IMG/VR virus record: IMGVR_UViG_2563366977_000005 | Span: 1 to 39,611 of that record | Origin: a virus | Taxonomy: Duplodnaviria; Heunggongvirae; Uroviricota; Caudoviricetes | DNA: 39,611 bases | Direction: 5' to 3' (one strand) | In this document: piece after piece, positions 1 through 39,611 of the stretch | How the letters are laid out: every line of letters starts with the position of its first letter | Numbering within the stretch: position 1 is the first letter of the stretch | Program-made: the position numbers and the translations under genes | Notes under the pieces: model-generated | What the model was told of the DNA's origin: nothing | What the model saw: only the letters and a program-made list of their open reading frames with translations | The model's database searches: none

Positions 1-1158
1 ATGCTCACCGTTAAGCAGATTGAAGCAGCAAAGCCGAAAGAAAAACCATACCGCCTTCTCGATGGTAATGGCCTGTACCTTTATGTCCCTGTGTCAGGGA
101 AAAAGGTATGGCAGCTTCGCTACAAGATTAACGGTAAGGAGAAAATCCTGACCGTCGGAAAATATCCGCTTATGACTTTGCAAGAGGCAAGGGATAAAGC
201 ATGGACTGCGAGGAAAGACATCTCGGCTGGCATCGATCCGGTAAAGGCGAAAAAGGCTTCATCTAACAACAATTCCTTTAGTGCGATTTACAAGGAATGG
301 TACGAGCACAAGAAGCAAGTCTGGTCAGTAGGCTATGCAACTGAACTTGCCAAAATGTTTGATGACGACATTTTACCCATCATCGGCGGTCTTGAGATTC
401 AGGATATTGAGCCGATGCAACTGTTGGAAGTAATCCGCAGATTTGAAGATCGCGGTGCAATGGAGCGAGCCAACAAAGCACGCAGAAGATGCGGCGAGGT
501 TTTCCGTTACGCTATTGTCACCGGAAGGGCTAAATATAACCCGGCACCTGACCTTGCTGACGCCATGAAGGGATACCGCAAGAAGAACTTCCCGTTTCTT
601 CCTGCAGGCCAGATCCCGGCATTCAACAAAGCACTGGCAACATTTTCAGGAAGTATCGTATCGCTCATTGCAACCAAAGTTTTACGCTACACAGCCCTCA
701 GAACAAAAGAGCTTCGTTCCATGCTATGGAAGAACGTCGATTTTGAAAACAGGATTATCACTATCGACGCCAGTGTGATGAAGGGACGCAAAATTCATGT
801 GGTTCCTATGTCAGACCAGGTAGTTGAACTTCTCACTACGCTAAGCTCAATCACCAAACCAGTCTCAGAGTTTGTTTTTGCCGGGCGCAACGATAAGAAG
901 AAGCCAATCTGCGAGAACGCGGTATTGCTTGTGATCAAACAAATCGGCTATGAGGGTCTGGAAAGCGGTCACGGATTCAGGCATGAATTCAGCACGATTA
1001 TGAACGAGAACGAATGGCCTGCTGATGCTATTGAAGTGCAACTGGCACATGCCAACGGCGGATCTGTGCGCGGTATTTACAACCATGCGCAGTATCTCGA
1101 TAAGCGCAGAGAAATGATGCAGTGGTGGGCGGACTGGATTGATGAAAAAGTGGAGTGA
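1..1158 (+). CDS. int: Tyrosine site-specific integrase (385 aa)
   Basis: Full-length ORF; translation resembles P22/KplE1 IntS-type phage integrases as recalled; excisionase ORF ends at the opposite window edge. Confidence 0.9.
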   Translation: MLTVKQIEAAKPKEKPYRLLDGNGLYLYVPVSGKKVWQLRYKINGKEKILTVGKYPLMTLQEARDKAWTARKDISAGIDPVKAKKASSNNNSFSAIYKEWYEHKKQVWSVGYATELAKMFDDDILPIIGGLEIQDIEPMQLLEVIRRFEDRGAMERANKARRRCGEVFRYAIVTGRAKYNPAPDLADAMKGYRKKNFPFLPAGQIPAFNKALATFSGSIVSLIATKVLRYTALRTKELRSMLWKNVDFENRIITIDASVMKGRKIHVVPMSDQVVELLTTLSSITKPVSEFVFAGRNDKKKPICENAVLLVIKQIGYEGLESGHGFRHEFSTIMNENEWPADAIEVQLAHANGGSVRGIYNHAQYLDKRREMMQWWADWIDEKVE

Positions 1159-1311
1159 TCCGCCTTAGCCACTATCGAAGAGCGCAAAGCCTTGCGATAC
1201 AGTGCAAAGCTTTGTGTTCCTCAGTTTTGTCTCATCAACCACAGCAAGTCATCGATCGATTGAGACTTGGATGATAGACTTCATGCCTTTCAGAACTCAT
1301 TGATTACATAA

Positions 1312-1674
1312 ATGTTAAAGCTATTTGCAAAGTACACCTCGATTGGTGTGCTGAACACACTGATACACTGGGTGGTTTTTGGTGTATGTATCTATGCCGC
1401 GCATACCAATCAGGCTCTGGCAAACTTCGCAGGTTTTGTTGTGGCTGTGAGTTTTAGCTTCTTCGCGAATGCAAAATTCACATTCAAAGCATCAACTACA
1501 ACGATGCGTTACATGTTATATGTCGGGTTCATGGGAACACTGAGTGCAACTGTTGGATGGGCTGCTGATAGATGTTCACTTCCTCCAATTGTAACTCTCG
1601 TCACTTTCTCCGCCATCAGCTTGGTGTGCGGTTTCGTCTATTCAAAGTTCATTGTCTTTAGGGATGCGAAATGA
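1312..1674 (+). CDS. gtrA: GtrA, bactoprenol-linked glucose translocase (flippase), 120 aa
   Basis: 120-aa small hydrophobic protein; sequence and size match the GtrA family; 4-bp overlap with the downstream gtrB start. Confidence 0.85.
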
Positions 1675-2585
1675 AGATATCTCTGGTCGTTCCTGTCTTC
1701 AATGAAGAAGAAGCGATACCAATTTTCTATAAAACGGTACGTGAATTCGAAGAGTTGAAGCCATATGAAGTTGAAATTGTTTTTATAAATGATGGTAGCA
1801 AAGACGCTACGGAGTCAATAATTAACGCTCTGTCCGTTTCAGATCCTCTAGTTGTTCCGCTGTCATTTACACGAAACTTTGGTAAAGAACCAGCATTGTT
1901 TGCAGGGTTAGACCATGCAACAGGTGATGCCGTTATTCCTATTGATGTTGACCTGCAAGACCCGATTGAGGTCATTCCTCATCTGATTGAAAAGTGGCTA
2001 GCAGGTGCTGACATGGTGCTTGCTAAACGATCTGACCGCTCAACTGATGGCAGACTGAAGAGGAAAACCGCCGAGTGGTTCTATAAGCTGCATAACAAAA
2101 TCAGCAACCCGCAGATCGAGGAAAATGTTGGAGATTTCAGGCTAATGTCTCGCGAGGTGGTCGAAAACATCAAACTCATGCCTGAACGCAACCTGTTCAT
2201 GAAAGGAGTATTGAGCTGGGTTGGTGGGAGTACAGATGTTGTTGAATATGCTCGCGCTGAGCGTGTTGCTGGCAGCACTAAGTTTAATGGCTGGAAGCTC
2301 TGGAACCTGGCGCTTGAAGGGATTACCAGCTTCTCAACATTTCCGTTACGCATGTGGACGTACATTGGCCTGTTCGTTGCAGGCCTGGCTTTCCTGTACG
2401 GTGCCTGGATGATCATTGATACGCTTGCATTCGGGAATCCTGTGCGCGGTTATCCATCATTGCTGGTATCAATACTTTTTCTCGGTGGTGTGCAGCTCAT
2501 TGGTATCGGAGTTTTGGGCGAGTACATTGGCCGGATTTATACCGAAGTTAAACAGAGACCTCGCTACTTGTTAAAAGAGAAATAA
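1671..2585 (+). CDS. gtrB: GtrB, bactoprenol glucosyltransferase (GT2 family), 304 aa
   Basis: 304-aa ORF with an N-terminal glycosyltransferase-like region and C-terminal hydrophobic segments; operon position after gtrA. Confidence 0.88.
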
Positions 2586-2586
2586 A

Positions 2587-3900
2587 ATGGCTGAAAGAAT
2601 AAGGTATGTATTCCTTGCAATTTTTTGTGCATTACTGTGCAAGGAGTCAATTGACATATGGATGATGAATAATGGCGACTTCGATAGGGCCATAACACCT
2701 TTCATGAATGGGATCAGACAGTTCTCACATGATGGCACATTACTTTATACCCTGAAGGAAAATTTCAGTTCAATTGTGAACTATGAGTATAAAAGCTCAT
2801 TTAGTTATATTCTTTATTTATACGCTTATGTTATATCGATATTCACACACACATTTGATCTTAGGTTATGGTCATCTCTTTCCAAAATCGTGTATATTTG
2901 TGCGTTATATAAACTATTTGTAGAAATAAACAATAAAAAATATTCTTATCTTTTATTTCCGGTATCAGCATTATTGCTATTTACTCCTTCCATACTTTCA
3001 CAATTCACAGCATTTTATCAGGAGCAAATAGTAATCACTTTACTTCCGGTAATTACTTATATAATTCTTAAAAAAGAAATATCAAGGTTTGATAAAGTAT
3101 TACTAGTTGCATGCGCAGCGCTAATCGCCACATCAAAATCTCAGTTCTTCTATATTCCCATTTTAATTTCTTTAATTTCAATAATATTTATTGACATAAG
3201 AGATAAAAAATTTCACTTAGCTATGGTAATTGCGACGATAATTGCATTGTCATTTTCATTTTTCTCGCCAAGCGCAACTAAAAATAACAGCTATCACTCC
3301 CTTTATTTCGGGACTTTGCTATACAATAAAAGCAATGGAAAAGAAAATCCATCGTGGGCCGTGGACGAATGCATTGGTGTTGATGCATGGGGAAATAAAT
3401 TTGATTTGGATAAGGGAGCTGTTACCACAAAAGATGCTGGAGCCTGCTTCGCAAAAAATAAAGAAAGGGGATTGAAGGATTCTTTGCTTTTGATGCTAAA
3501 GCAACCTTCCATGTTCCTCCTTCTTCCTTTTGATTCTGGAGTTCGAACCCAATTAACTGAAGATTACTTCCATGTCTTCAAGGAAAATAAGCTAATAATA
3601 AGTAAGAGTGTTTTTTTGAATGAAGTTCAAAAAATAAAAGACTCTGCTCTATCAACTGTGAGGATTCCTGTTGCATTTATAGCCATGATAGCATCACTGA
3701 TTTTTATCCGAAAAAAATATTCTGTTGCAATCTTTACATTATCTGCTTTTAGCATCTCTCAGTTTTATATTAGCTTCATTGGCGAAGGATATAGAGATTT
3801 AGACAAGCATCTTTTTGCAATGAACTTTTCATTTGACCTAATGATATTTATAGTACTATCAATTATATTGGATAAGGTAGCATCAGGAATTTATAAGTAA
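2587..3900 (+). CDS. Serotype-specific O-antigen glucosyltransferase (GtrC-type polytopic membrane protein), 437 aa
   Basis: Third gene of the gtr operon; very AT-rich, many hydrophobic segments; no family recognised by eye, so specificity is unknown. Confidence 0.6.
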   Translation: MAERIRYVFLAIFCALLCKESIDIWMMNNGDFDRAITPFMNGIRQFSHDGTLLYTLKENFSSIVNYEYKSSFSYILYLYAYVISIFTHTFDLRLWSSLSKIVYICALYKLFVEINNKKYSYLLFPVSALLLFTPSILSQFTAFYQEQIVITLLPVITYIILKKEISRFDKVLLVACAALIATSKSQFFYIPILISLISIIFIDIRDKKFHLAMVIATIIALSFSFFSPSATKNNSYHSLYFGTLLYNKSNGKENPSWAVDECIGVDAWGNKFDLDKGAVTTKDAGACFAKNKERGLKDSLLLMLKQPSMFLLLPFDSGVRTQLTEDYFHVFKENKLIISKSVFLNEVQKIKDSALSTVRIPVAFIAMIASLIFIRKKYSVAIFTLSAFSISQFYISFIGEGYRDLDKHLFAMNFSFDLMIFIVLSIILDKVASGIYK

Positions 3901-3904
3901 ACAT

Positions 3905-3937
3905 CCCCCCCACAGTTATCCTGGGGGGGGGATTTTA
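3905..3937. terminator. Bidirectional intrinsic terminator between convergent gtrC and tailspike
   Basis: C7 run, 11-nt loop, G9 run, then a T-tract on the + strand; sits between the two stop codons. Confidence 0.6.
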
Positions 3938-5980
3938 TGTAGCGTTAAATCTTGCTCTATAGTCTTTTCCTAATGCTATGAAATCTATGTCAGTGGGAGC
4001 GCCTGCAGTATTGTACATCCTTACAACGAATGAGTTTGCGGTAGGATAACCACCTATTATTCCGTATCCTGGTACCCCTACAGTAGTTATTTCTACAGCC
4101 ACGTTTGCTATATCATGATTTGCATTTACTGTATAAACCCCAGTCGCTCCCCTTGTAACACTGAGTATATTTCTCCTGTTTCCCATTGCTCCAGTCGCAC
4201 CAACAACGCTCACACCAAAAGCGAAGTCAGGAGAGCTTTTCCATTTAACAGTAGCATCCACAACCGGTGATTGTGATGGGATCCATAAGTTATCATAATC
4301 GATAAAAATAGCCTGCTCATTGGCGGAATATCCACTTATACTAACATCTGGCCTCGATGCGCTTGCCGTATAGCCAACCCCAAGGCAGGTATTACCACGC
4401 ATCTCCAGAGTCATAGTTACCCCTGACGGGTAACTATAATTACCACCCAGAACTATTACTTGGCTAACAGGATACTGCGTATCGTTATTGTTGAAGTTAC
4501 TATTTGAAATAACATGCTTGATAGAGCGGTTGTTGCTATGGGTTATGTAGAACGGGTATCCACTAACAGTTTCCACATACAACCCATCTACTACTAACCC
4601 GACGGTGCCGTCAGAACCTCCACCCTGCACGTAGAACCCACGGAATGTAGTGTCCCCCGGAGAACCACACCCTTCAATGCTACCGCCATCAATTTGGAAT
4701 TGTGTAGCGTTAACTATCCATAAACCCTGGTTTTCCATAGTAAGAATCTGTGGGCGAATGAATCTGTTAGCGTTAGGGTTGGCATAACCAGAACCAACCG
4801 TTCCCCCTGCCTCAAACTTCGCCCCACGATAGCCACTAAACCAGCACGGCTCAATCCATGTGCATGACAGTACGCTTTGCGCAAGAAGTTGTTGGTATCC
4901 CCCCGCCCATTTGACACGCTCAATTACTGCCCCTGTCAGGCGGCCCAACTTCATTAAATAGCCAGTTTTGGTAAGGCCTTTCTCTCGAATCTGGAAGTCT
5001 TTCATACCCCAAGTTTGGGTAAAACTATCCAACATGCACGTGATGTTATATGTATCAGTACCCAACGGGGTGCATATAAAGTAACTGCTGTTTATGCCGT
5101 ATCCTTCAATCCGCGGCATGGCTGACGTATTGTCAAAAAAAGCTGGCATACTCACAGCTTTTTCTAAGTGGATAAACCCATACCCAAGCTGAACATGTTT
5201 ACCTAAGGCTGCCGCTGCATTGAAGACATTTTGTAATGCATCACTATGCGCGGATGAAGATGTGGATGTTGATCCATCTCCAATACCAGCCCAATCAGTA
5301 TGAATATGTGTGGCATCACCAATATCTCTCACCCACACGCCACTCCCGGTAGGATCAGTTTCACCCTGACCAGTAACATATGATGAAAGATTTGTGCTGT
5401 AAGGCACGGTCGGGCTGAAGTATATGCAGCCGTCATGCTTAGCTTTCGGAACATTAGCCTGGAAGATAAACTCACCACCACCTTTTGGCTTTCCATATGT
5501 AGTTACACTCCAACCAGCATACCAACTACGTAGTTTTACACGAGCGCCGTCGTTTTTAACAAGACCAAAGAAGTCAGCAGCTGATTGCAACTCCCCTATG
5601 TACGAATAACCTTCCTTGCCAGCCAATAATTGCATTAATGCTTCAGGATCATACCTTACCACATTGTCAAAATAATATTCCTGAGAACCATAAGAGTCGT
5701 AAACAGCAAGACTATATTGTTCATCTGTAATTATTTTATTTATTATTTGACCATTATAAACAGGATGACCACCGGAGTTTATAACAATCGGTTGTGGAAT
5801 CTGTATCTTATTTCCACTCTCATTAACGATATATACTGGAACCTGATTTTCAGGATATACAGGGTCTGTGTCAGGAATACCTACATATATTTTACCATTT
5901 GAAATAGCTTTGAATGAACGCGATGCTGTGTACAGACTCATTGGCATATTTACAAGAATTGACTGTGACGTCTCTGACAT
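3935..5980 (-). CDS. Tailspike protein (681 aa) with P22 gp9-like N-terminal head-binding domain
   Basis: First ~110 aa (SRSFKAISNGKIYVG...PVYNGQ...YDP) align with the recalled P22 tailspike N-terminus; remainder divergent (receptor-binding part). Confidence 0.85.
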   Translation of the reverse strand: MSETSQSILVNMPMSLYTASRSFKAISNGKIYVGIPDTDPVYPENQVPVYIVNESGNKIQIPQPIVINSGGHPVYNGQIINKIITDEQYSLAVYDSYGSQEYYFDNVVRYDPEALMQLLAGKEGYSYIGELQSAADFFGLVKNDGARVKLRSWYAGWSVTTYGKPKGGGEFIFQANVPKAKHDGCIYFSPTVPYSTNLSSYVTGQGETDPTGSGVWVRDIGDATHIHTDWAGIGDGSTSTSSSAHSDALQNVFNAAAALGKHVQLGYGFIHLEKAVSMPAFFDNTSAMPRIEGYGINSSYFICTPLGTDTYNITCMLDSFTQTWGMKDFQIREKGLTKTGYLMKLGRLTGAVIERVKWAGGYQQLLAQSVLSCTWIEPCWFSGYRGAKFEAGGTVGSGYANPNANRFIRPQILTMENQGLWIVNATQFQIDGGSIEGCGSPGDTTFRGFYVQGGGSDGTVGLVVDGLYVETVSGYPFYITHSNNRSIKHVISNSNFNNNDTQYPVSQVIVLGGNYSYPSGVTMTLEMRGNTCLGVGYTASASRPDVSISGYSANEQAIFIDYDNLWIPSQSPVVDATVKWKSSPDFAFGVSVVGATGAMGNRRNILSVTRGATGVYTVNANHDIANVAVEITTVGVPGYGIIGGYPTANSFVVRMYNTAGAPTDIDFIALGKDYRARFNAT

Positions 5981-6079
5981 TTAAGGGCTCCAAATGCAAG
6001 TAATAGACTCAGCGTGGATATGATTGAGATTCATTACATACCAAAATGGTACTATTGAGTGTTTATCCAGTAGGTTACG

Positions 6080-6373
6080 ATGCCATTCCACCCAACTGGT
6101 GAGGCATCAAGGATGTACAGCAAATACGACGAGGCGCAGTTTCACTTGAGACTTCCGCATGAACTCCACGCGAAAATTAAGCAGCGTGCGAAGATGAATA
6201 ACAGGTCGCTGAACTCAGAGATAATTGCAGCGATTGAAGAATCATTGGCTAAACAAAGCTCTGCATCAGTTTACATTGACGATGCAGAGCGTATGGCAGA
6301 ACAACAATCTGATATGGTTAAGAAAATTGTCTTTGATACGCTCAAGGAGCTATATAAAAAAGACAGCAGCTAA
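6080..6373 (+). CDS. mnt: Mnt-like ribbon-helix-helix repressor (alternative start at 6113)
   Basis: FHLRLPHELHAKIKQRAKMNNRSLNSEIIAAIEE and C-terminal ...VKKIVFDTLKELYKK resemble recalled P22 Mnt; divergent from tailspike as in P22 immI. Confidence 0.7.
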   Translation: MPFHPTGEASRMYSKYDEAQFHLRLPHELHAKIKQRAKMNNRSLNSEIIAAIEESLAKQSSASVYIDDAERMAEQQSDMVKKIVFDTLKELYKKDSS

Positions 6374-6393
6374 CCATCAGTTACGGAGGATTT

Positions 6394-6471
6394 ATGCAAA
6401 GAGATATGCTGAACATTGCGTTCTACATATTTGGTTTTTGCACGTTCCTGGTGTTTGCAAAGCTATTCTGA
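6394..6471 (+). CDS. Candidate 25-aa hydrophobic peptide (MQRDMLNIAFYIFGFCTFLVFAKLF)
   Basis: GGAGGA Shine-Dalgarno 4 nt upstream of ATG, directly after mnt stop; single predicted TM helix; below the ORF-track size cutoff. Confidence 0.3.
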   Translation: MQRDMLNIAFYIFGFCTFLVFAKLF

Positions 6472-8460
6472 CAACGCATCAGACTTAGCCCCCTGCGTCA
6501 GAGCGTTAATTGCCTTTTGTGCCTGCTGCATTGCTTTCTCAAAGGCTGTTGATCCGCGTGGGGTGTTTGCCATTCGGAGCATTGCATTTCTGAATGGTTC
6601 GCTCTCATAGGCGCGAGTAAGAAGTCCGTAGCTTACCGCTGCGCCAGTTGTCGCCGGGTTCATTGCCGTCCCATACCCGATAATGAACGGGATGGTTTGC
6701 TGCCCTGTTGGTGTTGTTACTGCCGCTTTTGCAGCCTGCTGCGTGGATTGCAGGTAGTTTTTCAATCCTTTCAGATAAGCGGCTTCCTGACCTTTAAATG
6801 TGATGCCAGTCTGGTTTTGCAGGATGTTAAGCTGCCGAAGGAACTGGTCAGGGGATCCGCCAGATTTCTCCATCGCCTTTCCAATGATGCCATTGCGCAT
6901 TTGCGCCCTGCCAACACGACCAACTGAGTTATACAGCGTCTTAATTTCCGATTTGTTCTTGCTGAATAGCATGTTGTTGACAACTTCCGGCGTCAGGTCG
7001 CCTTTCATGAGAACATTCTTCAGCCTGGTATTCTTTAGTTTCGCCGCTTCGTCAGCGTAGAGGGCATTGGCCTGCTGATATTTACGGAGAGTATCGTTGC
7101 CAAGATTCTGACCAATGGCACCATTGATATCGTCGGTCATTGCCTTGTAAACGCGCTGAATGGCAGCATCGGAACGGTTTGGTAACACTGGTCGCTCCCC
7201 CTTCACGTCCATTCTGAACTGGCTGCGCAGATCGCTTAATTGCTTCAAATCCAGATTTACCGGACCATCAGGACCAGCATTGCGAACAAGCTCATCACGA
7301 TAGGACTGAAGTTTTGAAATAGTCTCGTTATCAGCAACCTTACCAAGCTTCTGCAGGTTAGATATTTCTGTATCAATCTGCTGAATTGCTCTTGCAGGCT
7401 GAATGTTTATTCCAGCCATAGCATTCTGAACCTGCTCCAGTCGATTTCCTGCAGCGCGACGAATTCCTGATGTTTTCGCTTTAAGGCTGTCAATAACAAC
7501 CGCTGGATCATACTCACCGAATTTATCAGCAAATCTCTGCACCAACTGGCTTCTCGCTTCCTGTTGCGTTGCTCTCATTCCGCTTGTGCCAGCCAGAGGG
7601 ATATTTTCTGCTGTAGTCTGCGCCATTTTTCCGACGCGGGAAGTTGGTTGTAACAGGTCTGTGGTGTGCAGAGGAACTCCTTCACGCTCTGCAAATCTGA
7701 TAGCCTGCTGCGCTTCTGGCGCGATAGCACCACGAACGCCACGATAAGCAGCACCTAACCCACGTCCGGCAGCGTTAATAGCACCGCCAGTAAGTACACC
7801 AACGCCTAAATCGGTAGCGAGTGCTTCCGCATCATCTTTCGCACTATTTGCAGCAAGTGACCCGACTGCGTTTTCAGCGAGAAGGCGAGTTGCACCCTGA
7901 GCAATTCTACCAGCGAGTGTTGGTGCCTGTGTTGCCGCTCTCTCAATGCCAGCAGGAGTGAGGTAAGGCAATGCCTCAGCAAATACCCTTCCCTCTGTAG
8001 TTTGTGGAGTCAGCGCGCCTTGCTGAAGGCCAAAGTCCTGCTCTAATCCCTGCGTTGTTACTCGTGGCGCTGGGTGATATGTCCCATCGCCAATTCCGAG
8101 TTTACCGCCAGCCCAAGTCGCCGCGCTTGTTACAGCATCGGCAACTGATGCAGGTATGTTTGCCACGTTCACGCCAGCCTGCACCAGTCCGCGACCAGTC
8201 TCTTTTACTGCTTCGCCAAGATCAGACATAAATCCACTTTGCTGTGGTTGTTGCTGTGCTTCTGGTTGCGGCGTCTCCACTGGCGACACAGATGGCAATG
8301 GATAGGAAGCATAGAAAGCTTGCTTAGCCTGCTCTGCATTTTCTCCGGCTTGCGGGGCAACGACTTCATTGAAGTATTGCTCCTGAGCCTGCGCTTTTTG
8401 TTCTGGTGCTAACGCCTGATACTGTGGAGAGGCGATAACATCTTTCCATGCTTTAGCCAT
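6463..8460 (-). CDS. Ejection/injection protein, P22 gp16-like (665 aa)
   Basis: Position and size in the P22 late gene order (4-10-26-14-7-20-16); Ala/Gln-rich composition typical of ejection proteins. Confidence 0.75.
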   Translation of the reverse strand: MAKAWKDVIASPQYQALAPEQKAQAQEQYFNEVVAPQAGENAEQAKQAFYASYPLPSVSPVETPQPEAQQQPQQSGFMSDLGEAVKETGRGLVQAGVNVANIPASVADAVTSAATWAGGKLGIGDGTYHPAPRVTTQGLEQDFGLQQGALTPQTTEGRVFAEALPYLTPAGIERAATQAPTLAGRIAQGATRLLAENAVGSLAANSAKDDAEALATDLGVGVLTGGAINAAGRGLGAAYRGVRGAIAPEAQQAIRFAEREGVPLHTTDLLQPTSRVGKMAQTTAENIPLAGTSGMRATQQEARSQLVQRFADKFGEYDPAVVIDSLKAKTSGIRRAAGNRLEQVQNAMAGINIQPARAIQQIDTEISNLQKLGKVADNETISKLQSYRDELVRNAGPDGPVNLDLKQLSDLRSQFRMDVKGERPVLPNRSDAAIQRVYKAMTDDINGAIGQNLGNDTLRKYQQANALYADEAAKLKNTRLKNVLMKGDLTPEVVNNMLFSKNKSEIKTLYNSVGRVGRAQMRNGIIGKAMEKSGGSPDQFLRQLNILQNQTGITFKGQEAAYLKGLKNYLQSTQQAAKAAVTTPTGQQTIPFIIGYGTAMNPATTGAAVSYGLLTRAYESEPFRNAMLRMANTPRGSTAFEKAMQQAQKAINALTQGAKSDALSE

Positions 8461-9854
8461 TAATCACCCCATAGTGAAGAAAAGTTACTGCTGGCTGCTG
8501 GCTGTGATACCTGTGCAGGTTGAGATTGCTGCCGCTGAGATTTACCAACATTAACGTTATATTGTTGGTTGTAATTGTTGGTGTATTCCTGAATCTCACG
8601 AATCGACTGCTGCATAGCCTCCGGGCTTGAATAGTCAACCTGCGGCATCCCCTGAAAATACATCTTCGCTTCTGCAACGGTGTTAATACCACTGGCCCCC
8701 ATGTCCCTTGCTGCCGCCACACCCTGATTCTGCATTCTGCCCTGAATACGTTGTGCTGAGTTATATAACTGGCGCTGCTCTTTTCCTGTTAATCGGCTGC
8801 GAACATCAGCACCAATTGCCGGGTTACCTGCGCCGCCGGTCATTCCTGTCATGAAATCGAGAGCAGAAGCGTCTGCATTTGCGATCGCGTCGATATCCTT
8901 CTTCATGGCATAGTTTTGTGCTGATGCAGACGATGTTGCAGGCGCTGCGATTGAACTGGCAGGAACGCGAACCATATTCCCCTCGTTGTCGATGCCTTCG
9001 TAGAACGCATTAGCCCCAGCGCCGTGAAGTTTCCCGCCTACCGTTACAGTTCTGCCATCTGATAACTGAACTGTACGCTCATCATTCCCAGCGGTTCCTC
9101 TTGTTGACGCTCGCTGCATTGCCAAATCCTGACCGCGTCGCGCAGTAGAAGCAGATAAATCCTGACCGCGCATCGTGATGTTCTGACCTCGTGCTGTTAG
9201 CGCCTCGCCAGCCTGATTGCTGCGGATTGTCTCTGCCAGCCTGCCTCGGTCAATTTCACGACCAGCCATCTTGTCCTGAACATTGAAGTAATCAATCGGA
9301 CCAAGCGCAGCCATCCCAAGGTGATCAACAAACTCACCAAATCCTGAAGGATTCTGCTGATACATCTGAGCAACGTTATTAGGGTCAACACCGACGCGAG
9401 TCAGTTCCTTGGCGTTGTTTTGCAGCCATGATTGCATTGCTTCTGGAGACGATGCCGCAAGACGAGCGCCAGCCGCTAAGGTGCCGATAGAATTGCGCTG
9501 GTCTTCATCAATGAATCCCATGCCTTTACGAACGGATTCAATCTGGTCTGGATATTGAGTAGCCAACTGACGCAAAGCACCGCGATCACCAGACGCATAA
9601 GCATTAGCGTATGCCTGCTGAAATTCTTTCTGCCGCTGAGCCTGCTTTTCCTGCTGAAACACCCCCGCAATACCTGAAAGGCCTTGCAAAGCAGTCAGCC
9701 CAACATTGTTAGCGCCTGAACGCTCAATATCATTGTTCTGCCTGATAAGCTGAAGCGTATTGCCGATGTCATTTACGCTCGGAGCGTTTGAGTTTACGCC
9801 GCCGATACCAGCCAACAATCCGCCATTTGATCCTTGCCAAGTAGCCATGATCAC
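8460..9854 (-). CDS. Ejection protein, P22 gp20-like (464 aa)
   Basis: Synteny and size (P22 gp20 about 471 aa); start overlaps upstream stop. Confidence 0.75.
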
Positions 9855-9857
9855 CCC

Positions 9858-10550
9858 TTAAAACAACGAGCCAAGCAATCCGATACCAGCACCAATGCCA
9901 GCGCCCCAAGGTGTTGATGTTCCCAAAAGGCTGGCAAGACCTGCACCGGCAATCGCACCAGACGTTCCGCCACTAATTGCTGTCTGAAGACTTGATGGTT
10001 TGTTGGCATTAGCAGCGGCAAGAGCTGCGCTTTGCTGTGCAATGCTGCTCATGTTGTTGGCGTATGTCTGCCCTGCGTTCGCCTGACCTTGCAGCGCACC
10101 AAGGCCAATGTTTGCCAGATTGTTGTAGTTGCTCATCTGGTTTGACAACCACGACTGACCGAGAGTCGGGGCAATCGTGGCCAGTTGATTGCTTGTGGCT
10201 GTCGAGCCAAGTCCACCCGTCGCCTCCGCAGCAGCAAGACTCTGGTAACGCGCCTGACCTGCAAGGTCTTTATACTGCTGAGAGTTGTAATACTGATTAA
10301 GTGCCTGCCCCTGACCTTCTAAACTGGAAAGATTCTGCAACTGGTTAACATACTGCTCCGCAAGAGGCGTGAACGGAGCAAGGTTTTTCATGATCGTCTG
10401 CCACTGCTGATTTTGCAGGTCTGCGGCATACTTCTGAGCTTCTGCTGCATACTTTGCGCTTTTATCAGAGCTGCCACCTTTCCCGCCTTTTTCAGGGCAA
10501 TAAGGTTCCTCGCCGCGCAGTTTTCTGCCCAGCTTAAATGCATATAACAT
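9858..10550 (-). CDS. Ejection protein, P22 gp7-like (230 aa)
   Basis: Synteny and size (P22 gp7 about 229 aa); Gly/Ala-rich C-terminus. Confidence 0.75.
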   Translation of the reverse strand: MLYAFKLGRKLRGEEPYCPEKGGKGGSSDKSAKYAAEAQKYAADLQNQQWQTIMKNLAPFTPLAEQYVNQLQNLSSLEGQGQALNQYYNSQQYKDLAGQARYQSLAAAEATGGLGSTATSNQLATIAPTLGQSWLSNQMSNYNNLANIGLGALQGQANAGQTYANNMSSIAQQSAALAAANANKPSSLQTAISGGTSGAIAGAGLASLLGTSTPWGAGIGAGIGLLGSLF

Positions 10551-10552
10551 GG

Positions 10553-11008
10553 CTATCTCCCGTGATTCAGGAAGTCGATTAGTTCTTCGCGTGTTGCGCT
10601 GTAAAAAGTCACGTCATCCACGCCTTTGAAGTATTTCTTGATGGTTCCTACACGCTTAAGGCCAATCATTGCGCAGTACATCTGCCCGTGGCGGAATTTG
10701 CGTGCAGCGAACGATGTGACGCACTGAACGGTGGTGTTAGTCAGAATGTATCGCCAGAACGCCAGACCGATTTCCTTGCTGAATCCACGAACCTCTGGCA
10801 GGTACATGGCGTGGCAATCGAATGTCAGCGGCTGAATCTCCTGATAGTAAACAATGCCGCCGAACTGCCCGTGCACGCTCACCTCAAAGTAACGGCATTC
10901 AGGTTTGTAGTCGTATCCATCGCCGTTGTTGCTCCCGGCGATAATGTCAGGGTGATTTCCGACTGCTTCTATCAGGTCGATGTTTCGCGTTGGTTTGAAT
11001 GTAATCAT
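10553..11008 (-). CDS. Virion protein in the position of P22 gene 14 (151 aa)
   Basis: Synteny between tail needle and gp7. Confidence 0.6.
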   Translation of the reverse strand: MITFKPTRNIDLIEAVGNHPDIIAGSNNGDGYDYKPECRYFEVSVHGQFGGIVYYQEIQPLTFDCHAMYLPEVRGFSKEIGLAFWRYILTNTTVQCVTSFAARKFRHGQMYCAMIGLKRVGTIKKYFKGVDDVTFYSATREELIDFLNHGR

Positions 11009-11709
11009 CAGTCAATCAGCCCATGTAATCTAAGTGCCGTTTCAAGCGCCAGAATACGCTGCCGCGCCTGCTGCAAACCTGTAGCGAGAGCTGCGACTTC
11101 GGATTGTGTGTACGTAGTGCCGACAGTGTATGACTGGTTAGCGTTGAATGAGCCAAGAAGTGGCGTACCTGTGGCTGCAGTCCATCCGGTATTTCTTTCT
11201 CCAACAACCTGAATTCCATCAACTGAATATGATGTTTTTACATCCAGCGATGACGCAAGAGACTGCGATTCGGTTACGGTTTTCGATACGTAATCACTCT
11301 TAATGTCAGATACATCGCTTTCTACGTCATCCAGTCTTTGGTCAACAGTGACCAGATGCGCCTGAATATCGATAACCTCATCCAGCAAGTAATCAACATC
11401 ACTACGCAGTACGACTATCTTCCCTTCGGCAGTTGTTAACCTGACCTCAAGGATATTTATCGCTTTTGTGTTTGCGGTGATTCTTGAATCGTGATCTGCC
11501 AGTTCGGCGTCCTGTTCATCGTTTTTCACCTGAGCATCGTAAGCGCCCTGACCAGCCTGGTTTGCCTTCCCGGCAATTGCGCCGACATCAGCACCCTGAT
11601 TTATGACATACAGCAGGTAAGACTGGCTGAATATATTGCGTGGCAAAATTGAAGCATCAAGGCGCGTAGCCTGAACCACGACAGGATCATTCAGTGATGA
11701 ATCAACCAT
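11008..11709 (-). CDS. Tail needle protein, P22 gp26-like (233 aa)
   Basis: Size identical to P22 gp26; coiled-coil-like sequence; synteny. Confidence 0.75.
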
Positions 11710-13127
11710 TACTCAATCCTTATCTGGCAGCCTGACAGAGTGACAGGTGACTTAGTGATAACGCGCAATTTGAAGCCGACATTTTTCCTGATGCGCCCGA
11801 CACGCTTCCACAAAACACGTTTGTCGTAAACGAAAGGTTCATTCTGCTCAATCATCTGCTCACGACCATAATTTATGCCGTCAGTGGTTGCAGAGAGGAA
11901 CAGGCGGTCGGCGTACTGCGCAACTCCAGTTGACGATTCAACTTCAAGGTCGAAAACTCTGGCGTTATCCGCTTTGAACAACGGAGTAAACAGCAGGTGT
12001 TCCTGTTGCTTGTCGTACTGGCTGCTGATATCGAACTGCAATTTTCCTGTCATCGATTCAAGCTTATCGCCGCACGTTATCTGATTGCCTTCGTAAATGA
12101 AGTCGATAGCGCGGTACACATCGTCATACAGGCCTGTTTTCAGCACACACCATTGCGGACCATTGGCACTTGAAGATGCGTCGTATACTAGAACATGGCG
12201 CGGAAGGTGGATAATCAGCAACTCATGCGCATCAAATCGCAGCGATTCCATCACGCCATCAGCCAGTTCATCAGCAGTGTAGGAGCGGAGGATTTTCTCA
12301 ATGCTCGCGCTGGCGATTGGTGACTCCTGCCCGGAGCCGATGATATACACAGACGGCGCACCTGTTGCCGGATTGCTGATGAATGCATAGGAATCAGCAA
12401 ACGGCGTTTTGCAGTAAGTCCCGGCGATGCCTTTTTGCACCATCAGCGATGGCTGTGCGACATACAAAGCAGCACCAACGGTGGTTGCGCCAGTCAGGGA
12501 GAAATATTCAATCGTCGATGAACCAAAGCAGACGATGAAGTCTCGCCATGTGCCGATACCGATGATGCCGTCCGGCTGCGATTCTGCGCGATATTGTGCG
12601 CTGTAACGGTCAGGATGCGATTCGTCTTCAAGGTCAGTGATAAACCATGAATCAGTGCCGTCTTTTGACCACGCATAACGACCACGTAAGCGCGTAATGT
12701 CGCGAACTGAACCTAACTCGTACTGTGTGAATCCGCTGTCTGTAGGCCAGTTTGAGACGGTTTTAACCGTGCCATCATAGCGATACTCGACCAGTTGCCC
12801 GTTAACGCCAACCGCCTGTGATGTCCGACCATGCGCCATTGATACGCGACCACTTCCGGCAACATCACCGACTTCACTTTCGCCTTTGTAAAGCTTCCCA
12901 CCACACACGCGATAAACAGCATTCTGCGCCATGTTGTACTCGACGCCGCGCGATACGCCGTTCACATCAGAACGTTTGGCAATGCCCGGGAATGAGCGAA
13001 GATATCCGCTGCTGTTCAGGATTTCTTTGGGTGTAGCCAACATATTCACTGGCAGATAGTCGATATAGTCGGCGTTTCGGAAGTCTTTTCCGACACCTTT
13101 CATAAGCGGAAGTTGCTGAATCGGCAT
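11709..13127 (-). CDS. Tail hub/adaptor protein, P22 gp10-like (472 aa)
   Basis: Size identical to P22 gp10; synteny. Confidence 0.8.
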
Positions 13128-13604
13128 TATTTGCTCCCGTTATCGCAAGGTTCCTTTCGGTGGAAGTAATTACAACCGTTCCACTTCGCCAACTGGTTTC
13201 CACTGCCAACAGGCATACGGTTTGGATAACCGGACTTACATTTTGCGGCTTTTGCTCTGTCCATTGCAGACAGTTTGACGAGTCGCTCTTTCCCGTATCT
13301 GGCAGTGGTTATAAGTTTTGCAGACGCTTCCAGCGCATAATCCGGAGCAATGCGGCAGGCAAGGTTGAAAATGACGGCATTGATAGCGTTATTTGATAAA
13401 CCGTGTTCATCGCCAGGATCTGGAGCGACATCTGCATCAGCGAAAATGTAGCCAACGTTGATACCTGGTGACGCATCACCGCCAAGCCATTCCGCCATCA
13501 TCATTTCAAGGTCGTTGACACCATCTTCCATGGACTGAGGTTCGACATCGGTTAACGTGGCATTTGATGCCACACCGAGCTTACGTAATGCCGCAAGAAC
13601 TAAA

Positions 13605-13627
<23 letters not shown>
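13127..13627 (-). CDS. Head-tail adaptor protein, P22 gp4-like (166 aa)
   Basis: From the internal Met ([21 protein letters not shown]...) the protein aligns with recalled P22 gp4; the upstream in-frame QS-repeat extension is judged not part of the gene. Confidence 0.8.
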
Positions 13628-13877
<250 letters not shown>

Positions 13878-13889
13878 GCTTGTCTCCAG

Positions 13890-13913
13890 ATAAAAAAGGG
13901 AGCCGAAGCTCCC
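13890..13913 (-). terminator. Intrinsic terminator just downstream of the coat gene
   Basis: On the - strand: GGGAGC-TTCG-GCTCCC hairpin followed by TTTTTTAT. Confidence 0.65.
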
Positions 13914-13921
13914 TCTGGTTA

Positions 13922-15217
13922 TCACGCGGTCTGGTTAGGCAGACCAACACCAATTGCCTCTGGTCGTACAGCACATGCTGAATACCACACAGCAATACGG
14001 CACTTACCAGACAGAGTGTTGATATCACCCTGCGTTGCGAAGATGCCGTTAACACCAATACCAGGAATGCTGAAGGAAGACGTTTTCATGCCAGCAAACA
14101 GTTCATGGGTTACCGGGATCGGCTGAGACAGCAGACGGATTGAGTCATCAGCCCAGAACACGTTAGCGGTGGTTGTTGCCACGTTCAGAACGTTCACCGG
14201 AGTGTTATCAGCAAGAGAGGTGTTTACATTAGCGTAAGCCTTCTCTTCTTTTGTCAGTGACGCGTCATCAAGTGCAATCGGCTTCGGCGTGATTTCGATG
14301 TGAGTACTATCGATCACACGGGTGATTGAGAAAGTCGCATCATCAGTCAGCACGTTCTTCGCCATCTGAGACAGGAATTTCACACCAGTGAAGCTGATTT
14401 TGTCGCCGCGCTTAAATCCTGTGGTGGAGGATACGGTCACCGTTGCAACACGGTTGTCGACGTTCTCTTTGTTACCATCGGTATCAAGGGTGTATGCCTG
14501 CGGCTTAAACTTCTGCGCACCAGAAACAGTTACACCAGTAGCGGTTGACTTGGTAACTGCCGGAAGTTTCGGTGAGCGAAGAATTTCATCAAAGCCAGCA
14601 ATCTGACGCTGAATAGTACCGTTACGATACGCTTCTTCAGGAACGCGACCAAAGATGTCACCATCTACCAGGTTGCGGCCTGCTTTGCGGTAATCGTCAG
14701 GGTTCAGGAAGTAACTGATGCCCATATCGCGGTTTAGCTCACGGGAGAACATCAGGCGCTCTGCATCAGACACAAAATCCCAGCCAGACAGGCCAGTAGA
14801 TGGACCAATTGCGCGGGTATCGTGAACAACAAGCGAGCCCATTTCAGTTGCCTGTTTGGCAATCGCTGACTCAATGTTATTCGCCAGTTTTTTGGCGGAT
14901 GCCTGGATGCGGCGACGGTAAGAACGCTCATCACGCAGGTCATCTGCACGAAGCTCGAAGAAATCGTTATCCGGATCGCCCATGTTGCATTTCACGGACA
15001 GTTCCAGAATACCGGTAGCGTTGCCAGTTAAATCCCAGCCAGTCTGAGTTGGCGCTTCCTGCTCAACAGGCATCCACACGGTGTTGCTTGAACGTTGCAT
15101 GGATTCTGCCGGAGGGGTGTATTTTGTCACTTTGGACGCCATTGGCGTCAGGTTCTGGACGGTTTCGATGATTTCATCCAGAGCATACGTGACCAGTTGA
15201 CCTTCATTTAATGCCAT
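13922..15217 (-). CDS. Major coat protein, P22 gp5-like (431 aa)
   Basis: Translation aligns along its length with the recalled P22 coat protein (MALNEGQ...GVGLPNQTA). Confidence 0.92.
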
Positions 15218-16128
15218 TATCGAATTCCTTTATTCAGTTGCGCCTTGAGCTTGCGGTACGTCTCTACATCCCCTTTGTTTGCTGCCGCCTCCATCTGCTT
15301 TTCAATCGCAGAGATATTTGCAGCAACAGCATGTCCCTGAATGGGTTCATCAGGTAACGGGGCTTCTGAAACAGGCTTGGCTCGAGGCTTGAGAGTTAAA
15401 CGTTCTGACAGTCGAGTGAGTTCAATCAGTGCGGATTGCCCGTCCATCGCCAGCAACTGGCGTGTTTTCTCAGGATTAGCACCAAGGTGATACATGAGAG
15501 CAGCGGATTTCTCCGGGAAGAGGCGCATGATGTCGGCACCGACTGCTGGCGGCACCAGTTGCATGAATGCATCCTCTTTCTCCTGATAGTCAGGGATATT
15601 GAGCTTTTCCGCTGCGTCGTAGTGCTTACGGGCTGCCTCGACGTATTGCGCTGATTGCTGGGTGAACTCCTGAGTTTTGCGACCCTGCTCGGCGACAGCC
15701 TGGCTTCGTGCGTCCATAGCCTTGATCTGCCATTCACTGTTTGCCTGCTGGAAGGCAGCCAGTGCGCGGCTCTGGTCATAGTCGTACTTAGCCAGTGCAT
15801 CTTCGGAAAGATAATCGTTAGGGTCTGGTTGTTTTGGTAACTCAGGGTTCACCCGCAGGTGCTCCGGCAACTCTCCACGCTTAACCGCTTCCATCTGCTG
15901 CTCAAGCTCACGCTGGCGTTTGCGTTCGATGCGGCGACGGGCAAATTCAGCATTAGTTGCCGGGTCTTGTTTTGGTTTCTCATCGTCTTTCAGGACAATC
16001 TCGAAGCCTTCTTCCTGACCTGCGTTGTCGTTGGCATTATCGACAACTAAGCCATCAGCAGATGCCGCTGCATGATTGCCGGGCATGGTTAATTCTTCAG
16101 AAGCCTGAATGTCGGTGGTTTGGTCCAT
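15217..16128 (-). CDS. Scaffolding protein, P22 gp8-like (303 aa)
   Basis: Size identical to P22 gp8; charged coiled-coil-like sequence; synteny. Confidence 0.85.
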
Positions 16129-16141
16129 GATTAACTCTCTC

Positions 16142-18307
16142 TTATTGAGGTGTCTCGGCTACTCCGCCGGAGGGGATTTGAACTTGACGCATAAGATTCG
16201 CGAAATCCATGCGTTGTGAATGAGTCTGGTCTGCATCTTTAAGAAGCAGCTCAGCGTTAGCACGAGCATCTTTGCTGCGCTGTTGCTGGAATTGACCTAC
16301 GAGCTTGAGGTACTCACGCAGTTCTGCCTGCTTGTCGAGGTCCATATTGTTGAAGATTTCTGCAATCTTCGCGGCGTTGAGTTGGTTTTGGGCTTCAACC
16401 TTGGCGGCTTCAACCTGAATCTGCGCCTGTTGGTTCTCTGCCTTGAGCAATTCAGCCTGACCTTGCAGAAGGATACCCTGCGCCTGAATTTGCTCTGCTG
16501 ATGGCTGCTGCGGCTGTTGTTGTGCCTGCTGCACCATCTCCATCTCTTCAGGTGTTTCTGGTTTCTTCAGCCCCATCATCACCAGTTGCTTGTTCGCGTA
16601 CTCTCGCATCATCTCGACGCCTTTACCGTCAAGCAACGTGAAGTATTGCAGCATCAGCATCTGGAACTCTGGAGTACCTTGCGGAACCTTGGTTAGCAAC
16701 TCCTGAATCTCTGCGCGATTCTGTTCCTTCATGCTCTGGAAGGATGGCCCAACGTCTGTATAGCACTCATAGCGACCGCGAATGTCGTTGAGTGTGACCA
16801 CATTGCCGGACTGGTAATCGACAACTTGCGCATAGAGTTGAACGTCTTTCTCGCTTCCATCTTCGAGTGTCAGCGTTACATGACGAGGAACGTCATAAAT
16901 ATCGTTGACCATTGAGGCATAAATCTCGCCATCACGTCGCATTGCGGTAGCCAGGTTATCCTGAAACACGTATGTCTCAAGGTCTGCCCGCATGTTCAGT
17001 TGATTGACGGTATCGAAAGCGACCTGAGAGTTTGCTGCCTGCGCATCCACACCAAGACTAGCCACCTCTTTCACTGCGTTGGTGGCAGCCTCAAGCATGT
17101 AAGCGTTGGCTTGCGGAACTTCAGGGTTTTCCATGTAGGAGATTGGACCAATCGGCAGGTCGTTACCGTTTTCATCGGTCCTGTTCTGCAGATAGTACGG
17201 ATAGTCATCATTTCCACCGTACATGTATTCGTAGCCTTCGATTTGCTCAGGGAAGAAGGTCGGTTTCTTCTTCGGTGAACGAGCAACAATATCGGCGTTG
17301 AACGACATGATCATGTTACGAAGGCGTTGACCGTCTTTCGTCAGCCTTACCACTCCTTCGTAGCACTCCTTGTCACCAGCGAATGACCATTCGCCATACA
17401 CTGGAACGATTGGAATATGCTCTCCGGCTATCTTCTCGCGGTCTTTCAGTATCTGCGTGCAGGTGATGATCGACTTATACACACGCCGACGCTTCACCTT
17501 ACGCTCTGCTACCTTAATGAATCCACGATTAGCCAGGTCGTCGATGACGTCTTTGATATCCTGCTGGTAATAGCTGACCGGCTCACCTGTCAGCGGGTCG
17601 CGGTAGATGAAGACTTTCTCTTTCTTCTCTTCGACCTCGTAATACTCAGCGACGTAGACGACATCATTCGATACCCACGGAAACAGCCATGTATCGTTCG
17701 GATTCTGGAAAGATGGCAAGGTGTCAGGATCAATACCGTAATCCTCTGCGAACTCTTTCCAGCCATTGCGTGACAAAGCGTTAATCACCGTGCAGTGCTT
17801 AGCGTCGCTCTTATCCATCTGCTTGCTGTTGGCGTCCCATATGACGTGTGAGCAGGCTTCATGGATTGGCAGGCGTCGGATTACCTGATTGTTGCTTGTT
17901 GGGTCGTTGTCTTCGTACTGGGTGACCAGACGCCATGCACCAACGCCGGACTCTATCTGCTCACGAACGCCAACGTTAACGGCAATTTTTGCCGTGTTAT
18001 GGCGCATATCAGTACGATACATCCCCATCAGCACATCGGCAGCATCAGGATTAGCGCCGTCTTTGGGTCGGAAGAGAACGTCGATAGGGTTCCGGCGCAT
18101 CTCTGCGACCAGTTTCCTGACCACCGGGCGAACAACATCGAATTGTCCGCGATATTGCAGGGTAGTGTAGTTTGATAGCCAGTCATCCCATTGCGACACT
18201 CGGCTAAAATACAGGTCATTTGTCGCCTCGGTTCTGGCTTCATCGCTCGCCATCCAGTCCGCGTCAAACTTACACAGAATGGAATTGAGTCTGTTTTCGT
18301 CGGCCAT
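16142..18307 (-). CDS. Portal protein, P22 gp1-like (721 aa)
   Basis: Size and synteny; Gln-rich C-terminal barrel region. Confidence 0.9.
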
Positions 18308-19807
18308 TTAAGTTCTCCGTGCGATGGGCCTGATTGGGGCTGGTATCTTTTTCTCTTTTGGTTTTTTGATGTCGCGCATCATTTTGGCGAAGCGGCGCAT
18401 CATGTATGCATAGCGAACGGCTGAGAGAACGTCGTCGTTAAGCTTGACGATCTTCCCGTTTTCATCACGGTGATAGAGGCGGAACTCCTCAAAGAATGGC
18501 TCACAGGTGTTGAATACTTTGAAGCGACCATCGAGCATCATGTCGCGCAATTCAGTGATGCCAGGCTCCACAGCATTACCGCCATCAGGCCATGTCGCAT
18601 GCTCCTGCAACATCATAAAACCAGCGTCTGCATACTGCCCTTTGAGCTGCTCACCGCCGCCCTTCTCATGCTGGTTTCCGTCATGAGGCCATGCGGTTGG
18701 CACTTTATGCGCCCATGATTTAACGGCCCCCCACGTCTGAACGGCTGTTTTTTCTTTCGCCTTCCACACGCGTGAAACGTAGATTGTGTCTGCGTCCTTA
18801 TCCCACCAAAGCTGAACCTGCGCCTGCGGGTGATCCCATCCGAAATCCATCCCGCCAATTACGTAGAAGTGATCAGGACACTCGAACGGCTGACACTTAA
18901 TCGTCTCTTCCGGTATCTGGAAGATTCGACCACTACCCATCGTAGGAATACCGCGAGCACGCGCCTCTCTCTCATGCTCAGGATAGGATGCGATGATTTG
19001 CTCTTTCTGCTCGTCGGTGTAGTGCTCAGCGTCATAGATGGTCATGTTGACCACTTTCTGCGACTTGCTGGGGTTCTTCAGGAACTTGGTAACAACGTCA
19101 GACATCCCCATCAACGGGGTAAACGTCAGAATTGAGAATTGACCGTATTTGTTGGTACGGGTAAGACCTTCACCATAAATGCTGTATGGTGGTTCTTCGT
19201 CAAACCACACGCCGTGGATTGTGTCACCCTGCCAGCGAGCACGGCCTTGCGAGTATGGTTTGAAGTAGCAGATTGAAATGCCATCTTCAACGCCATCAGC
19301 CGTGTGATGCTTAACCAGAAGATGATCAACAAGGTTCGGAAAGAAAGGAGACTTCTTCCAGCTAATGATGTCCTCTTTCGGTATTGAACCGTAGCCCGGT
19401 TCATCATTCTCTTCAATACGACCGCACAGGATGCGTTGAGTCGTTTTGGTTACCGTCTCGTTTGTCTCGCCGCCAATCCAGAATACAACAGGCTCATAGA
19501 AACGCTTACCTTTCCACTCACCGCCATATTTACCATCAGCAGGATAGCCTTTTGTGCCCGGATAACGCCCTGTAAGGTGAAACGCGACTTCAGCAGCACC
19601 AGTAAATGACTTACCAAGCTGGTTACCAGCCATAAAACAGCGCTCTGGATAGTCACGCCCGGCGTCGATGAACTCACGCTGTTTGCTGTATGGCGTAAAT
19701 TCATATAGCAGGTGTGTGTTCCGGTAGTTCTCTTCTTCTTCGAGTAGCTCGAGCAATTCTATTTGCTCTTCGTCGCTCAAGTTATCAAGAATCGCGTCCA
19801 GTTCCAC
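18308..19807 (-). CDS. Terminase large subunit, P22 gp2-like (499 aa)
   Basis: Size identical to P22 gp2; synteny with the small subunit. Confidence 0.9.
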
Positions 19808-20273
19808 GGTTGAATAGCTCCTTGATACGAGAGCGTCGCTTATCGCGATCTCCCTTATCAGGTGTCACGTCTTCAACTTGCGACTGCTCTTTGAGGCCCA
19901 AATCACGGGCGATGATGTTAGCGTTGAGAAGGTCAGCGGCTGCGCCAGAGAATTTCTGGTCGTAGATGACCTGTTCTGCTCGCGTAACGACTTCAGATAA
20001 ATCTTCTCGCAGGCGATATGTGCGCCATGTTTCAAGCGTCACATCAATAAACAGAGTGAGGCCGGTAATGGTCATCGCTCGCATCTTGGCGATAGGCTCT
20101 TGTATCACTTCACCTTGATACGAGAACGCCTTCATCTCCCATAGCGGGTTAGCTTCTACCCACTCGAAGTATTCACAACAAGCAGCCCACAGCGCCTCAG
20201 GCGATTCGAATTTAGGATTTCGCCCATGACTACTGCGGGCCTCCCAAAATCGGTTGCCCTTTGGTGCTGCCAT
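19785..20273 (-). CDS. Terminase small subunit, P22 gp3-like (162 aa)
   Basis: Size identical to P22 gp3 and sequence resembles it as recalled; 23-nt overlap with the large subunit. Confidence 0.85.
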
Positions 20274-20352
20274 ATTGATTATTTCCCTTCTGCTTGCTTA
20301 TCCCATTCATCGCGGAATTTGGATGGGTTGTCGAAACCTTGAGTTGCCATGT

Positions 20353-20595
20353 TTACGCTTCGGTAGTGAACAGGTCTAACGCTTCCTTCGATTTACGTAC
20401 CGCTTCGATAGTGCGGGTCGTGATATCTGAATTAGCGCCGCCTGACTGGAAGTGAATTTTGAATAGCTCAAGCTTCAGCTCGTCAGTGCCAATGAATTGA
20501 AATGCTTCTTCTGCGGCTGCGTTCTGGTTCATGGCCAGTTTGTAAATCTCTAACTGGAATTTCTGTTCTTCAGTCATGGGAATAATCTCTGCCAT
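20353..20595 (-). CDS. Hypothetical protein (80 aa) upstream of the terminase genes
   Basis: ORF with plausible composition at the start of the late operon. Confidence 0.5.
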   Translation of the reverse strand: MAEIIPMTEEQKFQLEIYKLAMNQNAAAEEAFQFIGTDELKLELFKIHFQSGGANSDITTRTIEAVRKSKEALDLFTTEA

Positions 20596-20664
20596 TGTTG
20601 GCTCCGTTTATCCGTTAAAAGGGATATCAGTTAAGTTATCCCGTGTAGGGTATAAGCCATTGTC

Positions 20665-20687
20665 GAGACCATTCATTGAATGGTCTC
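20665..20687. repeat. Perfect 23-bp palindrome GAGACCATTCA-T-TGAATGGTCTC
   Basis: Directly visible; 11-bp arms, 1-nt spacer, no flanking T-tract. Confidence 0.9.
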
Positions 20688-20953
20688 TGCAATAACCGAT
20701 GTCTTTCCATCAGTCCGCCACCACAAAGAATCTTTTTTGCCATAAGGCTGGAGGTTCATCTTTCAGTGGCTGCCAGTGTTATTTCCCCACTTACTGGCTT
20801 GGGTTGTTTCGCTGTACTGCCGTTAATTAGTGACCAGAAATTAACTCCGGTTTCATTATCAAGCCCACCCGTAGATGGGATTTGTAATGGATAGCCGTTG
20901 CTCAGTTCTCGTAATGCTTTGATTTTTTCGATAACGCAGTTTTGCGTTTGCCA

Positions 20954-21475
20954 TCAGCACGCGATATCGAGAGTCAACTGCAGTTGCTCGCGCCAGTACT
21001 CGACATTTGCTTCAATAACCGGCTTATCCCATCGCCAGCGAGCCATCTCTCTTGCCCCATTGCTGACTTTTGATTTCCGGTCATCGCGAATGCGACATGC
21101 TTGCTCATATTTCTGCTGCTCAGTCAGTTCACCGCGAAGCAGACTATCAATGTGCAGGTCGCACCATACGGAGAATTTCGGATCGCACCATCTTGCAAAG
21201 GCAACTGATAACTTTGGATGCAGCCATGTTCCGCCACCCCTGTCCTTTCGTGCCTTGCTTGTTTTTACATACCCGGAATCACGGGTATGTAGAATTTTCG
21301 ATGGTTCACCTGAATAAACCTCATCCAGAGCTCTAACGTATTCGAGAGTTTCAGCGTTGGACAACCAGTGATCCAGACGCTTCCCGAAACGTTTTGCAAT
21401 ATCAGTGGCATTAATCCAGCCATCAGTATTGAAGCGGATAGGTTCGCCTTTGTAATTTAGTGGAACGATATTCAT
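20954..21475 (-). CDS. KilA-N domain protein (173 aa)
   Basis: N-terminal region resembles the KilA-N DNA-binding domain as recalled; located between lysis genes and terminase. Confidence 0.65.
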   Translation of the reverse strand: MNIVPLNYKGEPIRFNTDGWINATDIAKRFGKRLDHWLSNAETLEYVRALDEVYSGEPSKILHTRDSGYVKTSKARKDRGGGTWLHPKLSVAFARWCDPKFSVWCDLHIDSLLRGELTEQQKYEQACRIRDDRKSKVSNGAREMARWRWDKPVIEANVEYWREQLQLTLDIAC

Positions 21476-21620
21476 AGCGTCTTACCTTTTAGAAAGATGA
21501 GCCTGTTCGCACAGAAAAGCCGCCCCGAGATGGTCGCCACCATATACGGCAGTTCTCAGGCTCAGCTTTCTGAAAGACTCGGGATTGTTACGCGCTGCGA
21601 TGCGCGGTTTACTGCAGATG

Positions 21621-21645
21621 TAAAAAAGCCCCGCAAATGCGAGGC
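21621..21645 (-). terminator. Intrinsic terminator downstream of the lysis cassette
   Basis: On the - strand: GCCTCGC-ATTT-GCGGGGC hairpin (one G-U pair) followed by TTTTTTAC. Confidence 0.5.
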
Positions 21646-21659
21646 TAAATCCTGGTATT

Positions 21660-21812
21660 TGTAATGACTGGCTCTTATCTCAACGCAGCCCCTTGCCGCG
21701 CGCCAGATGCTCAATATCAAGCATCAGCAATGAGATATTTAATCCGGATTCACTCCAGAAGTGTTCACCACCCTGCCTACAGAGCCAGATGTGAAGGATG
21801 ATGAGTAAAATT
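21660..21812 (-). CDS. Candidate small membrane protein (50 aa, [17 protein letters not shown]...)
   Basis: AGGA 5 nt upstream of ATG; starts 8 nt after Rz stop; hydrophobic N-terminus; followed by the terminator above. Confidence 0.3.
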
Positions 21813-21819
21813 ATCGCTA

Positions 21820-22299
21820 TCATCGAAGGCATTGCGTCCTGATGTATTCCTGAAGCGTTCTTAGTGCTGTTTGGTCGCGGATAATTCCGTCCCGGATACC
21901 GAGAACGTTTCGTCCAGCAACTGGAGAGAGTTCGACGGTGGCATCATTGCCCATGCCGGAGGCGATGGAGGTTTCGCCTGAGGATGGCACAGGGCATTTT
22001 CCTTTGACGAGCACCCTGCCACCATTATCAAGCTTGCGCCGAAGAGCATCATTTTCAGCTTTCGCATCAGCTAACTCCTTCGTGTATTTAGCATCGAGTG
22101 CATCAGCATCACGCTGGCGCTGCTGCATGTCAGTAATGGTAGCGTTCACCTTCTCCAGTTCACTGGCCTTGCTATCGCGCTGCTCTTTGTAGGCGATGGC
22201 GTTATCACGGTAATGATTAACAGCCCATGACAGGCAGACGATGATGCAGATAACCAGAGCGGAGATAATCGCGGTGACTCTGCTCATTGCTGTCCCCAC
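21820..22299 (-). CDS. Rz: Rz, inner-membrane spanin subunit (159 aa)
   Basis: N-terminal TM segment, coiled-coil body; resembles recalled lambda Rz; embedded Rz1 ORF. Confidence 0.85.
21861..22067 (-). CDS. Rz1: Rz1, outer-membrane lipoprotein spanin subunit embedded in Rz
   Basis: Alternate frame inside Rz; lipobox-like LIMVAGC; Pro-rich (PPSPPAW) like lambda Rz1. Confidence 0.7.
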
Positions 22300-22787
22300 A
22301 AACAGACTTCACGCTCAATCTCACGGCGAGTCATCAGCCCTTTCCATTGCTTACCGCCAGCGTATGTCCAGCGACGTAGCTGGTCACATGCGCCCTTGAT
22401 ATCGCCCTGGTTGATTTTGCGAAGAAGCGTCGATGTTCTGAAATTGCCAGCACCCACGTTATAAACGAACGAATAAAGAGCGCCGCGCGTTGTTTCCGGT
22501 ATATCGACTTTGATGTACGGGTTAATTTGTCTGGCGACCGTGGCAAGGTCTTTATTCAGGAGGGCTTTGCATTCTGCTTCGGTATACGTTTTACCGAGCA
22601 TGATGTCTTTTCCGGTGTGTCCGTGACATACAGTCCATACACCAACAATATCTTTGTATGGTATGTAGCTGACACCTTCCAGACCATCGTTACCACTTGG
22701 GCCAGTGATTAACACAGATGCTATAGCAATAGCCCCGCCACTTATCGCCGCTATTACGCTATTTCGTAGTGCCGGTGACATTGCCAT
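22284..22787 (-). CDS. Endolysin with N-terminal signal-anchor (SAR-type lysozyme), 167 aa
   Basis: Gly/Ala-rich weakly hydrophobic N-terminus followed by a lysozyme-like domain; overlaps holin end. Confidence 0.8.
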
Positions 22788-22962
22788 TCAATCTGTCCTC
22801 GCGCTCTTTGCGCTTGTAGTACCAGTTGATGCCAAATGTGCCGACAGTACAAAGAATACCAATGATGACAGCCCAGTCATTCAGGGAGAGAATGCCACCC
22901 ATCGCAGTCAGTCCTCCGAAGCTGTAACTGAACCATTCTCTGATTTTGTCCATACGGTACAT
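22759..22962 (-). CDS. Holin, class II / phage 21 pinholin-like (67 aa)
   Basis: Two hydrophobic segments and a charged C-terminus; immediately upstream of and overlapping the endolysin. Confidence 0.7.
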
Positions 22963-23081
22963 GCTCTACCCCTTCATTGAGGGGATTTGCTCTATTTAAT
23001 TAGGAATAAGGTCGATTACTGATAGAACAAATCCAGGCTACTGTGTTTAGTAATCAGATTTGTTCGTGACCGATATGCACG

Positions 23082-23119
23082 GGCAAAACGGCATGAGGTT
23101 GTTAGCGCAACCTCCTGCC
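23082..23119 (-). terminator. tR'-like hairpin upstream of the holin
   Basis: 12-bp stem with one mismatch followed by GTTTTGCC on the - strand; matches the recalled lambda sequence upstream of S. Confidence 0.5.
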
Positions 23120-23260
23120 ACCCGCTTTCACGAAGCCAGCCATTGCGCTGGTTTTCTTTTATGCAAAGCACACCGCACCGTAGCCACAGCGGATAAGGTG
23201 ATTATTTTGGTCTGTCTGGTATTTGGTTTGATGCGCTTTCAGAAAGGTCGTGCTTAAAAC

Positions 23261-23297
23261 GCAAAAAGCCCCGAGCTATTAACTCAGGGCTTTATTT
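23261..23297. terminator. Bidirectional hairpin about 30 nt downstream of the pR' start
   Basis: GCCCCGAG / CTCAGGGC stem with A5 on one side and TTTATTT on the other. Confidence 0.55.
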
Positions 23298-23326
23298 AAC
23301 GAGTGCATTTATCCATCGTTGAGTCA

Positions 23327-23355
23327 AATTTACCCAACTTTATTCAAAAAGTCAA
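23327..23355 (-). promoter_or_regulatory. Late promoter pR' (-35 TTGACT, 17-bp spacer, -10 TAAATT) with adjacent qut-like sequence
   Basis: Near-identical to the recalled lambda pR' core; directly downstream of Q. Confidence 0.6.
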
Positions 23356-23397
23356 TATTATGCCGTTAATATGTTGCCATCCGTGGCAATCATGCTG

Positions 23398-24021
23398 CTA
23401 ACGTGTGACCGCGTTCAAAATGTTGTCTGCGATTGACTCTTCCTTGTGGCATTGCACCACCAGAGCGTCATACAGCGGCTTAACAGTGCGTGACCAGGTG
23501 GGTTGAGTAAGGTTTGGGATTAGCATCGTTACAGCGCGATATGCGGCGCTTGCTGGCATTCTTGAATAGCCGACACCTTTGCATCTTCCGCATTCTTTCT
23601 CAACAACTCTCCCCCACAGCTCTGTTTTTGCTATATCAACCGCACGACCTGTACCGTGGCAATCTCTGCATCTTGCGCCCGGCGTCGCGGCACTACGGCA
23701 ATAATCCGCATAAGCGAATGTTGCGAGCACTTGCAGTACCTTTGCCTTAGTATTTCCTTCGAGCTTTGCCACACCACGGTATTTCCCCGATACCTTGTGT
23801 GCAAATTGCATCAGATAGTTGATAGCCTTTTGTTTGTCGTTCTGGCTGAGTTCATGCTTACCGCAGAATGCAGCCATTCCGAATCCGGCTTGTGATTGTG
23901 CCATCCCCATAGCAGCCATCACATCAGTACCGGAAAGGGAGTCAGAAGCCGTGGCCCGTGGTGAGTCGCTCATCATCGGGCTTTTTGGCGAATGAAATTT
24001 AGCTACGCTTTCGAGTCTCAT
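23398..24021 (-). CDS. Q: Late antiterminator Q (lambda Q-type), 207 aa
   Basis: Translation matches lambda Q as recalled, including the Cys4 zinc motif; followed by pR'. Confidence 0.9.
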   Translation of the reverse strand: MRLESVAKFHSPKSPMMSDSPRATASDSLSGTDVMAAMGMAQSQAGFGMAAFCGKHELSQNDKQKAINYLMQFAHKVSGKYRGVAKLEGNTKAKVLQVLATFAYADYCRSAATPGARCRDCHGTGRAVDIAKTELWGRVVEKECGRCKGVGYSRMPASAAYRAVTMLIPNLTQPTWSRTVKPLYDALVVQCHKEESIADNILNAVTR

Positions 24022-24206
24022 GGCCTTCCCCTCTTGCCCTGTTTGACCATCAGGACGCCGTTAACTATTACGTGACGCTCGCCTTTGCTGTCTCGGTTGT
24101 ACTTGAGCACTGTTCCTCTTGCGCAGGAAAGCATCCTTGCCACTTCGGTCTGATTGCCTCGTGTCTGGATAAGAAGCTCTGGTATCGTTTGAATTGTGGC
24201 GTTCAT
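24018..24206 (-). CDS. ninH: NinH-like small DNA-binding protein (62 aa)
   Basis: GNQTEVARML...RGTV...VNGVLMV resembles recalled lambda NinH; immediately upstream of Q. Confidence 0.65.
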   Translation of the reverse strand: MNATIQTIPELLIQTRGNQTEVARMLSCARGTVLKYNRDSKGERHVIVNGVLMVKQGKRGRP

Positions 24207-24565
24207 ACGTTCTCCAGTTCGGTGATTTTTATTCCAAGCCTTCCGCCTGGTACTTTCACGCCACGAATTACGCGAATGTCATCGAATTGCTCGTCGTCTT
24301 CCGCAAATCCGGCGTGGATAAGGGAGTCGAGTAAACCTTTCAGGATGTTGTCGAGGTCGCGGCGGCGGGAGTCTGGAACGTCTGCGATGACTTTGATACG
24401 GAGTCGTGATTTGGTGAAAATGTCTAACTTGAGTTGGCGGATGATTTGCTGAACGTCTTTTCGGTATTTCTGGCCTTTATCGCTGATGTAGTATTGGCTT
24501 CCCCGTCTTCGCCAGTAGGTGTTCAGCGACGGCGGGTATGGAAGCACAAACTGATATTCGTTCAT
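24203..24565 (-). CDS. rusA: RusA-family Holliday junction resolvase (120 aa)
   Basis: Size and motifs (PPSLNTYW, RRRDLDN) match the RusA family. Confidence 0.85.
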   Translation of the reverse strand: MNEYQFVLPYPPSLNTYWRRRGSQYYISDKGQKYRKDVQQIIRQLKLDIFTKSRLRIKVIADVPDSRRRDLDNILKGLLDSLIHAGFAEDDEQFDDIRVIRGVKVPGGRLGIKITELENV

Positions 24566-24852
24566 GGTTTAATCTTCCCCTCCTTCAGCAGTATCGCCTG
24601 CGTCCTGATCACGCCTTCGAGGTGGTAAAGTCTGGCGTCTTTGTTGTCGAGATTATGGGTGCGTCGGTCGATTTCATCGTGACACGCGCTACAAGCCCAT
24701 GCGCCGATCAGGTCGTCAGGTTTCATTCCCGTTCCGCAAATTCCAGCCATCCGGTAATGTGCCAGAACTGTAGTTTCAGGATTACCATTGCATACGCCGT
24801 AAATACGTACCTGGCATTCTCTGCCGCGCGCTTCTTTGCGTAGGTTAGCCAT
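24562..24852 (-). CDS. DUF1364 / YbcO-like Cys-rich protein (96 aa)
   Basis: Size and position in the nin region; Cys/His-rich; family assignment from memory only. Confidence 0.5.
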   Translation of the reverse strand: MANLRKEARGRECQVRIYGVCNGNPETTVLAHYRMAGICGTGMKPDDLIGAWACSACHDEIDRRTHNLDNKDARLYHLEGVIRTQAILLKEGKIKP

Positions 24853-25574
24853 TAAGCAGCCTCCCCTGTTACTTTCAGCATTCCGTTATCGAGCAGCTTT
24901 CTGGTCAGCCACTGTTGACCACGCCCGGTGATTTTTGTGGTGAACGATATCTGTATTCCGTGATTTGTGTTGACCGCTGTTTCTTTCACTGTGAAATAGC
25001 CGCGATCCATATATTCCTGCATTGGCACATTGCGCCGGGAACCTGAAGCAATAAGGATTTTGTGATCGCGCATCCACGCAAACAGTTTGTTTGGACCAAT
25101 TCCAACAACCTTTGCAAAGTTTCCAATCAAAATTCCGCTGGCCTCGCCAACGCGATCGGCAAACTCAACTTTAGGTGCGGCAATTGCGAGCTGGTTTTCC
25201 AGTTGCATTTTCTGCTCAGCAAGATCAGCAGCAAGGCGCAACGCTTCCGGTAACGTTTTGGGGATATTAACCGCAGTTTCTTCAAGCTCTCGCCAACGGT
25301 CAACAAGACGAGCGGTGAATTCCGGCGACAACTGGGCTACAACGACAATACTGTCTCGCTTTCCTTGTTCGCCCTCGAAGACGTAATGCTCGTACTGAAC
25401 ATTGAACCCTAAGTTATTGATTCTTTCGGAAACCTCAATTTGAGGAAGCCGGATAACACCATTTTTAGCCAGCGTTTCGATGGTACGTTTCACATTGTCA
25501 TGACGCTTACCCACCAACTCAGCGATTTCAATGCTTGTCATTTTGATGGCATTGCCATTTATTAACTCATTCAT
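24852..25574 (-). CDS. Rha-family regulator with C-terminal KilAC (antirepressor) domain, 240 aa
   Basis: N-terminal Rha-like region and C-terminal antirepressor-like region as recalled; start overlaps NinF stop. Confidence 0.65.
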   Translation of the reverse strand: MNELINGNAIKMTSIEIAELVGKRHDNVKRTIETLAKNGVIRLPQIEVSERINNLGFNVQYEHYVFEGEQGKRDSIVVVAQLSPEFTARLVDRWRELEETAVNIPKTLPEALRLAADLAEQKMQLENQLAIAAPKVEFADRVGEASGILIGNFAKVVGIGPNKLFAWMRDHKILIASGSRRNVPMQEYMDRGYFTVKETAVNTNHGIQISFTTKITGRGQQWLTRKLLDNGMLKVTGEAA

Positions 25575-25743
25575 CGTCTTCTTCCTCGTACATTGAGCTA
25601 TTCGGATCGCTCATCAGTTCTGCGCAGCAATCGGAGCACACGTGAACTTCCAGCACATGTAGCTTCTGACCGCAGTTAGCGCACGTTAAAGCCCGCTCGA
25701 CGCTTTCTTTCTGGTATTGGATGGATTGGGATGGGCTAAGCAT
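25567..25743 (-). CDS. ninF: NinF-like zinc-ribbon protein (58 aa)
   Basis: Hand-translated [58 protein letters not shown]; two CxxC-type pairs; below ORF-track cutoff. Confidence 0.55.
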   Translation of the reverse strand: MLSPSQSIQYQKESVERALTCANCGQKLHVLEVHVCSDCCAELMSDPNSSMYEEEDDE

Positions 25744-26137
25744 TATTGGCGTCCTGCATCATGAGAAAGACAATCATGGCAGCGCGGAGTGGGTTTTCAT
25801 CTTGAGTCATATGATATGGGGTACTATCACTGCCAACTTTTCTATGCGCTGCCTTCCATAATCCATTTTCTGGCGCTGGAATAATGCCAATTCTGTTCTC
25901 TACGATAATCGGCTCTGCGTCTGATGGGCTTTTACAGTAATCAACCGTTTTTATTGCATAACCAGTTTCGTCATCCCACTCAACACCAACGATTGATGTT
26001 CCCAACTTTGCGATTTCGCAATCTTCGGGAGCAAATCCACAGCAAATTGCCACTCGCTTGTTAATTTCAAAATCACTTAACTGTGAATAATCCATGGTCA
26101 TTTCCTCGCACGTTCTCTTAGCCACCGGATATCCCAC
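25736..26137 (-). CDS. Hypothetical nin-region protein (133 aa)
   Basis: ORF in operon context; no family recognised with confidence. Confidence 0.5.
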
Positions 26138-26240
26138 AGGTGAGCTGTGTAATTGAATGTTTTTACGTCAGATTCTTTTGGGATTGGCTTGCGTTTGTTT
26201 CTGGAGCGTTTCGTTGGAAGGTATTTGCAGTTTTCGCAGA

Positions 26241-26414
26241 TTATGTCGGTGTTACTTCGTCGCTGTCTCGCCACACGTCCTCCTTTTCCTGCGGTAGTGG
26301 TAACACCCCTGTTGGTGTTCTTTCACACCGGAGACACCATCGATTCCAGTAAGGTTGATTTGGTCGGAAGCGGTTATCTTCTTTGCATTCACCGCACCGA
26401 TAACATCGCATCAT
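26241..26414 (-). CDS. ninD: NinD-like zinc-binding protein (57 aa)
   Basis: Start overlaps NinB stop (ATGA); CxxC...C..C pattern; size equals lambda NinD. Confidence 0.5.
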
Positions 26415-26851
26415 GCTGCCCGGTCTCCCCATCGCGCTTTCCACTCCAGAGCCAGTCGCGCTTCGTCTGACCACTTAACGCCACGCTCTGTACCAAATGC
26501 CTGTATAAGCTCTAATAGCTCCGCAAATTCGCTTACACGCATCCTGCTGGTTGACTGGCCTATTACCACAAAGCCATTCCCGGCAAGGTTAGGAACAACG
26601 TCCTGCTGCTTTAATGCTGCGGTAAACACACACTTCCAGCTTTCTGCATCCAGCCAGCGCCCATGCCATTCAACCTGACGAGAGACGTCACCTAAGCAGG
26701 CCCATAGCTTCCTGTTTTGGTCTAAGCTGCGGTTGCGTTCCTGAATGGTTACTACGATTGGTTTGGTTGGGTCTGGAAGGATTTGCTGGATAGCTTGAAT
26801 GGCGTTCTGCTGATGAATGGGGCTTCTTAGTTCAAACGTTAGTTTCCTCAT
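26411..26851 (-). CDS. ninB: NinB (Orf-family recombination mediator), 146 aa
   Basis: Size identical to lambda NinB and sequence resembles it as recalled. Confidence 0.8.
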
Positions 26852-27086
26852 TGCTCACCTTCTGCACGCATGGATTAATTAACGCCAAAATAGCTTCTGG
26901 TTTCTCAATAACATCGAACCGCTCACCACTTGCCATTCTTACAATCGTAATCCCGGCCTCAAATAGGGTTTCGATGTTGTCAGAGTTAACGTACAAGGGC
27001 TCATATGCACTTCTGGTGCTTTCTATCACGCCTGTGCTTGGTGGCTGATAGATGCTGCATTGCATGGTTAATTTTATAAATGGCAT
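26832..27086 (-). CDS. Hypothetical nin-region protein (84 aa or shorter)
   Basis: ORF overlapping NinB start; start uncertain. Confidence 0.4.
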   Translation of the reverse strand: MPFIKLTMQCSIYQPPSTGVIESTRSAYEPLYVNSDNIETLFEAGITIVRMASGERFDVIEKPEAILALINPCVQKVSNEETNV

Positions 27087-27090
27087 ATAC

Positions 27091-27354
27091 TCACTCCTTC
27101 ACTTTGATTCCAGCGGCGCGGATGGCGTCAGCGCAATAATCGATAGCGCAGTTGTGTCCTTTGTCGAAATCATCCTCAGCCATCACTTTGTCATCGAGTT
27201 TTATCTCGATAGCTGCGCGAGACTTAACCCATGACTGCCAGGCAATCATCTTGATGGCCTGAACGTGAAGTTCTTCGCTGTTGTTAATAGACTCGAACTC
27301 TTCACCAAACCATTCCTCAAACTTCTTTCTTGATTCGTCCATATCACTCTCCAT
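27091..27354 (-). CDS. Hypothetical acidic protein (87 aa)
   Basis: ORF in operon context. Confidence 0.45.
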   Translation of the reverse strand: MESDMDESRKKFEEWFGEEFESINNSEELHVQAIKMIAWQSWVKSRAAIEIKLDDKVMAEDDFDKGHNCAIDYCADAIRAAGIKVKE

Positions 27355-27369
27355 CGATGATTTTTTGGG

Positions 27370-27552
27370 TTACCAATAATATTTGATAGTCGCCATAATT
27401 ATCGGTAGCAACGCGCAGACAACTGAAAACCGTAAAACAAAACCTACTCCCAATATGCGATATCCATTATTCCAGAGAACAAAACTCATCATCAGAAGGA
27501 ATCCATGAAAAATCGCGACAAGAAATAAACTACAAATAAATGCATTTACCAT
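27370..27552 (-). CDS. Small two-TM membrane protein (60 aa)
   Basis: Two hydrophobic segments; GAGGGG upstream of ATG; first gene after the tR2-like terminator. Confidence 0.45.
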   Translation of the reverse strand: MVNAFICSLFLVAIFHGFLLMMSFVLWNNGYRILGVGFVLRFSVVCALLPIIMATIKYYW

Positions 27553-27580
27553 CGGTACTTACCCCTCGCTCTTAATCCAA

Positions 27581-27609
27581 TAAAAAAGGGCTACTGTGTA
27601 AATAGCCCC
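27581..27609 (-). terminator. Intrinsic terminator after the helicase gene (tR2-equivalent)
   Basis: On the - strand: GGGGCTA...TAGCCC hairpin followed by TTTTTTATT. Confidence 0.6.
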
Positions 27610-27635
27610 TGTTATTAGCTCAGTGATGTAGATGG

Positions 27636-29012
27636 TCATACGTCAGCCCCTTGTGCATATCGTCTGCCACGCGCAGCAGGTGCATTTGATGCTGTGCAAA
27701 TCTGTCTGGCTTCATCCTGGTCACATGCAACAAAGTGTCCGTTGCAGAACCGCTGGTAAACCGTACCAAGCGAGCCAAAACGGTTTTTCGTCACGATGAT
27801 TTCTGCAAATGGCGCGGCGCTACTGTTCTCGTCATATACCGCTTCCCGATAGAGCATAATGATTGAGTCTGCGTCCTGTTCAATGCTTCCTGAATCACGC
27901 AAATCTGCGTTTGTCGGGCGTTTGTTTGGTCGCTTCTCAACATCGCGCGAAAGCTGACTTAGGGAGATAACAGGCGTTTTCAGGTCTTTCGCCATCGCCT
28001 TCAGGCTTCCGGAGATGTGAGCAATTGCGAGGTCGTTGCGATCTGCTTTCGGCTTCTCAATCAGGCCAAGATAATCCGCCATGATGAGTGACAGGTTTGG
28101 ATTTTCCTGTTTGTGCCGCTCTGCGATTGAGCGTATTTCTTCGACCGATAACCGCGAAGCATCGACTACCCATACATCCAAATCTGCAAGCTGACTCATG
28201 CCGTTAGCAACACGCGCCCAGCCTTCGTCATCCATCGATGCAGGATTTCGCAGTACGCTAACCGACATCCTCCCGGCGTTGGCAATGCTTCGCTCTGCAA
28301 TCTGCAATGCGCTCATTTCCATTGAGAAAATCAATACCCCGCGCCGGACGTCAGAACCAGGAATAACGCGGCTTGCAACGCCTTCGGCAATCTTCAGAGC
28401 CAGTTCGGTTTTCCCCATACCAGGACGAGCAGCGATTATCACCAGGTCTTCCGCGTTCATCCCTCCGGTGATGGCATCAAGTTCTTCGATTCCGGTCTTC
28501 AGGGTATCTGACTCTTCTCCGTTCCTCAGACGCCTGTCAAGCGTGTCAGTGTAGTCAGTAATGATTTCCCCTAACCGTACAGGTTTTACCTCGTCACGGG
28601 GCTTTCTGATGGCTGAAAGACGCTTTACAAGTTCATCCATCGCCTGACTCGATGCGTCGATGGTTCCGCTCTGAATTGGTTCACGCATTTCATCCATGAT
28701 TTCCAGCACCAGACGGCGGTGATAGTTATCCGCGACCATTCCGGCATATCCCTTCAGGTTTGCGGCACTCGGGCAGTTTTTGCTGGTCATCAGGATTGAC
28801 GTGAAATGCTCCTCTCCGCACGCCTCGGCAACCATCAGCGCGTCGATTAGGTTTCTGTTTCTCGCCTGCTTGCGGATAACCTCGAAGGCTTTCCGGTAGA
28901 GCGGAATTGAAAACGCTTCCGGCTCCAGTGTTGCCAGAACGTCGCTGGCGGTTGGAGTTAATCCACCAATCAGCAGGCCACCGATAACGCTCGCTTCGAT
29001 ATCCTGTCTCAT
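27636..29012 (-). CDS. Replicative DNA helicase, DnaB family (458 aa)
   Basis: Walker A-like GMGKT, DnaB-like domain order; position of P22 gene 12. Confidence 0.9.
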
Positions 29013-29830
29013 GCAATCCCCCTGTCTGCAAACTTCCCTTCCCGTACTCCCGTTAACGAATCTTCCCTCAACAGGTAATCAAAATCAGCTGTCCAGCCCG
29101 TGTCGTTGTCTCCGAAGTAAAACGGCTTGGCCTGATGCACAAACGCCCTGACATACGCTCTGAAACCGTCCACGTTTGGCGTTTTCAGTTGCGGGATGAT
29201 TTTCTTCAGGCGGCGTTTTCGTTTCTCGTTGACCGCAACAGCGTGTGGAAGTCTGTCACCGACTTCGGTGTTGTAGGCGTTCAGGAAGGATTCGTAGTCG
29301 ATTCGTTCTGCCTTGCGACGTTCAGGTTTAACCTGCCCATCGCCATCCCCGTTAGGGGGTAAGGGGGTATTTGTATTTATTGTCTTTTGTATATTGTCTT
29401 TTGTGTTTAGCTGACTTGGCTTATACCCATTAGCCGACTTGGCTAATGTTTTATTAGCTGTTTTAGCTAATGTTAAGCTGTCCTGGCTAATCCACTGAGA
29501 AACCACCTTGTTCACTCCGATTTTCACGCCATCAGCAATGAGGAATTTACGCTCGATAAGCTGGCGCTTGGCAGCACAAACATGAGTGTGATGAATACCT
29601 GTCATGGCTGCTATCTGCGTGTTTGTGAGTCGATCCATCGGCTTATTGAATCCGTATGTCTTGCGCATGATAGCGAGCATCACCTTCATCTGCCGGACGG
29701 TTAAATCAGCCATCAGCAGACTGTCGGTAATCTCGTTAGCAACGCGCATGAAACCATCTTCGGTATCTGCCACGCGATGCTCCACGACCTCCAGTTGAGG
29801 CCTGTAATCAGCTAACTTAACGACGCCCAT
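29009..29830 (-). CDS. Replication initiation protein (lambda O / P22 gp18-like), 273 aa
   Basis: Position upstream of the helicase; contains internal iterons and an AT-rich tract like lambda O. Confidence 0.8.
29407..29490. repeat. Origin iterons: four about 17-bp repeats (TTAGCYGACTTGGCTWA-like) with adjacent AT-rich tract, inside the O-like gene
   Basis: Directly visible; arrangement parallels lambda ori inside O. Confidence 0.65.
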
Positions 29831-29978
29831 GTTTCACTCCTGCTTTGGCTAGTCTGTAAACACCAACAAGGCGCTCTGCGAACGCCCTGTTATTTGCTGC
29901 GGCTACCACTAATCCCTCAGGTGAATCAGGGTGTCGAATCTCTTCTTTTTCCTGGTATTTCTTACGACGTTTTGTCAT
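29817..29978 (-). CDS. Small basic protein (53 aa) between cII-like and O-like genes
   Basis: Hand-translated MTKRRKKYQEKEEIRHPDSPEG...; stop overlaps the O-like start region. Confidence 0.4.
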   Translation of the reverse strand: MTKRRKKYQEKEEIRHPDSPEGLVVAAANNRAFAERLVGVYRLAKAGVKHGRR

Positions 29979-30012
29979 AATTACTCCTGTGGATTGATCC
30001 AGTCTTTCTACA

Positions 30013-30291
30013 TCAGGCCTCGAAGAATTCGCCGTTCTTCGGGGCTTTTTCTTTTGTCAGCATTCTGGCTACTTTCTTAGCCAGTTCCGCCAACTCCTCG
30101 TCTTCAACACCCCATTCAAGAACAGCCAGAAGCATTCCCATTTTGGGTATGAAGCTGTCTTTCCATCGCGAAATTTGTGACTCATTAATCCCTAACGCGT
30201 CGGCAACCTTTCGCTGACCACGTACAGCAATTCGATTCAGGATGTTGCTTGTAATTGCATTCGCTTTCTTGCGAGTACTTGTAAGTTGCAT
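30013..30291 (-). CDS. cII: CII-like transcriptional activator (P22 C1-type), 92 aa
   Basis: From internal Met MQLTSTRKKANAI...; helix-turn-helix QRKVADALGINESQISRWK resembles the CII family. Confidence 0.75.
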   Translation of the reverse strand: MQLTSTRKKANAITSNILNRIAVRGQRKVADALGINESQISRWKDSFIPKMGMLLAVLEWGVEDEELAELAKKVARMLTKEKAPKNGEFFEA

Positions 30292-30370
30292 ATGTAAGTA
30301 TTTCCTTAGATAACAATTGATTGAATGTATGCAAATAAATGCATACACCATAGGTGTGGTTTAATTTGAT

Positions 30371-30402
30371 GCCCTTTTTCAGGGCTGGGATGTGTAAGAG
30401 CG
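30371..30402 (-). promoter_or_regulatory. nutR (boxA CGCTCTTA, boxB GCCCTGAAAAAGGGC)
   Basis: Exact lambda-type boxA and boxB hairpin on the - strand between cro and cII. Confidence 0.75.
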
Positions 30403-30410
30403 GGAATGTC

Positions 30411-31763
<1,353 letters not shown>

Positions 31764-31813
31764 TCCTCACCTCGATTTCGACAACCAAAAAACAAACTAT
31801 TTTCCGTTTAAAA

Positions 31814-31884
31814 ACAATGGAGTTTGTTTTTCACGCCCATTTTTACAATATTTCTTGTTTGCAGCATACAATCTTTCTTGTAAT
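31814..31884 (+). promoter_or_regulatory. Left operator OL (three ACAA-N6-TTGT sites) overlapping PL
   Basis: Sites at 31814-31827, 31845-31858, 31868-31881; putative -35 TTGTTT and -10 TGTAAT. Confidence 0.7.
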
Positions 31885-31925
31885 TTTAAGCCATCAGCAG
31901 GACGCACTGACCACCATGAAGGTGA

Positions 31926-31956
31926 CGCTCTTAAAAATTAAGCCCTGAAGAAGGGC
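31926..31956 (+). promoter_or_regulatory. nutL (boxA CGCTCTTA, boxB GCCCTGAAGAAGGGC)
   Basis: Exact lambda-type nutL elements upstream of N. Confidence 0.8.
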
Positions 31957-32114
31957 AGCATTCAAAGCAGAAGGCTTTGGGGTGTGTGATACGAAACGAA
32001 GCATTGGCCGGAAGTGCGAATCCGGATTAGCTGCCAATGCGCCAATCGCGGGGTGTTTTCGTTCAGGACTACGACTCCCACACACCACCAAAGCTAACTG
32101 ACAGGAGAATCCAG

Positions 32115-32441
32115 ATGGATGCACAAACACGCCGCCGCGAACGTCGCGCAGAGAAACAGGCTCAATGGAAAGCAGCAAATCCCCTGTTGGTTGGGGTAAG
32201 CGCAAAACCAGTTAACCGCCCTATTCTCTCGCTGAATCGCAAACCGAAATCACGAGTAGAAAGCGCACTGAATCCGATAGACCTTACGGTGCTGGCTGAA
32301 TACCACGAACAGATTGAAAGCAACCTGCAACGTATTGAGCGCAAGAATCAGCGCACATGGTACAGCAAGCCACGCAGTGAAATGGGTGTGACTTGTGTTG
32401 GTCGCCAGAAAATGAAATTAGGCAGCAAACCACTTATTTGA
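32115..32441 (+). CDS. N: Antiterminator N (lambda N-type), 108 aa
   Basis: From the internal Met, the arginine-rich motif MDAQTRRRERRAEKQAQWKAAN matches recalled lambda N; nutL upstream. Confidence 0.9.
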   Translation: MDAQTRRRERRAEKQAQWKAANPLLVGVSAKPVNRPILSLNRKPKSRVESALNPIDLTVLAEYHEQIESNLQRIERKNQRTWYSKPRSEMGVTCVGRQKMKLGSKPLI

Positions 32442-32449
32442 GGTGATAT

Positions 32450-32701
32450 ATGGAATTTCATGAAAGTGCGATTTATGATTTTCGCGCTAACGCAAATTCA
32501 GTAAAACCACAGCCAATTGCAGTTCTTTTTAAAACAATGGGTGCGTGGGCTGTTTTATGCTTCGCCTCTGATGACACTGACGCAAGAATGGCAATAGGCC
32601 AAGAGATGGAGATGGACCCGACAAACGATGAATTCATAATTTATGGCGCTCCATCTAATTACTTACTTGATACCTGCAACATTTACAACAAGGCTGCCTG
32701 A
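32450..32701 (+). CDS. Hypothetical early-left protein (83 aa)
   Basis: ORF starts 9 nt after N stop. Confidence 0.5.
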   Translation: MEFHESAIYDFRANANSVKPQPIAVLFKTMGAWAVLCFASDDTDARMAIGQEMEMDPTNDEFIIYGAPSNYLLDTCNIYNKAA

Positions 32702-32740
32702 TGGTGGCCTTCATTTTTGGCATAAACAACAGAGGCGAAG

Positions 32741-32938
32741 ATGTTGACAGTTGGAAAGTCATATTCAACTAAAAATGGAAAGACATTTAGTTGTGAAAAA
32801 GATATTGGAGAAATAGACACTATCTTTCCATTTGGTGGATGGGTATACAATTCTGATGGAAGCAAAGACAGATTTGCATATTACACCAGAGGAGGTACTT
32901 ATAAACTAACCAAATCAGAATATGATTTAATTATTTAG
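32741..32938 (+). CDS. Hypothetical early-left protein (65 aa)
   Basis: ORF with plausible composition; followed by hairpins. Confidence 0.4.
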   Translation: MLTVGKSYSTKNGKTFSCEKDIGEIDTIFPFGGWVYNSDGSKDRFAYYTRGGTYKLTKSEYDLII

Positions 32939-33042
32939 CACAGAGAAGCACTGTGTATTCATTCCAACGAGTGAATACACGGAGCAATGTCGCTCGTAAC
33001 TAAACAGGAGCCGACTTGTTCTGATTATTGGAAATCTTCTTT

Positions 33043-33070
33043 GCCCTCCAATGTGAGGGCAGTTTTTTTT
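33043..33070 (+). terminator. Intrinsic terminator within the early-left operon
   Basis: GCCCTC-CAATGT-GAGGGC hairpin followed by T8. Confidence 0.65.
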
Positions 33071-33083
33071 GACGGAGTAAACG

Positions 33084-33332
33084 ATGATAAAAACTGATTA
33101 CCCTGCAGAGCTTAAACAAAAAGTAATAACAGCAATTAAATGCTCTTTTATCTCATGTCGTACAGATGAAGAACGATATGTCGTTGAGTGTGCAATTGTC
33201 GAGTTTCTCACAGCGATGGAATTTACCGCTGCAGAATCAATAGATGTATTAAAGCAATCAGACGGAAATGATATTGAAACGGATGATGTTATTGACCGAC
33301 TAATAAAATCATTCGAAGAAGAAATAGAGTAG
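33084..33332 (+). CDS. Hypothetical acidic protein (82 aa)
   Basis: ORF with GGAG upstream of ATG. Confidence 0.5.
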   Translation: MIKTDYPAELKQKVITAIKCSFISCRTDEERYVVECAIVEFLTAMEFTAAESIDVLKQSDGNDIETDDVIDRLIKSFEEEIE

Positions 33333-33415
33333 CCGCCTGAGCGCGGCTTTACCGCATACCAATAATGCTTCACGAGAGGCATTTTCGTTATGCAATCAAA
33401 TATAAGGAGTTACCC

Positions 33416-33550
33416 ATGATGCACTTTCAGCTCGCGGGTAGCGGCGTCATGTCCGCTTTCTACCCGCACGAATCTGAATTATCACGCCGAGTTAAACAAT
33501 TAATCAGAGCAGCAAAGAAACAACTGGAGGCGTTATGCGCAATGAAATAG
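33416..33550 (+). CDS. cIII: CIII-like protein (about 44 aa)
   Basis: From internal Met (MMHFQLAGSGVMSAFYPHESELSRRVKQLIRAAKKQLEAL); amphipathic core resembles the CIII family as recalled. Confidence 0.5.
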   Translation: MMHFQLAGSGVMSAFYPHESELSRRVKQLIRAAKKQLEALCAMK

Positions 33551-33687
33551 CCATTAATCACCAGATGCTTCGTGCTGCACAGAACAAATCAGTAATAGCC
33601 AGATTTATTGGTGATTCAAAAATGTGGCTTGAAGCAAATAAAGCGATGAAATCAGCTATCAACCTTCCGTGGTATCGCAGGAAATGA
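33535..33687 (+). CDS. Small ORF (50 aa) with strong SD
   Basis: GGAGG 4 nt upstream of ATG; hand-translated MRNEIAINHQMLRAAQNKSVIARFIGDSKMWLEANKAMKSAINLPWYRRK. Confidence 0.4.
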   Translation: MRNEIAINHQMLRAAQNKSVIARFIGDSKMWLEANKAMKSAINLPWYRRK

Positions 33688-33842
33688 GTTTTACAGATAA
33701 CTGGTCAGACGAAGAATTCATTCGTCAGATGAAAGATTTAATCGGTAACGAAGGAGATATTCATGTCACTTGCAACCACAGTGAAGGAGAGCAAGTTACA
33801 GAGACGCATGTACACGCAGAAAGCTCTCTGGTATCGCCATAA
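33684..33842 (+). CDS. Small ORF (52 aa)
   Basis: ATGA overlap with the previous ORF; hand-translated MSFTDNWSDEEFIRQMKDLIGNEGDIH... Confidence 0.3.
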   Translation: MSFTDNWSDEEFIRQMKDLIGNEGDIHVTCNHSEGEQVTETHVHAESSLVSP

Positions 33843-33941
33843 TGGTGACCGCCAAGGAATGCGGGTATGCCTTAATTTGTCCCGAGTCGAAGTATTAAAT
33901 CAGCGTTATTTCCTTGGGCCGTGTCCATTCTGAGGTGAATT

Positions 33942-34649
33942 ATGGATTTGAACAAATTCGATGAGCCATTCAGCCCTGAAGATATCGAATGGCGAATACA
34001 GCAAAGCGGTAAAACACGCGATGGCAAGGTGTGGGCTATGGTGCTGGCTTATGTCACGAACCGGGCAATCATGAAACGCCTGGACGATGTTTGCGGCAAA
34101 GCAGGATGGCGCAATGAATACCGCGATATTCCCAACAACGGCGGAGTTGAATGCGGCATATCAATCAAGATTGATTCCGAATGGGTAACCAAATGGGATG
34201 CTGCTGAAAACACGCAGGTAGAAGCCGTCAAAGGTGGTCGTTCAGGTGCAATGAAGCGTGCTGCCGTTCAGTGGGGAATCGGTCGGTATCTGTATAACCT
34301 TGAGGAAGGTTTCGCACAAACATCTCTCGATAAAAAGCAGGGGTGGCACAGGGCAAAACTGAAGGATGGAACAGGATTTTGCTGGCTCCCTCCATCGCTG
34401 CCGGGATGGGCAATCCCAGCATCAGATAACAAACCATCACCAGAAAATACCAACCAGAAATCTCCATCGGTTGACTGCGAACAAATCCTGAAAGACTTCA
34501 GCGATTATGCGTCAACAGAAACTGACAAGAAAAAACTCATCGAGCGTTATCAGCGTGACTGGCAATTAATGGCTGGCAACGAGGAGGCGCAGGCTAAATG
34601 CGTTCAGGTAATGAACATCAGAGTTAACGAACTAAAACAGGCGGCATAA
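33942..34649 (+). CDS. Single-strand annealing recombination protein (Rad52-like N-terminal region, Erf-like C-terminal tail), 235 aa
   Basis: C-terminal 60 aa (...YASTETDKKKLIERYQRDWQL...VQVMNIRVNELKQAA) resemble recalled P22 Erf; N-terminal region resembles Rad52/Sak-type annealing proteins. Confidence 0.75.
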   Translation: MDLNKFDEPFSPEDIEWRIQQSGKTRDGKVWAMVLAYVTNRAIMKRLDDVCGKAGWRNEYRDIPNNGGVECGISIKIDSEWVTKWDAAENTQVEAVKGGRSGAMKRAAVQWGIGRYLYNLEEGFAQTSLDKKQGWHRAKLKDGTGFCWLPPSLPGWAIPASDNKPSPENTNQKSPSVDCEQILKDFSDYASTETDKKKLIERYQRDWQLMAGNEEAQAKCVQVMNIRVNELKQAA

Positions 34650-35156
34650 ATGGCAAGCAGAGGCGTAAATAAGGTGATTATCCTTGGTCGGGTAGGACAA
34701 GACCCGGAAGTTCGATACTCACCATCAGGAACAGCGTTCGCTAACCTGACAATAGCCACGTCAGAACAATGGCGAGATAAAAATACTGGCGAGCAAAAGG
34801 AATTGACTGAATGGCATCGTGTTGCTGTATCCGGGAAACTGGCTGAGGTCGTGGGGCAGTATGTGAAAAAAGGTGATCAGATTTATTTCGAGGGAATGCT
34901 GAGAACCAGAAAGTGGAAAGACCAGTCAGGGCAAGACCGTTACACAACCGAGGTTCATGTCGGAATTAATGGCGTGATGCAAATGCTTGGCGGCATTGGC
35001 GACAGCAAACAACAAGCAGCCAGCAGGCAATCACAGAAGCCACAGCAGCAATCATCACCAGCACAACACAACGAACCTCCGATGGATTTTGACGACGATA
35101 TACCCTTTGCACCAGTAACTCTCCCCTTCCCTCGTCACGCTATTCACGCAATTTAA
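34650..35156 (+). CDS. ssb: Single-stranded DNA-binding protein (168 aa) with 15-aa extension beyond the DDDIPF motif
   Basis: OB-fold region and Gln-rich linker are SSB-like; MDFDDDIPF is present but followed by [15 protein letters not shown]. Confidence 0.85.
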
Positions 35157-35169
35157 TCAGGAGAAAATC

Positions 35170-35463
35170 ATGCCAGCGCCTCTGTATGGTGCGGATGACG
35201 CGCGCCGCTGTTCCGGCAATTCCGTATCGGAGGTGCTGGATAAATTCAGGAAAAACTACAACCGGATAATGTCGCTACCGCAGGAAACGAAAGAGGAAAA
35301 GGAATTTCGCCATTGTATATGGCTTGCAGAGAAAGAAGAACGCGAGCGAATTTACCAGACATCAATCCGACCATTCCGCAAAGCCACATATACCCACTTC
35401 CCTGAAATTGACCCGCGCCTGCGTAATTACCGCTCACGCTATGGCGCTATCAGTAATGACTGA
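35170..35463 (+). CDS. Hypothetical protein (97 aa), possibly Abc2-like anti-RecBCD
   Basis: Position next to recombination genes and size; identity from memory only. Confidence 0.5.
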
Positions 35464-35473
35464 GGAATTTACC

Positions 35474-35638
35474 ATGAGAGGACTTGCATACAATCCCGGC
35501 ATTCTTCCGGCAGAAATGATTATTCGCCAACGCGTAAAGCCAATGCCATCGAGAGAGGAATTGCTTAAGAGAAATTCTTTTCCATCAGTAAATCAAAACA
35601 AATATCTGAATGCGATGTGGCGGAGTGGGAAGAAATGA
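35474..35638 (+). CDS. Small ORF (54 aa)
   Basis: Internal Met of ORF 35324-35638 placed just after the previous stop. Confidence 0.35.
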
Positions 35639-35913
35639 AACAAATGTCACTAATTGAGATGGATGGATTTCTGAAAGGTAAATGCATCCCACGAGATTTA
35701 AAGGTTAACGAAACAAACGCTGAATATCTTGTCCGTAAGTTCGGTGAACTTGAATCAAAACTCAACGAGCAGCGTGAGTATTACGAAGGTGTTATCTCGG
35801 ATGGGAGTAAGCGCATTGCTGAACTGGAGAAAAGCGAAGAGCAACTCATTATTGAGCAAGCAACTCACTGGATGCCACTACCAGAACCGCCACAGGAGTC
35901 GAAGAGTGAATAA
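35617..35913 (+). CDS. Hypothetical acidic coiled-coil protein (98 aa)
   Basis: ORF overlapping neighbours by short junctions. Confidence 0.45.
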
Positions 35914-36127
35914 AGCAGAGTTATTTCAGAAAATATCGGCTCTCGCGACTGAATGCCACGCTATAGCATCTGAGCTTGATGTTGGCGATGAACGAACCGA
36001 GATGTTCGAAATATACAGTGTGCTGCGCAATCTCTGTCGGCGTGGCTACGCCACTCAAGTAGGGCGAATGACTAACCCACTACTCTCATCCTGTGATGAG
36101 GATGACTCGGATGAGGATGACGAATGA
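35906..36127 (+). CDS. Small protein (about 73 aa) with strongly acidic C-terminus (CDEDDSDEDDE), GTG start
   Basis: AGGAG 7 nt upstream of GTG; the upstream part of ORF 35729-36127 looks non-coding and overlaps the previous gene. Confidence 0.35.
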   Translation: MNKAELFQKISALATECHAIASELDVGDERTEMFEIYSVLRNLCRRGYATQVGRMTNPLLSSCDEDDSDEDDE

Positions 36128-36789
36128 TGCATAAATCAGTAGCCGGTGAGTTTCAGAAGGAAGTCGATAATACTACCGTTCTATTGGACGATATTTTAAG
36201 CATTCTCGCGCTGCTTGAGGCTGGCGATTGGTCAGAACATTGCACTAAAACAGAGCTAGGCGGTCGGCTTGAAAGAGAGATTACACGACTTATTGGTGAT
36301 GCGCAGGAAGCTACAGTCACTAGTTATGAGTTAATCGCTGAAGCCTGGCGTTTGATGGATGGACAAGATCCTAAAACCAGCGATTGGCATAGCAAGGCTT
36401 CGAAGTATTTAAATTCCAATAGGGTAGAAAAAGTTGATGATGTGAAACCGAAGCCAGTAGACCACGGTTTCCGCGATAACTGCGAATGCTCTAGTTGCCA
36501 GACCACGGCCCGTATTTGTTCCGAATTGACAGATAAGTCCAGCCTAATCTACGAAGTTAATGTAGGCGGTAATACATGGGTCGAATGCACAAGAGCTGCA
36601 TACGTAAGAGCAAAAGACAAGGGTGAATTAACCAGAGTTGTTACCAATCACCCAAATAATGAGCTTAAAGATCACCAGATTCGAGAACTGGTGAACGAGT
36701 TGAGGGATATTGCGGTTCAGTACCACGGAACGCAGCAATTGCGGGAGAAGATTGCCAGAGCAGTGAACAACTCAGTCCGTAAAAAATAA
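36124..36789 (+). CDS. Hypothetical protein (221 aa)
   Basis: Long ORF with balanced composition; ATGA overlap with upstream ORF. Confidence 0.6.
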   Translation: MMHKSVAGEFQKEVDNTTVLLDDILSILALLEAGDWSEHCTKTELGGRLEREITRLIGDAQEATVTSYELIAEAWRLMDGQDPKTSDWHSKASKYLNSNRVEKVDDVKPKPVDHGFRDNCECSSCQTTARICSELTDKSSLIYEVNVGGNTWVECTRAAYVRAKDKGELTRVVTNHPNNELKDHQIRELVNELRDIAVQYHGTQQLREKIARAVNNSVRKK

Positions 36790-37232
36790 GCAATAGTACG
36801 ATAAAGAGGCCCCATGCTCTTGATGGGGCCTGTAGCAACTAGCGTTATGGACGCTGGTTTACGTACTCAATGATCGCTTTGATAATCGCGAACATCGGCG
36901 GCACGATTTTGAACAGTAAGTTAACCATAACAGGCCTCACTTAGTTTTATCGCGCCTAGCTGCAAATACCTTTGGGCTTGCCTTTGCAGTTGCAATATCT
37001 GTAGTCGCCAGATACTTACGGCACGATTTCGAGTTAAGGTAAGGTTTTAGAGTCACCAAAAACCTGGACTTAAATCTTCTTTGAGAACAACGATGTTTAG
37101 TAAATGGTCATTATTACCTGGTATGACCACTCAACGTTTCTTGATGAATCCAGTACATTCGGTTAATCTTAATTCAGTCGCCAGATACTTATGGCTCAGG
37201 AACAGAGCCGCAAACTCTGTTTCCTTTTAAAA

Positions 37233-37260
37233 AGCCCAGCCTAGTCAACTGGGCTTTTTA
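37233..37260. terminator. Bidirectional intrinsic terminator
   Basis: AGCCCAG / CTGGGCT stem flanked by A4 upstream and T5 downstream. Confidence 0.65.
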
Positions 37261-37554
37261 ATGTCTATTTTTAACCCAATGAACCTTCAATACCGCAACA
37301 TCAGTGTCTTGCGAATTAAGATAGTGTGTATAGGTTATACATGCAAGTGCATAACTCTGTGGATAACTCAGGAAGGAAAAAGTAGCTTCCGCGCAATTTA
37401 GGCCAGACAAGGCTTTCGCAAAAGTCAACGGAGAGAAAAAATTTGTTAAAAATAACGTTTGTTGGAATTGTATATATTTATGCCTTTCAATAGTTAGCAT
37501 CTTATTAACATCTTTTTTAAGAGATAGAGTTCAAAAATATATAGCTTCAACATA

Positions 37555-37574
37555 TACTGTATGTATATACAGCA
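37555..37574. promoter_or_regulatory. LexA (SOS) box TACTGTATGTATATACAGCA
   Basis: CTG-N10-CAG with TA-rich spacer matching the E. coli LexA consensus; 17 nt upstream of the umuD'-like ATG. Confidence 0.7.
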
Positions 37575-37590
37575 TTAAGAGGCGAGTATT

Positions 37591-38046
37591 ATGGGCTTCC
37601 CTTCTCCTGCGGCGGATTATGCTGAGAGCCGTATTTCTCTTGATCAGCAGATAATTAGACATCCTTCAGCGACCTACTTCTTGAGGGCAGCTGATAGCCA
37701 TCATCGTGAGGGAATATTGCAGGGTGCATTGCTGGTGGTCGATTCATCACTCACTCCTGTTGATGGATCTCTTCTTGTATGTGCTCTGGATGGGGAATAT
37801 CGCGTAAAAAGATACCGGAAGTATCCGCGCCGCCATGATTGTCTTTCTCCTAATGCAGGAAAAGCAGAATGGCTAAATCATCAGCAGAGCGCAAAGCCGA
37901 TCAGAGAGCCAAGCAAGCATCATCCGGTATGCGTAAGCTGGAGCTTGTACTTGATGCTCAGGAAATTGAAATGCTGGATCGTAACTGAGCCACGCGCCGC
38001 TTCAGGCATTCGCCTTGCGAGTTTGGTGAGTACATCGCGTTACTGA
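37591..38046 (+). pseudogene. umuD'-like gene remnant: first ~85 codons are UmuD/S24-peptidase-like, remainder of the ORF is not
   Basis: GFPSPAADY...HPSATYF...LLVVDS...DGEYRVKR aligns with recalled UmuD including Ser and Lys positions; the C-terminal half is R/S/W/C-rich and looks out of frame; no frame continues the homology. Confidence 0.5.
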
Positions 38047-38207
38047 GCCGCCAGGATGATGCACGTGTGCGCTGGCGTATAAAATCGATCAGCAGAAAAC
38101 GTTGCGGTAAGTGCGGCGAGAGAGTTCCTGTTAATTCATGCCCGTGTAATGGTGACTCACAATGCTGGGTGACCAAAGGCTGGCACGAAACAAAATTAAT
38201 GATATAA
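37869..38207 (+). other. ORF with RBS interrupted by in-frame TGA (37986-37988); 39-aa N-terminal part plus 72-codon Cys-rich continuation
   Basis: Hand translation: MAKSSAERKADQRAKQASSGMRKLELVLDAQEIEMLDRN-stop-ATRRFRHSPCEFGEYIALLSRQDDARVRWRIKSISRKRCGKCGERVPVNSCPCNGDSQCWVTKGWHETKLMI. Confidence 0.3.
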
Positions 38208-38213
38208 ATCTCT

Positions 38214-38225
38214 GTGACATGTCAC
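38214..38225. promoter_or_regulatory. Perfect 12-bp palindrome GTGACATGTCAC just upstream of the RBS of the next gene
   Basis: Directly visible; candidate operator. Confidence 0.35.
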
Positions 38226-38235
38226 GGAGGCGGCA

Positions 38236-38664
38236 ATGAAATTAGACCAGCAATATCTAAAAGATTTACTTATCGCATTCGAAAAAACTCGTGGCCCTGA
38301 CACGATGCTTAGTGAACTAGAGGATAATGGCTTTAATAGATATGACCAAGATTTTATTTTCCATATGCGATTATTATATGACTACGAATTAATAGTCAGG
38401 GTTGATGGAAAACCTGGGTTCGGTCATATAATGTCCAAAGCGTTAGGGGAAGGTGTTGGATATAGTTGGATCGAAGTACCACTGAGGTTGACAGCAAGAG
38501 GGCATGATTTTATTGCTGACTTACGTCAAAAGGATGTCTGGCAAGCTATAAAAACAAACTTTAAGGATGAGGGAATTAGTACACTTATGAGTGTTTCAAA
38601 ATCACTAGCAAAAGGCTTTGCAAGGAAAAAGATAAAAGATATTACAGGAATAGATATTGAATAA
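38236..38664 (+). CDS. Hypothetical protein (142 aa)
   Basis: ORF with GGAGG upstream of ATG; followed by an intrinsic terminator. Confidence 0.6.
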   Translation: MKLDQQYLKDLLIAFEKTRGPDTMLSELEDNGFNRYDQDFIFHMRLLYDYELIVRVDGKPGFGHIMSKALGEGVGYSWIEVPLRLTARGHDFIADLRQKDVWQAIKTNFKDEGISTLMSVSKSLAKGFARKKIKDITGIDIE

Positions 38665-38709
38665 TTCTTAGCATCAAGCAACTACTGCCTTTGGTGGAAA
38701 TTATATCTG

Positions 38710-38734
38710 AACTCGCTACGGCGAGTTTTGTTTT
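38710..38734 (+). terminator. Intrinsic terminator
   Basis: AACTCGC-TACG-GCGAGTT hairpin followed by TTGTTTT. Confidence 0.6.
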
Positions 38735-38747
38735 ATGGAGATGATAA

Positions 38748-38915
38748 ATGCACTTCCGAGTCACAGGTGAATGGAATGGAGAGCCATTCAACAGGGTTAT
38801 CGAAGCAGAGAACATCAACGACTGCTATAACCACTGGATGATATGGGCGCAGATAGCGCATGCAGACGTAACCAATATTCGAATTGAAGAACTGAAAGAA
38901 CACCATGCCGCCTGA
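38748..38915 (+). CDS. Small protein (55 aa)
   Basis: GGAG 8 nt upstream of ATG; stop codon lies in the loop of a hairpin followed by T6. Confidence 0.45.
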   Translation: MHFRVTGEWNGEPFNRVIEAENINDCYNHWMIWAQIAHADVTNIRIEELKEHHAA

Positions 38916-38929
38916 TGGCGGTTTTTTAT
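38907..38929 (+). terminator. Weak intrinsic terminator overlapping the stop of the 55-aa ORF
   Basis: CCGCC-TGAT-GGCGG followed by TTTTTTATT. Confidence 0.45.
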
Positions 38930-39286
38930 TGTAGACAAGAAATGTCAGATTTGGCTATGAAGGTTTTGAAATGGCAATCGACTGGCGATGTCGGCATCAG
39001 TAGCGCAACTCTTGCCTCAATCGCATGTGGACTGAAAAAGAATATCTATGGTCATAGCTTCGGTGCTCCACATGACGCAGCCGATTTCCGGCGATGCGTT
39101 GCACTTGTTGAGCAGATTCCAGAAATCAGAGATTCATTCGACAAGGTTGCAAAGCGCGTTCCGGCATTCAAAGGCATCCTCAACGAATGGGATTCTCTCG
39201 TTGCTCTGTTGAAGTCTGAAATGAAGATACACGGAAACAAAGCACCAGAGACTTACAGAAGAATCAGCGAGCTACGCAAGGACTAA
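38915..39286 (+). CDS. Hypothetical protein (123 aa as drawn; likely starts at 38942 or 38957)
   Basis: First 9 codons of the ORF coincide with the upstream terminator, so a downstream Met is more likely. Confidence 0.5.
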   Translation: MAVFYCRQEMSDLAMKVLKWQSTGDVGISSATLASIACGLKKNIYGHSFGAPHDAADFRRCVALVEQIPEIRDSFDKVAKRVPAFKGILNEWDSLVALLKSEMKIHGNKAPETYRRISELRKD

Positions 39287-39410
39287 CCACAGTCTCACAC
39301 TCGATGAGGCCTGTTCATTTCTCAAGATATCCAGACCTACCATTGCTGCATCAATGCGGCTTTTTATTGCCTGATTTGCAGGTTCGATTCCATATTCGGA
39401 GATAGCACTC

Positions 39411-39611
39411 ATGCAACACGAACTACAGCCTGATTCACTGGTTGATTTGAAATTCATCATGGCCGATACTGGCTTTGGTAAAACCTTCATCTACGACCGG
39501 ATTAAGTCCGGCGACCTGCCAAAAGCCAAAGTTATCCACGGTCGAGCAAGATGGTTATATCGTGACCATTGTGAATTCAAAAATAAGCTCTTAAGCCGCG
39601 CCAATGGGTAA
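39411..39611 (+). CDS. xis: Excisionase / recombination directionality factor (TorI-like), 66 aa
   Basis: Translation matches KplE1 TorI as recalled; ends exactly at the window edge. Confidence 0.8.
   Translation: MQHELQPDSLVDLKFIMADTGFGKTFIYDRIKSGDLPKAKVIHGRARWLYRDHCEFKNKLLSRANG

Follow-up and report, generated by a model that had tools for sequence, protein, structure and literature searches.

The locus considered here lies between the tailspike gene and a gp16-type DNA ejection gene, where the strand opposite the late operon carries an mnt homolog and, behind it, a very short open reading frame, and the question that it raises is which of the two matters and what its product does. The window is the whole 39.6-kb stretch of DNA that was analysed, and all positions are window coordinates unless another record is named. 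The short frame is the valuable part of the locus, being a conserved and so far unannotated small membrane-protein gene of P22-like prophages that is hidden in a published antisense-RNA locus, and the exclusion that has been credited to that RNA, STnc6030, may be due to the peptide. The features of the locus, each with the evidence for it, are as follows.

3935-5980, minus strand: tailspike gene with a P22 gp9-type head-binding N-terminus, the last gene of the late operon (Pfam Head_binding, 5.6e-43)
5981-6112, no strand: divergent gap of 132 bp between tailspike gene and mnt (sequence)
5981-6032, no strand: portion of the gap assigned to the tailspike module (homology to IME10 and Sf101 starts only at 6033)
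6033-6112, no strand: portion of the gap assigned to the mnt module (homology to IME10 and Sf101 from 6033)
6039-6051, no strand: operator-like dyad TACCA-AAA-TGGTA (TACCAaaaTGGTA), candidate Mnt site (P22 register, relatives)
6055-6081, plus strand: candidate Pmnt, TTGAGT, 15-nt spacer, TACGAT (alignment to the annotated P22 promoter)
6113-6373, plus strand: mnt homolog of 86 aa with RHH N-terminal and Mnt C-terminal tetramerisation domains (Pfam, identity to P22 Mnt)
6385-6390, plus strand: Shine-Dalgarno GGAGGA of the small ORF (sequence; family-wide motif GGAGGATTT-ATG)
6394-6471, plus strand: small ORF of 25 codons, MQRDMLNIAFYIFGFCTFLVFAKLF, with ATG at 6394 and TGA at 6469-6471 (ORF list, conservation)
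6463-8460, minus strand: gp16-type DNA ejection (transfer) gene of the Sf6 gene 13 type (RefSeq 'P22-gp16 family phage DNA ejection protein')
6646-6684, minus strand: gp16 residues 593-605, IIGYGTAMNPATT, equivalent of BTP1 gp16 583-595 (alignment and translation)
6739-6763, plus strand: weak terminator-like hairpin and T run (scan, 1 site against 1.1 expected by chance)

An earlier note on this DNA, made from the sequence alone, described an Mnt-like gene divergent from the tailspike gene across 132 bp, with mnt as all that is left of the P22 immI region, and both observations were borne out. The mechanical ORF spans 6080-6373, and a start at 6113 (MYSKYDE...) fits the N-terminus of P22 Mnt as well as the RefSeq call. 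The product is 49% identical to P22 Mnt over 80 aa (E=1e-30) and possesses both the N-terminal RHH domain (Pfam Arc PF03869, 7.5e-15, residues 7-49) and the C-terminal tetramerisation domain (Pfam Repressor_Mnt PF11423, 3.4e-14, residues 57-82). Queried by tblastn with the P22 proteins Arc, Ant, SieA and orf59a, the whole 39.6-kb window gave no homolog, the matches of Arc and Ant being no better than chance, and mnt is therefore truly an orphan. This arrangement is already known, as P22-like phages have a hyper-variable "ant moron" that separates gene 16 from the tailspike gene, of which phages ST64T, ST104 and Para1 carry a version with only mnt and one unknown gene (PMC2629481), and an mnt-only version has also been described for phage L (PMC8022706). 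The in-register operator candidate, on the other hand, is newly noted.

In P22, the Mnt operator (AGGTCCACCGTGGACCT, taken from the P22 record) lies directly 5' of ATTGAG, the -35 of Pmnt. The statement of the earlier note that this operator is not in the gap stands for the exact sequence, which is absent from 5981-6112, but an operator-like dyad sits in the P22 register beside ATTGAG. The 17 bases ahead of the equivalent ATTGAG in the window contain this dyad, the centre of which is in exact P22 register, and the dyad and the P22 operator have the core CCA-N3-TGG in common. Among 64 related mnt modules, the majority form of the dyad is TACCG-AAA-TGGTA, the window has TACCA-AAA-TGGTA, and TACCG-AAA-CGGTA, fully symmetric, is also found. 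The beta-strand contact positions are occupied by Q/H/R in the window compared with H6/N8/R10 in P22, so that, given what is known of Mnt, a different operator is expected, and on sequence grounds the dyad at 6039-6051 is a candidate binding site for the window Mnt.

Statements about promoters rest solely on alignment to P22. The candidate Pmnt, TTGAGT-15-TACGAT, is the positional counterpart of P22 TTGAGA-17-TATCAT and falls below the consensus scan threshold, and the position equivalent to P22 Pant reads ATGGCA-15-TAAACA, which is decayed. The promoter scan found no consensus-grade promoter on either strand of the gap at 5981-6112 and no consensus promoter for the small ORF or mnt in the window, the promoter and terminator scans together gave nothing convincing for Pmnt, a Pant-like promoter or the small ORF, and the only Rfam match was a chance-level FourU at 6016-6086 (20.5 bits against a gathering score of 60). 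The promoter that the earlier note placed under Mnt control and had reading into the tailspike gene is thus unsupported, because Pant is decayed and neither strand has a scan match. This bears on a wider alternative, in which the Mnt homolog is what matters more at this locus, either by repressing a promoter into the tailspike gene or by guarding the prophage from the antirepressors of superinfecting phages that have a matching operator. The intact pair of Mnt domains, the retention of the in-register dyad in symmetric variants and the effect of this region on transcription into gene 9 in P22 (PMC2629481) all agree with such a role, but with degenerate hexamers at the Pant-equivalent position, a tailspike strand that has no promoter above the scan threshold, no ant gene in the window, and the view of the authors of the phage L genome that such mnt genes are possibly remnants or repurposed (PMC8022706), it is doubtful.

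As the earlier note had read, GGAGGA precedes an ATG at 6394 that opens a 25-codon frame for a hydrophobic helix; the peptide has a polar N-terminus, MxRDxLN, followed by one such helix. Twenty-five codons alone are no evidence of a gene, with 94 ORFs of at least 20 aa overlapping positions 3000-9500, and the small ORF rises above chance because of the comparison with related loci. These were picked by similarity to the gp16 C-terminus only (80 viral contigs of the window type, 80 of the phage L type and 6 species-representative genomes). Conservation of the frame in related prophages, a point raised by the earlier note, proved complete in this sample, since an intact family member overlapping the gp16 stop was present in 165 of the 165 evaluable gp16-anchored loci. 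The family is spread over at least six genera, including Escherichia, Shigella (Sf6), Salmonella (L, BTP1 and VSe13), Citrobacter, Kluyvera, Pseudescherichia and Ca. Erwinia, and its members include the following peptides.

Phage L: MNRDLLNFAFLIFGIVVGRLLFA
BTP1: MERDLLNFVFLIFGLVVGKLLFA
Ca. Erwinia dacicola: MERDWLNFAFLIFGICVGVALFT
Citrobacter: MERDLLNFALLLCGVVVGKLLFA
Kluyvera: MNRDLLNFAFLIFGICVGFALFA
Pseudescherichia: MDRDLLNFAFLIFGICVGVALFA

A degenerate DNA pattern built on codons 1-14 only matched 68 viral contigs, and the hydrophobic stretch followed in frame in every one of them, with the stop after codon 23 in 67 and the remaining contig cut by its end. The coding signature is strong in the 23-aa type, where variable sites fall at codon positions 1/2/3 in the numbers 15/8/40 and where 34 synonymous changes were counted against an expected 15.8 +/- 3.3, a count that none of 20,000 randomisations reached. 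The 25-aa type, to which the window belongs, has a pN/pS of 0.31, the lowest among the six frames, and this too speaks for coding, but purifying selection within it is weak, with 15 synonymous changes against 10.8 expected (P=0.10). Residues 2-8 and 22 of this type are highly variable, which is relaxed or diversifying change, whereas no variation is seen in the gp16 segment across 81 loci. The length difference between the two types is an in-frame 9 nt, their consensus sequences keep R3, D4, N7, A9, I12, F13 and G14 by way of synonymous codon changes, and the Shine-Dalgarno, spacing and ATG are conserved across the family as GGAGG(A/G)TTT-ATG.

It is very improbable, given these comparisons, that the small ORF is a nonfunctional chance frame hitchhiking on the 3' end of the gp16 gene. 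Most ORFs of 20-30 codons are noise, and for the 25-aa type alone the missing stops are unremarkable (P(no stop)=0.33), but a chance frame would hardly keep its start, Shine-Dalgarno and frame across genera in which the gp16 C-termini are only ~76% identical in protein sequence, nor show in-frame indels and a strong excess of third-position changes. The small ORF is almost certainly a real gene. A structured RNA or terminator at the ORF region was also considered and was dropped, as folding of neither strand beats that of shuffled sequences (z -0.69 and -0.55); the region has no Rfam match.

The earlier note attached the peptide ORF to mnt, and here it was mistaken, as phage Sf6 has the ORF without mnt and phage Sf101 has the same mnt without the ORF. 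By megablast, the homology of Sf6 to the window starts exactly at 6393, and its peptide, MQRDLLNIAFYIVGFCTFLVFAKLF, is encoded in the gap between Sf6 genes 13 and 14, previously described as being without any moron (PMC2629481). The mnt module of Sf101 is 97.7% identical to that of the window in a match that ends at 6381, beyond which the gene 16 of Sf101 is of another type and the peptide ORF is lacking. The upstream contexts of the ORF among 84 related loci are of at least three unrelated kinds, all joining just before the ATG, namely the mnt stop, the stop of a 161-aa lipoprotein gene (phrog_6067) and Sf6-type intergenic sequence; loci in which the slot is otherwise empty keep TTATAAT 22 nt upstream of the ATG, followed by GGAGGATTT. 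A tie between peptide and mnt was rejected on these grounds, and derivation of the ORF from sieA or the neighbouring lipoprotein gene was likewise rejected, because whatever lies upstream, the ORF is a frame apart that has a start of its own.

To judge from these alignments, the small ORF belongs with the 3' end of the Sf6/L/BTP1-type gp16 gene and has been placed here behind mnt. The small ORF and the ejection gene converge, and so their stop codons overlap, the last 9 bases of the ORF covering the stop of the gp16-type gene. The 25-aa type is paired with the gp16 segment IIGYGTAMNPATTGAAVS (6646-6684 in the window) in 81 of 81 loci, a co-occurrence of peptide type and gp16 type that is expected from physical linkage alone.

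The family is missing from Pfam and PHROGs, its sole match being that of a 23-aa member to phrog_26923 at chance level (E=0.041), and an exact look-up of ten members in a collection of 15 billion predicted proteins found none. The small ORF is without annotation in phages Sf6, L, BTP1, IME10 and VSe13. The region was found in 325 of 5426 complete E. coli genomes (about 6%), and in RefSeq E. coli only gp16 is annotated under the match, among the matches listed.

Phage BTP1 has been studied at this very position, where a 786-nt antisense RNA, STnc6030, detected by RNA-seq and Northern blot, was reported to exclude BTP1 (Owen et al., 2020, PMC7067206). Its expression in the lysogen is at a TPM of 28-178, compared with 3-16 for the sense gp16 gene (supplementary data of PMC7067206). 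Coding was ruled out by the authors only since there is no ORF of >60 aa (PMC7067206), STnc6030 is still given as an antisense RNA in a review from 2025 (PMC12197685), and a literature search found no paper that re-reads STnc6030 exclusion as a peptide effect. The supplementary coordinates and cloning primers of PMC7067206 were placed on the BTP1 record, with the following result.

D23580 402294-404261: STMMW_03891, the gp16 homolog (PMC7067206 supplement)
D23580 404417-406402: BTP1 tailspike gene (PMC7067206 supplement)
D23580 403942-404727, L168 1965-2750: STnc6030 (PMC7067206 supplement)
D23580 404321 to 404250, L168 2371-2442: BTP1 small ORF (mapped here)

From these coordinates and primers it follows that the BTP1 small ORF is wholly inside both STnc6030 and the pPL-STnc6030 clone, its native Shine-Dalgarno included. 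The window has the homologous DNA and the convergent geometry of the STnc6030 locus, and the start region of the BTP1 transcript, inside the tailspike gene, is not conserved in the window. The hairpin at 6739-6763 lies ~20 nt ahead of the equivalent of the annotated STnc6030 3' end and may mark where a transcript of mnt and the small ORF ends, to be taken as a pointer only.

The pPL-STnc6030 clone gave total immunity to infecting BTP1 and none to P22, and the titre of spontaneously induced BTP1 was unchanged (PMC7067206). Four SNPs that escape STnc6030 cluster at 404041-404078, all altering the STMMW_03891 protein (PMC7067206), and the cluster maps to BTP1 gp16 residues 583-595, ILGIGTVTNPALV. 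Four missense changes among four SNPs are not statistically unusual, and the antisense model also fits an escape cluster within the transcribed region.

The same end of gp16 is where escape from another exclusion system has been mapped, the mutations P546S and G532W in P22 gp16 allowing escape from SieA (PMC10883804). In an alignment of the gp16 C-termini, P546S falls inside the STnc6030-escape segment and G532W about 9 residues upstream. In P22, sieA has the position and orientation of the small ORF, at a distance of 22 nt from the stop of gene 16, and the location by which SieA is recognised, between the homologs of gene 16 and gene 9 and convergent with gene 16 (PMC10883804), is also that of the small ORF. 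Membership of the SieA family goes by homology to SieA types A-C, including the motif FxRYPxEAxxFNK; tblastn with P22 SieA found no similarity in the window, and the motif is absent from the 25-aa peptide. Phage L carries the small ORF, and its genome paper reports no known exclusion genes (sieA, sieB), with self-type exclusion outside its scope (PMC8022706).

A block on incoming virions that spares the induced prophage is a prediction of an injection-blocking membrane protein and is awkward for an antisense RNA; missense escape in an ejection protein also fits the injection-block model. According to the published account, the functional product is the antisense RNA, which destabilises the late mRNA (gp16 3' end, tailspike 5' end) of the infecting phage, and the small ORF would then be incidental or would only load ribosomes that stabilise the RNA. 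The detection of the transcript, the exclusion of BTP1 by the cloned region and the position of the escape SNPs in the complementary region (PMC7067206) all speak for this account, and the window has the same convergent geometry. It nevertheless seems unlikely, since it does not explain protein-type substitutions and a conserved Shine-Dalgarno and ATG where the opposite strand imposes no coding constraint, and the escape of the prophage from its own RNA is a paradox that the authors stated and left unexplained (PMC7067206). Moreover, one mismatch among hundreds of paired bases would be unlikely to abolish pairing, every escape change alters gp16 where a SieA-escape mutation aligns, and RNA structure is not significant.

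The explanation favoured here, by somewhat better than even chances as a whole, is that the small ORF is a genuine prophage small gene for a single-helix inner-membrane peptide with a role in exclusion, and the lysogen-expressed membrane peptide acting in exclusion at which the earlier note had guessed is plausibly what it encodes. We infer that the peptide is translated, that it is located in the membrane and that it, and not the RNA, is the effector. The prophage would make this 25-aa peptide from the strand opposite the late operon, as one of a family of 23-25 aa peptides that appear always to be convergent with, and to overlap the stop of, the Sf6/L/BTP1-type gp16 gene. The mnt module has replaced the native upstream region of the ORF up to the Shine-Dalgarno, which is how the ORF now comes to lie 20 nt behind mnt (stop to ATG), in a spacer where the scan found no terminator. 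The two genes probably form a lysogenic operon directed against the late operon, which would probably be autoregulated by Mnt through the dyad at 6039-6051.

Once in the inner membrane of the lysogen, the peptide would bring about superinfection exclusion, with incoming virions of the same gp16 type stopped before DNA delivery completes, and its proposed target is the glycine-rich C-terminal segment of gp16 (6646-6684 in the window). That the peptide product is an exclusion effector acting on gp16 is considered an even chance. The more specific proposal, that the 23-25 residue peptide is the real effector of STnc6030 exclusion in place of the antisense RNA, that it jams the gp16 part of the DNA-delivery conduit and that each gp16 type has its matched blocker, is more tentative and is put at slightly short of even. 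As an exclusion effector the peptide would be a miniature functional counterpart of SieA, and on the more specific proposal the two would be matched neighbours, SieA for the P22 gp16 type and the peptide for the Sf6/L/BTP1 type.

If this is true, the published mechanism of STnc6030 would be corrected, with reviews citing it as an example of RNA-mediated exclusion (PMC12197685), the paradox of a prophage immune to its own factor would be resolved by a peptide effector, and the smallest known exclusion protein would have gone unnoticed in the model phages Sf6, L, ST64T and BTP1, as well as in some 6% of the complete genomes of E. coli. A conserved gene would also be added to the maps of long-studied phages, the gap in Sf6 among them having been described as moron-free (PMC2629481). 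Functional prophage genes go unseen under gene-length cut-offs, such as >60 aa in PMC7067206 and the roughly 30 aa of gene callers, and a peptide of 23-25 residues may offer a minimal tool with which to probe gp16/gp20 DNA transport across the inner membrane.

Among known systems, P22 immI resembles the window in having a two-domain Mnt that is encoded against the direction of late transcription in the interval from gene 16 to the tailspike gene, and an operator-like dyad in the same register, whereas the window is without arc, ant and sar, has another operator sequence and has a decayed outward promoter. Phages L, ST64T and ST104, in which the ant moron is mnt-only, have the same orphan-mnt arrangement as the window (PMC2629481, PMC8022706). 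The STnc6030 locus likewise occupies the strand opposite the late operon and spans the gap between gp16 homolog and tailspike gene, with a homologous small ORF and Shine-Dalgarno, the BTP1 member, MERDLLNFVFLIFGLVVGKLLFA, being inside the transcript and the exclusion clone. It differs in having been described as non-coding, in a transcript that begins inside the tailspike gene where the window has mnt upstream, and in the gp16 target segment, and the BTP1 and window peptides are only about 40% identical.

Type I toxins and similar small membrane proteins (Ibs, ShoB and TisB) are hydrophobic helices of 20-30 residues encoded opposite another transcript. The window peptide is like them in its length, its single hydrophobic helix, its position and its lack of annotation, and this likeness, together with the conservation of the gene, is what speaks for a small membrane protein that serves something else than exclusion, either a modulator of a host membrane protein or a type I toxin-like product held in check by convergent late transcription. 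It differs in that promoter and terminator scans and Rfam found no dedicated small antisense RNA or antitoxin, and in that constitutive PLlacO-1 expression of the BTP1 region still gave plaque-assay lawns, against strong toxicity (PMC7067206). A phage-directed role is further indicated by the exclusion seen with this region and by the fact that the family is strictly paired with one gp16 type, and a function apart from exclusion is accordingly rated improbable.

For a peptide that acts in exclusion, P22 SieA (Leavitt et al., 2024, PMC10883804) is the closest comparison. SieA is a protein of ~164 aa with several transmembrane helices, compared with 25 aa and one helix in the peptide. Unlike STnc6030 exclusion, which left P22 unaffected, that of SieA extends to phages having the ejection proteins of Sf6, L and CUS-3. 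SieA is prophage-expressed, membrane-embedded and specific to P22-like phages, properties that the window peptide would share; both occupy the slot between genes 16 and 9 that abuts the 3' end of gene 16, and the region of the gp16 C-terminus in which escape from SieA arises aligns with the STnc6030-escape cluster.

The abundant species of STnc6030, the published 786-nt antisense RNA of Salmonella prophage BTP1 that contains the BTP1 small ORF and whose escape mutations lie in gp16, were seen by Northern blot at ~480–500 nt, not 786 nt (PMC7067206). If these species start at the annotated 5' end, their 3' end would fall just past the stop codon of the small ORF and the escape-mutation region would not be covered, in which case the antisense "seed" model would be weaker. 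The window itself holds a terminator-like site:

Window 6739-6763, + strand: hairpin plus T run resembling a terminator, within the sequence antisense to gp16.

The annotated STnc6030 3' end corresponds to a position ~20 nt beyond this hairpin, and the count of such terminator-like sites equals chance expectation.

Among the IMG/VR loci carrying the window's 25-aa peptide type (L004-L083), the peptides are highly variable at residues 2-8 (QRDMLNI, QRDTINL, QSGTINL, QSCTINL) and also vary at residue 22 (A/E). The gp16 segment paired with this type is invariant across 81 loci. The variability of the peptide N-terminus could reflect relaxed or diversifying selection. One locus, L203 (IMG/VR contig 3300014589_000009), has lost the stop codon of gp16; its gp16 gains ~10 residues at the end (…EALSEKGDANTNAED) and overlaps the small ORF in antisense over a longer stretch.

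In related loci where the slot between the gp16 and tailspike genes is otherwise empty, a 9-bp hairpin is found on the late-mRNA strand, between the tailspike ribosome-binding site and the small ORF; it is absent from the window. Two examples are:

L168 (BTP1) 2276-2370, late-mRNA strand: hairpin, arms GCUGCGCAAG...CUUGUGCGGC.
L001 (Sf6) 1407-1500, late-mRNA strand: hairpin, arms CCGGACAGG...CUUGUCCGG.

The stem contains many G.U pairs, so the hairpin is specific to the late strand, and compensatory changes occur at two pairs (in 6/21 and 5/21 sequences). Its role could be in tailspike expression, as an element for processing, stability or pausing.

Some relatives carry a lipoprotein gene between mnt and the small ORF, and this gene is another lysogen-expressed cargo of the slot:

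L084 (E. coli MB07011) 2918-3403: 161-aa lipoprotein gene.
L099 (Salmonella phage VSe13) 995-1480: 161-aa lipoprotein gene.

The protein has a signal peptide with a lipobox and belongs to phrog_6067; it is a candidate exclusion or surface factor.

A further gene adjoins the 3' end of the tailspike gene and is divergent from it:

Window 2587-3900, + strand: 437-aa polytopic membrane protein gene, with weak DUF2142 and GT87 matches.

Its product probably modifies the O-antigen, as a serotype-converting enzyme, and the gene sits where P22 and BTP1 have gtr genes.

What the first reader, a model, noticed from the sequence alone, without database searches (positions are those of the whole stretch)
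34650..35156. SSB whose normally C-terminal DDDIPF tip is internal
The protein has an SSB-like OB-fold region, a Gln-rich linker and the acidic motif MDFDDDIPF. In bacterial SSBs as I recall them this motif ends the protein and its free tip recruits partner proteins. Here the frame continues for 15 codons ([15 protein letters not shown]) before TAA. The extension could mask the interaction tip, giving an SSB that binds ssDNA but cannot recruit host factors, or it could be a stop-codon artefact.
Basis: partly seen in the sequence, partly recalled or inferred. Interest (0 to 1): 0.45.

Follow-up and report, generated by a model that had tools for sequence, protein, structure and literature searches.

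The report
Phage SSB with capped interaction tip
This phage DNA-coating protein (SSB) carries a conserved 15-residue extension beyond the tip that bacterial SSBs use to recruit repair and replication enzymes, and this capped form is the normal, selected state in hundreds of prophages of gut bacteria, not an error.

Summary
ORF 34650-35156 (+) encodes a 168-aa bacterial-type SSB with ...[11 protein letters not shown] followed by [15 protein letters not shown] and TAA. It is not an artefact. Of the 120 closest protein clusters, 111 have exactly 15 residues after the tip. So do 118 of 120 viral contigs found with a degenerate DNA pattern, and prophages in 16 species assemblies, 15 of them Enterobacterales. 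About 304 of 5,426 complete E. coli genomes carry this ssb.

The extension evolves like a coding motif. It shows synonymous variation and conservative replacements, and its pN/pS is about that of the OB domain and below the linker. It is predicted to be disordered. It sits on very different SSB N-terminal domains.

In Sf6, Huey, IME10 and N7, an HNH endonuclease gene is inserted exactly after the IPF codon. That insertion restores a canonical IPF stop, and the HNH ORF reads out through the last 14 ssb codons. HNH relatives elsewhere lack this tail, so it belongs to ssb. The window holds the endonuclease-free allele.

The function is inferred, not shown. The cap probably removes the free Phe carboxylate that host partners need, and it adds a second short linear motif with an unknown partner. 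I classify it as a new variant of a known kind, apparently undescribed.

The parts
33942..34649 (+). Rad52/Sak-type single-strand annealing protein (235 aa). It lies immediately upstream, and its stop abuts the ssb start.
   Evidence: Pfam PF04098 Rad52_Rad22, E 5e-26. The same gene precedes ssb in 69 of 120 related loci.
34650..35156 (+). ssb gene (168 aa plus TAA). It is a lambdoid Rec-module 'SSB-1' and is the endonuclease-free, extended allele.
   Evidence: It is 99.4-99.8% identical in DNA to ssb of phages HK75, mEp235 and mEpX2.
34650..34985 (+). OB-fold ssDNA-binding domain (residues 1-112).
   Evidence: PF00436 matches residues 6-104. The AlphaFold2 model has strands E8-E115 with block-mean pLDDT about 76-87 over residues 11-100 and 70 over 101-110. 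The domain aligns to solved SSBs. Trp41, Trp55, His56 and Trp89 are conserved. The EcSSB Phe60 position is Ser.
34986..35075 (+). Gln-rich disordered linker (residues 113-142).
   Evidence: pLDDT is below 50 from residue 115 on. It has the highest pN/pS of the protein, 0.59-0.62.
35076..35108 (+). Canonical acidic SSB-Ct motif [11 protein letters not shown] (residues 143-153), here internal.
   Evidence: It is identical to the E. coli/Klebsiella SSB tip in the alignment. It is the most constrained segment, with pN/pS 0.06-0.11 and high synonymous divergence.
35081..35105 (+). Patch that differs between endonuclease-free and endonuclease-containing alleles. It is the candidate recognition or immunity region of the HNH endonuclease.
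   Evidence: Window versus phage Huey: 0 mismatches over 34610-35080, then 8 mismatches in these 25 bases, and the next mismatch downstream is at 35196. The ECP1/Sf6 pair shows a similar but less sharp pattern: most mismatches fall in the last ~120 aligned columns, including the linker.
35109..35153 (+). 15-codon extension [15 protein letters not shown]. Family motif: [AS]-P-[VIAL]-[TG]-L-[PQM]-[FY]-P-[RK]-H-x-[IV]-[HYN]-x-[ILV]-COOH.
   Evidence: 111 of 120 nearest protein clusters carry exactly 15 residues after the tip, with Pro2 and Leu5 invariant and His10 in 110 of 111. 118 of 120 IMG/VR loci do too. pN/pS is 0.28 overall and 0.41-0.44 on codons not fixed by the search pattern. It is predicted disordered.
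35109..35110 (+). Insertion point of the HNH endonuclease gene in related phages. The two bases GC are replaced there by TAA...(about 480 bp)...GACGAGGA.
   Evidence: DNA alignment A1, junction sequences, and annotated Huey and Sf6 regions.
35170..35463 (+). abc2 anti-RecBCD gene (97 aa), downstream partner in the HK75-type recombination module.
   Evidence: Pfam PF11043 Anti-RecBCD_p2, E 2.7e-62. Module type as classified in PMC12315714.

Best explanation
This is a functional phage SSB from the recombination module of a P22-like/lambdoid phage (annealase, SSB, Abc2). Its natural C-terminus is a two-part disordered tail: the canonical acidic SSB tip [11 protein letters not shown], capped by a conserved 15-residue short linear motif. 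Shown here: (1) the cap is real and widespread in Enterobacterales prophages; (2) it has a fixed length and is under purifying selection at the protein level; (3) it moves as a module between very different SSB N-terminal domains; (4) it is predicted disordered; (5) the codon boundary after IPF is where a mobile HNH endonuclease gene sits in a minority of alleles, which truncates SSB to a canonical IPF-COOH and leaves the cap codons as the 3' end of the HNH ORF. The window carries the uninvaded allele. Inferred: Phe153 no longer has a free alpha-carboxylate, so the tip should bind poorly to the SSB-Ct pockets of host partners such as ExoI, the chi subunit, RecQ, PriA and RecO. The phage SSB would then coat recombination and replication intermediates without recruiting host nucleases or helicases. 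This fits its position beside an anti-RecBCD gene. The conserved cap would itself be a second docking or regulatory motif for a partner not yet identified. That partner is more likely a host factor or a widely shared phage factor than the adjacent annealase, because the cap occurs with at least four unrelated annealase types.
For: Sequence and family assignment.

Cap present with exactly 15 residues:
- 111 of 120 nearest clusters.
- 118 of 120 IMG/VR loci.
- 60 of 64 loci chosen only by OB-domain identity.
- 16 species assemblies, 15 of them Enterobacterales.
- 304 of 5,426 complete E. coli genomes hold at least 80% of this gene.

Selection: synonymous codon variety at Ala154, Pro155, Leu158, Pro161, Arg162 and His163. 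pN/pS is 0.28-0.44 for the cap, against 0.37-0.49 for the OB domain, 0.59-0.62 for the linker and 0.06-0.11 for the tip.

Modularity: the same tail sits on E. coli-like OB domains, on divergent PF00436 OB domains ('MAINTITISG...', and the L054 and L021 types), and on a PHROG 743 SSB with no PF00436 match.

Partner not adjacent: upstream genes include Rad52-like, Sak4/AAA_24-like, RecT-like and YqaJ-like proteins.

Tail is native to ssb: HNH relatives elsewhere end ...PIYP[DE][DE]xxxx, and only the ssb-adjacent ones carry [14 protein letters not shown]. One (P0124) ends in a different sequence after PIYP, which I read by eye as the tail region in another frame.

Presence/absence of the endonuclease gene in otherwise identical flanks.

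Disorder.

Literature: appending GFP directly after the terminal Phe of EcSSB abolishes ExoI binding and chi-dependent synthesis, and is dominant negative (PMC7293020). Phage SSB tails recruit the cognate annealase (PMC5928155). Lambdoid SSB-1 proteins have not been studied experimentally (PMC12315714).
Against: - No binding, stability or genetic test was possible, so loss of host-partner binding is inferred from a bulky GFP fusion, not from a 15-residue peptide extension.
- The internal DDDIPF is the most conserved segment. If the tip were simply disabled it should decay, so it must still work in some way: intramolecular docking on the OB fold, part of a composite motif, or exposure after processing.
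- Phages with the endonuclease (Sf6, Huey) and some prophages (P0008 type) do well with an uncapped SSB, so the cap is not essential.
- Synonymous divergence is somewhat lower in the cap (pS 0.49-0.60 versus 0.71-0.94 elsewhere). Some DNA-level conservation or recent recombinational spread therefore contributes.
- The pN/pS estimates are pairwise, near saturation, and partly biased by the search pattern.
Confidence: 0.6

Rival explanations
1. Regulated or removable cap. The 15 residues are a degradation tag or propeptide. Either a host protease (ClpXP, FtsH or Lon) recognises the basic-then-aliphatic C-terminus (...[12 protein letters not shown]) and makes the phage SSB short-lived, or the cap is clipped after Phe153 to release a canonical tip at the right time.
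For: The C-terminal residue is always aliphatic (I/V/L) and the penultimate one is small or aliphatic. From my own knowledge, this loosely resembles MuA-type ClpX tags (RRKKAI) and non-polar FtsH/ClpXP tails. The internal tip is under very strong purifying selection, as expected if it is exposed at some stage. Alleles ending exactly at IPF are viable. A cIII-type FtsH inhibitor gene lies in the same operon in related phages.
Against: No known cytoplasmic endoprotease site is recognisable at F|AP. Processive proteases that start from a C-terminal tag would be expected to degrade the disordered linker too, rather than stop at Phe153. The resemblance to known degrons is recalled from memory and loose. 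Conservation of Pro155, Leu158, Phe/Tyr160, Pro161, Arg162 and His163, well inside the cap, goes beyond what a terminal degron needs.
Confidence: 0.15
2. Composite high-affinity motif for a specific host hub protein, for instance the beta sliding clamp. P-[VI]-[TG]-L-[PQ]-[FY] resembles the hexameric clamp-binding motif Q-phi-x-[LM]-x-[FL]. On this reading the cap adds a partner rather than blocking partners.
For: The hydrophobic pattern phi-x-L-x-F/Y matches the consensus given in PMC11139829, and Hda's QLSLPL has the same L-P-aliphatic ending. Cap variants track the host family across different OB types: Enterobacteriaceae have ...LPFPRHxIHA[IVL] and Morganellaceae have ...L[PMQ]YPRHxI[YN]VI. 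This is compatible with co-evolution with a host protein.
Against: The Gln at position 1, the main affinity determinant, is replaced by an invariant Pro. Tyr at the last position, common in this family, is not among the residues the review lists as tolerated there, namely Phe, Leu and Ile. Such short hydrophobic patterns arise easily by chance. Tracking of host family is equally explained by phages of one host family sharing a gene pool.
Confidence: 0.07
3. The conservation is at the DNA level and the peptide is incidental. On this reading the 45 bases serve as the homing or recognition site of the HNH endonuclease, as a recombination boundary sequence between mosaic modules, or as a signal for the downstream gene.
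For: The 45 bases are nearly identical in window, epsilon34, ECP1, Huey and Sf6, although the rest of ssb differs by 11-27%. Synonymous divergence in the cap is lower than elsewhere. The stretch sits exactly at a mosaic joint where different downstream genes follow.
Against: Across the wider family most cap codons vary synonymously while the amino acids stay fixed or change conservatively: 4 Ala codons, 3 Pro codons at positions 155 and 161, 5 Leu codons, 3 Arg codons, plus F/Y, I/V/L and R/K exchanges. The stop is always exactly 15 codons after IPF. No promoter-like, terminator-like or Rfam element is present. The ribosome-binding site of abc2 lies after the stop.
Confidence: 0.1
4. Scar of endonuclease-gene loss. 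The ancestral arrangement was SSB(IPF-stop)-HNH, and a deletion fused ssb to the last codons of the HNH gene, leaving a neutral read-through.
For: The same 14 residues end the HNH ORF in Sf6 and Huey. Deletion fusions of ssb and HNH do occur in decaying prophages (P0136, P0137).
Against: HNH homologues away from ssb do not have this tail, and one ssb-adjacent copy reads it in another frame. The cap occurs on SSB lineages and in host families where no HNH gene is present. It diverges together with those lineages while keeping its length and motif. Its pN/pS is well below the linker's.
Confidence: 0.05
5. Sequencing or assembly error, or a pseudogene that lost its stop codon.
For: None beyond the unusual position of the motif.
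Against: An identical or near-identical sequence is found in many cultured phages and hundreds of independent assemblies. Going from the canonical TTT-TAA to TTT-GCA needs several substitutions.
Confidence: 0.01

Closest known systems
E. coli chromosomal SSB (PDB 1EQQ/4MZ9) and its close relatives, including the Klebsiella SSB 7F2N
   Same: OB-fold domain alignable over residues 1-115. It has the conserved Trp40/Trp54/Trp88 and His55 equivalents, a disordered linker, and an identical ...[13 protein letters not shown] motif.
   Different: The host protein ends at the Phe, and its free carboxylate is part of the docking signal. Here 15 conserved residues follow. The linker is shorter and Gln-rich rather than Gly-rich. 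The EcSSB Phe60 position is Ser.
Sf6 gp27, ES18 gp48 and Huey SSB ('SSB-1' of lambdoid Rec modules; PMC12315714)
   Same: Same gene at the same place in the same module. The Huey SSB gene is identical to the window's over 34610-35080.
   Different: Those alleles end at ...MNFDDEIPF or ...MNFDDSDIPF and are followed by an HNH endonuclease gene (two unrelated HNH types). In the Sf6/Huey type the cap codons have become the end of the HNH ORF.
HK620 SSB (HkaK, 'SSB-2') with its NDYPPF tail (PMC5928155)
   Same: A phage Rec-module SSB next to an annealase and abc2, whose C-terminal residues carry the partner-recruiting function. Deleting its last six residues reduces the stimulation of Sak4 recombineering about 10-fold and abolishes Sak4 binding to SSB-coated ssDNA.
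   Different: It is a different SSB family, its aromatic residue is terminal, and it has no cap. The window's cap occurs with several annealase types, so a one-to-one cognate pairing is less likely.
Engineered EcSSB with GFP fused directly after Phe177 (PMC7293020)
   Same: The SSB-Ct is made internal.
   Different: It is artificial and uses a bulky folded domain. It loses ExoI binding and chi-dependent function and is dominant negative. The natural cap is a short, conserved, disordered peptide, and its effect is untested.
Free-standing HNH homing endonuclease genes of phages (the general class, from my own knowledge of T4-type mob/seg and similar genes)
   Same: In relatives of this window: presence/absence polymorphism at one precise site in otherwise identical DNA, sequence divergence clustered next to the insertion point, insertion that preserves host-gene function, and two divergent HNH variants at the same site.
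   Different: Cleavage and homing have not been shown. The HNH ORF borrows its last 14 codons and its stop from the invaded gene. It matches no Pfam model, only PHROG 2340 'endonuclease'.

Membership tests
Bacterial-type SSB (Pfam PF00436 / TIGR00621) | N-terminal OB-fold ssDNA-binding domain | tested here: met
   PF00436 E 1.6e-36. TIGR00621 scores 166.9 bits against a cut-off of 53.95. phmmer to solved SSBs gives E 2e-59. The AlphaFold2 OB model has block-mean pLDDT of about 76-87 over residues 11-100.
Bacterial-type SSB (Pfam PF00436 / TIGR00621) | Conserved ssDNA-stacking aromatics (EcSSB Trp40, Trp54, Phe60, Trp88) and the tetramer-interface His55 | tested here: inconclusive
   In the alignment, the Trp41, Trp55, His56 and Trp89 equivalents are present, but the Phe60 equivalent is Ser. 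Oligomeric state and DNA binding cannot be tested with these tools.
Bacterial-type SSB (Pfam PF00436 / TIGR00621) | Intrinsically disordered linker followed by the acidic motif D-D-D-I-P-F | tested here: met
   Residues 115-168 have pLDDT below 50. [11 protein letters not shown] occupies residues 143-153.
Bacterial-type SSB (Pfam PF00436 / TIGR00621) | The acidic motif is the extreme C-terminus, so the last Phe has a free carboxylate for partner pockets | tested here: not met
   15 codons follow Phe153 before TAA. All SSB models and solved chains end at the position aligned to residue 153.
Capped phage SSB group defined here (tip plus 15-residue motif) | Exactly 15 residues after [IV]PF matching [AS]-P-x-x-L-x-[FY]-x-[RK]-H-x-[IVLM]-x-x-[ILV]-stop | tested here: met
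   The window tail [15 protein letters not shown] is the most common variant: 65 of 120 IMG/VR loci. Composition by position is given.
Free-standing HNH homing endonuclease gene (applies to the insert in Sf6/Huey-type alleles, absent from this window) | Presence/absence at a precise site in near-identical flanks, with divergence clustered at the junction | tested here: met
   4 of 64 loci with 98-100% identical OB domains carry the insert. Window versus Huey shows 8 mismatches within 25 bases at the junction and none in the preceding 470 bases.
Free-standing HNH homing endonuclease gene (applies to the insert in Sf6/Huey-type alleles, absent from this window) | HNH (beta-beta-alpha-metal) catalytic fold and motif | tested here: inconclusive
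Free-standing HNH homing endonuclease gene (applies to the insert in Sf6/Huey-type alleles, absent from this window) | Cleavage of the insert-free allele and gene conversion in mixed infection | not testable with these tools
   This needs in vitro cleavage of the 35070-35130 sequence and phage crosses.
Beta-clamp-binding motif (Q-phi-x-[LM]-x-[FL]; PMC11139829) | Gln at position 1, and Phe/Leu/Ile at the last position | tested here: not met
   Position 1 is an invariant Pro. The last position is Tyr in many members. Only the phi-x-L-x-F pattern matches.

The most novel reading that the evidence does not exclude
The cap is a dedicated rewiring device for the SSB interaction hub. By burying the Phe carboxylate it makes a 'stealth' SSB that coats phage ssDNA, and may co-assemble with host SSB. 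It would then deny ExoI, RecQ, RecJ, PriA and SSB-sensing defences access. Its own conserved motif would recruit a different, still unknown partner. A mobile endonuclease gene would act as a natural on/off switch that converts capped alleles into canonical ones.
Probability: 0.3. Interest if true: 0.75.

Novelty: new variant of a known kind. Interest (0 to 1): 0.55.

Why it matters
The free C-terminal tip of bacterial SSB is the docking signal for more than a dozen genome-maintenance enzymes, and it is an antibiotic target. A large natural family of SSBs in well-studied hosts (E. coli, Salmonella, Klebsiella, Proteus) keeps the tip under strong selection but caps it with a second conserved motif. 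This shows that phages have modified this hub in a way that I found described in no paper.

The case is unusually easy to test:
- Natural near-isogenic capped and uncapped alleles exist (HK75, mEp235 and this phage versus Huey).
- The phages are culturable.
- Established assays exist for SSB-Ct binding, ssb complementation and annealase-dependent recombineering.

It also bears on recombineering design, where SSB tails determine whether annealases work in a new host. It bears on how defence systems that monitor ssDNA metabolism see phage SSBs. It also gives a clean example of a homing endonuclease gene whose ORF finishes inside the gene it invaded.

Tried and rejected
- Full-text search for the peptide PVTLPF: no paper. 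Other literature searches found only context, not this feature.
- AlphaFold2 of the SSB, to see whether the cap docks on the OB fold or forms a helix: the whole tail has pLDDT below 50, so nothing can be said beyond disorder. Complex prediction with candidate partners is not available here.
- Cognate-annealase hypothesis: weakened, because the cap occurs next to Rad52-like, Sak4-like, RecT-like and other genes.
- Clamp-binding motif: fails on the defining Gln.
- DNA-level explanations: no promoter-like or terminator-like site. The only Rfam hit is a chance-level frameshift-element match inside the OB region (E 0.6).
- Scan of 1.66 Mb of fetched loci for the cap motif on other proteins: it occurs only after SSB tips (214 times) or at the end of the inserted HNH ORF (9 times).
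- Read-level support for 35128-35156 could not be examined. Comparative recurrence was used instead.

Full report
**1. The observation**

The window is a complete P22-like (Lederbergvirus-type) E. coli phage genome whose closest isolates are HZ41 and IME10. On the + strand, ORF 34650..35156 encodes 168 aa: MASRGVNKV...[30 protein letters not shown], then TAA.

Residues 6-104 match Pfam SSB (E 1.6e-36). TIGR00621 and the solved E. coli and Klebsiella SSBs align up to residue 153, which corresponds to their own last residue. So the description is accurate: an OB domain, a Gln-rich linker, the canonical acidic tip, and 15 further codons.

The gene lies between a Rad52/Sak-type annealase (33942-34649) and the anti-RecBCD gene abc2 (35170-35463). 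This is the 'HK75-type' recombination module of lambdoid phages as classified in PMC12315714. That paper also states that these SSB-1 proteins have not been studied experimentally.

**2. It is not an artefact**

The same gene with the same extension occurs in many independent sources:
- Phages HK75, mEp235 and mEpX2 carry it at 99.4-99.8% DNA identity.
- Phages epsilon34, g341c and NM-3 carry it at 89%.
- Phages ECP1, HZ41 and CP-1639 carry it at 72-75%.
- Among the 120 best protein clusters found by whole-protein similarity, 111 have exactly 15 residues after the tip, 7 end at IPF, and 2 are truncated or frameshifted.
In 118 of them the open reading frame runs exactly 15 codons after IPF and then stops. 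In the other two the frame could not be read.
- The same pattern found 16 hits in a one-genome-per-species collection. Fifteen are Enterobacterales: Escherichia, Enterobacter, Kluyvera, Lelliottia, Atlantibacter, Buttiauxella, Pseudescherichia, Proteus (3 species), Providencia (2), Moellerella, and a Symbiopectobacterium plasmid. The sixteenth is a contig labelled Chryseobacterium.
- 304 of 5,426 complete E. coli genomes hold at least 80% of this ssb.

**3. The extension is a selected peptide motif**

In the pattern-independent set of 111 tails, Pro2 and Leu5 are invariant and His10 is present in 110. Position 7 is F or Y, position 9 is R with rare K or S, position 12 is I/V/M, and position 15 is I or L.

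In a codon alignment of 93 distinct genes, most cap codons vary synonymously: four Ala codons at position 154, three Pro codons at 155 and at 161, five Leu codons at 158, and three Arg codons at 162.

Pairwise pN/pS by region:

| Region | pN/pS |
|---|---|
| Cap, all codons | 0.28 |
| Cap, nine codons not constrained by my search pattern | 0.41-0.44 |
| OB domain | 0.37-0.49 |
| Linker | 0.59-0.62 |
| Acidic tip | 0.06-0.11 |

These are crude pairwise figures near saturation. Synonymous divergence in the cap is also somewhat lower than elsewhere, so recent recombinational spread contributes. Even so, the direction is clear: the peptide is constrained, and the now-internal tip is the most constrained part of the protein.

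AlphaFold2 models the OB fold confidently and leaves residues 115-168 disordered. The cap therefore behaves as a short linear motif and not as a folded element.

**4. The tail is a mobile module**

The same composite tail ([12 protein letters not shown] plus 15 residues) is attached to several different N-terminal domains:
- E. coli-like OB domains.
- Much more divergent PF00436 domains ('MAINTITISGNVGKD...', and the L054 and L021 types).
- In one locus, a PHROG 743 SSB with no PF00436 match.

Neighbouring genes vary widely. Upstream genes are Rad52-like (69 loci), Sak4/AAA_24-like, RecT-like, YqaJ-like exonuclease, or HNH genes. Downstream genes are Abc2, a DnaQ-like exonuclease, or many others. 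The cap is therefore not tied to one adjacent phage partner.

Cap variants follow the host family. Enterobacteriaceae have ...[VI][TG]LPFPRHxIHA[IVL], and Morganellaceae have ...IGL[PMQ]YPRHxI[YN]VI, in both cases across different OB types. This fits either co-evolution with a host factor or simply separate phage gene pools.

**5. The endonuclease polymorphism**

In Huey, Sf6, IME10, N7 and CurroJimenez the SSB ends canonically (...PPMNFDDEIPF* or ...MNFDDSDIPF*). It is followed after about 10-15 bases by a 155-159-aa ORF that ends ...[27 protein letters not shown].

At the DNA level, the two bases GC (35109-35110) of the window are replaced there by TAA...GACGAGGA. The shared right flank starts at A35111.

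Thirty-four homologues show that the family's own C-terminus ends 4-6 residues after PIYP[DE]. Only the ssb-adjacent copies carry the 14-residue tail. One (P0124) ends in a different sequence after PIYP, which I read by eye as the tail region in another frame. In the model the tail is disordered. The tail therefore belongs to ssb, and the endonuclease gene invaded a capped allele.

Among 64 loci selected only for a 98-100% identical OB domain, 60 are capped and 4 carry the insert. Window and Huey are identical over 34610-35080. They then differ at 8 positions within 35081-35105, just left of the junction, and the next difference is at 35196. This clustering is the pattern expected for a homing endonuclease gene with an altered, uncleavable target.

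Further points from relatives:
- Huey and Sf6 carry divergent versions of the insert. Their 5' halves are 32-52% identical in DNA and their 3' ends are identical.
- ES18 has an unrelated HNH gene (T7 gp7.7-like) behind the same canonical-tip allele.
- An Enterobacter prophage has a canonical tip with no endonuclease gene.

The end of ssb is thus a hot spot, and both capped and uncapped SSBs are viable.

**6. Mechanism**

Shown: a conserved, disordered, modular cap on an SSB whose tip remains conserved.

Inferred from established knowledge: SSB partners bind the last residues in a pocket that holds the Phe side chain and pairs its carboxylate with basic residues. Fusing GFP directly after that Phe abolishes ExoI binding and chi-dependent Pol III strand displacement, and is dominant negative (PMC7293020).

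A 15-residue cap should therefore weaken canonical docking. That would give an SSB that protects phage ssDNA without recruiting host nucleases or helicases. This is a sensible companion to Abc2 and an annealase.

Masking alone does not explain the sequence conservation of the cap or of the internal tip. I therefore propose that the cap is also a docking or regulatory motif in its own right.

Candidates considered:
- A degron or propeptide. The terminus is aliphatic and preceded by basic residues. This is possible but unsupported.
- A clamp-binding-like motif. It fails on the defining Gln.
- Cognate-annealase recruitment, as for the HK620 SSB (PMC5928155). This is weakened by the variety of annealases.

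None of these can be tested with the tools available.

**7. Comparison and novelty**

By fold and sequence the protein is a member of the bacterial SSB family. It fails one defining feature, a terminal SSB-Ct.

No paper in the searchable library contains the peptide. The nearest published trace is the GenBank note on Sf6 gene 26, which records 14 residues identical to an 'E. coli SSB'.

I classify it as a new variant of a known kind. It is real, widespread and apparently undescribed, and its mechanism is inferred but readily testable.

Noticed in passing
window 35109-35110; L002 (Huey) 1963-2445; L003 (Sf6) 1975-2463: A 155-159-aa HNH-type endonuclease gene is inserted exactly after the IPF codon of ssb in about 6% of near-identical alleles. 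Its ORF ends in the last 14 codons of ssb. Huey and Sf6 carry versions whose 5' halves are only 32-52% identical in DNA.
   Followed up: yes
L220 (phage ES18) 2272-2831: ES18 has an unrelated HNH gene (T7 gp7.7-like) behind an ssb with the same canonical-tip 3' sequence as Huey, and no remnant of the 45-base tail. The 3' end of ssb seems to be a hot spot for endonuclease genes. PMC12315714 treats this HNH as a probable Rec-module member.
   Followed up: partly
window 34830-34832 (residue 61): The position of E. coli SSB Phe60, an ssDNA-contacting aromatic, is Ser in this SSB and in the Sf6/ECP1 lineage. The Trp40, Trp54 and Trp88 equivalents are kept.
   Followed up: no
L010, L029, L037, L039, L069, L112, L118 (just after the ssb stop): A conserved stretch that translates as VQGCKQEIDM follows the ssb stop in several loci, most with the ...YPRH-type tail seen in Morganellaceae. 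The downstream genes differ. It may be a mosaic boundary sequence with a ribosome-binding site.
   Followed up: no
L046 4828-5661: A 277-aa reading frame (253 aa from the likely start codon) matching PHROG 743 'single strand DNA binding protein', with no PF00436 match, carries the same tip plus cap ([23 protein letters not shown]). The tail module has therefore moved onto a different SSB class.
   Followed up: partly
L218 (CACSKA010000001.1, labelled Chryseobacterium sp. 18061): A 799-kb contig of a Chryseobacterium assembly carries an enterobacterial-type capped ssb. This is probably a mislabelled or contaminated assembly.
   Followed up: no
proteins P0136, P0137, P0144, P0124: Decayed prophage variants are present: in-frame SSB-HNH deletion fusions, an HNH fused by frameshift to the DnaQ-like exonuclease, and an HNH (P0124) that ends in a different sequence after PIYP, apparently the ssb tail region in another frame.
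   Followed up: partly
window 35324-35638 (+) and 35729-36127 (+): Long alternative-frame ORFs (104 and 132 aa, TTG starts) overlap abc2 and the genes after it. They are probably spurious and were not examined.
   Followed up: no
window 34833-34858: A weak Rfam match to a Gag/pro ribosomal frameshift element lies inside the OB-coding region (21.6 bits against a gathering score of 43, E 0.6). This is chance level.
   Followed up: yes

Follow-up and report, generated by a model that had tools for sequence, protein, structure and literature searches.

A candidate type I toxin-antitoxin cassette in an ORF-poor island of enterobacterial phage-plasmids and prophages

Organization of the island

The window analyzed here is a stretch of 39,611 nucleotides of caudoviricete DNA (IMG/VR record IMGVR_UViG_2563366977_000005), the end of which is formed by a prophage at the argW/dsdC site with torI as its excisionase gene. 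It contains an ORF-poor island (36790-37260) between a gene for a hypothetical protein and a umuD/humD-like gene, which an initial annotation had interpreted as a structured non-coding RNA locus or a set of protein-binding sites. The 800 bp between these two genes carry no annotation in either of the records inspected, namely those of E. coli 13C1065T and phage Cyrano. The neighbors and the features that we recognize in the island are:

36124-36789: gene for a 221-aa hypothetical protein, left neighbor of the island
36807-36831, minus strand: terminator-like hairpin with which the predicted peptide mRNA would end, AGGCCCCAT-7 nt-ATGGGGCCT followed by CUUUAUCGU
36845-36928, minus strand: candidate type I toxin ORF of 27 aa, MVNLLFKIVPPMFAIIKAIIEYVNQRP plus stop, "type B" of the family
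36935-36940, minus strand: Shine-Dalgarno sequence GUGAGG, read from the sequence, with GAGG 6 nt upstream of the AUG
36949-36956, minus strand: leader segment GGCGCGAU, which forms the 3' strand of helix P1 and has a second complement in ORF codons 8-10
36960-36989, minus strand: invariant leader hairpin CUGCAAAGG...UUUGCAG, kept in all homologues
36994-37017, minus strand: target hairpin, with the complement of the sRNA 5' end presented in its loop CUGGCGACUAC
37003-37022, minus strand: putative sRNA-binding site in the leader (repeat copy A), with about 75 nt between its 3' end and the AUG
37020-37026, minus strand: 5' strand of helix P1, UCGUGCC, overlapping the end of the sRNA site and part of the second repeat
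37031-37076, minus strand: 5'-proximal leader hairpin, with the conserved block GUUUUUGGUGAYUC at 37050-37063
37141-37169, plus strand: predicted sRNA promoter, -35 TTGATG, 17-nt spacer, -10 TAATCT, with +1 6-7 nt downstream
37176-37262, plus strand: candidate antitoxin sRNA of about 87 nt, recognized by its fold and compensatory pairs
37176-37195, plus strand: 5' antisense tail of the sRNA (repeat copy B)
37198-37225, plus strand: stem-loop 1 of the sRNA
37227-37261, plus strand: intrinsic terminator of the sRNA, bidirectional, with a 13-bp perfect stem
37591 onward: umuD/humD-like S24 peptidase gene, right neighbor of the island

Several of these elements had already been noticed as repeats and hairpins, and were recovered with small adjustments. 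The hairpin that follows the 221-aa gene has a 9-bp stem, rather than the 8-bp stem at 36808-36830 first described; it had been said to lack a U-tract, but on the minus strand it reads as a terminator-like site. The first direct repeat, AGTCGCCAGATACTTA(C/T)GGC, occurs at 37003-37022 and 37176-37195 with 19 of 20 positions identical, and the second, CGGCACGATTT(T/C)GA, at 36899-36912 and 37019-37032 with 13 of 14 identical; each is present in just two copies in the whole window, against chance expectations of 0.01 and 0.03, respectively. The inverted repeat CTGCAAA...TTTGCAG was confirmed at 36960-36989, where it forms the invariant leader hairpin, and the strong bidirectional terminator, initially placed at 37233-37260, spans 37227-37261. 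We also concur that the island is neither a CRISPR nor a type III array.

Similarity between lineages starts at the left hairpin and stops just past the right terminator, which defines the cassette as a unit of about 455 bp with one terminator at each end. The left hairpin retains its position and differs in sequence among homologues (e.g. AAAGGCCCAGAAATGGGCCTTTCCTTTT in loci L009, L019 and L025). In the window lineage a minus-strand promoter (TTGCAT-17-TATCTT) along with two DnaA boxes has been copied from the upstream region of E. coli nrdA; it is oriented toward the cassette and located immediately outside the shared bidirectional terminator.

Phyletic and genomic distribution

Sensitive BLAST searches with the core of the island (approximately 36930-37265) recovered matches of 68-84% identity on plasmids of Kosakonia, Citrobacter, Klebsiella and Enterobacter, always in unannotated gaps. 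The set was widened by pattern scans and an nhmmer profile to 51 loci representing 41 distinct cassettes, found on plasmids of E. coli, Citrobacter, Klebsiella, Enterobacter, Kosakonia and Kluyvera, on IMG/VR viral contigs and on an Enterobacter chromosome. The first pattern scan of genome contigs gave no matches, and a relaxed scan returned mostly chance matches along with hits from Kluyvera and Enterobacter. Among 5426 complete E. coli genomes the cassette is present in 115, at 106 places on plasmids and 10 on chromosomes; it was further detected in 98 PLSDB plasmids from six genera and in 42 IMG/VR contigs. The cassette is confined to mobile DNA.

E. coli 13C1065T has chromosomal copies of a larger segment of 700 bp surrounding the island (36700-37400), with 100% identity; this segment recurs at 99.7% identity in the 108-kb phage Cyrano, and is found at 121 plasmid and 33 chromosomal places in the 5426 complete E. 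coli genomes. The repeats of the island are conserved in its homologues; a lack of such conservation would have spoken against the initial annotation.

The peptide gene

The initial annotation listed only short plus-strand ORFs without Shine-Dalgarno sequences, but the minus strand holds a conserved ORF of 27 aa preceded by GAGG. Its ATG lies at 36928-36926 and its stop at 36847-36845; in the list of open reading frames it had appeared as a 31-aa frame with a GTG start. Each cassette encodes one or two such minus-strand ORFs of 26-28 aa behind a conserved leader, and the length, start and stop of the ORF are conserved across the 41 distinct cassettes. An AAGG, GAGG or AGGAGG sequence precedes every homologous ORF. 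The peptides fall into two types, with the patterns M.LLLLFLKLAHPV.AII.ALLGY.KDR (type A) and MV.LLLKIVPPMFVIINAIIEYVNQRP (type B). The window has type B alone, while the many two-ORF loci carry A followed by B as tandem paralogues, each with its own Shine-Dalgarno sequence, that of B being AGGAGG. In all 41 cassettes the type B ORF is free of frameshifts and stops. GTG serves as the start codon in one lineage, and three lineages have lost a start codon, in each case only that of the extra upstream ORF.

In the 27-aa group the variable sites are distributed over the three codon positions as 7/4/17. This signal by itself cannot assign the strand, because an antisense frame shares third positions with the ORF; what places the gene on the minus strand is instead the presence of Shine-Dalgarno sequences, the conservation of the stops, the tandem paralogues and the terminator that lies downstream. 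Two plus-strand ORFs were considered as genes and rejected. No Shine-Dalgarno sequence precedes the 24-aa frame at 36870, and although homologues keep this frame open, its stop and the frame beyond it vary from locus to locus; the 45-aa frame at 37093 is present in the window lineage only.

The hydropathy profile of the peptide fits a single membrane helix followed by a polar C-terminal tail, with a best 19-aa Kyte-Doolittle window of 1.85; its hydropathy falls within the range of Ldr, DinQ, ZorO and TisB. Searches of Pfam, NCBIfam and PHROGs with the peptides gave no meaningful match. Public protein collections contain the exact peptide solely under the name "hypothetical protein", derived from a phage MAG.

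The small RNA gene

The plus strand contains a discrete gene for a candidate sRNA. Its predicted promoter is conserved as TTGAAG-17-TAAGCT in distant homologues in which the flanking sequence diverges, and repeat copy B begins 6-7 nt past the -10 element, such that it would form the very 5' end of the transcript. The 87-nt RNA is predicted to fold at -34 kcal/mol (z = -5.6), and both of its hairpins show compensatory changes among 17 distinct sequences. For the peptide mRNA no convincing sigma-70 promoter was found on the minus strand of the window, where no site with at least 8 of 12 matches is plausibly placed and the best candidates reach 7 of 12. In other lineages a plausible promoter for the peptide mRNA is present (TTGAGA/TTTAGA-16-TTTAAA/TATACA).

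The notion of a structured non-coding RNA locus thus holds with respect to a discrete small-RNA gene ending at a strong terminator and a highly structured RNA leader, and fails in that a peptide gene is present as well. A conserved protein-coding frame does run through the region, though only in the left part of the island and on the opposite strand. [quoted passage not shown]

The leader of the peptide mRNA

The predicted peptide mRNA has a strongly structured leader (z = -4.8 for the fold of the whole window mRNA), with the Shine-Dalgarno sequence lying within a local hairpin in the minimum free energy (MFE) fold. The transcript probably starts 15-35 nt upstream of the GUUUUUGGUGAYUC block, at roughly 37080-37100. 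In an RNAalifold consensus of 13 diverse mRNAs helix P1 (UCGUGCC with GGCGCGA) is 98.9% paired and closes a junction of two hairpins. One of these elements of the leader, the hairpin CUGCAAAGG...UUUGCAG, is invariant in sequence; since the cassette searches partly required this hairpin, as was the case for part of it in the later pattern scans, its invariance is partly by construction, but it is equally invariant in four homologues found by BLAST alone. The other hairpin of the junction is the target hairpin, the stem of which shows compensatory changes at pairs 48-70, 49-69 and 52-66 of alignment A4.

A refolding of the leader triggered by the sRNA was considered and rejected as the main mechanism. 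In this scheme GGCGCGAU, freed by sRNA binding, would exchange the copy of AUCGUGCC in the UTR for the one in the ORF and thereby close the ribosome-binding site. The two conformers lie within about 1 kcal/mol of each other in 5 of 9 homologues. However, the helix with the ORF performs no better than shuffled sequences, it is broken by a synonymous GTG to GTA change in L019 and L009, and blocking the sRNA site brings no change in the predicted accessibility of the Shine-Dalgarno sequence and AUG. We do not adopt this model, which would have accounted for the second (13/14) repeat.

Complementarity between the small RNA and the leader

As copy A of the first repeat lies in the leader of the peptide mRNA and copy B at the start of the divergent sRNA, the 5' end of the sRNA is the exact complement of a site in the leader, spanning about 75-97 nt upstream of the AUG. 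For the window pair RNAduplex predicts -38.5 kcal/mol with 20 bp, including one G·U. Across 19 distinct sRNA/target pairs, 97.5% of the cells of a 23-bp duplex are standard pairs, and 8 of the 23 duplex pairs have changed on both sides in a compensatory manner. None of 500 shuffles reached the observed values, and slid registers give 26-37%.

At positions 8-17 of the duplex four sequence classes can be distinguished (GATACTTA, GATACATT, GGTTAACAAC and GTGTTTTAC), which are always matched between the two partners of a locus. This variable stretch of 8-10 nt, always changed on both partners, behaves as a specificity determinant that might insulate related cassettes from each other. Where copies A and B differ at positions 2-20, all differences are C/T or A/G in the orientation that gives G·U pairs. 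Such wobble-compatible differences are a signature at the level of RNA rather than of DNA and are not predicted by a DNA-binding site model. Hence the repeats, which co-vary between loci, are better understood as partners of an RNA-RNA duplex than as the protein-binding sites proposed at first. Against the pairing interpretation, co-variation of direct repeats could in principle stem from gene conversion rather than from selection on pairing.

Relationship to known type I systems

At the sequence level the cassette displays the general hallmarks of type I toxin-antitoxin loci, namely a gene for a small hydrophobic peptide with translation signals and an adjacent gene for a complementary sRNA with its own promoter and terminator. 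A scan of the window region and 11 loci with Rfam 15 at permissive thresholds gave only sub-threshold, shape-level matches, none of the families attaining its own threshold. The best of these in the window is AgrB (RF02891), at 27.6 bits against a threshold of 40 and 109.5 for genuine AgrB. OrzO-P (RF02083) had no match in the window at E<=10 and reached 33-34 bits in L008 and L018 (threshold 60), and RNAI scored 23-34 bits (threshold 47).

A close functional parallel is zorO-orzO of E. coli O157:H7, along with zorP-orzP, in which a small hydrophobic peptide, a long structured 5' UTR and pairing of the sRNA 5' end far upstream of the start codon are likewise combined. OrzO is an RNA of about 80 nt that is divergently transcribed. 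The cassette, for its part, has a peptide of 27 aa, an sRNA of about 87 nt, and a co-varying stretch within a pairing of 20-23 nt at the sRNA 5' end, with a site about 75-97 nt upstream of the ORF. [quoted passage not shown] However, the two systems show no sequence relationship and the peptide is unlike ZorO. Moreover, the description of zorO-orzO concerns the EHEC chromosome (PMC3919570), while the cassette resides on plasmids, phage-plasmids and prophages, and in many of its homologues two peptide ORFs follow one another behind a single leader. By analogy, then, the cassette resembles zorO-orzO in function (5' sRNA pairing with a specificity sub-region) and is not homologous to it.

The DNA layout is the same in the SOS-induced dinQ-agrB locus of the E. 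coli arsR-gor region, which also has one repeat copy in the toxin leader and another at the 5' end of a divergent sRNA. In the chromosomal dinQ-agrB locus these copies are 198 bp apart, and the sRNA of about 84 nt has a stem-loop and a terminator. DinQ has the same length as the cassette peptide, 27 aa, but the sequences are unrelated, and nhmmer and blastn detected no nucleotide similarity between the cassette and the chromosomal dinQ locus. No LexA box (CTGT-N8-ACAG, with at most one mismatch) occurs in 36790-37300; the nearest, at 37557-37572, belongs to the umuD-like gene, and LexA control of the toxin promoter of the dinQ kind is thus not seen. In tisB-istR-1 the sRNA pairs far upstream of a sequestered ribosome-binding site, for which a ribosome-standby mechanism has been proposed (summarized in PMC3919570). 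The cassette is similar in that its Shine-Dalgarno sequence is predicted to be sequestered in a local hairpin, with the sRNA site about 75-95 nt upstream, but there is no Rfam match to this system at E<=10, no LexA control, and the peptide is unrelated.

With regard to the Ldr toxins, the peptide has no match to Ldr_toxin (Pfam PF13940) at E<=10, whereas genuine Ldr proteins score 86-94 bits. A profile-profile comparison with hhalign aligned the family with Ldr residues 13-35 (K/D-L-A/V-x-P...II...W/Y-x-N-R) over 21 columns, at a probability of 45.8% and a pairwise E of 2e-4. This likeness to the C-terminal half of Ldr is suggestive only. The polar C-terminal tail and the mid-helix proline are alike in the two, but the cassette peptides are devoid of the N-terminal 12 residues of Ldr. 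The Ldr antitoxin Rdl is a cis-overlapping antisense RNA and not a divergent sRNA. For hok-sok we found no Hok match in Pfam or NCBIfam, no AUG-initiated upstream ORF in the leader, and no sok match in the window. Given the absence of family matches, of similarity to the dinQ locus and of a LexA box, the cassette would act like a system of the zorO/dinQ/tisB kind while standing outside those families. String searches of the literature with the peptide and seed sequences, along with keyword searches, retrieved no description of it.

Functional model and alternative interpretations

[quoted passage not shown] We infer transcription of both RNAs, toxicity of the peptide, the mode of its repression and its biological role. 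In this model the minus strand would give rise to an mRNA of about 300 nt, comprising a leader of about 150-170 nt in a multi-hairpin fold, the 27-aa peptide gene and a terminator, while the plus strand would yield the divergent sRNA of about 87 nt from a gene about 80 bp away. The 5' tail of the sRNA might nucleate on the exposed loop (GGCGACU) and zip into a duplex of 20-23 bp. By analogy with zorO/orzO, tisB/istR-1 and dinQ/agrB, this duplex might block ribosome loading from the leader and/or be cut by RNase III, such that no peptide would be made. Were the supply of sRNA to fall, for instance through loss of the phage-plasmid or prophage or through shut-off of host transcription, the peptide would be translated and might insert into the inner membrane, resulting in cell arrest or death. 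Such an outcome would stabilize the mobile element or abort infection.

The same architecture could also serve a non-toxic peptide, such as a regulatory or accessory small membrane protein acting in transporter modulation, superinfection exclusion or lysis timing, with no addiction or abortive-infection module involved. A toxic function of the candidate is suggested by its size, hydrophobicity and architecture. Its overall GRAVY of 0.86 is below the 1.4-1.8 of DinQ, ZorO and TisB, and it has an internal lysine and a Pro-Pro pair; moreover, it matches no toxin family and has no recognizable toxin promoter in the window lineage. On the other hand, the type I systems compared here (PMC3919570; dinQ locus) show this very arrangement, with a dedicated, divergently encoded sRNA that pairs about 80 nt ahead of a very small hydrophobic ORF. 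Together with the restriction of the cassette to mobile elements, its intact state within a decayed prophage remnant and the weak profile similarity to the C-terminal half of Ldr, this makes a non-toxic role rather unlikely.

It is still less probable that the island is a decaying remnant or dead cassette, unexpressed in this prophage lineage and conserved merely through the recency of the E. coli copies. Most of these copies are indeed at least 95% identical, the adjacent umuD-like gene is a pseudogene in the window, and no toxin promoter can be recognized in the window lineage. Nevertheless, the window retains an intact ORF, Shine-Dalgarno sequence, sRNA promoter, duplex and pair of terminators, all of which are kept at 55-65% overall identity in other genera, and the type B frame is undamaged in 41 of 41 cassettes.

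A reading of the repeats at the DNA level, for instance as iterons or as operators bound by a replication or regulatory protein, with the hairpins incidental, can draw on some distant homologues that lie 1-2 kb from repA on plasmids and on a 7-bp inverted repeat (TGGTCAT-N11-ATGACCA) between the two promoters in the window lineage. It is nevertheless very improbable. The distance to repA varies, and no repA is found near the phage copies. There are just two repeat copies, and the start of one of them coincides exactly with the +1 of a conserved promoter, with a stem-loop and a terminator coming after it. The differences within the 20-nt core are solely wobble-compatible transitions and the interior is co-ordinately changed, and the ORF, its Shine-Dalgarno sequence and its terminator would be left unexplained.

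Returning to the type I toxin-antitoxin interpretation, a more elaborate version is conceivable, if doubtful, in which the cassettes would form an unrecognized family specific to enterobacterial phage-plasmids, plasmids and prophages, with at least four allelic sRNA/target classes, two paralogous toxins per leader in many members, and a bistable leader in which GGCGCGAU pairs with either the UCGUGCC next to the sRNA site or the identical copy inside the ORF. If this were true, the specificity classes would let related elements coexist without cross-neutralization, and the bistable leader would explain the second repeat.

Implications

Annotation routinely overlooks type I toxin-antitoxin genes, and for about 100 E. 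coli phage-plasmids and several prophages the RefSeq, GenBank and PLSDB records leave the cassette unannotated. If functional, it would be a candidate maintenance or abortive-infection determinant of the Cyrano-type phage-plasmids of about 108 kb, elements that are widespread among E. coli from clinical and animal sources. Phage islands that are poor in ORFs and rich in repeats and hairpins should be read on both strands for peptides of less than 30 aa. The matched natural variants of the sRNA seed and its target also provide a ready-made compensatory-mutation series for studying antisense specificity; the best predicted target of each sRNA is its own leader or one of the same class.

Tandem peptide ORFs and small sites within the cassette

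Many of the homologous cassettes contain two tandem paralogous peptide ORFs, with type A followed by type B (the two kinds of 26-28-aa peptide), which are served by a single leader and a single sRNA. This arrangement is encountered in the loci L008 (e.g. 2263-2392), L018, L005, L007, L069 and L078-L092. The start codon of the upstream ORF has been lost through an ATG to ATA change in L077, L081 and L088, with the downstream ORF remaining intact in each case.

Two small sites are recognizable in the cassette of the window itself:

37106-37130: inverted repeat TGGTCAT-N11-ATGACCA with perfect 7-bp arms, flanked by the promoter of the sRNA on one side and by that presumed for the toxin on the other
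36858-36886 (+): promoter-like site TTTACG-17-GATAAT, antisense to the peptide ORF and lying within it

The inverted repeat is confined to the E. coli lineage represented by the window, and the chance of encountering one like it is roughly estimated at about 0.1; the repeat may serve as an operator or may be fortuitous. As the -10 element of the promoter-like site is the reverse complement of the Ile-Ile codons of the peptide ORF, this site may be a by-product. If active, it would produce a cis-antisense RNA spanning the ribosome-binding site of the peptide.

An nrdA-promoter-like segment and a umuD/humD-like gene to the right of the cassette

The region adjoining the right end of the cassette contains the following features:

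37318-37456: segment that is a copy of the E. coli nrdA upstream region, at 83% identity
37318-37456 (-): promoter within this segment, -35 TTGCAT, 17-nt spacer, -10 TATCTT, predicted start at about 37312-37316
within 37318-37456: two DnaA boxes, TTATCCACA and TTATGCACT
37258-37500 (-): 80-aa ORF covering the segment, with the bidirectional terminator as its end
37557-37572: perfect LexA box CTGTATGTATATACAG, 19 nt 5' of the umuD/humD-like start codon
37591-38046: umuD/humD-like S24 peptidase gene, disrupted in the window

The ypaB/nrdA position matches the segment in every E. coli genome (5426/5426), and its counterpart in phage P1, located upstream of hot, is annotated as matching a region of E. 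coli that bears two predicted DnaA boxes. The nrdA-like promoter faces left, with the bidirectional terminator and then the cassette in its path. In the annotation of plasmid AP024133.2 the 80-aa ORF is entered as a hypothetical protein; it has probably been called spuriously across regulatory DNA. In RefSeq the identical chromosomal copy of the umuD/humD-like gene is labeled an incomplete pseudogene, and the next ORF contains an internal stop.

Retention in a prophage remnant and possible plasmid-borne AgrB-like loci

In the chromosome of E. coli 13C1065T (L001, 1-9000) the argW prophage survives only as a remnant comprising intS, an acyltransferase, a tail-fibre fragment, an IS3 element and a copy of the 221-aa gene truncated at its 5' end. 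The cassette is nevertheless kept there at 100% identity, adjoining torI; this fits selfish retention of the cassette, though it does not count as evidence for it.

BLAST with the Rfam consensus of AgrB, the sRNA of the dinQ-agrB system, matched 952 places on E. coli plasmids besides the chromosomal dinQ locus, some of which may coincide with the present cassette. These sequence matches suggest that plasmids carry AgrB-like sRNAs or dinQ-like loci.

Follow-up and report, generated by a model that had tools for sequence, protein, structure and literature searches.

The open reading frame (ORF) at 37591-38046 of the window, the 39,611-nucleotide stretch of phage DNA analysed here, is the broken front part of a humD gene with a putative LexA-repressed promoter. 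It is an ordinary find, and the pseudogene is already annotated; the humD family, its LexA operator and this exact pseudogene are all already known. In all likelihood, the feature is a decayed "moron" cassette that was transferred from a phage-plasmid and then broken by a microhomology crossover, leaving promoter, operator and ribosome-binding site in place. The earlier note had read a LexA-controlled, UmuD'-only remnant like P1 humD from the sequence, and this reading holds, with a match to the HumD equivalog profile and a box that aligns with the LexA site of P1.

The window spans a P22-like prophage integrated at tRNA-Arg (argW), whose left end falls inside intS and whose right end is torI, and the E. 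coli AST215 chromosome has a stretch identical to it. The leftward early (pL) operon carries the humD remnant at its distal end, behind N, kil, a Rad52-family gene, ssb, an anti-RecBCD gene and several small ORFs, and torI lies 1.8 kb downstream; all are on the plus strand of the window. The features discussed below are collected in Table 1.

Table 1. Coordinates of features at and around the humD remnant (window positions).
Feature	Position	Strand	Remarks
Candidate toxin, 27-aa hydrophobic ORF	36928 to 36845	-	MVNLLFKIVPPMFAIIKAIIEYVNQRP; with Shine-Dalgarno and terminator
Candidate sRNA, ~90 nt	37174-37262	+	Two hairpins; MFE -34 kcal/mol, z=-4.7
Bidirectional terminator-like hairpin	37227-37261	.	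13-nt perfect arms, T-runs on both sides; boundary between the upstream module and the region of the humD promoter
Sigma-70-like promoter (PhumD)	37530-37558	+	TTCAAA-17 nt-TATACT; consensus scan only, 9/12 matches
LexA (SOS) box	37555-37574	.	TACTGTATGTATATACAGCA; aligned to the protein_bind feature for LexA in the P1 record
Shine-Dalgarno	37578-37583	+	AAGAGG, 7 nt before the ATG; read from sequence
151-aa chimeric ORF	37591-38046	+	HumD residues 1 to ~80, then out-of-frame tail over ninX tail and regulator gene
humD 5' remnant	37591-37831	+	Codons 1 to ~80 of 129; RefSeq pseudogene is 37591-37836
Recombination junction	37824-37831	+	8-bp microhomology TCCGCGCC common to P1-type humD and the ninX 3' end; from alignments
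NinX/DUF2591 gene 3' tail	37832-37876	+	ninX-frame stop TAA at 37874-37876
phrog_536 "transcriptional regulator" gene	37869-38207	+	Nonsense codon TGA at 37986-37988
DUF2513 gene, phrog_585	38236-38664	+	Intact, function unknown; first intact gene downstream of the putative LexA-controlled promoter
Intrinsic-terminator-like site	38709-38738	+	GAACTCGC-TACG-GCGAGTTT and T-tract; hairpin 38709-38728; first convincing site after PhumD
torI	39411-39611	+	

Identity of the Remnant

Residues 2-79 of the ORF align with the UmuD' crystal-structure chain 1umu_A (E=1.1e-20), and query residue 2 corresponds to residue 1 of the UmuD' chain and to residue 25 of full-length UmuD in 8gmt_B. The ORF thus begins at the UmuD' N-terminus (Gly25 equivalent) without a cleavable arm, which is the hallmark of HumD, and its N-terminus, MGFPSPAADY, is the same in P1 and Cyrano HumD. 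The serine and lysine at the catalytic positions are kept, as first noticed from the translation: Ser36 (...AADSHH) and Lys73 (...VKR) align with the DS and VKK of UmuD' and are invariant in P1 and Cyrano HumD. In UmuD numbering, their partners in the catalytic dyad are Ser60 and Lys97. The Pfam family Peptidase_S24 (PF00717) covers residues 1-82 (E=3.8e-10), and the NCBIfam HumD equivalog NF051876 is matched at 140.7 bits against a cutoff of 120, although only over profile positions 1-95 of 129. With intact HumD as the tblastn query, residues 1-82 fall at 37591-37836 with 97.6% identity. At the DNA level, the remnant is 85% identical to P1 humD and 96-98% identical to the humD of P1-like phage-plasmids.

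The HumD alignment of the ORF breaks at residue 80-82. The homology to UmuD' that the earlier note had seen is borne out, but it extends over about 80 residues and not about 85. The C-terminal ~50 residues (HumD 80-129), which hold the remaining beta-strands and the dimer interface, are missing, and a tblastn search for them in every frame of the 39.6-kb window found none (best E=0.31), as the note had also maintained. Because the complete domain is lacking, the feature is, on sequence grounds, a remnant of the HumD family and not a functional member. The HumD fragment is very probably non-functional, since the absent C-terminal strands make up ~40% of the S24 fold. In RefSeq, the identical stretch of E. 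coli AST215 is labelled a pseudogene, "HumD family translesion DNA polymerase", with the remark "missing C-terminus"; older RefSeq annotations of the 151-aa ORF read "S24 family peptidase", and the current PGAP call is a pseudogene.

Against 5.8 billion protein clusters, the ORF gave 321 matches, of which the best 120 are considered here. Among these 120, one cluster (151 aa, 38 members) covers the full ORF; this is all that appears there of the conserved, intact 151-aa family against which the note had set its proposal. The other 119 are HumD-family clusters, mostly of ~129 aa, that cover about half to three quarters of the query, and among these best 120 of 321 all the homologues other than the 151-aa cluster cease to match at approximately residue 82-95.

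Junction and Out-of-Frame Tail

From the alignments, the break looks like a microhomology-mediated illegitimate crossover. The humD homology ends at 37829-37836 (37829-37831 for DNA) and the ninX homology begins at 37811, with a weaker shared GATACC at 37812-37817 in addition to the 8-bp microhomology. The junction is thus placed ~20-25 nt upstream of the position near 37850 that had been suggested. From there, the humD frame crosses the ninX tail out of frame, passes its stop and continues through the regulator gene to 38046. This explains the odd-looking end of the ORF, which had been correctly judged to be out of frame. Both ninX/DUF2591 and the phrog_536 regulator gene that follows it are intact in phages of the phiV10/TL-2011b type, at ~90% identity.

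LexA Box, Putative Promoter, and Translation Signals

The SOS box announced in front of the ORF is confirmed as near-consensus. TACTGTATGTATATACAGCA matches the 20-nt LexA consensus TACTGTATATATATACAGTA at 18 of 20 positions (2 mismatches), it is the only site in the 39.6-kb window with at most 3 mismatches, and none of 100 dinucleotide-preserving shuffles yielded such a site. By itself, the looser core CTGT-N8-ACAG does not reach significance (2 in the window against 0.59 expected); its only other occurrence, at 22290, has a GC-rich spacer. A heterology index was computed with an approximate matrix of 24 E. coli LexA operators. On this matrix, the window box scores 2.2, between umuDC (0.3) and sulA (3.8) and ahead of recA (5.5), with 9.6 for the runner-up in the window. 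The gap between the box and the ATG at 37591 measures 16 nt, one fewer than the 17 nt given before.

The -10 hexamer of the putative promoter shares the first four bases of the LexA box. Promoter matches of the 9/12 type are not enriched in the region, where 4 are found against 6.1 expected from shuffled sequence. The promoter sequence is, however, identical in the P1-like phage Cyrano and in the Ec-U3 prophage, both of which carry an intact humD, and promoter, box and Shine-Dalgarno agree base for base with theirs save for two substitutions in the box. The box of Cyrano, Ec-U3 and strain PK6 is TACTGTATGTGTATACAGTA; despite the two substitutions that separate the window box from it, both half-sites (CTGT-N8-ACAG) are kept. 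The promoter, LexA operator and ribosome-binding site of the remnant are apparently intact by these comparisons.

LexA control is probably a trait of the wider family. The P1 record annotates a "LexA binding site in the regulatory region of lxr and humD", and a review of P1-like plasmids describes humD as a LexA-regulated SOS gene (PMC9603915). One or two TACTG-N10-CAGTA boxes are present at each of five diverged humD loci (47-66% protein identity), which come from Kluyvera, Klebsiella, Lelliottia, Citrobacter and a metagenome. The distance from box to humD is 16-44 nt, or 284 nt, in which case the box precedes a co-oriented 80-aa ORF. In four of the five, humD is divergent from dinI. A LexA box is kept at the orthologous position in P1, Cyrano, Ec-U3 and the five loci of other genera. 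By arithmetic, a 10-base pattern with every base specified should turn up ~0.001 times in 400 nt. Its recurrence at all the diverged loci amounts to strong phylogenetic footprinting in favour of LexA control across the humD family.

Intact Relatives and Probable Direction of Transfer

The intact ancestor that the earlier note had suggested seeking in related prophages is present in a P22-like prophage at thrW in E. coli Ec-U3, as well as in the P1-like phage Cyrano. These 129-aa genes, which share the promoter and upstream DNA of the window, support the proposal that the gene was later disrupted. Window positions 35863-37829 are 98.7% identical to Cyrano, in which a 390-nt humD follows the same promoter, 800-nt spacer and 221-aa ORF; positions 36454-37829 are 98.4% identical to the Ec-U3 prophage. 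The Ec-U3 humD (WP_000506720.1) encodes 129 aa and is followed by the terminator GGCGGTGCAATGCACCGCC-TTTTTAT. The intact cassette is self-contained, with a predicted LexA-repressed promoter, humD and a terminator. Beyond this terminator, the Ec-U3 prophage retains the last 64 bp (3' end) of the plasmid gene apbC/minD, which indicates that the cassette moved from plasmid to prophage and not the reverse. The sequence comparison points to passage of the humD cassette from a Cyrano-type phage-plasmid into the Ec-U3 prophage.

Differences between the window and Cyrano are unevenly spread. Upstream of humD, ~0.5% of positions differ, whereas the last ~85 bp of the remnant (37746-37829) hold 9 to 10 differences (~11-12%), most of which match instead the widespread short remnant of phage Chlobot and strain ATCC 8739 (described below). 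This agreement suggests that the form with the SOS box could be a secondary recombinant. It may be the ancestral junction product, or it may be a short remnant whose 5' part was restored by a resident P1-like plasmid. Strain MLI108K3 carries a chromosomal remnant together with a 108-kb humD plasmid, which shows that the opportunity for such recombination exists.

Distribution Among E. coli Genomes

The humD::ninX junction occurs in 140 of 5426 complete E. coli genomes. Four independent complete genomes share the full configuration of the window at 99.3-100% identity, and the SOS box is intact in only 4 of the 140; two more begin inside or just after the box, and at least 134 have lost it. In strain PK6, the late start is due to ISKox3, which is inserted inside the LexA box with an 8-bp duplication of 37561-37568. 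Retention of the box in only 4 of 140 genomes, together with the ISKox3 insertion, suggests that there is no sign of selection retaining the promoter. Most of the 140 carry a shorter, promoterless remnant that starts at 37726. In ATCC 8739, its annotation reads "DNA repair protein", for a pseudogene of 66 nt, and in phage Chlobot it is mis-called "UmuD-like protein"; the short remnant is probably the basis of phrog_10470. Intact humD 3' ends are found at 724 plasmid places and 54 chromosomal places.

Downstream Genes and Possible Read-Through

RefSeq annotates 37869-38207 as "hypothetical protein; internal stop", and TL-2011b and Chlobot have TGT where the regulator gene of the window has TGA. 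A defence role of the flanking genes found no support from PADLOC, in which neither DUF2513 nor the regulator, the 221-aa ORF or either of the two small ORFs had a match. It is plausible from the layout that the orphan PhumD could read into the regulator pseudogene and the DUF2513 gene, since recombination removed the humD terminator and the next strong plus-strand hairpin follows DUF2513. Capture of the DUF2513 gene into the SOS regulon, such that it would be driven by PhumD in lysogens without CI cleavage or N antitermination, is a tentative proposal that may well not hold. Nothing suggests selection for the arrangement of promoter and downstream genes, and the cargo is modest, with one pseudogene and one gene of unknown function. 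A role for PhumD in driving torI, and with it LexA-dependent excision of the IntS/TorI prophage, was considered and rejected: three hairpins intervene, two of them (38907-38922 and 39345-39360) beyond the one that follows DUF2513, and PhumD transcripts have no nut site.

An unlikely alternative to SOS-driven transcription is that box and promoter are inert relics. The remnant would then be silent or transcribed only by N-antiterminated read-through from pL, and nothing downstream would be SOS-controlled. The modest promoter score in a region without promoter enrichment fits this alternative, as do the loss of the box from at least 134 of the 140 junction-bearing genomes and the IS insertion in PK6, which suggest no selection. 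However, the promoter, box and Shine-Dalgarno are those of the intact and presumably expressed humD of Cyrano and Ec-U3, the substitutions in the box spare CTGT-N8-ACAG, and on the approximate matrix the box scores alongside the strongest operators of E. coli.

A Candidate Toxin-Antitoxin Pair in the Spacer

What seems to be a type I toxin-antitoxin pair, so far unannotated, lies at 36845-37262, in the 800-nt spacer that accompanies humD. The pair consists of a small hydrophobic ORF and a divergent sRNA, whose 3' hairpin doubles as the bidirectional terminator-like hairpin. A 20-nt repeat (37003-37022 and 37176-37195) makes the 5' tail of the sRNA antisense to the 5'UTR of the toxin. In a diverged plasmid locus (L011), both copies of the repeat have changed together from ACTTA to ACATT, at two co-varying positions, and the homologous peptide MVSLLLKILPPLVAIITTIIDYINKR is kept. 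The antisense stretch thus covaries in an organisation expected of such pairs. The Rfam family AgrB (RF02891), the antitoxin of the SOS gene dinQ, is matched at 27.6 bits, below the gathering score of 40, and a scan of the whole window at gathering threshold returned zero known RNA families. The toxin-candidate peptides match no Pfam family, and a 31-aa version with a GTG start (36845-36940) matches no NCBIfam family. No annotated feature underlies the pair at the 30 places listed of 116 matching E. coli records. The pair is a candidate that may work like dinQ/agrB, but it is not a demonstrated member of that family.

Alternative Readings of the Box and the ORF

The LexA box could instead serve mainly a divergent minus-strand transcript or the type I toxin candidate, which is improbable. 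For a divergent transcript speak the annotation of the P1 site for both lxr and humD and the divergence of humD from dinI in several of the diverged loci; however, no homologue of lxr or dinI and no annotated minus-strand gene lies beside the box, nor is there a minus-strand promoter-like site near it. A minus-strand 80-aa ORF at 37258-37500, considered as an lxr analogue, matches no family. The case for toxin control is that the AgrB-like sRNA and small-toxin candidates lie 300-700 nt upstream and that E. coli dinQ is LexA-regulated, according to one report (PMC3567139). The bidirectional terminator stands between the box and the toxin candidate, which argues against such control. A second LexA box near the toxin candidate was sought and none was found, the core at 22290 being the only other one in the window.

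It is very improbable that the 151 aa form a new S24-like chimera that is functional. Its 151 open codons, good ribosome-binding site, older "S24 family peptidase" label and 38-member cluster could be taken to favour one, but residues 81-151 are an out-of-frame reading of a ninX tail and a regulator gene that are intact elsewhere. In addition, such a protein would be without ~40% of the length of the S24 fold and all of its C-terminal strands, the other homologues among the best 120 of 321 matches end near residue 82-95, and PGAP now calls a pseudogene. The least credible alternative, that humD is really intact and the truncation is an assembly or sequencing artefact, is a general possibility only and can be set aside, as four independent complete genomes show the same configuration at near identity, the junction recurs in 140 genomes and phage Chlobot, and the 3' coding sequence is absent and not frameshifted.

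Proposed History and Behaviour

The account that best fits a decayed cassette would begin in P1-family phage-plasmids, where the intact cassette has its home. Its product, the 129-aa HumD, serves as a pre-processed analogue of UmuD' and is the partner of UmuC in SOS mutagenesis; P1 HumD reportedly complements UmuD' in this process, a result attributed to McLenigan et al. (1999), whose paper PMC4713147 cites. A Cyrano-type phage-plasmid would have donated ~2-2.8 kb to P22-like prophages, a segment that would comprise two ea-type ORFs, the 800-nt spacer, PhumD and humD. In the argW prophage lineage, the last third of humD and its terminator would then have been replaced through a crossover at TCCGCGCC with the 3' end of ninX/DUF2591, which would have placed a regulator gene of the phiV10/TL-2011b type behind the ninX tail. 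The predicted product is an 80-residue HumD fragment followed by 71 out-of-frame residues.

In a lysogen, LexA bound to the box, which lies over the -10 and +1, would block RNA polymerase. After DNA damage, RecA* would drive self-cleavage of LexA, and PhumD would fire. As the cassette terminator is gone, the transcript would run on across the regulator pseudogene and the DUF2513 gene and end at the hairpin at 38709-38728. It would stop short of torI, with two more terminator-like sites between.

The humD remnant matters little by itself, because P1 humD and its LexA operator have been described and the exact pseudogene is in RefSeq. Its interest would lie in a clean and datable case of gene flow from P1-like phage-plasmids to P22-like and lambda-like prophages, followed by microhomology-mediated decay, in which donor, intact intermediate and two remnant stages all persist in sequenced E. 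coli. The case also carries a warning for annotation: the 151-aa "S24 family peptidase", the phage "UmuD-like protein" and probably phrog_10470 are pseudogene read-throughs. Finally, the orphan SOS promoter is a possible case of promoter capture and, if this is true, the host SOS regulon would have gained in this way a phage gene whose function is unknown.

Comparison With Known Systems

P1 humD (NC_005856: 87584-87973; LexA site 87545-87564) shares with the remnant the N-terminal start, the serine and lysine and the lack of a cleavable arm. Protein identity is 70-74% across the full alignment, with scarcely a change up to residue 80, and in both the 20-nt LexA box lies at an aligned position 16-19 nt upstream of the ATG. 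The DNA of 37555-37831 is 85% identical to P1, with homology that starts exactly at the annotated LexA site. According to a note in the P1 record (NC_005856), HumD complements UmuD' in SOS mutagenesis; in the P1 Ref paper, humD served only as a non-C1 control gene. Unlike P1 humD, the window gene breaks off after ~codon 80, where foreign DNA continues it out of frame, and it has neither the divergent lxr nor the downstream phd-doc. Moreover, P1 is a plasmid-prophage, whereas the window element is a P22-like prophage that has no sequence related to P1 upstream of the box.

With E. coli umuDC, the remnant shares the S24 fold, the positions of the catalytic dyad and a LexA box over what is, in the window, a putative promoter; the umuDC box reads TACTGTATATAAAAACAGTA. 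However, the remnant has no UmuD N-terminal arm and no adjacent umuC, and its protein is truncated. The closest likeness is to the Cyrano/Ec-U3 cassette, with 98-99% DNA identity over ~2 kb from the 221-aa ORF through humD codons 1-80; that cassette encodes the intact 129 aa and has its own terminator, both of which the window copy lacks. The short remnant of lambda-like prophages shares the humD::ninX junction with the window, as well as the regulator and DUF2513 genes behind it, and is 97-98% identical to the window from 37726 onward. It has lost all that precedes 37726, the promoter, SOS box and start codon among it, whereas the window keeps them.

Capture of humD From a Phage-Plasmid

The E. 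coli Ec-U3 prophage, located at thrW, carries an intact humD, the P1-type UmuD' homologue. Its humD terminator is followed by the final 64 bp of the apbC/minD gene of the phage-plasmid, the Cyrano-type P1-like element, and this apbC/minD fragment joins the middle part of a homologue of the window ORF at 38942-39286. The terminator together with the apbC/minD piece (Ec-U3 locus, 6168-6268) is a footprint of capture from plasmid to prophage. The chromosome of E. coli MLI108K3 (NZ_CP117006.1) has the humD remnant with its SOS box, and the same strain harbors a 108-kb P1-like plasmid (NZ_CP117002.1) with a humD-related gene; therefore, both recombination partners are present within one cell.

A Candidate Type I Toxin-Antitoxin Module Upstream of humD

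An unannotated region upstream of humD resembles a type I toxin-antitoxin module and is considered a candidate for one. Its toxin candidate is a short hydrophobic peptide, and the divergent small RNA (sRNA) candidate has a 5' tail that is the antisense counterpart of the toxin 5'UTR. The Rfam AgrB family matches the module at 27.6 bits, below the threshold of 40. In a diverged plasmid copy, two duplex positions co-vary, and a homologous peptide is also kept. In E. coli the module accompanies humD, with 106 matching places on plasmids and 10 on chromosomes; among the matches listed (30 of 116), no annotated feature lies over it.

Features of the window around the humD remnant
Feature	Position	Strand	Description
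Toxin-antitoxin-like module	36845-37262		candidate, type I
Toxin candidate ORF	36928->36845	minus	27-aa hydrophobic peptide
Module repeats	37003-37022 and 37176-37195
sRNA candidate	37174-37262	plus	~90 nt, divergent from toxin ORF
phrog_536 gene	37869-38207		"transcriptional regulator", 112 aa, C-terminal half cysteine-rich

Between this module and the humD remnant, window positions 37342-37465 share 76% similarity with the P1 upfN/upfO region directly upstream of hot (P1 locus, 869-991). The matched P1 stretch comprises most of upfO and also covers the point where late promoter LPhot begins, and according to the P1 record it takes in a tract with two predicted DnaA boxes.

The LexA Box in Other Strains and Genera

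In E. coli PK6, the ISL3-family element ISKox3 is inserted within the LexA box (PK6 locus, 1685-3000; window 37561-37568), with an 8-bp target duplication, ATGTATAT, and the operator is thereby split. Homology to the window is likewise lost at 37556 in strain 97.3. Outside E. coli, humD loci were compared from Kluyvera, Klebsiella, Citrobacter, and a metagenome. A dinI-family gene is usually divergent from humD at these loci, and the intergenic region common to the two genes contains one or two predicted LexA boxes. Citrobacter-type loci have an 80-aa ORF between the LexA box and humD.

Chimeric ORF and Downstream Regulator Pseudogene

The family phrog_10470, labelled "UmuD-like protein" and 79 positions long, has its match in the chimeric ORF at residues 37-96, which span the humD junction and reach into the out-of-frame tail. 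Because the match crosses this junction, the family appears, from sequence, to have been made from remnant read-through ORFs and not from real proteins.

Downstream, a single substitution, TGT to TGA at 37986-37988, has inactivated the phrog_536 gene of the window. Phages of the TL-2011b and phiV10 types carry an intact copy of this gene. It is apparently also intact in phage Chlobot, whose record shows two other ORFs there.

Follow-up and report, generated by a model that had tools for sequence, protein, structure and literature searches.

The closest described relatives of the reading frame analysed here are PhiV10p55 of Escherichia phage phiV10 (YP_512310) and gp49 of Salmonella phage epsilon15 (NP_848257), the record of which notes similarity to N15 gp46. 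All belong to PHROG 536, for which 'transcriptional regulator' is a PHROG-derived label of predicted function. The intact homologs are single 339-nt ORFs encoding 112 aa, and are matched by the PHROG 536 profile with an E-value of 1e-54. The family comprises ~720 clusters at 90% identity from enterobacterial and Vibrio phages. Among the best 120 of these clusters nearly all proteins are 112 aa long, those that are named are called 'hypothetical protein' or 'phage protein', and no Pfam domain is found except in one longer, likely fused protein. The family reaches N15 gp46, phiKO2 gp45 and proteins of Yersinia, Vibrio and Aeromonas phages; these distant members (31-42% identity) are all intact and share with the gene described here a basic N-terminus, an EYIALLIRQD helix and a C-x2-C...C...C zinc-ribbon-like C-terminus. 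A search for a documented function of these distant homologs returned none, and the literature on epsilon15 gp49 yielded only unrelated gp49 proteins.

In the window (the whole 39,611-nt stretch of DNA that was analysed), positions 37869-38207 are very probably a pseudogene descended from a phage accessory gene of 112 codons in PHROG 536, the family that includes epsilon15 gp49, phiV10 p55 and N15 gp46. The interval translates as MAKSSAERKADQRAKQASSGMRKLELVLDAQEIEMLDRN*ATRRFRHSPCEFGEYIALLSRQDDARVRWRIKSISRKRCGKCGERVPVNSCPCNGDSQCWVTKGWHETKLMI*, that is, an ORF of 39 codons, a TGA at 37986-37988 and then 72 open codons to a TAA at 38205-38207 (Table 1). A preliminary description, made from the sequence alone, had described one ORF broken by an in-frame TGA after 39 aa and followed by a Cys-rich, zinc-ribbon-like continuation. 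Our translation reproduced this layout and the cysteine pattern of the C-terminal part (C79-x2-C82, C91-x-C93, C99), and the GTG at 38067 is, as described, the sole in-frame alternative start downstream of the TGA. The AGGA reported before the ATG at 37869 is present, at a spacing of 8 nt where ~9 had been given, and the umuD' homology noted upstream corresponds to the N-terminal part of a HumD/UmuD'-like protein. Four explanations had been listed for the stop; the nonsense-mutated gene is upheld by the data below, whereas sequencing error, stop-codon readthrough and two small genes are not. The public PGAP annotation already marks the locus as a pseudogene: in E. coli MLI108K3 (NZ_CP117006.1), which is 100% identical to the window over the 681 bases tested, the interval identical to 37869-38207 is entered as a 'hypothetical protein' pseudogene with 'internal stop'. 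A minus-strand ORF of 72 aa (37958-38176) overlaps the conserved plus-strand frame and was set aside as a mechanical ORF only.

Table 1. Features of the locus and its surroundings (window coordinates).
Feature	Position	Strand	Evidence or remark
Promoter-like site with consensus LexA box	37530..37572	+	Promoter-like site 37530-37558; LexA box TACTGTATGTATATACAG at 37555-37572
Truncated humD (UmuD'-like) remnant	37591..37836	+	Residues 1-82 of 129; NCBIfam NF051876, E 2e-41; also a pseudogene
AGGA, Shine-Dalgarno-like	37857..37860	+	Sequence read directly; 8 nt to the ATG
Whole reading frame, read as a pseudogene	37869..38207	+	Nonsense allele of a PHROG 536 gene; 112 codons, codon 40 a stop
Codons 1-39, basic N-terminal part	37869..37985	+	PHROG 536 positions 2-40, E 2e-10
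Opal stop TGA in place of Cys40	37986..37988	+	Alignment: TGT/TGC in intact homologs
Codons 41-112 and TAA, presumed untranslated rest	37989..38207	+	PHROG 536 positions 42-114, E 3e-30; alignment with N15 gp46 and Vibrio/Yersinia phage homologs
DUF2513 / phrog_585 gene, intact, downstream	38236..38664	+	In every TGA-allele locus with downstream sequence
Terminator-like hairpin	38709-38728		After the DUF2513 gene

The two halves of the frame match consecutive parts of a single phage profile, a pattern beyond chance, and the TGA falls on the one PHROG 536 position missing between the two half-matches (Table 1). At this position the alignment has TGT in phiV10 and phage Chlobot and TGC in epsilon15. 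All 62 unique intact close homologs have Cys40, which is also kept in N15 gp46 and Vibrio phage K303. The homologs therefore do have a sense codon at the stop, a question that the preliminary description had raised, and the two parts, which it had considered might never occur together, are contiguous in the intact homologs examined as one uninterrupted 112-aa ORF. The gene of phiV10 shows ~90% DNA identity to the window copy over the whole 339 nt and that of epsilon15 ~71% over 339 nt. Both agree with the window copy in length, in start and stop positions and in the Cys motif. Both are intact with Cys40, in contrast to the window copy with its TGA at codon 40 and the replacements E37D, R47H and A48S, and both are preceded by an overlapping ASCH-domain or hypothetical gene rather than by a humD remnant. 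The window copy thus retains a full-length profile match and the C-terminal C-x2-C...C...C motif (C79, C82, C91, C99) but, given the TGA at codon 40, is not the single uninterrupted ORF of ~112 codons typical of PHROG 536, and we class it as a pseudogene derivative rather than as a functional member of the family.

To see how far the stop extends beyond the window, we scored codon 40 in related loci. A degenerate pattern around this codon matched at least 120 IMG/VR contigs. Among the matches listed the codon was TGT in 66 sequences, TGC in 47 and TGA in 17 (n = 130, made up of 120 IMG/VR matches listed and 10 other loci, 7 of the latter with TGA), so that Cys is encoded in 113 of the 130 sequences scored. 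A TGA-specific pattern was found in 18 IMG/VR contigs in all. The TGA total stands at 26 sequences with 11 haplotypes, some from assembled E. coli genomes and others from viral contigs of IMG/VR. Complete E. coli genomes with this allele are of human, chicken, cattle, pig and seawater origin; the PHROG 536 gene itself is present in 638 of 5,426 complete E. coli genomes. Six genomes with the long humD remnant of the window carry the TGA allele, as do ATCC 8739-type prophages, where the remnant is shorter, and other strains. PGAP records a pseudogene with internal stop in every TGA-carrying genome inspected and a normal, intact CDS in one TGT-carrying genome, that of strain ESBL 15, the allele of which is closely related.

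All 26 TGA sequences carry 120T>A together with the synonymous change 129T>C, and this common mutation with its linked neighbour suggests that the TGA allele arose once. The same data bear on a sequencing or assembly error, in which the true codon would be TGT. The window differs from intact homologs at the stop by only a single base, as such an error would predict, but the identical TGA and the linked change at nt 129 recur in separate E. coli assemblies and in IMG/VR contigs; these come from different hosts and sources and represent several haplotypes that have diverged from one another. This recurrence excludes an error for practical purposes.

We then compared the substitutions accumulated by intact and interrupted copies. 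Purifying selection is indicated for the 62 unique intact homologs by pN/pS values of 0.28 before the stop position (codons 1-39) and 0.23 after it (codons 41-112). The TGA lineage, by contrast, has 15 nonsynonymous and 4 synonymous changes (omega ~1.05), divided 5:0 upstream of the stop and 10:4 downstream. In a binomial test this ratio differs from that expected under constraint (P 0.005) and agrees with neutrality (P 0.6), on small counts (19 events) and with a borderline result for the downstream part alone (P 0.046). Six of the ten downstream replacements (R43H, R66H, G80R, G80D, V88A and C99Y) fall on columns that are invariant in intact homologs. C99Y, found in a sister group of TGA alleles, removes a core cysteine of the zinc ribbon, one of four that are still found in N15 gp46 and in the homologs from Vibrio and Yersinia phages; the window keeps C99. 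In one TGA allele the reading frame is also broken at a site before the stop. Independent lesions, namely a different stop at C79 and frameshifts, occur in further alleles of the shallow clade to which the TGA alleles belong. Together the neutral ratio, the lost invariant residues and the extra lesions support a gene in decay, neither half of which is acting as a constrained small gene. The locus thus combines a sense codon in homologs, a heritable lesion and constraint that was relaxed after the lesion, as a nonsense pseudogene should. The 72 codons after the TGA are still open in 25 of the 26 TGA alleles; this is expected of a young pseudogene, yet it is also predicted by recoding.

These substitution data also address the possibility of two genes, one for the N-terminal 39 aa and one for a zinc-ribbon peptide of 46 aa that starts at GTG 38067. 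Annotators have called both pieces as genes: the 40-aa family phrog_34005 covers residues 1-40 and nothing beyond (E 9e-28), and the record of phage Chlobot annotates only a 141-nt GTG ORF. In the window an AGGA (38053-38056) stands 10 nt before the GTG. The 112-codon ORF of Chlobot is actually intact, however, so its short call is an annotation choice, and the AGGA is part of conserved Q-D-D codons that are present in every homolog. Given that the N-terminal part of the TGA lineage has only nonsynonymous changes and that the C-terminal part loses G80 and C99, neither piece is constrained, and we consider two separate genes very unlikely. The 40-aa phrog_34005 and the 46-aa GTG ORF of Chlobot each represent only part of one 112-aa gene.

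Bacterial selenoprotein genes, for example E. coli fdhF, carry a UGA and an adjacent SECIS hairpin. The window resembles them in having an in-frame UGA where homologs have Cys, the classic Sec/Cys pairing, and as this is a selenocysteine signature we tested for recoding, whereby selenocysteine would be inserted at the UGA, or Trp by readthrough, and the full-length 112-aa protein made at a low or regulated level. A frame that stays open after the UGA in nearly all TGA alleles, and the fairly wide spread of the allele, are in keeping with such decoding. In contrast to selenoprotein genes, the window has no SECIS-like hairpin 3' of the UGA and no downstream constraint. Shuffled sequences fold just as well as the 60 nt that follow the stop (z 0.16 for the window, 0.84 for ATCC 8739). 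When these 60 nt were folded in four alleles, no hairpin proved stable or conserved, and the predicted structures after the UGA differ from one allele to another. Rfam, searched over 37500-38400 with E-values up to 10 admitted, returned three chance matches, none of them SECIS-like. Furthermore, the TGA lineage evolves neutrally, with the loss of invariant residues including the zinc ligand C99, and the UGA allele, seen in 18 IMG/VR contigs where more than 100 encode Cys, is a derived minority state within a single shallow clade. Confinement of the stop to one shallow clade, with an extension that appears unconstrained, argues against programmed stop-codon readthrough, and we judge recoding to be highly improbable.

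Basal readthrough of UGA by tRNA-Trp occurs at a low level in E. coli, and traces of full-length C40W protein may be made from the window allele in this way. An extremely improbable variant is that inefficient decoding of the TGA (as Trp, or as Sec without a canonical SECIS) would supply a dose-limited full-length regulator only when the SOS-controlled humD promoter fires. If true, a recoded phage regulator would have spread through E. coli P22-like prophages.

We favour instead a model in which the frame is a nonsense pseudogene. A single T-to-A transversion would have converted the conserved Cys40 codon TGT to TGA, once and heritably, in a lineage of P22-like E. coli prophages for which the gene would be a non-essential accessory. 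Translation from the ATG should now stop after 39 residues, and the product would most likely be inactive, since its N-terminal domain would lack the second half and its four-Cys zinc ribbon would be missing altogether. The dead allele would then have been passed on with its neighbours, the humD remnant and the DUF2513 gene, by descent and by recombination between prophages, the gene drifting neutrally since the stop arose; the LexA-box promoter that precedes the humD remnant perhaps still drives transcription of this DNA. The in-frame stop would thereby represent routine decay of a prophage gene, not recoding, and the other pseudogenes in the same prophage fit such general decay.

Searches for the function of the intact family gave no usable result. 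With three homologs and with an alignment of 37 members, Pfam returned DUF4457 and Fer4_20 below threshold, which is noise, and neither one protein nor a profile had a match among PDB sequences with E as high as 10. The AlphaFold2 model, for which the 37-sequence alignment served as input, is of low confidence (pLDDT 68, pTM 0.46); its helices at 5-18, 30-41 and 52-67 are compatible with a ribbon-helix-helix monomer, and the best Foldseek match of this model in the PDB (E 2.3) is meaningless. The one hint independent of the PHROG label was a weak local similarity to E. coli YbfE, a CopG-like ribbon-helix-helix protein described as 'LexA regulated protein' (NCBIfam NF008671): residues 9-48 align with positions 38-77 of the YbfE profile at E 0.007-0.05 and 14-17 bits, against a cutoff of 62 bits. 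A basic N-terminus, a short beta-strand-like segment and two helices would fit a ribbon-helix-helix as in YbfE, although YbfE has no zinc-ribbon tail, unlike the PHROG 536 proteins. In these searches no profile match above cutoff and no structural match placed the family among ribbon-helix-helix (CopG/Arc/MetJ-type) proteins. As a working reading, we infer that the family consists of an N-terminal ribbon-helix-helix-like DNA-binding part and a four-Cys zinc ribbon, with codons 1-39 possibly the first half of the former domain. On this reading Cys40 ends the first helix, so that truncation there loses the second helix as well as the zinc ribbon and should abolish function.

In the MLI108K3 record the prophage that holds the pseudogene is P22-like, with a P22-type capsid, portal, gp4, gp10, tail needle, ejection proteins and tailspike, and is integrated at thrW, a tRNA-Thr gene next to proA. 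The pseudogene lies in the early-left accessory region, with recombination genes on one side and xis/int on the other. Upstream, the LexA (SOS) box overlaps the -10 element of the promoter-like site and lies 19 nt before the start of the truncated humD (Table 1). This arrangement points to a probable SOS-controlled promoter, predicted from these motifs, reading through the humD remnant and the pseudogene. The intact DUF2513 gene may perhaps now be SOS-inducible through the two pseudogenes.

The humD remnant, for which PGAP gives 'incomplete, missing C-terminus', has 94-98% DNA identity to humD of P1-like phages such as Cyrano, CMS-2020a and PhiR41_1 and is a piece of a P1-type gene within a P22-like prophage. 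ATCC 8739-type prophages have a still shorter remnant of 66 nt, and comparison of the long and short forms suggests nested deletions. To the left of the humD remnant, ~0.8 kb (36790-37590) extending from a gene for a 221-aa hypothetical protein is without an annotated gene and includes terminator-like hairpins, on the minus strand at 36807-36831 and on the plus strand at 37238-37255.

The window allele has seven lineage-specific substitutions, and six of them are clustered within 39 nt around the stop (37979-38017, gene nt 111-149), as E37D, C40*, R43R, R47H, A48S and Y50C. Related haplotypes hold nested subsets of these changes (120 and 129; 111-140; 111-149), and the cluster may represent either a local hotspot or a patch of gene conversion that has partly eroded. 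A diversity-generating retroelement was considered as its cause and rejected, as the changes are not adenine-specific.

PGAP lists four more pseudogenes in the prophage, at 5512-7293, 31975-32067, 32370-32596 and 35635-35847; they comprise a lytic-transglycosylase-type ejection protein without its N-terminus, a partial 'regulator', a frameshifted DUF7446 gene and a truncated hypothetical gene. The prophage is probably defective. Positions 1-1126 of the window and the DNA just to their left carry an RNA-directed DNA polymerase gene, an ash-family gene, a frameshifted HTH gene and an integrase fragment, which look like the remnants of a second mobile element integrated in tandem.

Follow-up and report, generated by a model that had tools for sequence, protein, structure and literature searches.

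The right end of the prophage studied here raises two questions: whether three small genes next to its excisionase gene (38207-39286) form a cargo unit of the moron type, and to which gene a perfect palindrome just upstream of the first of them belongs. Both come from a sequence-only reading, which described the genes as individually insulated by intrinsic terminators, took them for typical moron cargo and saw the palindrome as an operator. The window, i.e. the whole stretch of 39,611 nucleotides analysed, is a P22/HK620-like prophage at argW, with P22-like structural genes, intS at its left end and torI, coding for a KplE1-type excisionase (xis), at its right end (39411..39611, + strand). The three ORFs hold up as real genes, all on the + strand: one codes for a DUF2513 protein of 142 aa with a predicted winged helix (38236..38664), the second is ORF55 (38748..38915) and the third ORF114 (38942..39286), after which torI is the next gene.

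The segment 38207-39286 is the xis-proximal end of a presumably N-antiterminated early-left operon, the counterpart of the lambda "exo-xis" region; transcription from pL is reported to reach the genes of that region among the first (PMC8614690). The gene order is N, kil, a Rad52-type annealase, ssb and anti-RecBCD, followed further on by DUF2513, ORF55, ORF114 and torI. Every ORF from N to torI is co-oriented on a single strand, and the three genes, with the recombination genes on one side and xis on the other, share the orientation of pL, N and nutL. The N gene is annotated in a RefSeq record 99.9% identical to the window. On its 5' side the letters, read directly, give boxA CGCTCTTA (31926-31933) and boxB GCCCTGAAGAAGGGC (31942-31956); going by the lambda sequence, we take this stretch (31926..31956, + strand) to be a lambda-type nutL. 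The preceding early-left genes are closed by a strong intrinsic-terminator-like hairpin (37238..37255, + strand; -17.1 kcal/mol, z -4.6), the only place where an Rfam search of 36800-39611 returned matches, all of them below threshold. Beyond it, the promoter scan detected a sigma-70-like promoter, TTCAAA-17-TATACT (37530..37574, + strand), overlapping a CTGT-N8-ACAG motif that was read directly (37557-37572) and that fits the consensus of a LexA box. Two pseudogenes follow: a truncated HumD/UmuD-like gene (37591..37836, + strand; Peptidase_S24, E 3.8e-10; 'incomplete' in RefSeq) and a member of phrog_536, here called gene X (37869..38207, + strand), which codes for 112 aa when intact and carries in the window an in-frame TGA (37986-37988) in place of a Cys codon.

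The two genes closest to xis have named counterparts in this region of other lambdoid phages. ORF55 (phrog_676) is the orf55 of lambda (lambdap35, NC_001416 29118-29285), with which it shares 53/55 aa (96%), and the ORF55 of phage 434, and ORF114 is that of 434 and HK022. The whole ORF55-ORF114 block (38704-39379) aligns with 434 (M60848) and HK022 (X51962) at 94% mean column identity, or about 95% nucleotide identity, and both phages share with the window the two ORFs, the hairpin between them and the t'I hairpin. The third ORF, which ends at 39286, can be read from 38915 (123 aa) or from 38942 (114 aa); since the RefSeq and 434 records place its start at 38942, the sequence-only reading was right that its first nine codons belong to the preceding terminator, 38915-38941 being a hairpin arm plus T-tract. 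A Shine-Dalgarno sequence had also been assigned to each ORF; this is clear for DUF2513 (GGAGG, 38226-38230, 5 nt 5' of the ATG) and for ORF55 (GGAG, 38737-38740, 7 nt from the ATG), whereas that of ORF114 is a degenerate GTAG in the window versus GGAG in 434 and HK022.

Hairpins with T-tracts do occur 3' of the first two ORFs and look like intrinsic terminators, as had been proposed. The first (38709..38737, stem 38709-38728, + strand; 8 bp, tail TGTTTTAT) lies just 5' of the ORF55 ribosome-binding site, and the second, GCCGCC-TGAT-GGCGGT (38907..38930, stem 38907-38922, + strand; 6 bp, -11.4 kcal/mol, tail TTTTTTATT), overlaps the ORF55 stop. By alignment, a hairpin with a T-tract 3' of ORF114 (39345..39366, stem 39345-39360, + strand) is homologous to the annotated t'I of 434; it had escaped the sequence-only reading. 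These three match hairpins of the pL operon of lambda, 434 and HK022, and 37200-39611 holds nine terminator-like sites compared with 1.9 +/- 1.3 in shuffled sequences. In lambda, the copy of the second hairpin occupies the t'I position, directly 5' of the pI CII box. In the 434 and HK022 records, tL4 and t'I are assigned to the hairpins matched here or to their immediate neighbours. We considered the 38709 hairpin as a candidate tL4 and rejected it, because in lambda, 434 and HK022 its counterpart is directly downstream of the hairpin annotated as tL4; the alignment thus puts tL4 at the adjacent upstream hairpin, which 434 and HK022 carry and of which the window keeps only the downstream neighbour. 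The third hairpin is followed by a remnant of the pI CII box (39367..39379, + strand), one spacer base shorter than in 434 (TTGC-N5-TTGC versus TTGC-N6-TTGC), and the homology to 434 stops at 39379; the xis gene that comes next is of the KplE1 TorI type, in contrast to the lambda type of 434 and HK022. The likeness to lambda extends to the surroundings of orf55, which lies directly 5' of xis with matching hairpins before its ribosome-binding site and at its stop, in a region transcribed from pL (PMC8614690). In contrast, lambda lacks ORF114 and has ea8.5 and ea22 upstream of orf55 where this prophage has X'-DUF2513.

We consider it likely that 38207-39286 is the tail of the pL operon, built as a patchwork of accessory cassettes with hairpins subject to N read-through, and that the palindrome belongs to gene X. 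The first of these cassettes would be X-DUF2513, with only its downstream half in the segment, the second lambda orf55 and the third the ORF114 of 434/HK022, each ending in a hairpin/U-tract element that matches one of lambda, 434 and HK022. By analogy with lambda, pL would be repressed in the lysogen and the hairpins would halt stray transcription before torI; once the prophage is induced or a cell is infected, N acting at nutL would modify RNA polymerase so that it passes these hairpins, and DUF2513, ORF55, ORF114 and TorI would be made as delayed-early proteins. For this lineage, the LexA-box promoter (37530-37574) could add an SOS-induced transcript that covers both pseudogenes and DUF2513 and ends at 38709-38737. 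On the same analogy, the three genes are best seen as dispensable accessory genes of the exo-xis type.

The alternative is that they are morons, autonomous promoter-gene-terminator cassettes expressed from the repressed prophage to the benefit of the host (defence, superinfection exclusion). Juhala et al. reportedly described in 2000 the morons of HK97 and HK022 as promoter-gene-terminator units inserted between essential genes, and the HK022 record carries the note 'moron gene product'. The three genes resemble these units in having hairpin/T-tract elements on either side of each ORF, one of them always after it, in their mosaic presence and absence, and in the deviant composition of the terminator-bounded DUF2513 gene, which is AT-rich (37-39% GC versus 46-50% in its neighbours). 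Two possible promoters lie upstream, namely the LexA-box promoter and a candidate with an extended -10 TG (CTGGCA-17-TATAAA, 38180-38208) whose start would fall inside the palindrome. However, unlike the HK97/HK022 morons, ORF55 and ORF114 have no detected promoter and are located inside a presumably antiterminated early operon, not a late one. The scan revealed no sigma-70-like promoter on the + strand of 38207-39286; it was a crude consensus matcher, so weak promoters could have escaped it, and there is no room for an ORF55 promoter because the 38709-38728 hairpin abuts the ribosome-binding site. The 38180-38208 candidate, which the scan rejects because its -10 ends in A, recurs in the TAA-stop lineages with DUF2513, where it falls on codons of X (...GWHETKLxI-stop); we downgraded it because of this overlap and because it is missing from the TGA-stop lineages. 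The LexA-box promoter is likewise missing in most relatives, with homology to the window beginning only at 37726 in 33/39 loci; an SOS-regulated humD-X-DUF2513 operon was therefore rejected as a general unit, the promoter being confined to a window-like subset. Moreover, lambda, 434 and HK022 each carry the matching block, about 95% identical, upstream of xis as part of their pL operon, the genes here run in the direction of N/nutL and the recombination genes, and none of the three proteins matches a defence family in PADLOC.

Their distribution also speaks against a single unit. DUF2513, ORF55 and ORF114 assort independently: the three genes are carried by 2200 (ORF55, about 41%), 915 and 167 of 5426 complete Escherichia coli genomes, and all three are contiguous in only eight of these. 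With DUF2513 as query we recovered 40 E. coli-type loci on viral contigs; ORF55 follows DUF2513 in all 40 and X precedes it in 38, whereas ORF114 is present in only six, and the xis gene is of the lambda type in 34 and of the TorI type in six. The isolated lambda-like phage Chlobot has, in this order, a UmuD-like gene, an X fragment, DUF2513, ORF55, xis and int. The DUF2513 genes of other genera are placed in the nin region, ahead of terS or close to int, with no ORF55 there. A megablast search with a 44-nt Uetakevirus junction added nothing beyond prevalence. Because the genes assort independently, the moron interpretation is not supported, and we regard it as improbable; only the DUF2513 gene, flanked by two terminators and preceded by the LexA-box promoter, could be called moron-like.

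The homology to early phage genes concerns position and regulation but does not extend to characterised functions. For lambda Orf55, a modelled resemblance to T7 Gp2 has led to the proposal that it may modulate RNA polymerase, an idea that its own author calls speculative (PMC8614690). The DUF2513 protein matches its Pfam family above the gathering threshold (41.3 versus 29.6 bits), residues 2-115 aligning to model positions 1-100 of 100, and PF10711 is found in 96/99 of its homologues. It is predicted by modelling to have a MarR/PadR-like winged-helix fold, with just 9-21% sequence identity to MarR/PadR/HxlR/TubR winged-helix DNA-binding proteins and no Pfam match to those families. ORF114 had no Pfam or PDB match; it belongs to a large uncharacterised family (1901 representatives at E<=1e-3), with an invariant motif G18/S20...P43-D45-D48-R51-C52...W83, whose homologues were equally uninformative in a profile search against PDB sequences, in Pfam scans (45 stand-alone, 34 fused) and in their fusion partners. 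NCBIfam, PDB-sequence and PADLOC searches matched none of the three proteins.

The second question concerns the 12-bp palindrome GTGACATGTCAC (GTGAC-N2-GTCAC), which is indeed perfect and present as a single copy in the window (38214..38225). Counts would allow it to be a chance occurrence, the window holding six perfect 12-bp palindromes against 9.7 expected under a uniform model or 11.2 +/- 2.8 under a Markov model; its reality follows from comparative conservation across X loci, which rules chance out. In a sample of 80 X loci, drawn by similarity of the protein alone, the site is exact in 61, has one mismatch in six and two in two, so that 67/80 are within one mismatch, and in 63/80 it overlaps the stop codon of X as NNG-TGA-CATGTCAC. 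The last sense codon ends in G in 98%, the eight non-coding bases of the site are 89-100% conserved, and information content falls to about zero from +13. The site is kept whatever follows, DUF2513 being downstream in only 3/77 X loci. The association of X and site holds across lineages and phage types, with or without DUF2513: the site is missing upstream of four DUF2513 homologues without X, is present as an 11/12 version in two lineages with only an X remnant, and has zero copies in HK022, which has no X. GTGAC-N2-GTCAC is also found at the stop codon of N15 gp46 and of the homologue in a P2-like Yersinia phage; a Vibrio X homologue has no site. Each X-encoding genome examined (three phages) contains three sites versus 0.04 expected, the extra copies lying at operon ends beside terminators, and a second copy is found just after terL in 25/80 X loci. 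To judge from this pattern, the palindrome is under selection as an inverted repeat of a type recognised by proteins, and it is probably bound by X or by some other factor of the phage. The idea of an operator thus survives as a conserved palindrome but not as a property of the 142-aa gene, since the site tracks the upstream X, a pseudogene here. Because X carries a nonsense codon, the copy in the window is probably a relic.

Going further, we tentatively propose, as a reading that we hold to be possible rather than probable, that GTGAC-N2-GTCAC is the recognition site of the X family, serving as symmetric stoperator-like punctuation or in late-gene control, with the window copy as a fossil. 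This proposal would apply to epsilon15-like, N15-like and P2-like phages as well as lambdoid prophages. Their genomes have about three copies each, of which one lies at the stop of X immediately ahead of terS, one directly behind terL and one where the late operon ends. In mycobacteriophage L5 and other cluster A phages, stoperators are sites dispersed over the ends of genes at which the repressor blocks elongation. The site studied here resembles them in being short, repeated a few times per genome and placed at or overlapping stop codons and operon ends, but stoperators are asymmetric and orientation-dependent, whereas GTGAC-N2-GTCAC is symmetric and has only about three copies per genome. 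For X itself, residues 20-77 can be read by eye as a ribbon-helix-helix, and the label 'transcriptional regulator' comes from PHROGs only. Its AF2 model is of low confidence (pLDDT 68, pTM 0.40) and gave no Foldseek match in the PDB at E<=0.001, nor does X have a Pfam or PDB sequence match.

An RNA-level role is an unlikely alternative. In this lineage, the palindrome could extend into a 9-bp hairpin, cucuGUGAcaugUCACggag, in which the Shine-Dalgarno sequence of DUF2513 would be masked, translation being coupled to the X stop and poor when X is truncated. The hairpin is predicted at -10.8 kcal/mol (z -2.7) with the Shine-Dalgarno paired, the site overlaps or abuts the stops of X, N15 gp46, the Yersinia phage gene and phiv142-3 Orf12, and its flanks are often C-U...G-G, allowing a wobble pair. 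However, the extension to 9 bp is not conserved in other lineages and the core by itself makes a stem of only 4 bp; positions 5 and 8, which would be loop bases in RNA, are invariant and only 6 and 7 vary, a 5+2+5 pattern that better fits a dimeric DNA-binding protein; and many copies precede terminators or promoters instead of a Shine-Dalgarno sequence. We consider it quite unlikely that the palindrome is, following the modular theory, simply a conserved boundary for module recombination with no function of its own. The sequence 3' of the site is wholly different between lineages while X is conserved, as such a linker would predict, but 12 bp is very short for homologous exchange, and neither the three copies per genome, with the extras at operon ends, nor the copy after terL, nor a third codon position held at G before the stop agrees with it. 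Very unlikely, finally, is an autoregulatory operator of the DUF2513 protein, despite its predicted MarR/PadR-like fold, the location of the site immediately 5' of the DUF2513 Shine-Dalgarno and the presence of the site or an 11/12 version before the gene in 7/11 independent DUF2513 lineages, as no fewer than 64 X loci that DUF2513 does not follow carry the site, 4/4 of the DUF2513 lineages in which X is missing even as a remnant have no site, and the extra copies in phiv142-3, SPN1S and N15 do not adjoin DUF2513 genes.

As originally framed, the finding matters little: it is another mosaic version of the dispensable lambdoid exo-xis region, in which ORF55, ORF114 and the hairpins were already on record for lambda, 434 and HK022 and DUF2513 was already a Pfam family. 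Nevertheless, ORF55 and ORF114, the former carried by about 41% of the complete E. coli genomes and the latter belonging to a family of about 1900 representative clusters, are abundant and cheap targets for functional work, which would address early phage-host interaction. The new lead is the palindrome, an apparently undescribed cis-element that goes with a gene family both large and uncharacterised; literature searches on DUF2513, tL4 and the palindrome string found no papers. Phrog_536, the family of X, comprises 1042 clusters at 90% identity, with no Pfam family, and if X binds the site, this may explain the separation of early and late transcription in several groups of temperate phages. 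Gene X usually lies immediately 5' of the terminase genes, and the operon-end copies of the site are often found beside intrinsic terminators.

The genes upstream of torI form an unremarkable mosaic example of the lambdoid exo-xis region, the non-essential part of the early-left (pL) operon upstream of xis, assembled from catalogued parts. A prophage of E. coli AST215 matches the window at 99.9% identity. The RefSeq gene order starts with tRNA-Arg (argW), intS and the P22-type tailspike, capsid, portal and terminase genes, continues with the lysis genes, Q, nin genes, replication genes, cII, cro and cI, then N, kil, a Rad52-type annealase, ssb, an anti-RecBCD gene and several small ORFs, and ends with DUF2513, two hypothetical genes and torI. 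The window itself extends from inside intS to the stop codon of torI; these two genes lie at opposite ends of the prophage, the arrangement of the KplE1/HK620-type recombination module. Upstream of N is a lambda-type nutL (boxA CGCTCTTA, boxB GCCCTGAAGAAGGGC; 31926-31956), and all genes from N through torI are on the + strand, which places DUF2513, ORF55 and ORF114 at the distal end of the pL operon. Upstream of them, a 221-aa ORF (36124-36789) is itself mosaic, with segments matching nine different PHROG families, all of unknown function. Elsewhere, an immI-like region between the tailspike and DNA-transfer genes (about 5800-9400; L004, 7969-9227 of NZ_AP043621) contains genes of the Arc family along with an antirepressor, one hypothetical gene and a gene for a PIN-domain protein; these may represent a toxin-antitoxin or defence insert.

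The ORFs, hairpins and palindrome described by the sequence-only reading were accurately observed. The DUF2513 ORF (38236-38664, 142 aa), ORF55 (38748-38915, 55 aa) and ORF114 (38942-39286, 114 aa) are all on the + strand. RefSeq and the 434 record both start ORF114 at 38942; the nine extra codons of the 123-aa form starting at 38915 are indeed a hairpin arm plus T-tract. The Shine-Dalgarno (SD) sequences attributed to all three ORFs are good for DUF2513 and ORF55, but that of ORF114 is weakened, reading GTAG instead of the GGAG of 434 and HK022. Terminator scanning, with folding support, placed terminator-like hairpins on the + strand at 37238-37255, 38709-38728, 38907-38922 and 39345-39360, the scanned region containing 9 such sites versus 1.9 +/- 1.3 in shuffles.

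Homology identifies ORF55 and ORF114 as early ORFs already known from lambdoid phages. ORF55 shares 53/55 amino acids with lambda lambdap35, which adjoins xis on its upstream side; a fold resembling T7 Gp2 has been proposed, as has a possible action on RNA polymerase, both explicitly as speculation (PMC8614690). The ORF55-ORF114 block (38704-39379) has 94% mean column identity with 434 (M60848) and HK022 (X51962), whose records give the same ORFs the same names and annotate terminators tL4 and t'I. The hairpin at 38709 is not tL4, which the alignment puts one hairpin further upstream: lambda, 434 and HK022 have tL4 and the next hairpin in tandem, whereas the window retains the second only. In lambda, the pI CII box and xis come straight after a hairpin at the orf55 stop, where 434 annotates t'I. 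Phages 434 and HK022 and the window all have ORF114 and a second t'I-like hairpin inserted at that spot. Homology to 434 ends exactly at the window CII box (39367-39379), where the TorI module starts. Since this box has lost one spacer base at the joint (TTGC-N5-TTGC versus TTGC-N6-TTGC in 434 and lambda), CII-dependent pI is probably non-functional in this KplE1-type arrangement. The ORF114 family is large: it has 1901 representatives at E<=1e-3, and neither Pfam nor PDB gave a relative. Many homologues are chimeras with Ea22, Kil, Erf or dATP/dGTP pyrophosphohydrolase that contain only part of ORF114 (e.g., P0114, P0116, P0128, P0134, P0151, P0152), suggesting that recombination inside the gene is frequent and that the gene itself is a recombination joint.

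The 142-aa protein is a member of Pfam DUF2513 (41.3 bits versus a cut-off of 29.6) and matches phrog_585, of unknown function. Its homologues, with identity down to 46%, are spread across Enterobacterales, and AlphaFold, given 44 sequences, produced a confident model (pLDDT 93.5, pTM 0.84). The gene has a GC content of 37-39%, versus 46-50% in its neighbours. In other genera it lies within nin regions, immediately 5' of terS or close to an integrase, never alongside ORF55. In one viral contig (L017, positions 68-127), an IS1 terminal inverted repeat abuts the GGAGGCGGCA-ATG of the DUF2513 gene, standing in place of the palindrome and of X, the 112-aa gene family upstream.

The three genes do not behave as one unit. 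Among 5426 complete E. coli genomes, ORF55 is present in 2200, ORF114 in 915 and the pair formed by the X pseudogene and DUF2513 in 167; all three genes are contiguous in only 8. In 40 E. coli-type viral-contig loci recovered with DUF2513 as query, ORF55 lies 3' of DUF2513 in all 40 and X lies 5' in 38, ORF114 being added in only 6; the xis gene is lambda-type in 34 and TorI-type in 6. Nor is the proposal that they are moron cargo supported for ORF55 and ORF114, which are lambdoid exo-xis ORFs in a stretch (38207-39286) where the promoter scan found no promoter-like site on the + strand; for DUF2513 the case is weak.

The genes continue on the same strand from N and nutL, their ORFs and hairpins are homologous to those of the lambda, 434 and HK022 exo-xis regions (two annotated as tL4 and t'I), and consensus promoters are absent. 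We propose that N-modified pL transcription would read through the hairpins at 37238, 38709, 38907 and 39345, so that the three proteins and TorI would be delayed-early products; without N, the hairpins would hold stray transcription off torI. As a lineage-specific addition, a sigma-70-like promoter overlapping a LexA box (37530-37574; CTGT-N8-ACAG at 37557-37572), 5' of a truncated HumD/UmuD-like gene (to 37836), could give an SOS-induced transcript via the X pseudogene into DUF2513, ending at 38709-38737. Most relatives lack this promoter, because their homology to the window begins only at 37726 (33/39 loci).

The palindrome, GTGAC-N2-GTCAC, occurs once in the window (38214-38225), at the end of the X pseudogene. 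Taken alone it is not significant, since the window contains 6 perfect 12-bp palindromes where about 10-11 are expected. Seven independent DUF2513 lineages have the site (12/12 or 11/12) ahead of the SD, with differing flanking spacer bases, and all seven also have the X 3' end or a remnant of it; the site is absent from 4/4 DUF2513 lineages without X. In 80 X loci sampled by protein similarity alone (L179-L258), it is exact in 61, with one mismatch in 6 and two in 2. It overlaps the X stop codon as NNG-TGA-CATGTCAC in 63 of the sampled loci, and the last sense codon ends in G in 98%; its eight non-coding bases are 89-100% conserved, and information content is about zero from +13 onward. The sequence 3' of it is unrelated among lineages (terminators, small genes of various kinds preceded by an SD, or a humD-like gene behind a LexA-box promoter). 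What had been read as a perfect palindromic operator of the 142-aa gene is a genuine conserved site, but one that belongs to the upstream gene X, dead here.

Variation in the site is limited to the two central positions; positions 5 and 8 are invariant although an RNA hairpin would place them in its loop. The 5+2+5 inverted repeat is a better fit to a dimeric DNA-binding protein than to an RNA stem-loop. Translational coupling, with the window palindrome acting as an RNA hairpin that pairs the DUF2513 SD, is a minor rival: the repeat does extend here to a 9-bp stem pairing that SD (-10.8 kcal/mol, z -2.7), but the extension is not conserved in other lineages.

The X pseudogene (37869-38207; "internal stop" in RefSeq) has an inactivating TGA in place of a Cys codon at 37986-37988. 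At least one further E. coli locus (L025) has the same nonsense codon, as does the lambda-like phage Chlobot, whose annotation gives only the 46-aa C-terminal fragment. Related E. coli loci such as L024, L062 and L067 encode an intact X, as in MAKSAAERKA...CGKCG...CPC...CW...GWHETKLxx. X matches phrog_536, labelled "transcriptional regulator"; all 1042 clusters of the family at 90% identity are named "hypothetical", and no Pfam, NCBIfam-type name or PDB relative was found. Its structure model has low confidence and no fold match; X may resemble a ribbon-helix-helix protein. X is the last gene before terS in 56/77 loci, with a median separation of 122 nt (e.g., Uetakevirus phiv142-3).

As far as these comparisons of sequence go, the association of X with GTGAC-N2-GTCAC is the one new lead, mostly outside the window. 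N15 gp46 shares 40% identity with X and ends GCG-TGA-CTGGTCAC; the X homologue of a P2-like Yersinia phage ends TTG-TGA-CGCGTCAC; a Vibrio homologue has no such site. Chance predicts about 0.04 sites per genome. Phage phiv142-3, with X, has 3 (at the X stop, 75 nt after terL and at the stop codon of the last late gene), SPN1S, also with X, has 3 at equivalent positions beside terminator hairpins, and HK022, without X, has 0. In 25/80 X loci the site recurs exactly just after terL, 2.2-2.45 kb beyond the X stop. N15 (L266) has 3 sites (28550, 33237 and 39269), of which one is at the gp46 stop, one within repA and one just upstream of the antirepressor operon; all three share one 12-mer, GTGACTGGTCAC, in either orientation, and its centre is asymmetric. 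X almost always ends inside the repeat, and the copies in phiv142-3, SPN1S and N15 (L265-L267) stand at operon ends. Epsilon15-like prophages (L209) run from X through the palindrome, a LexA-box promoter and a humD-like gene to terS.
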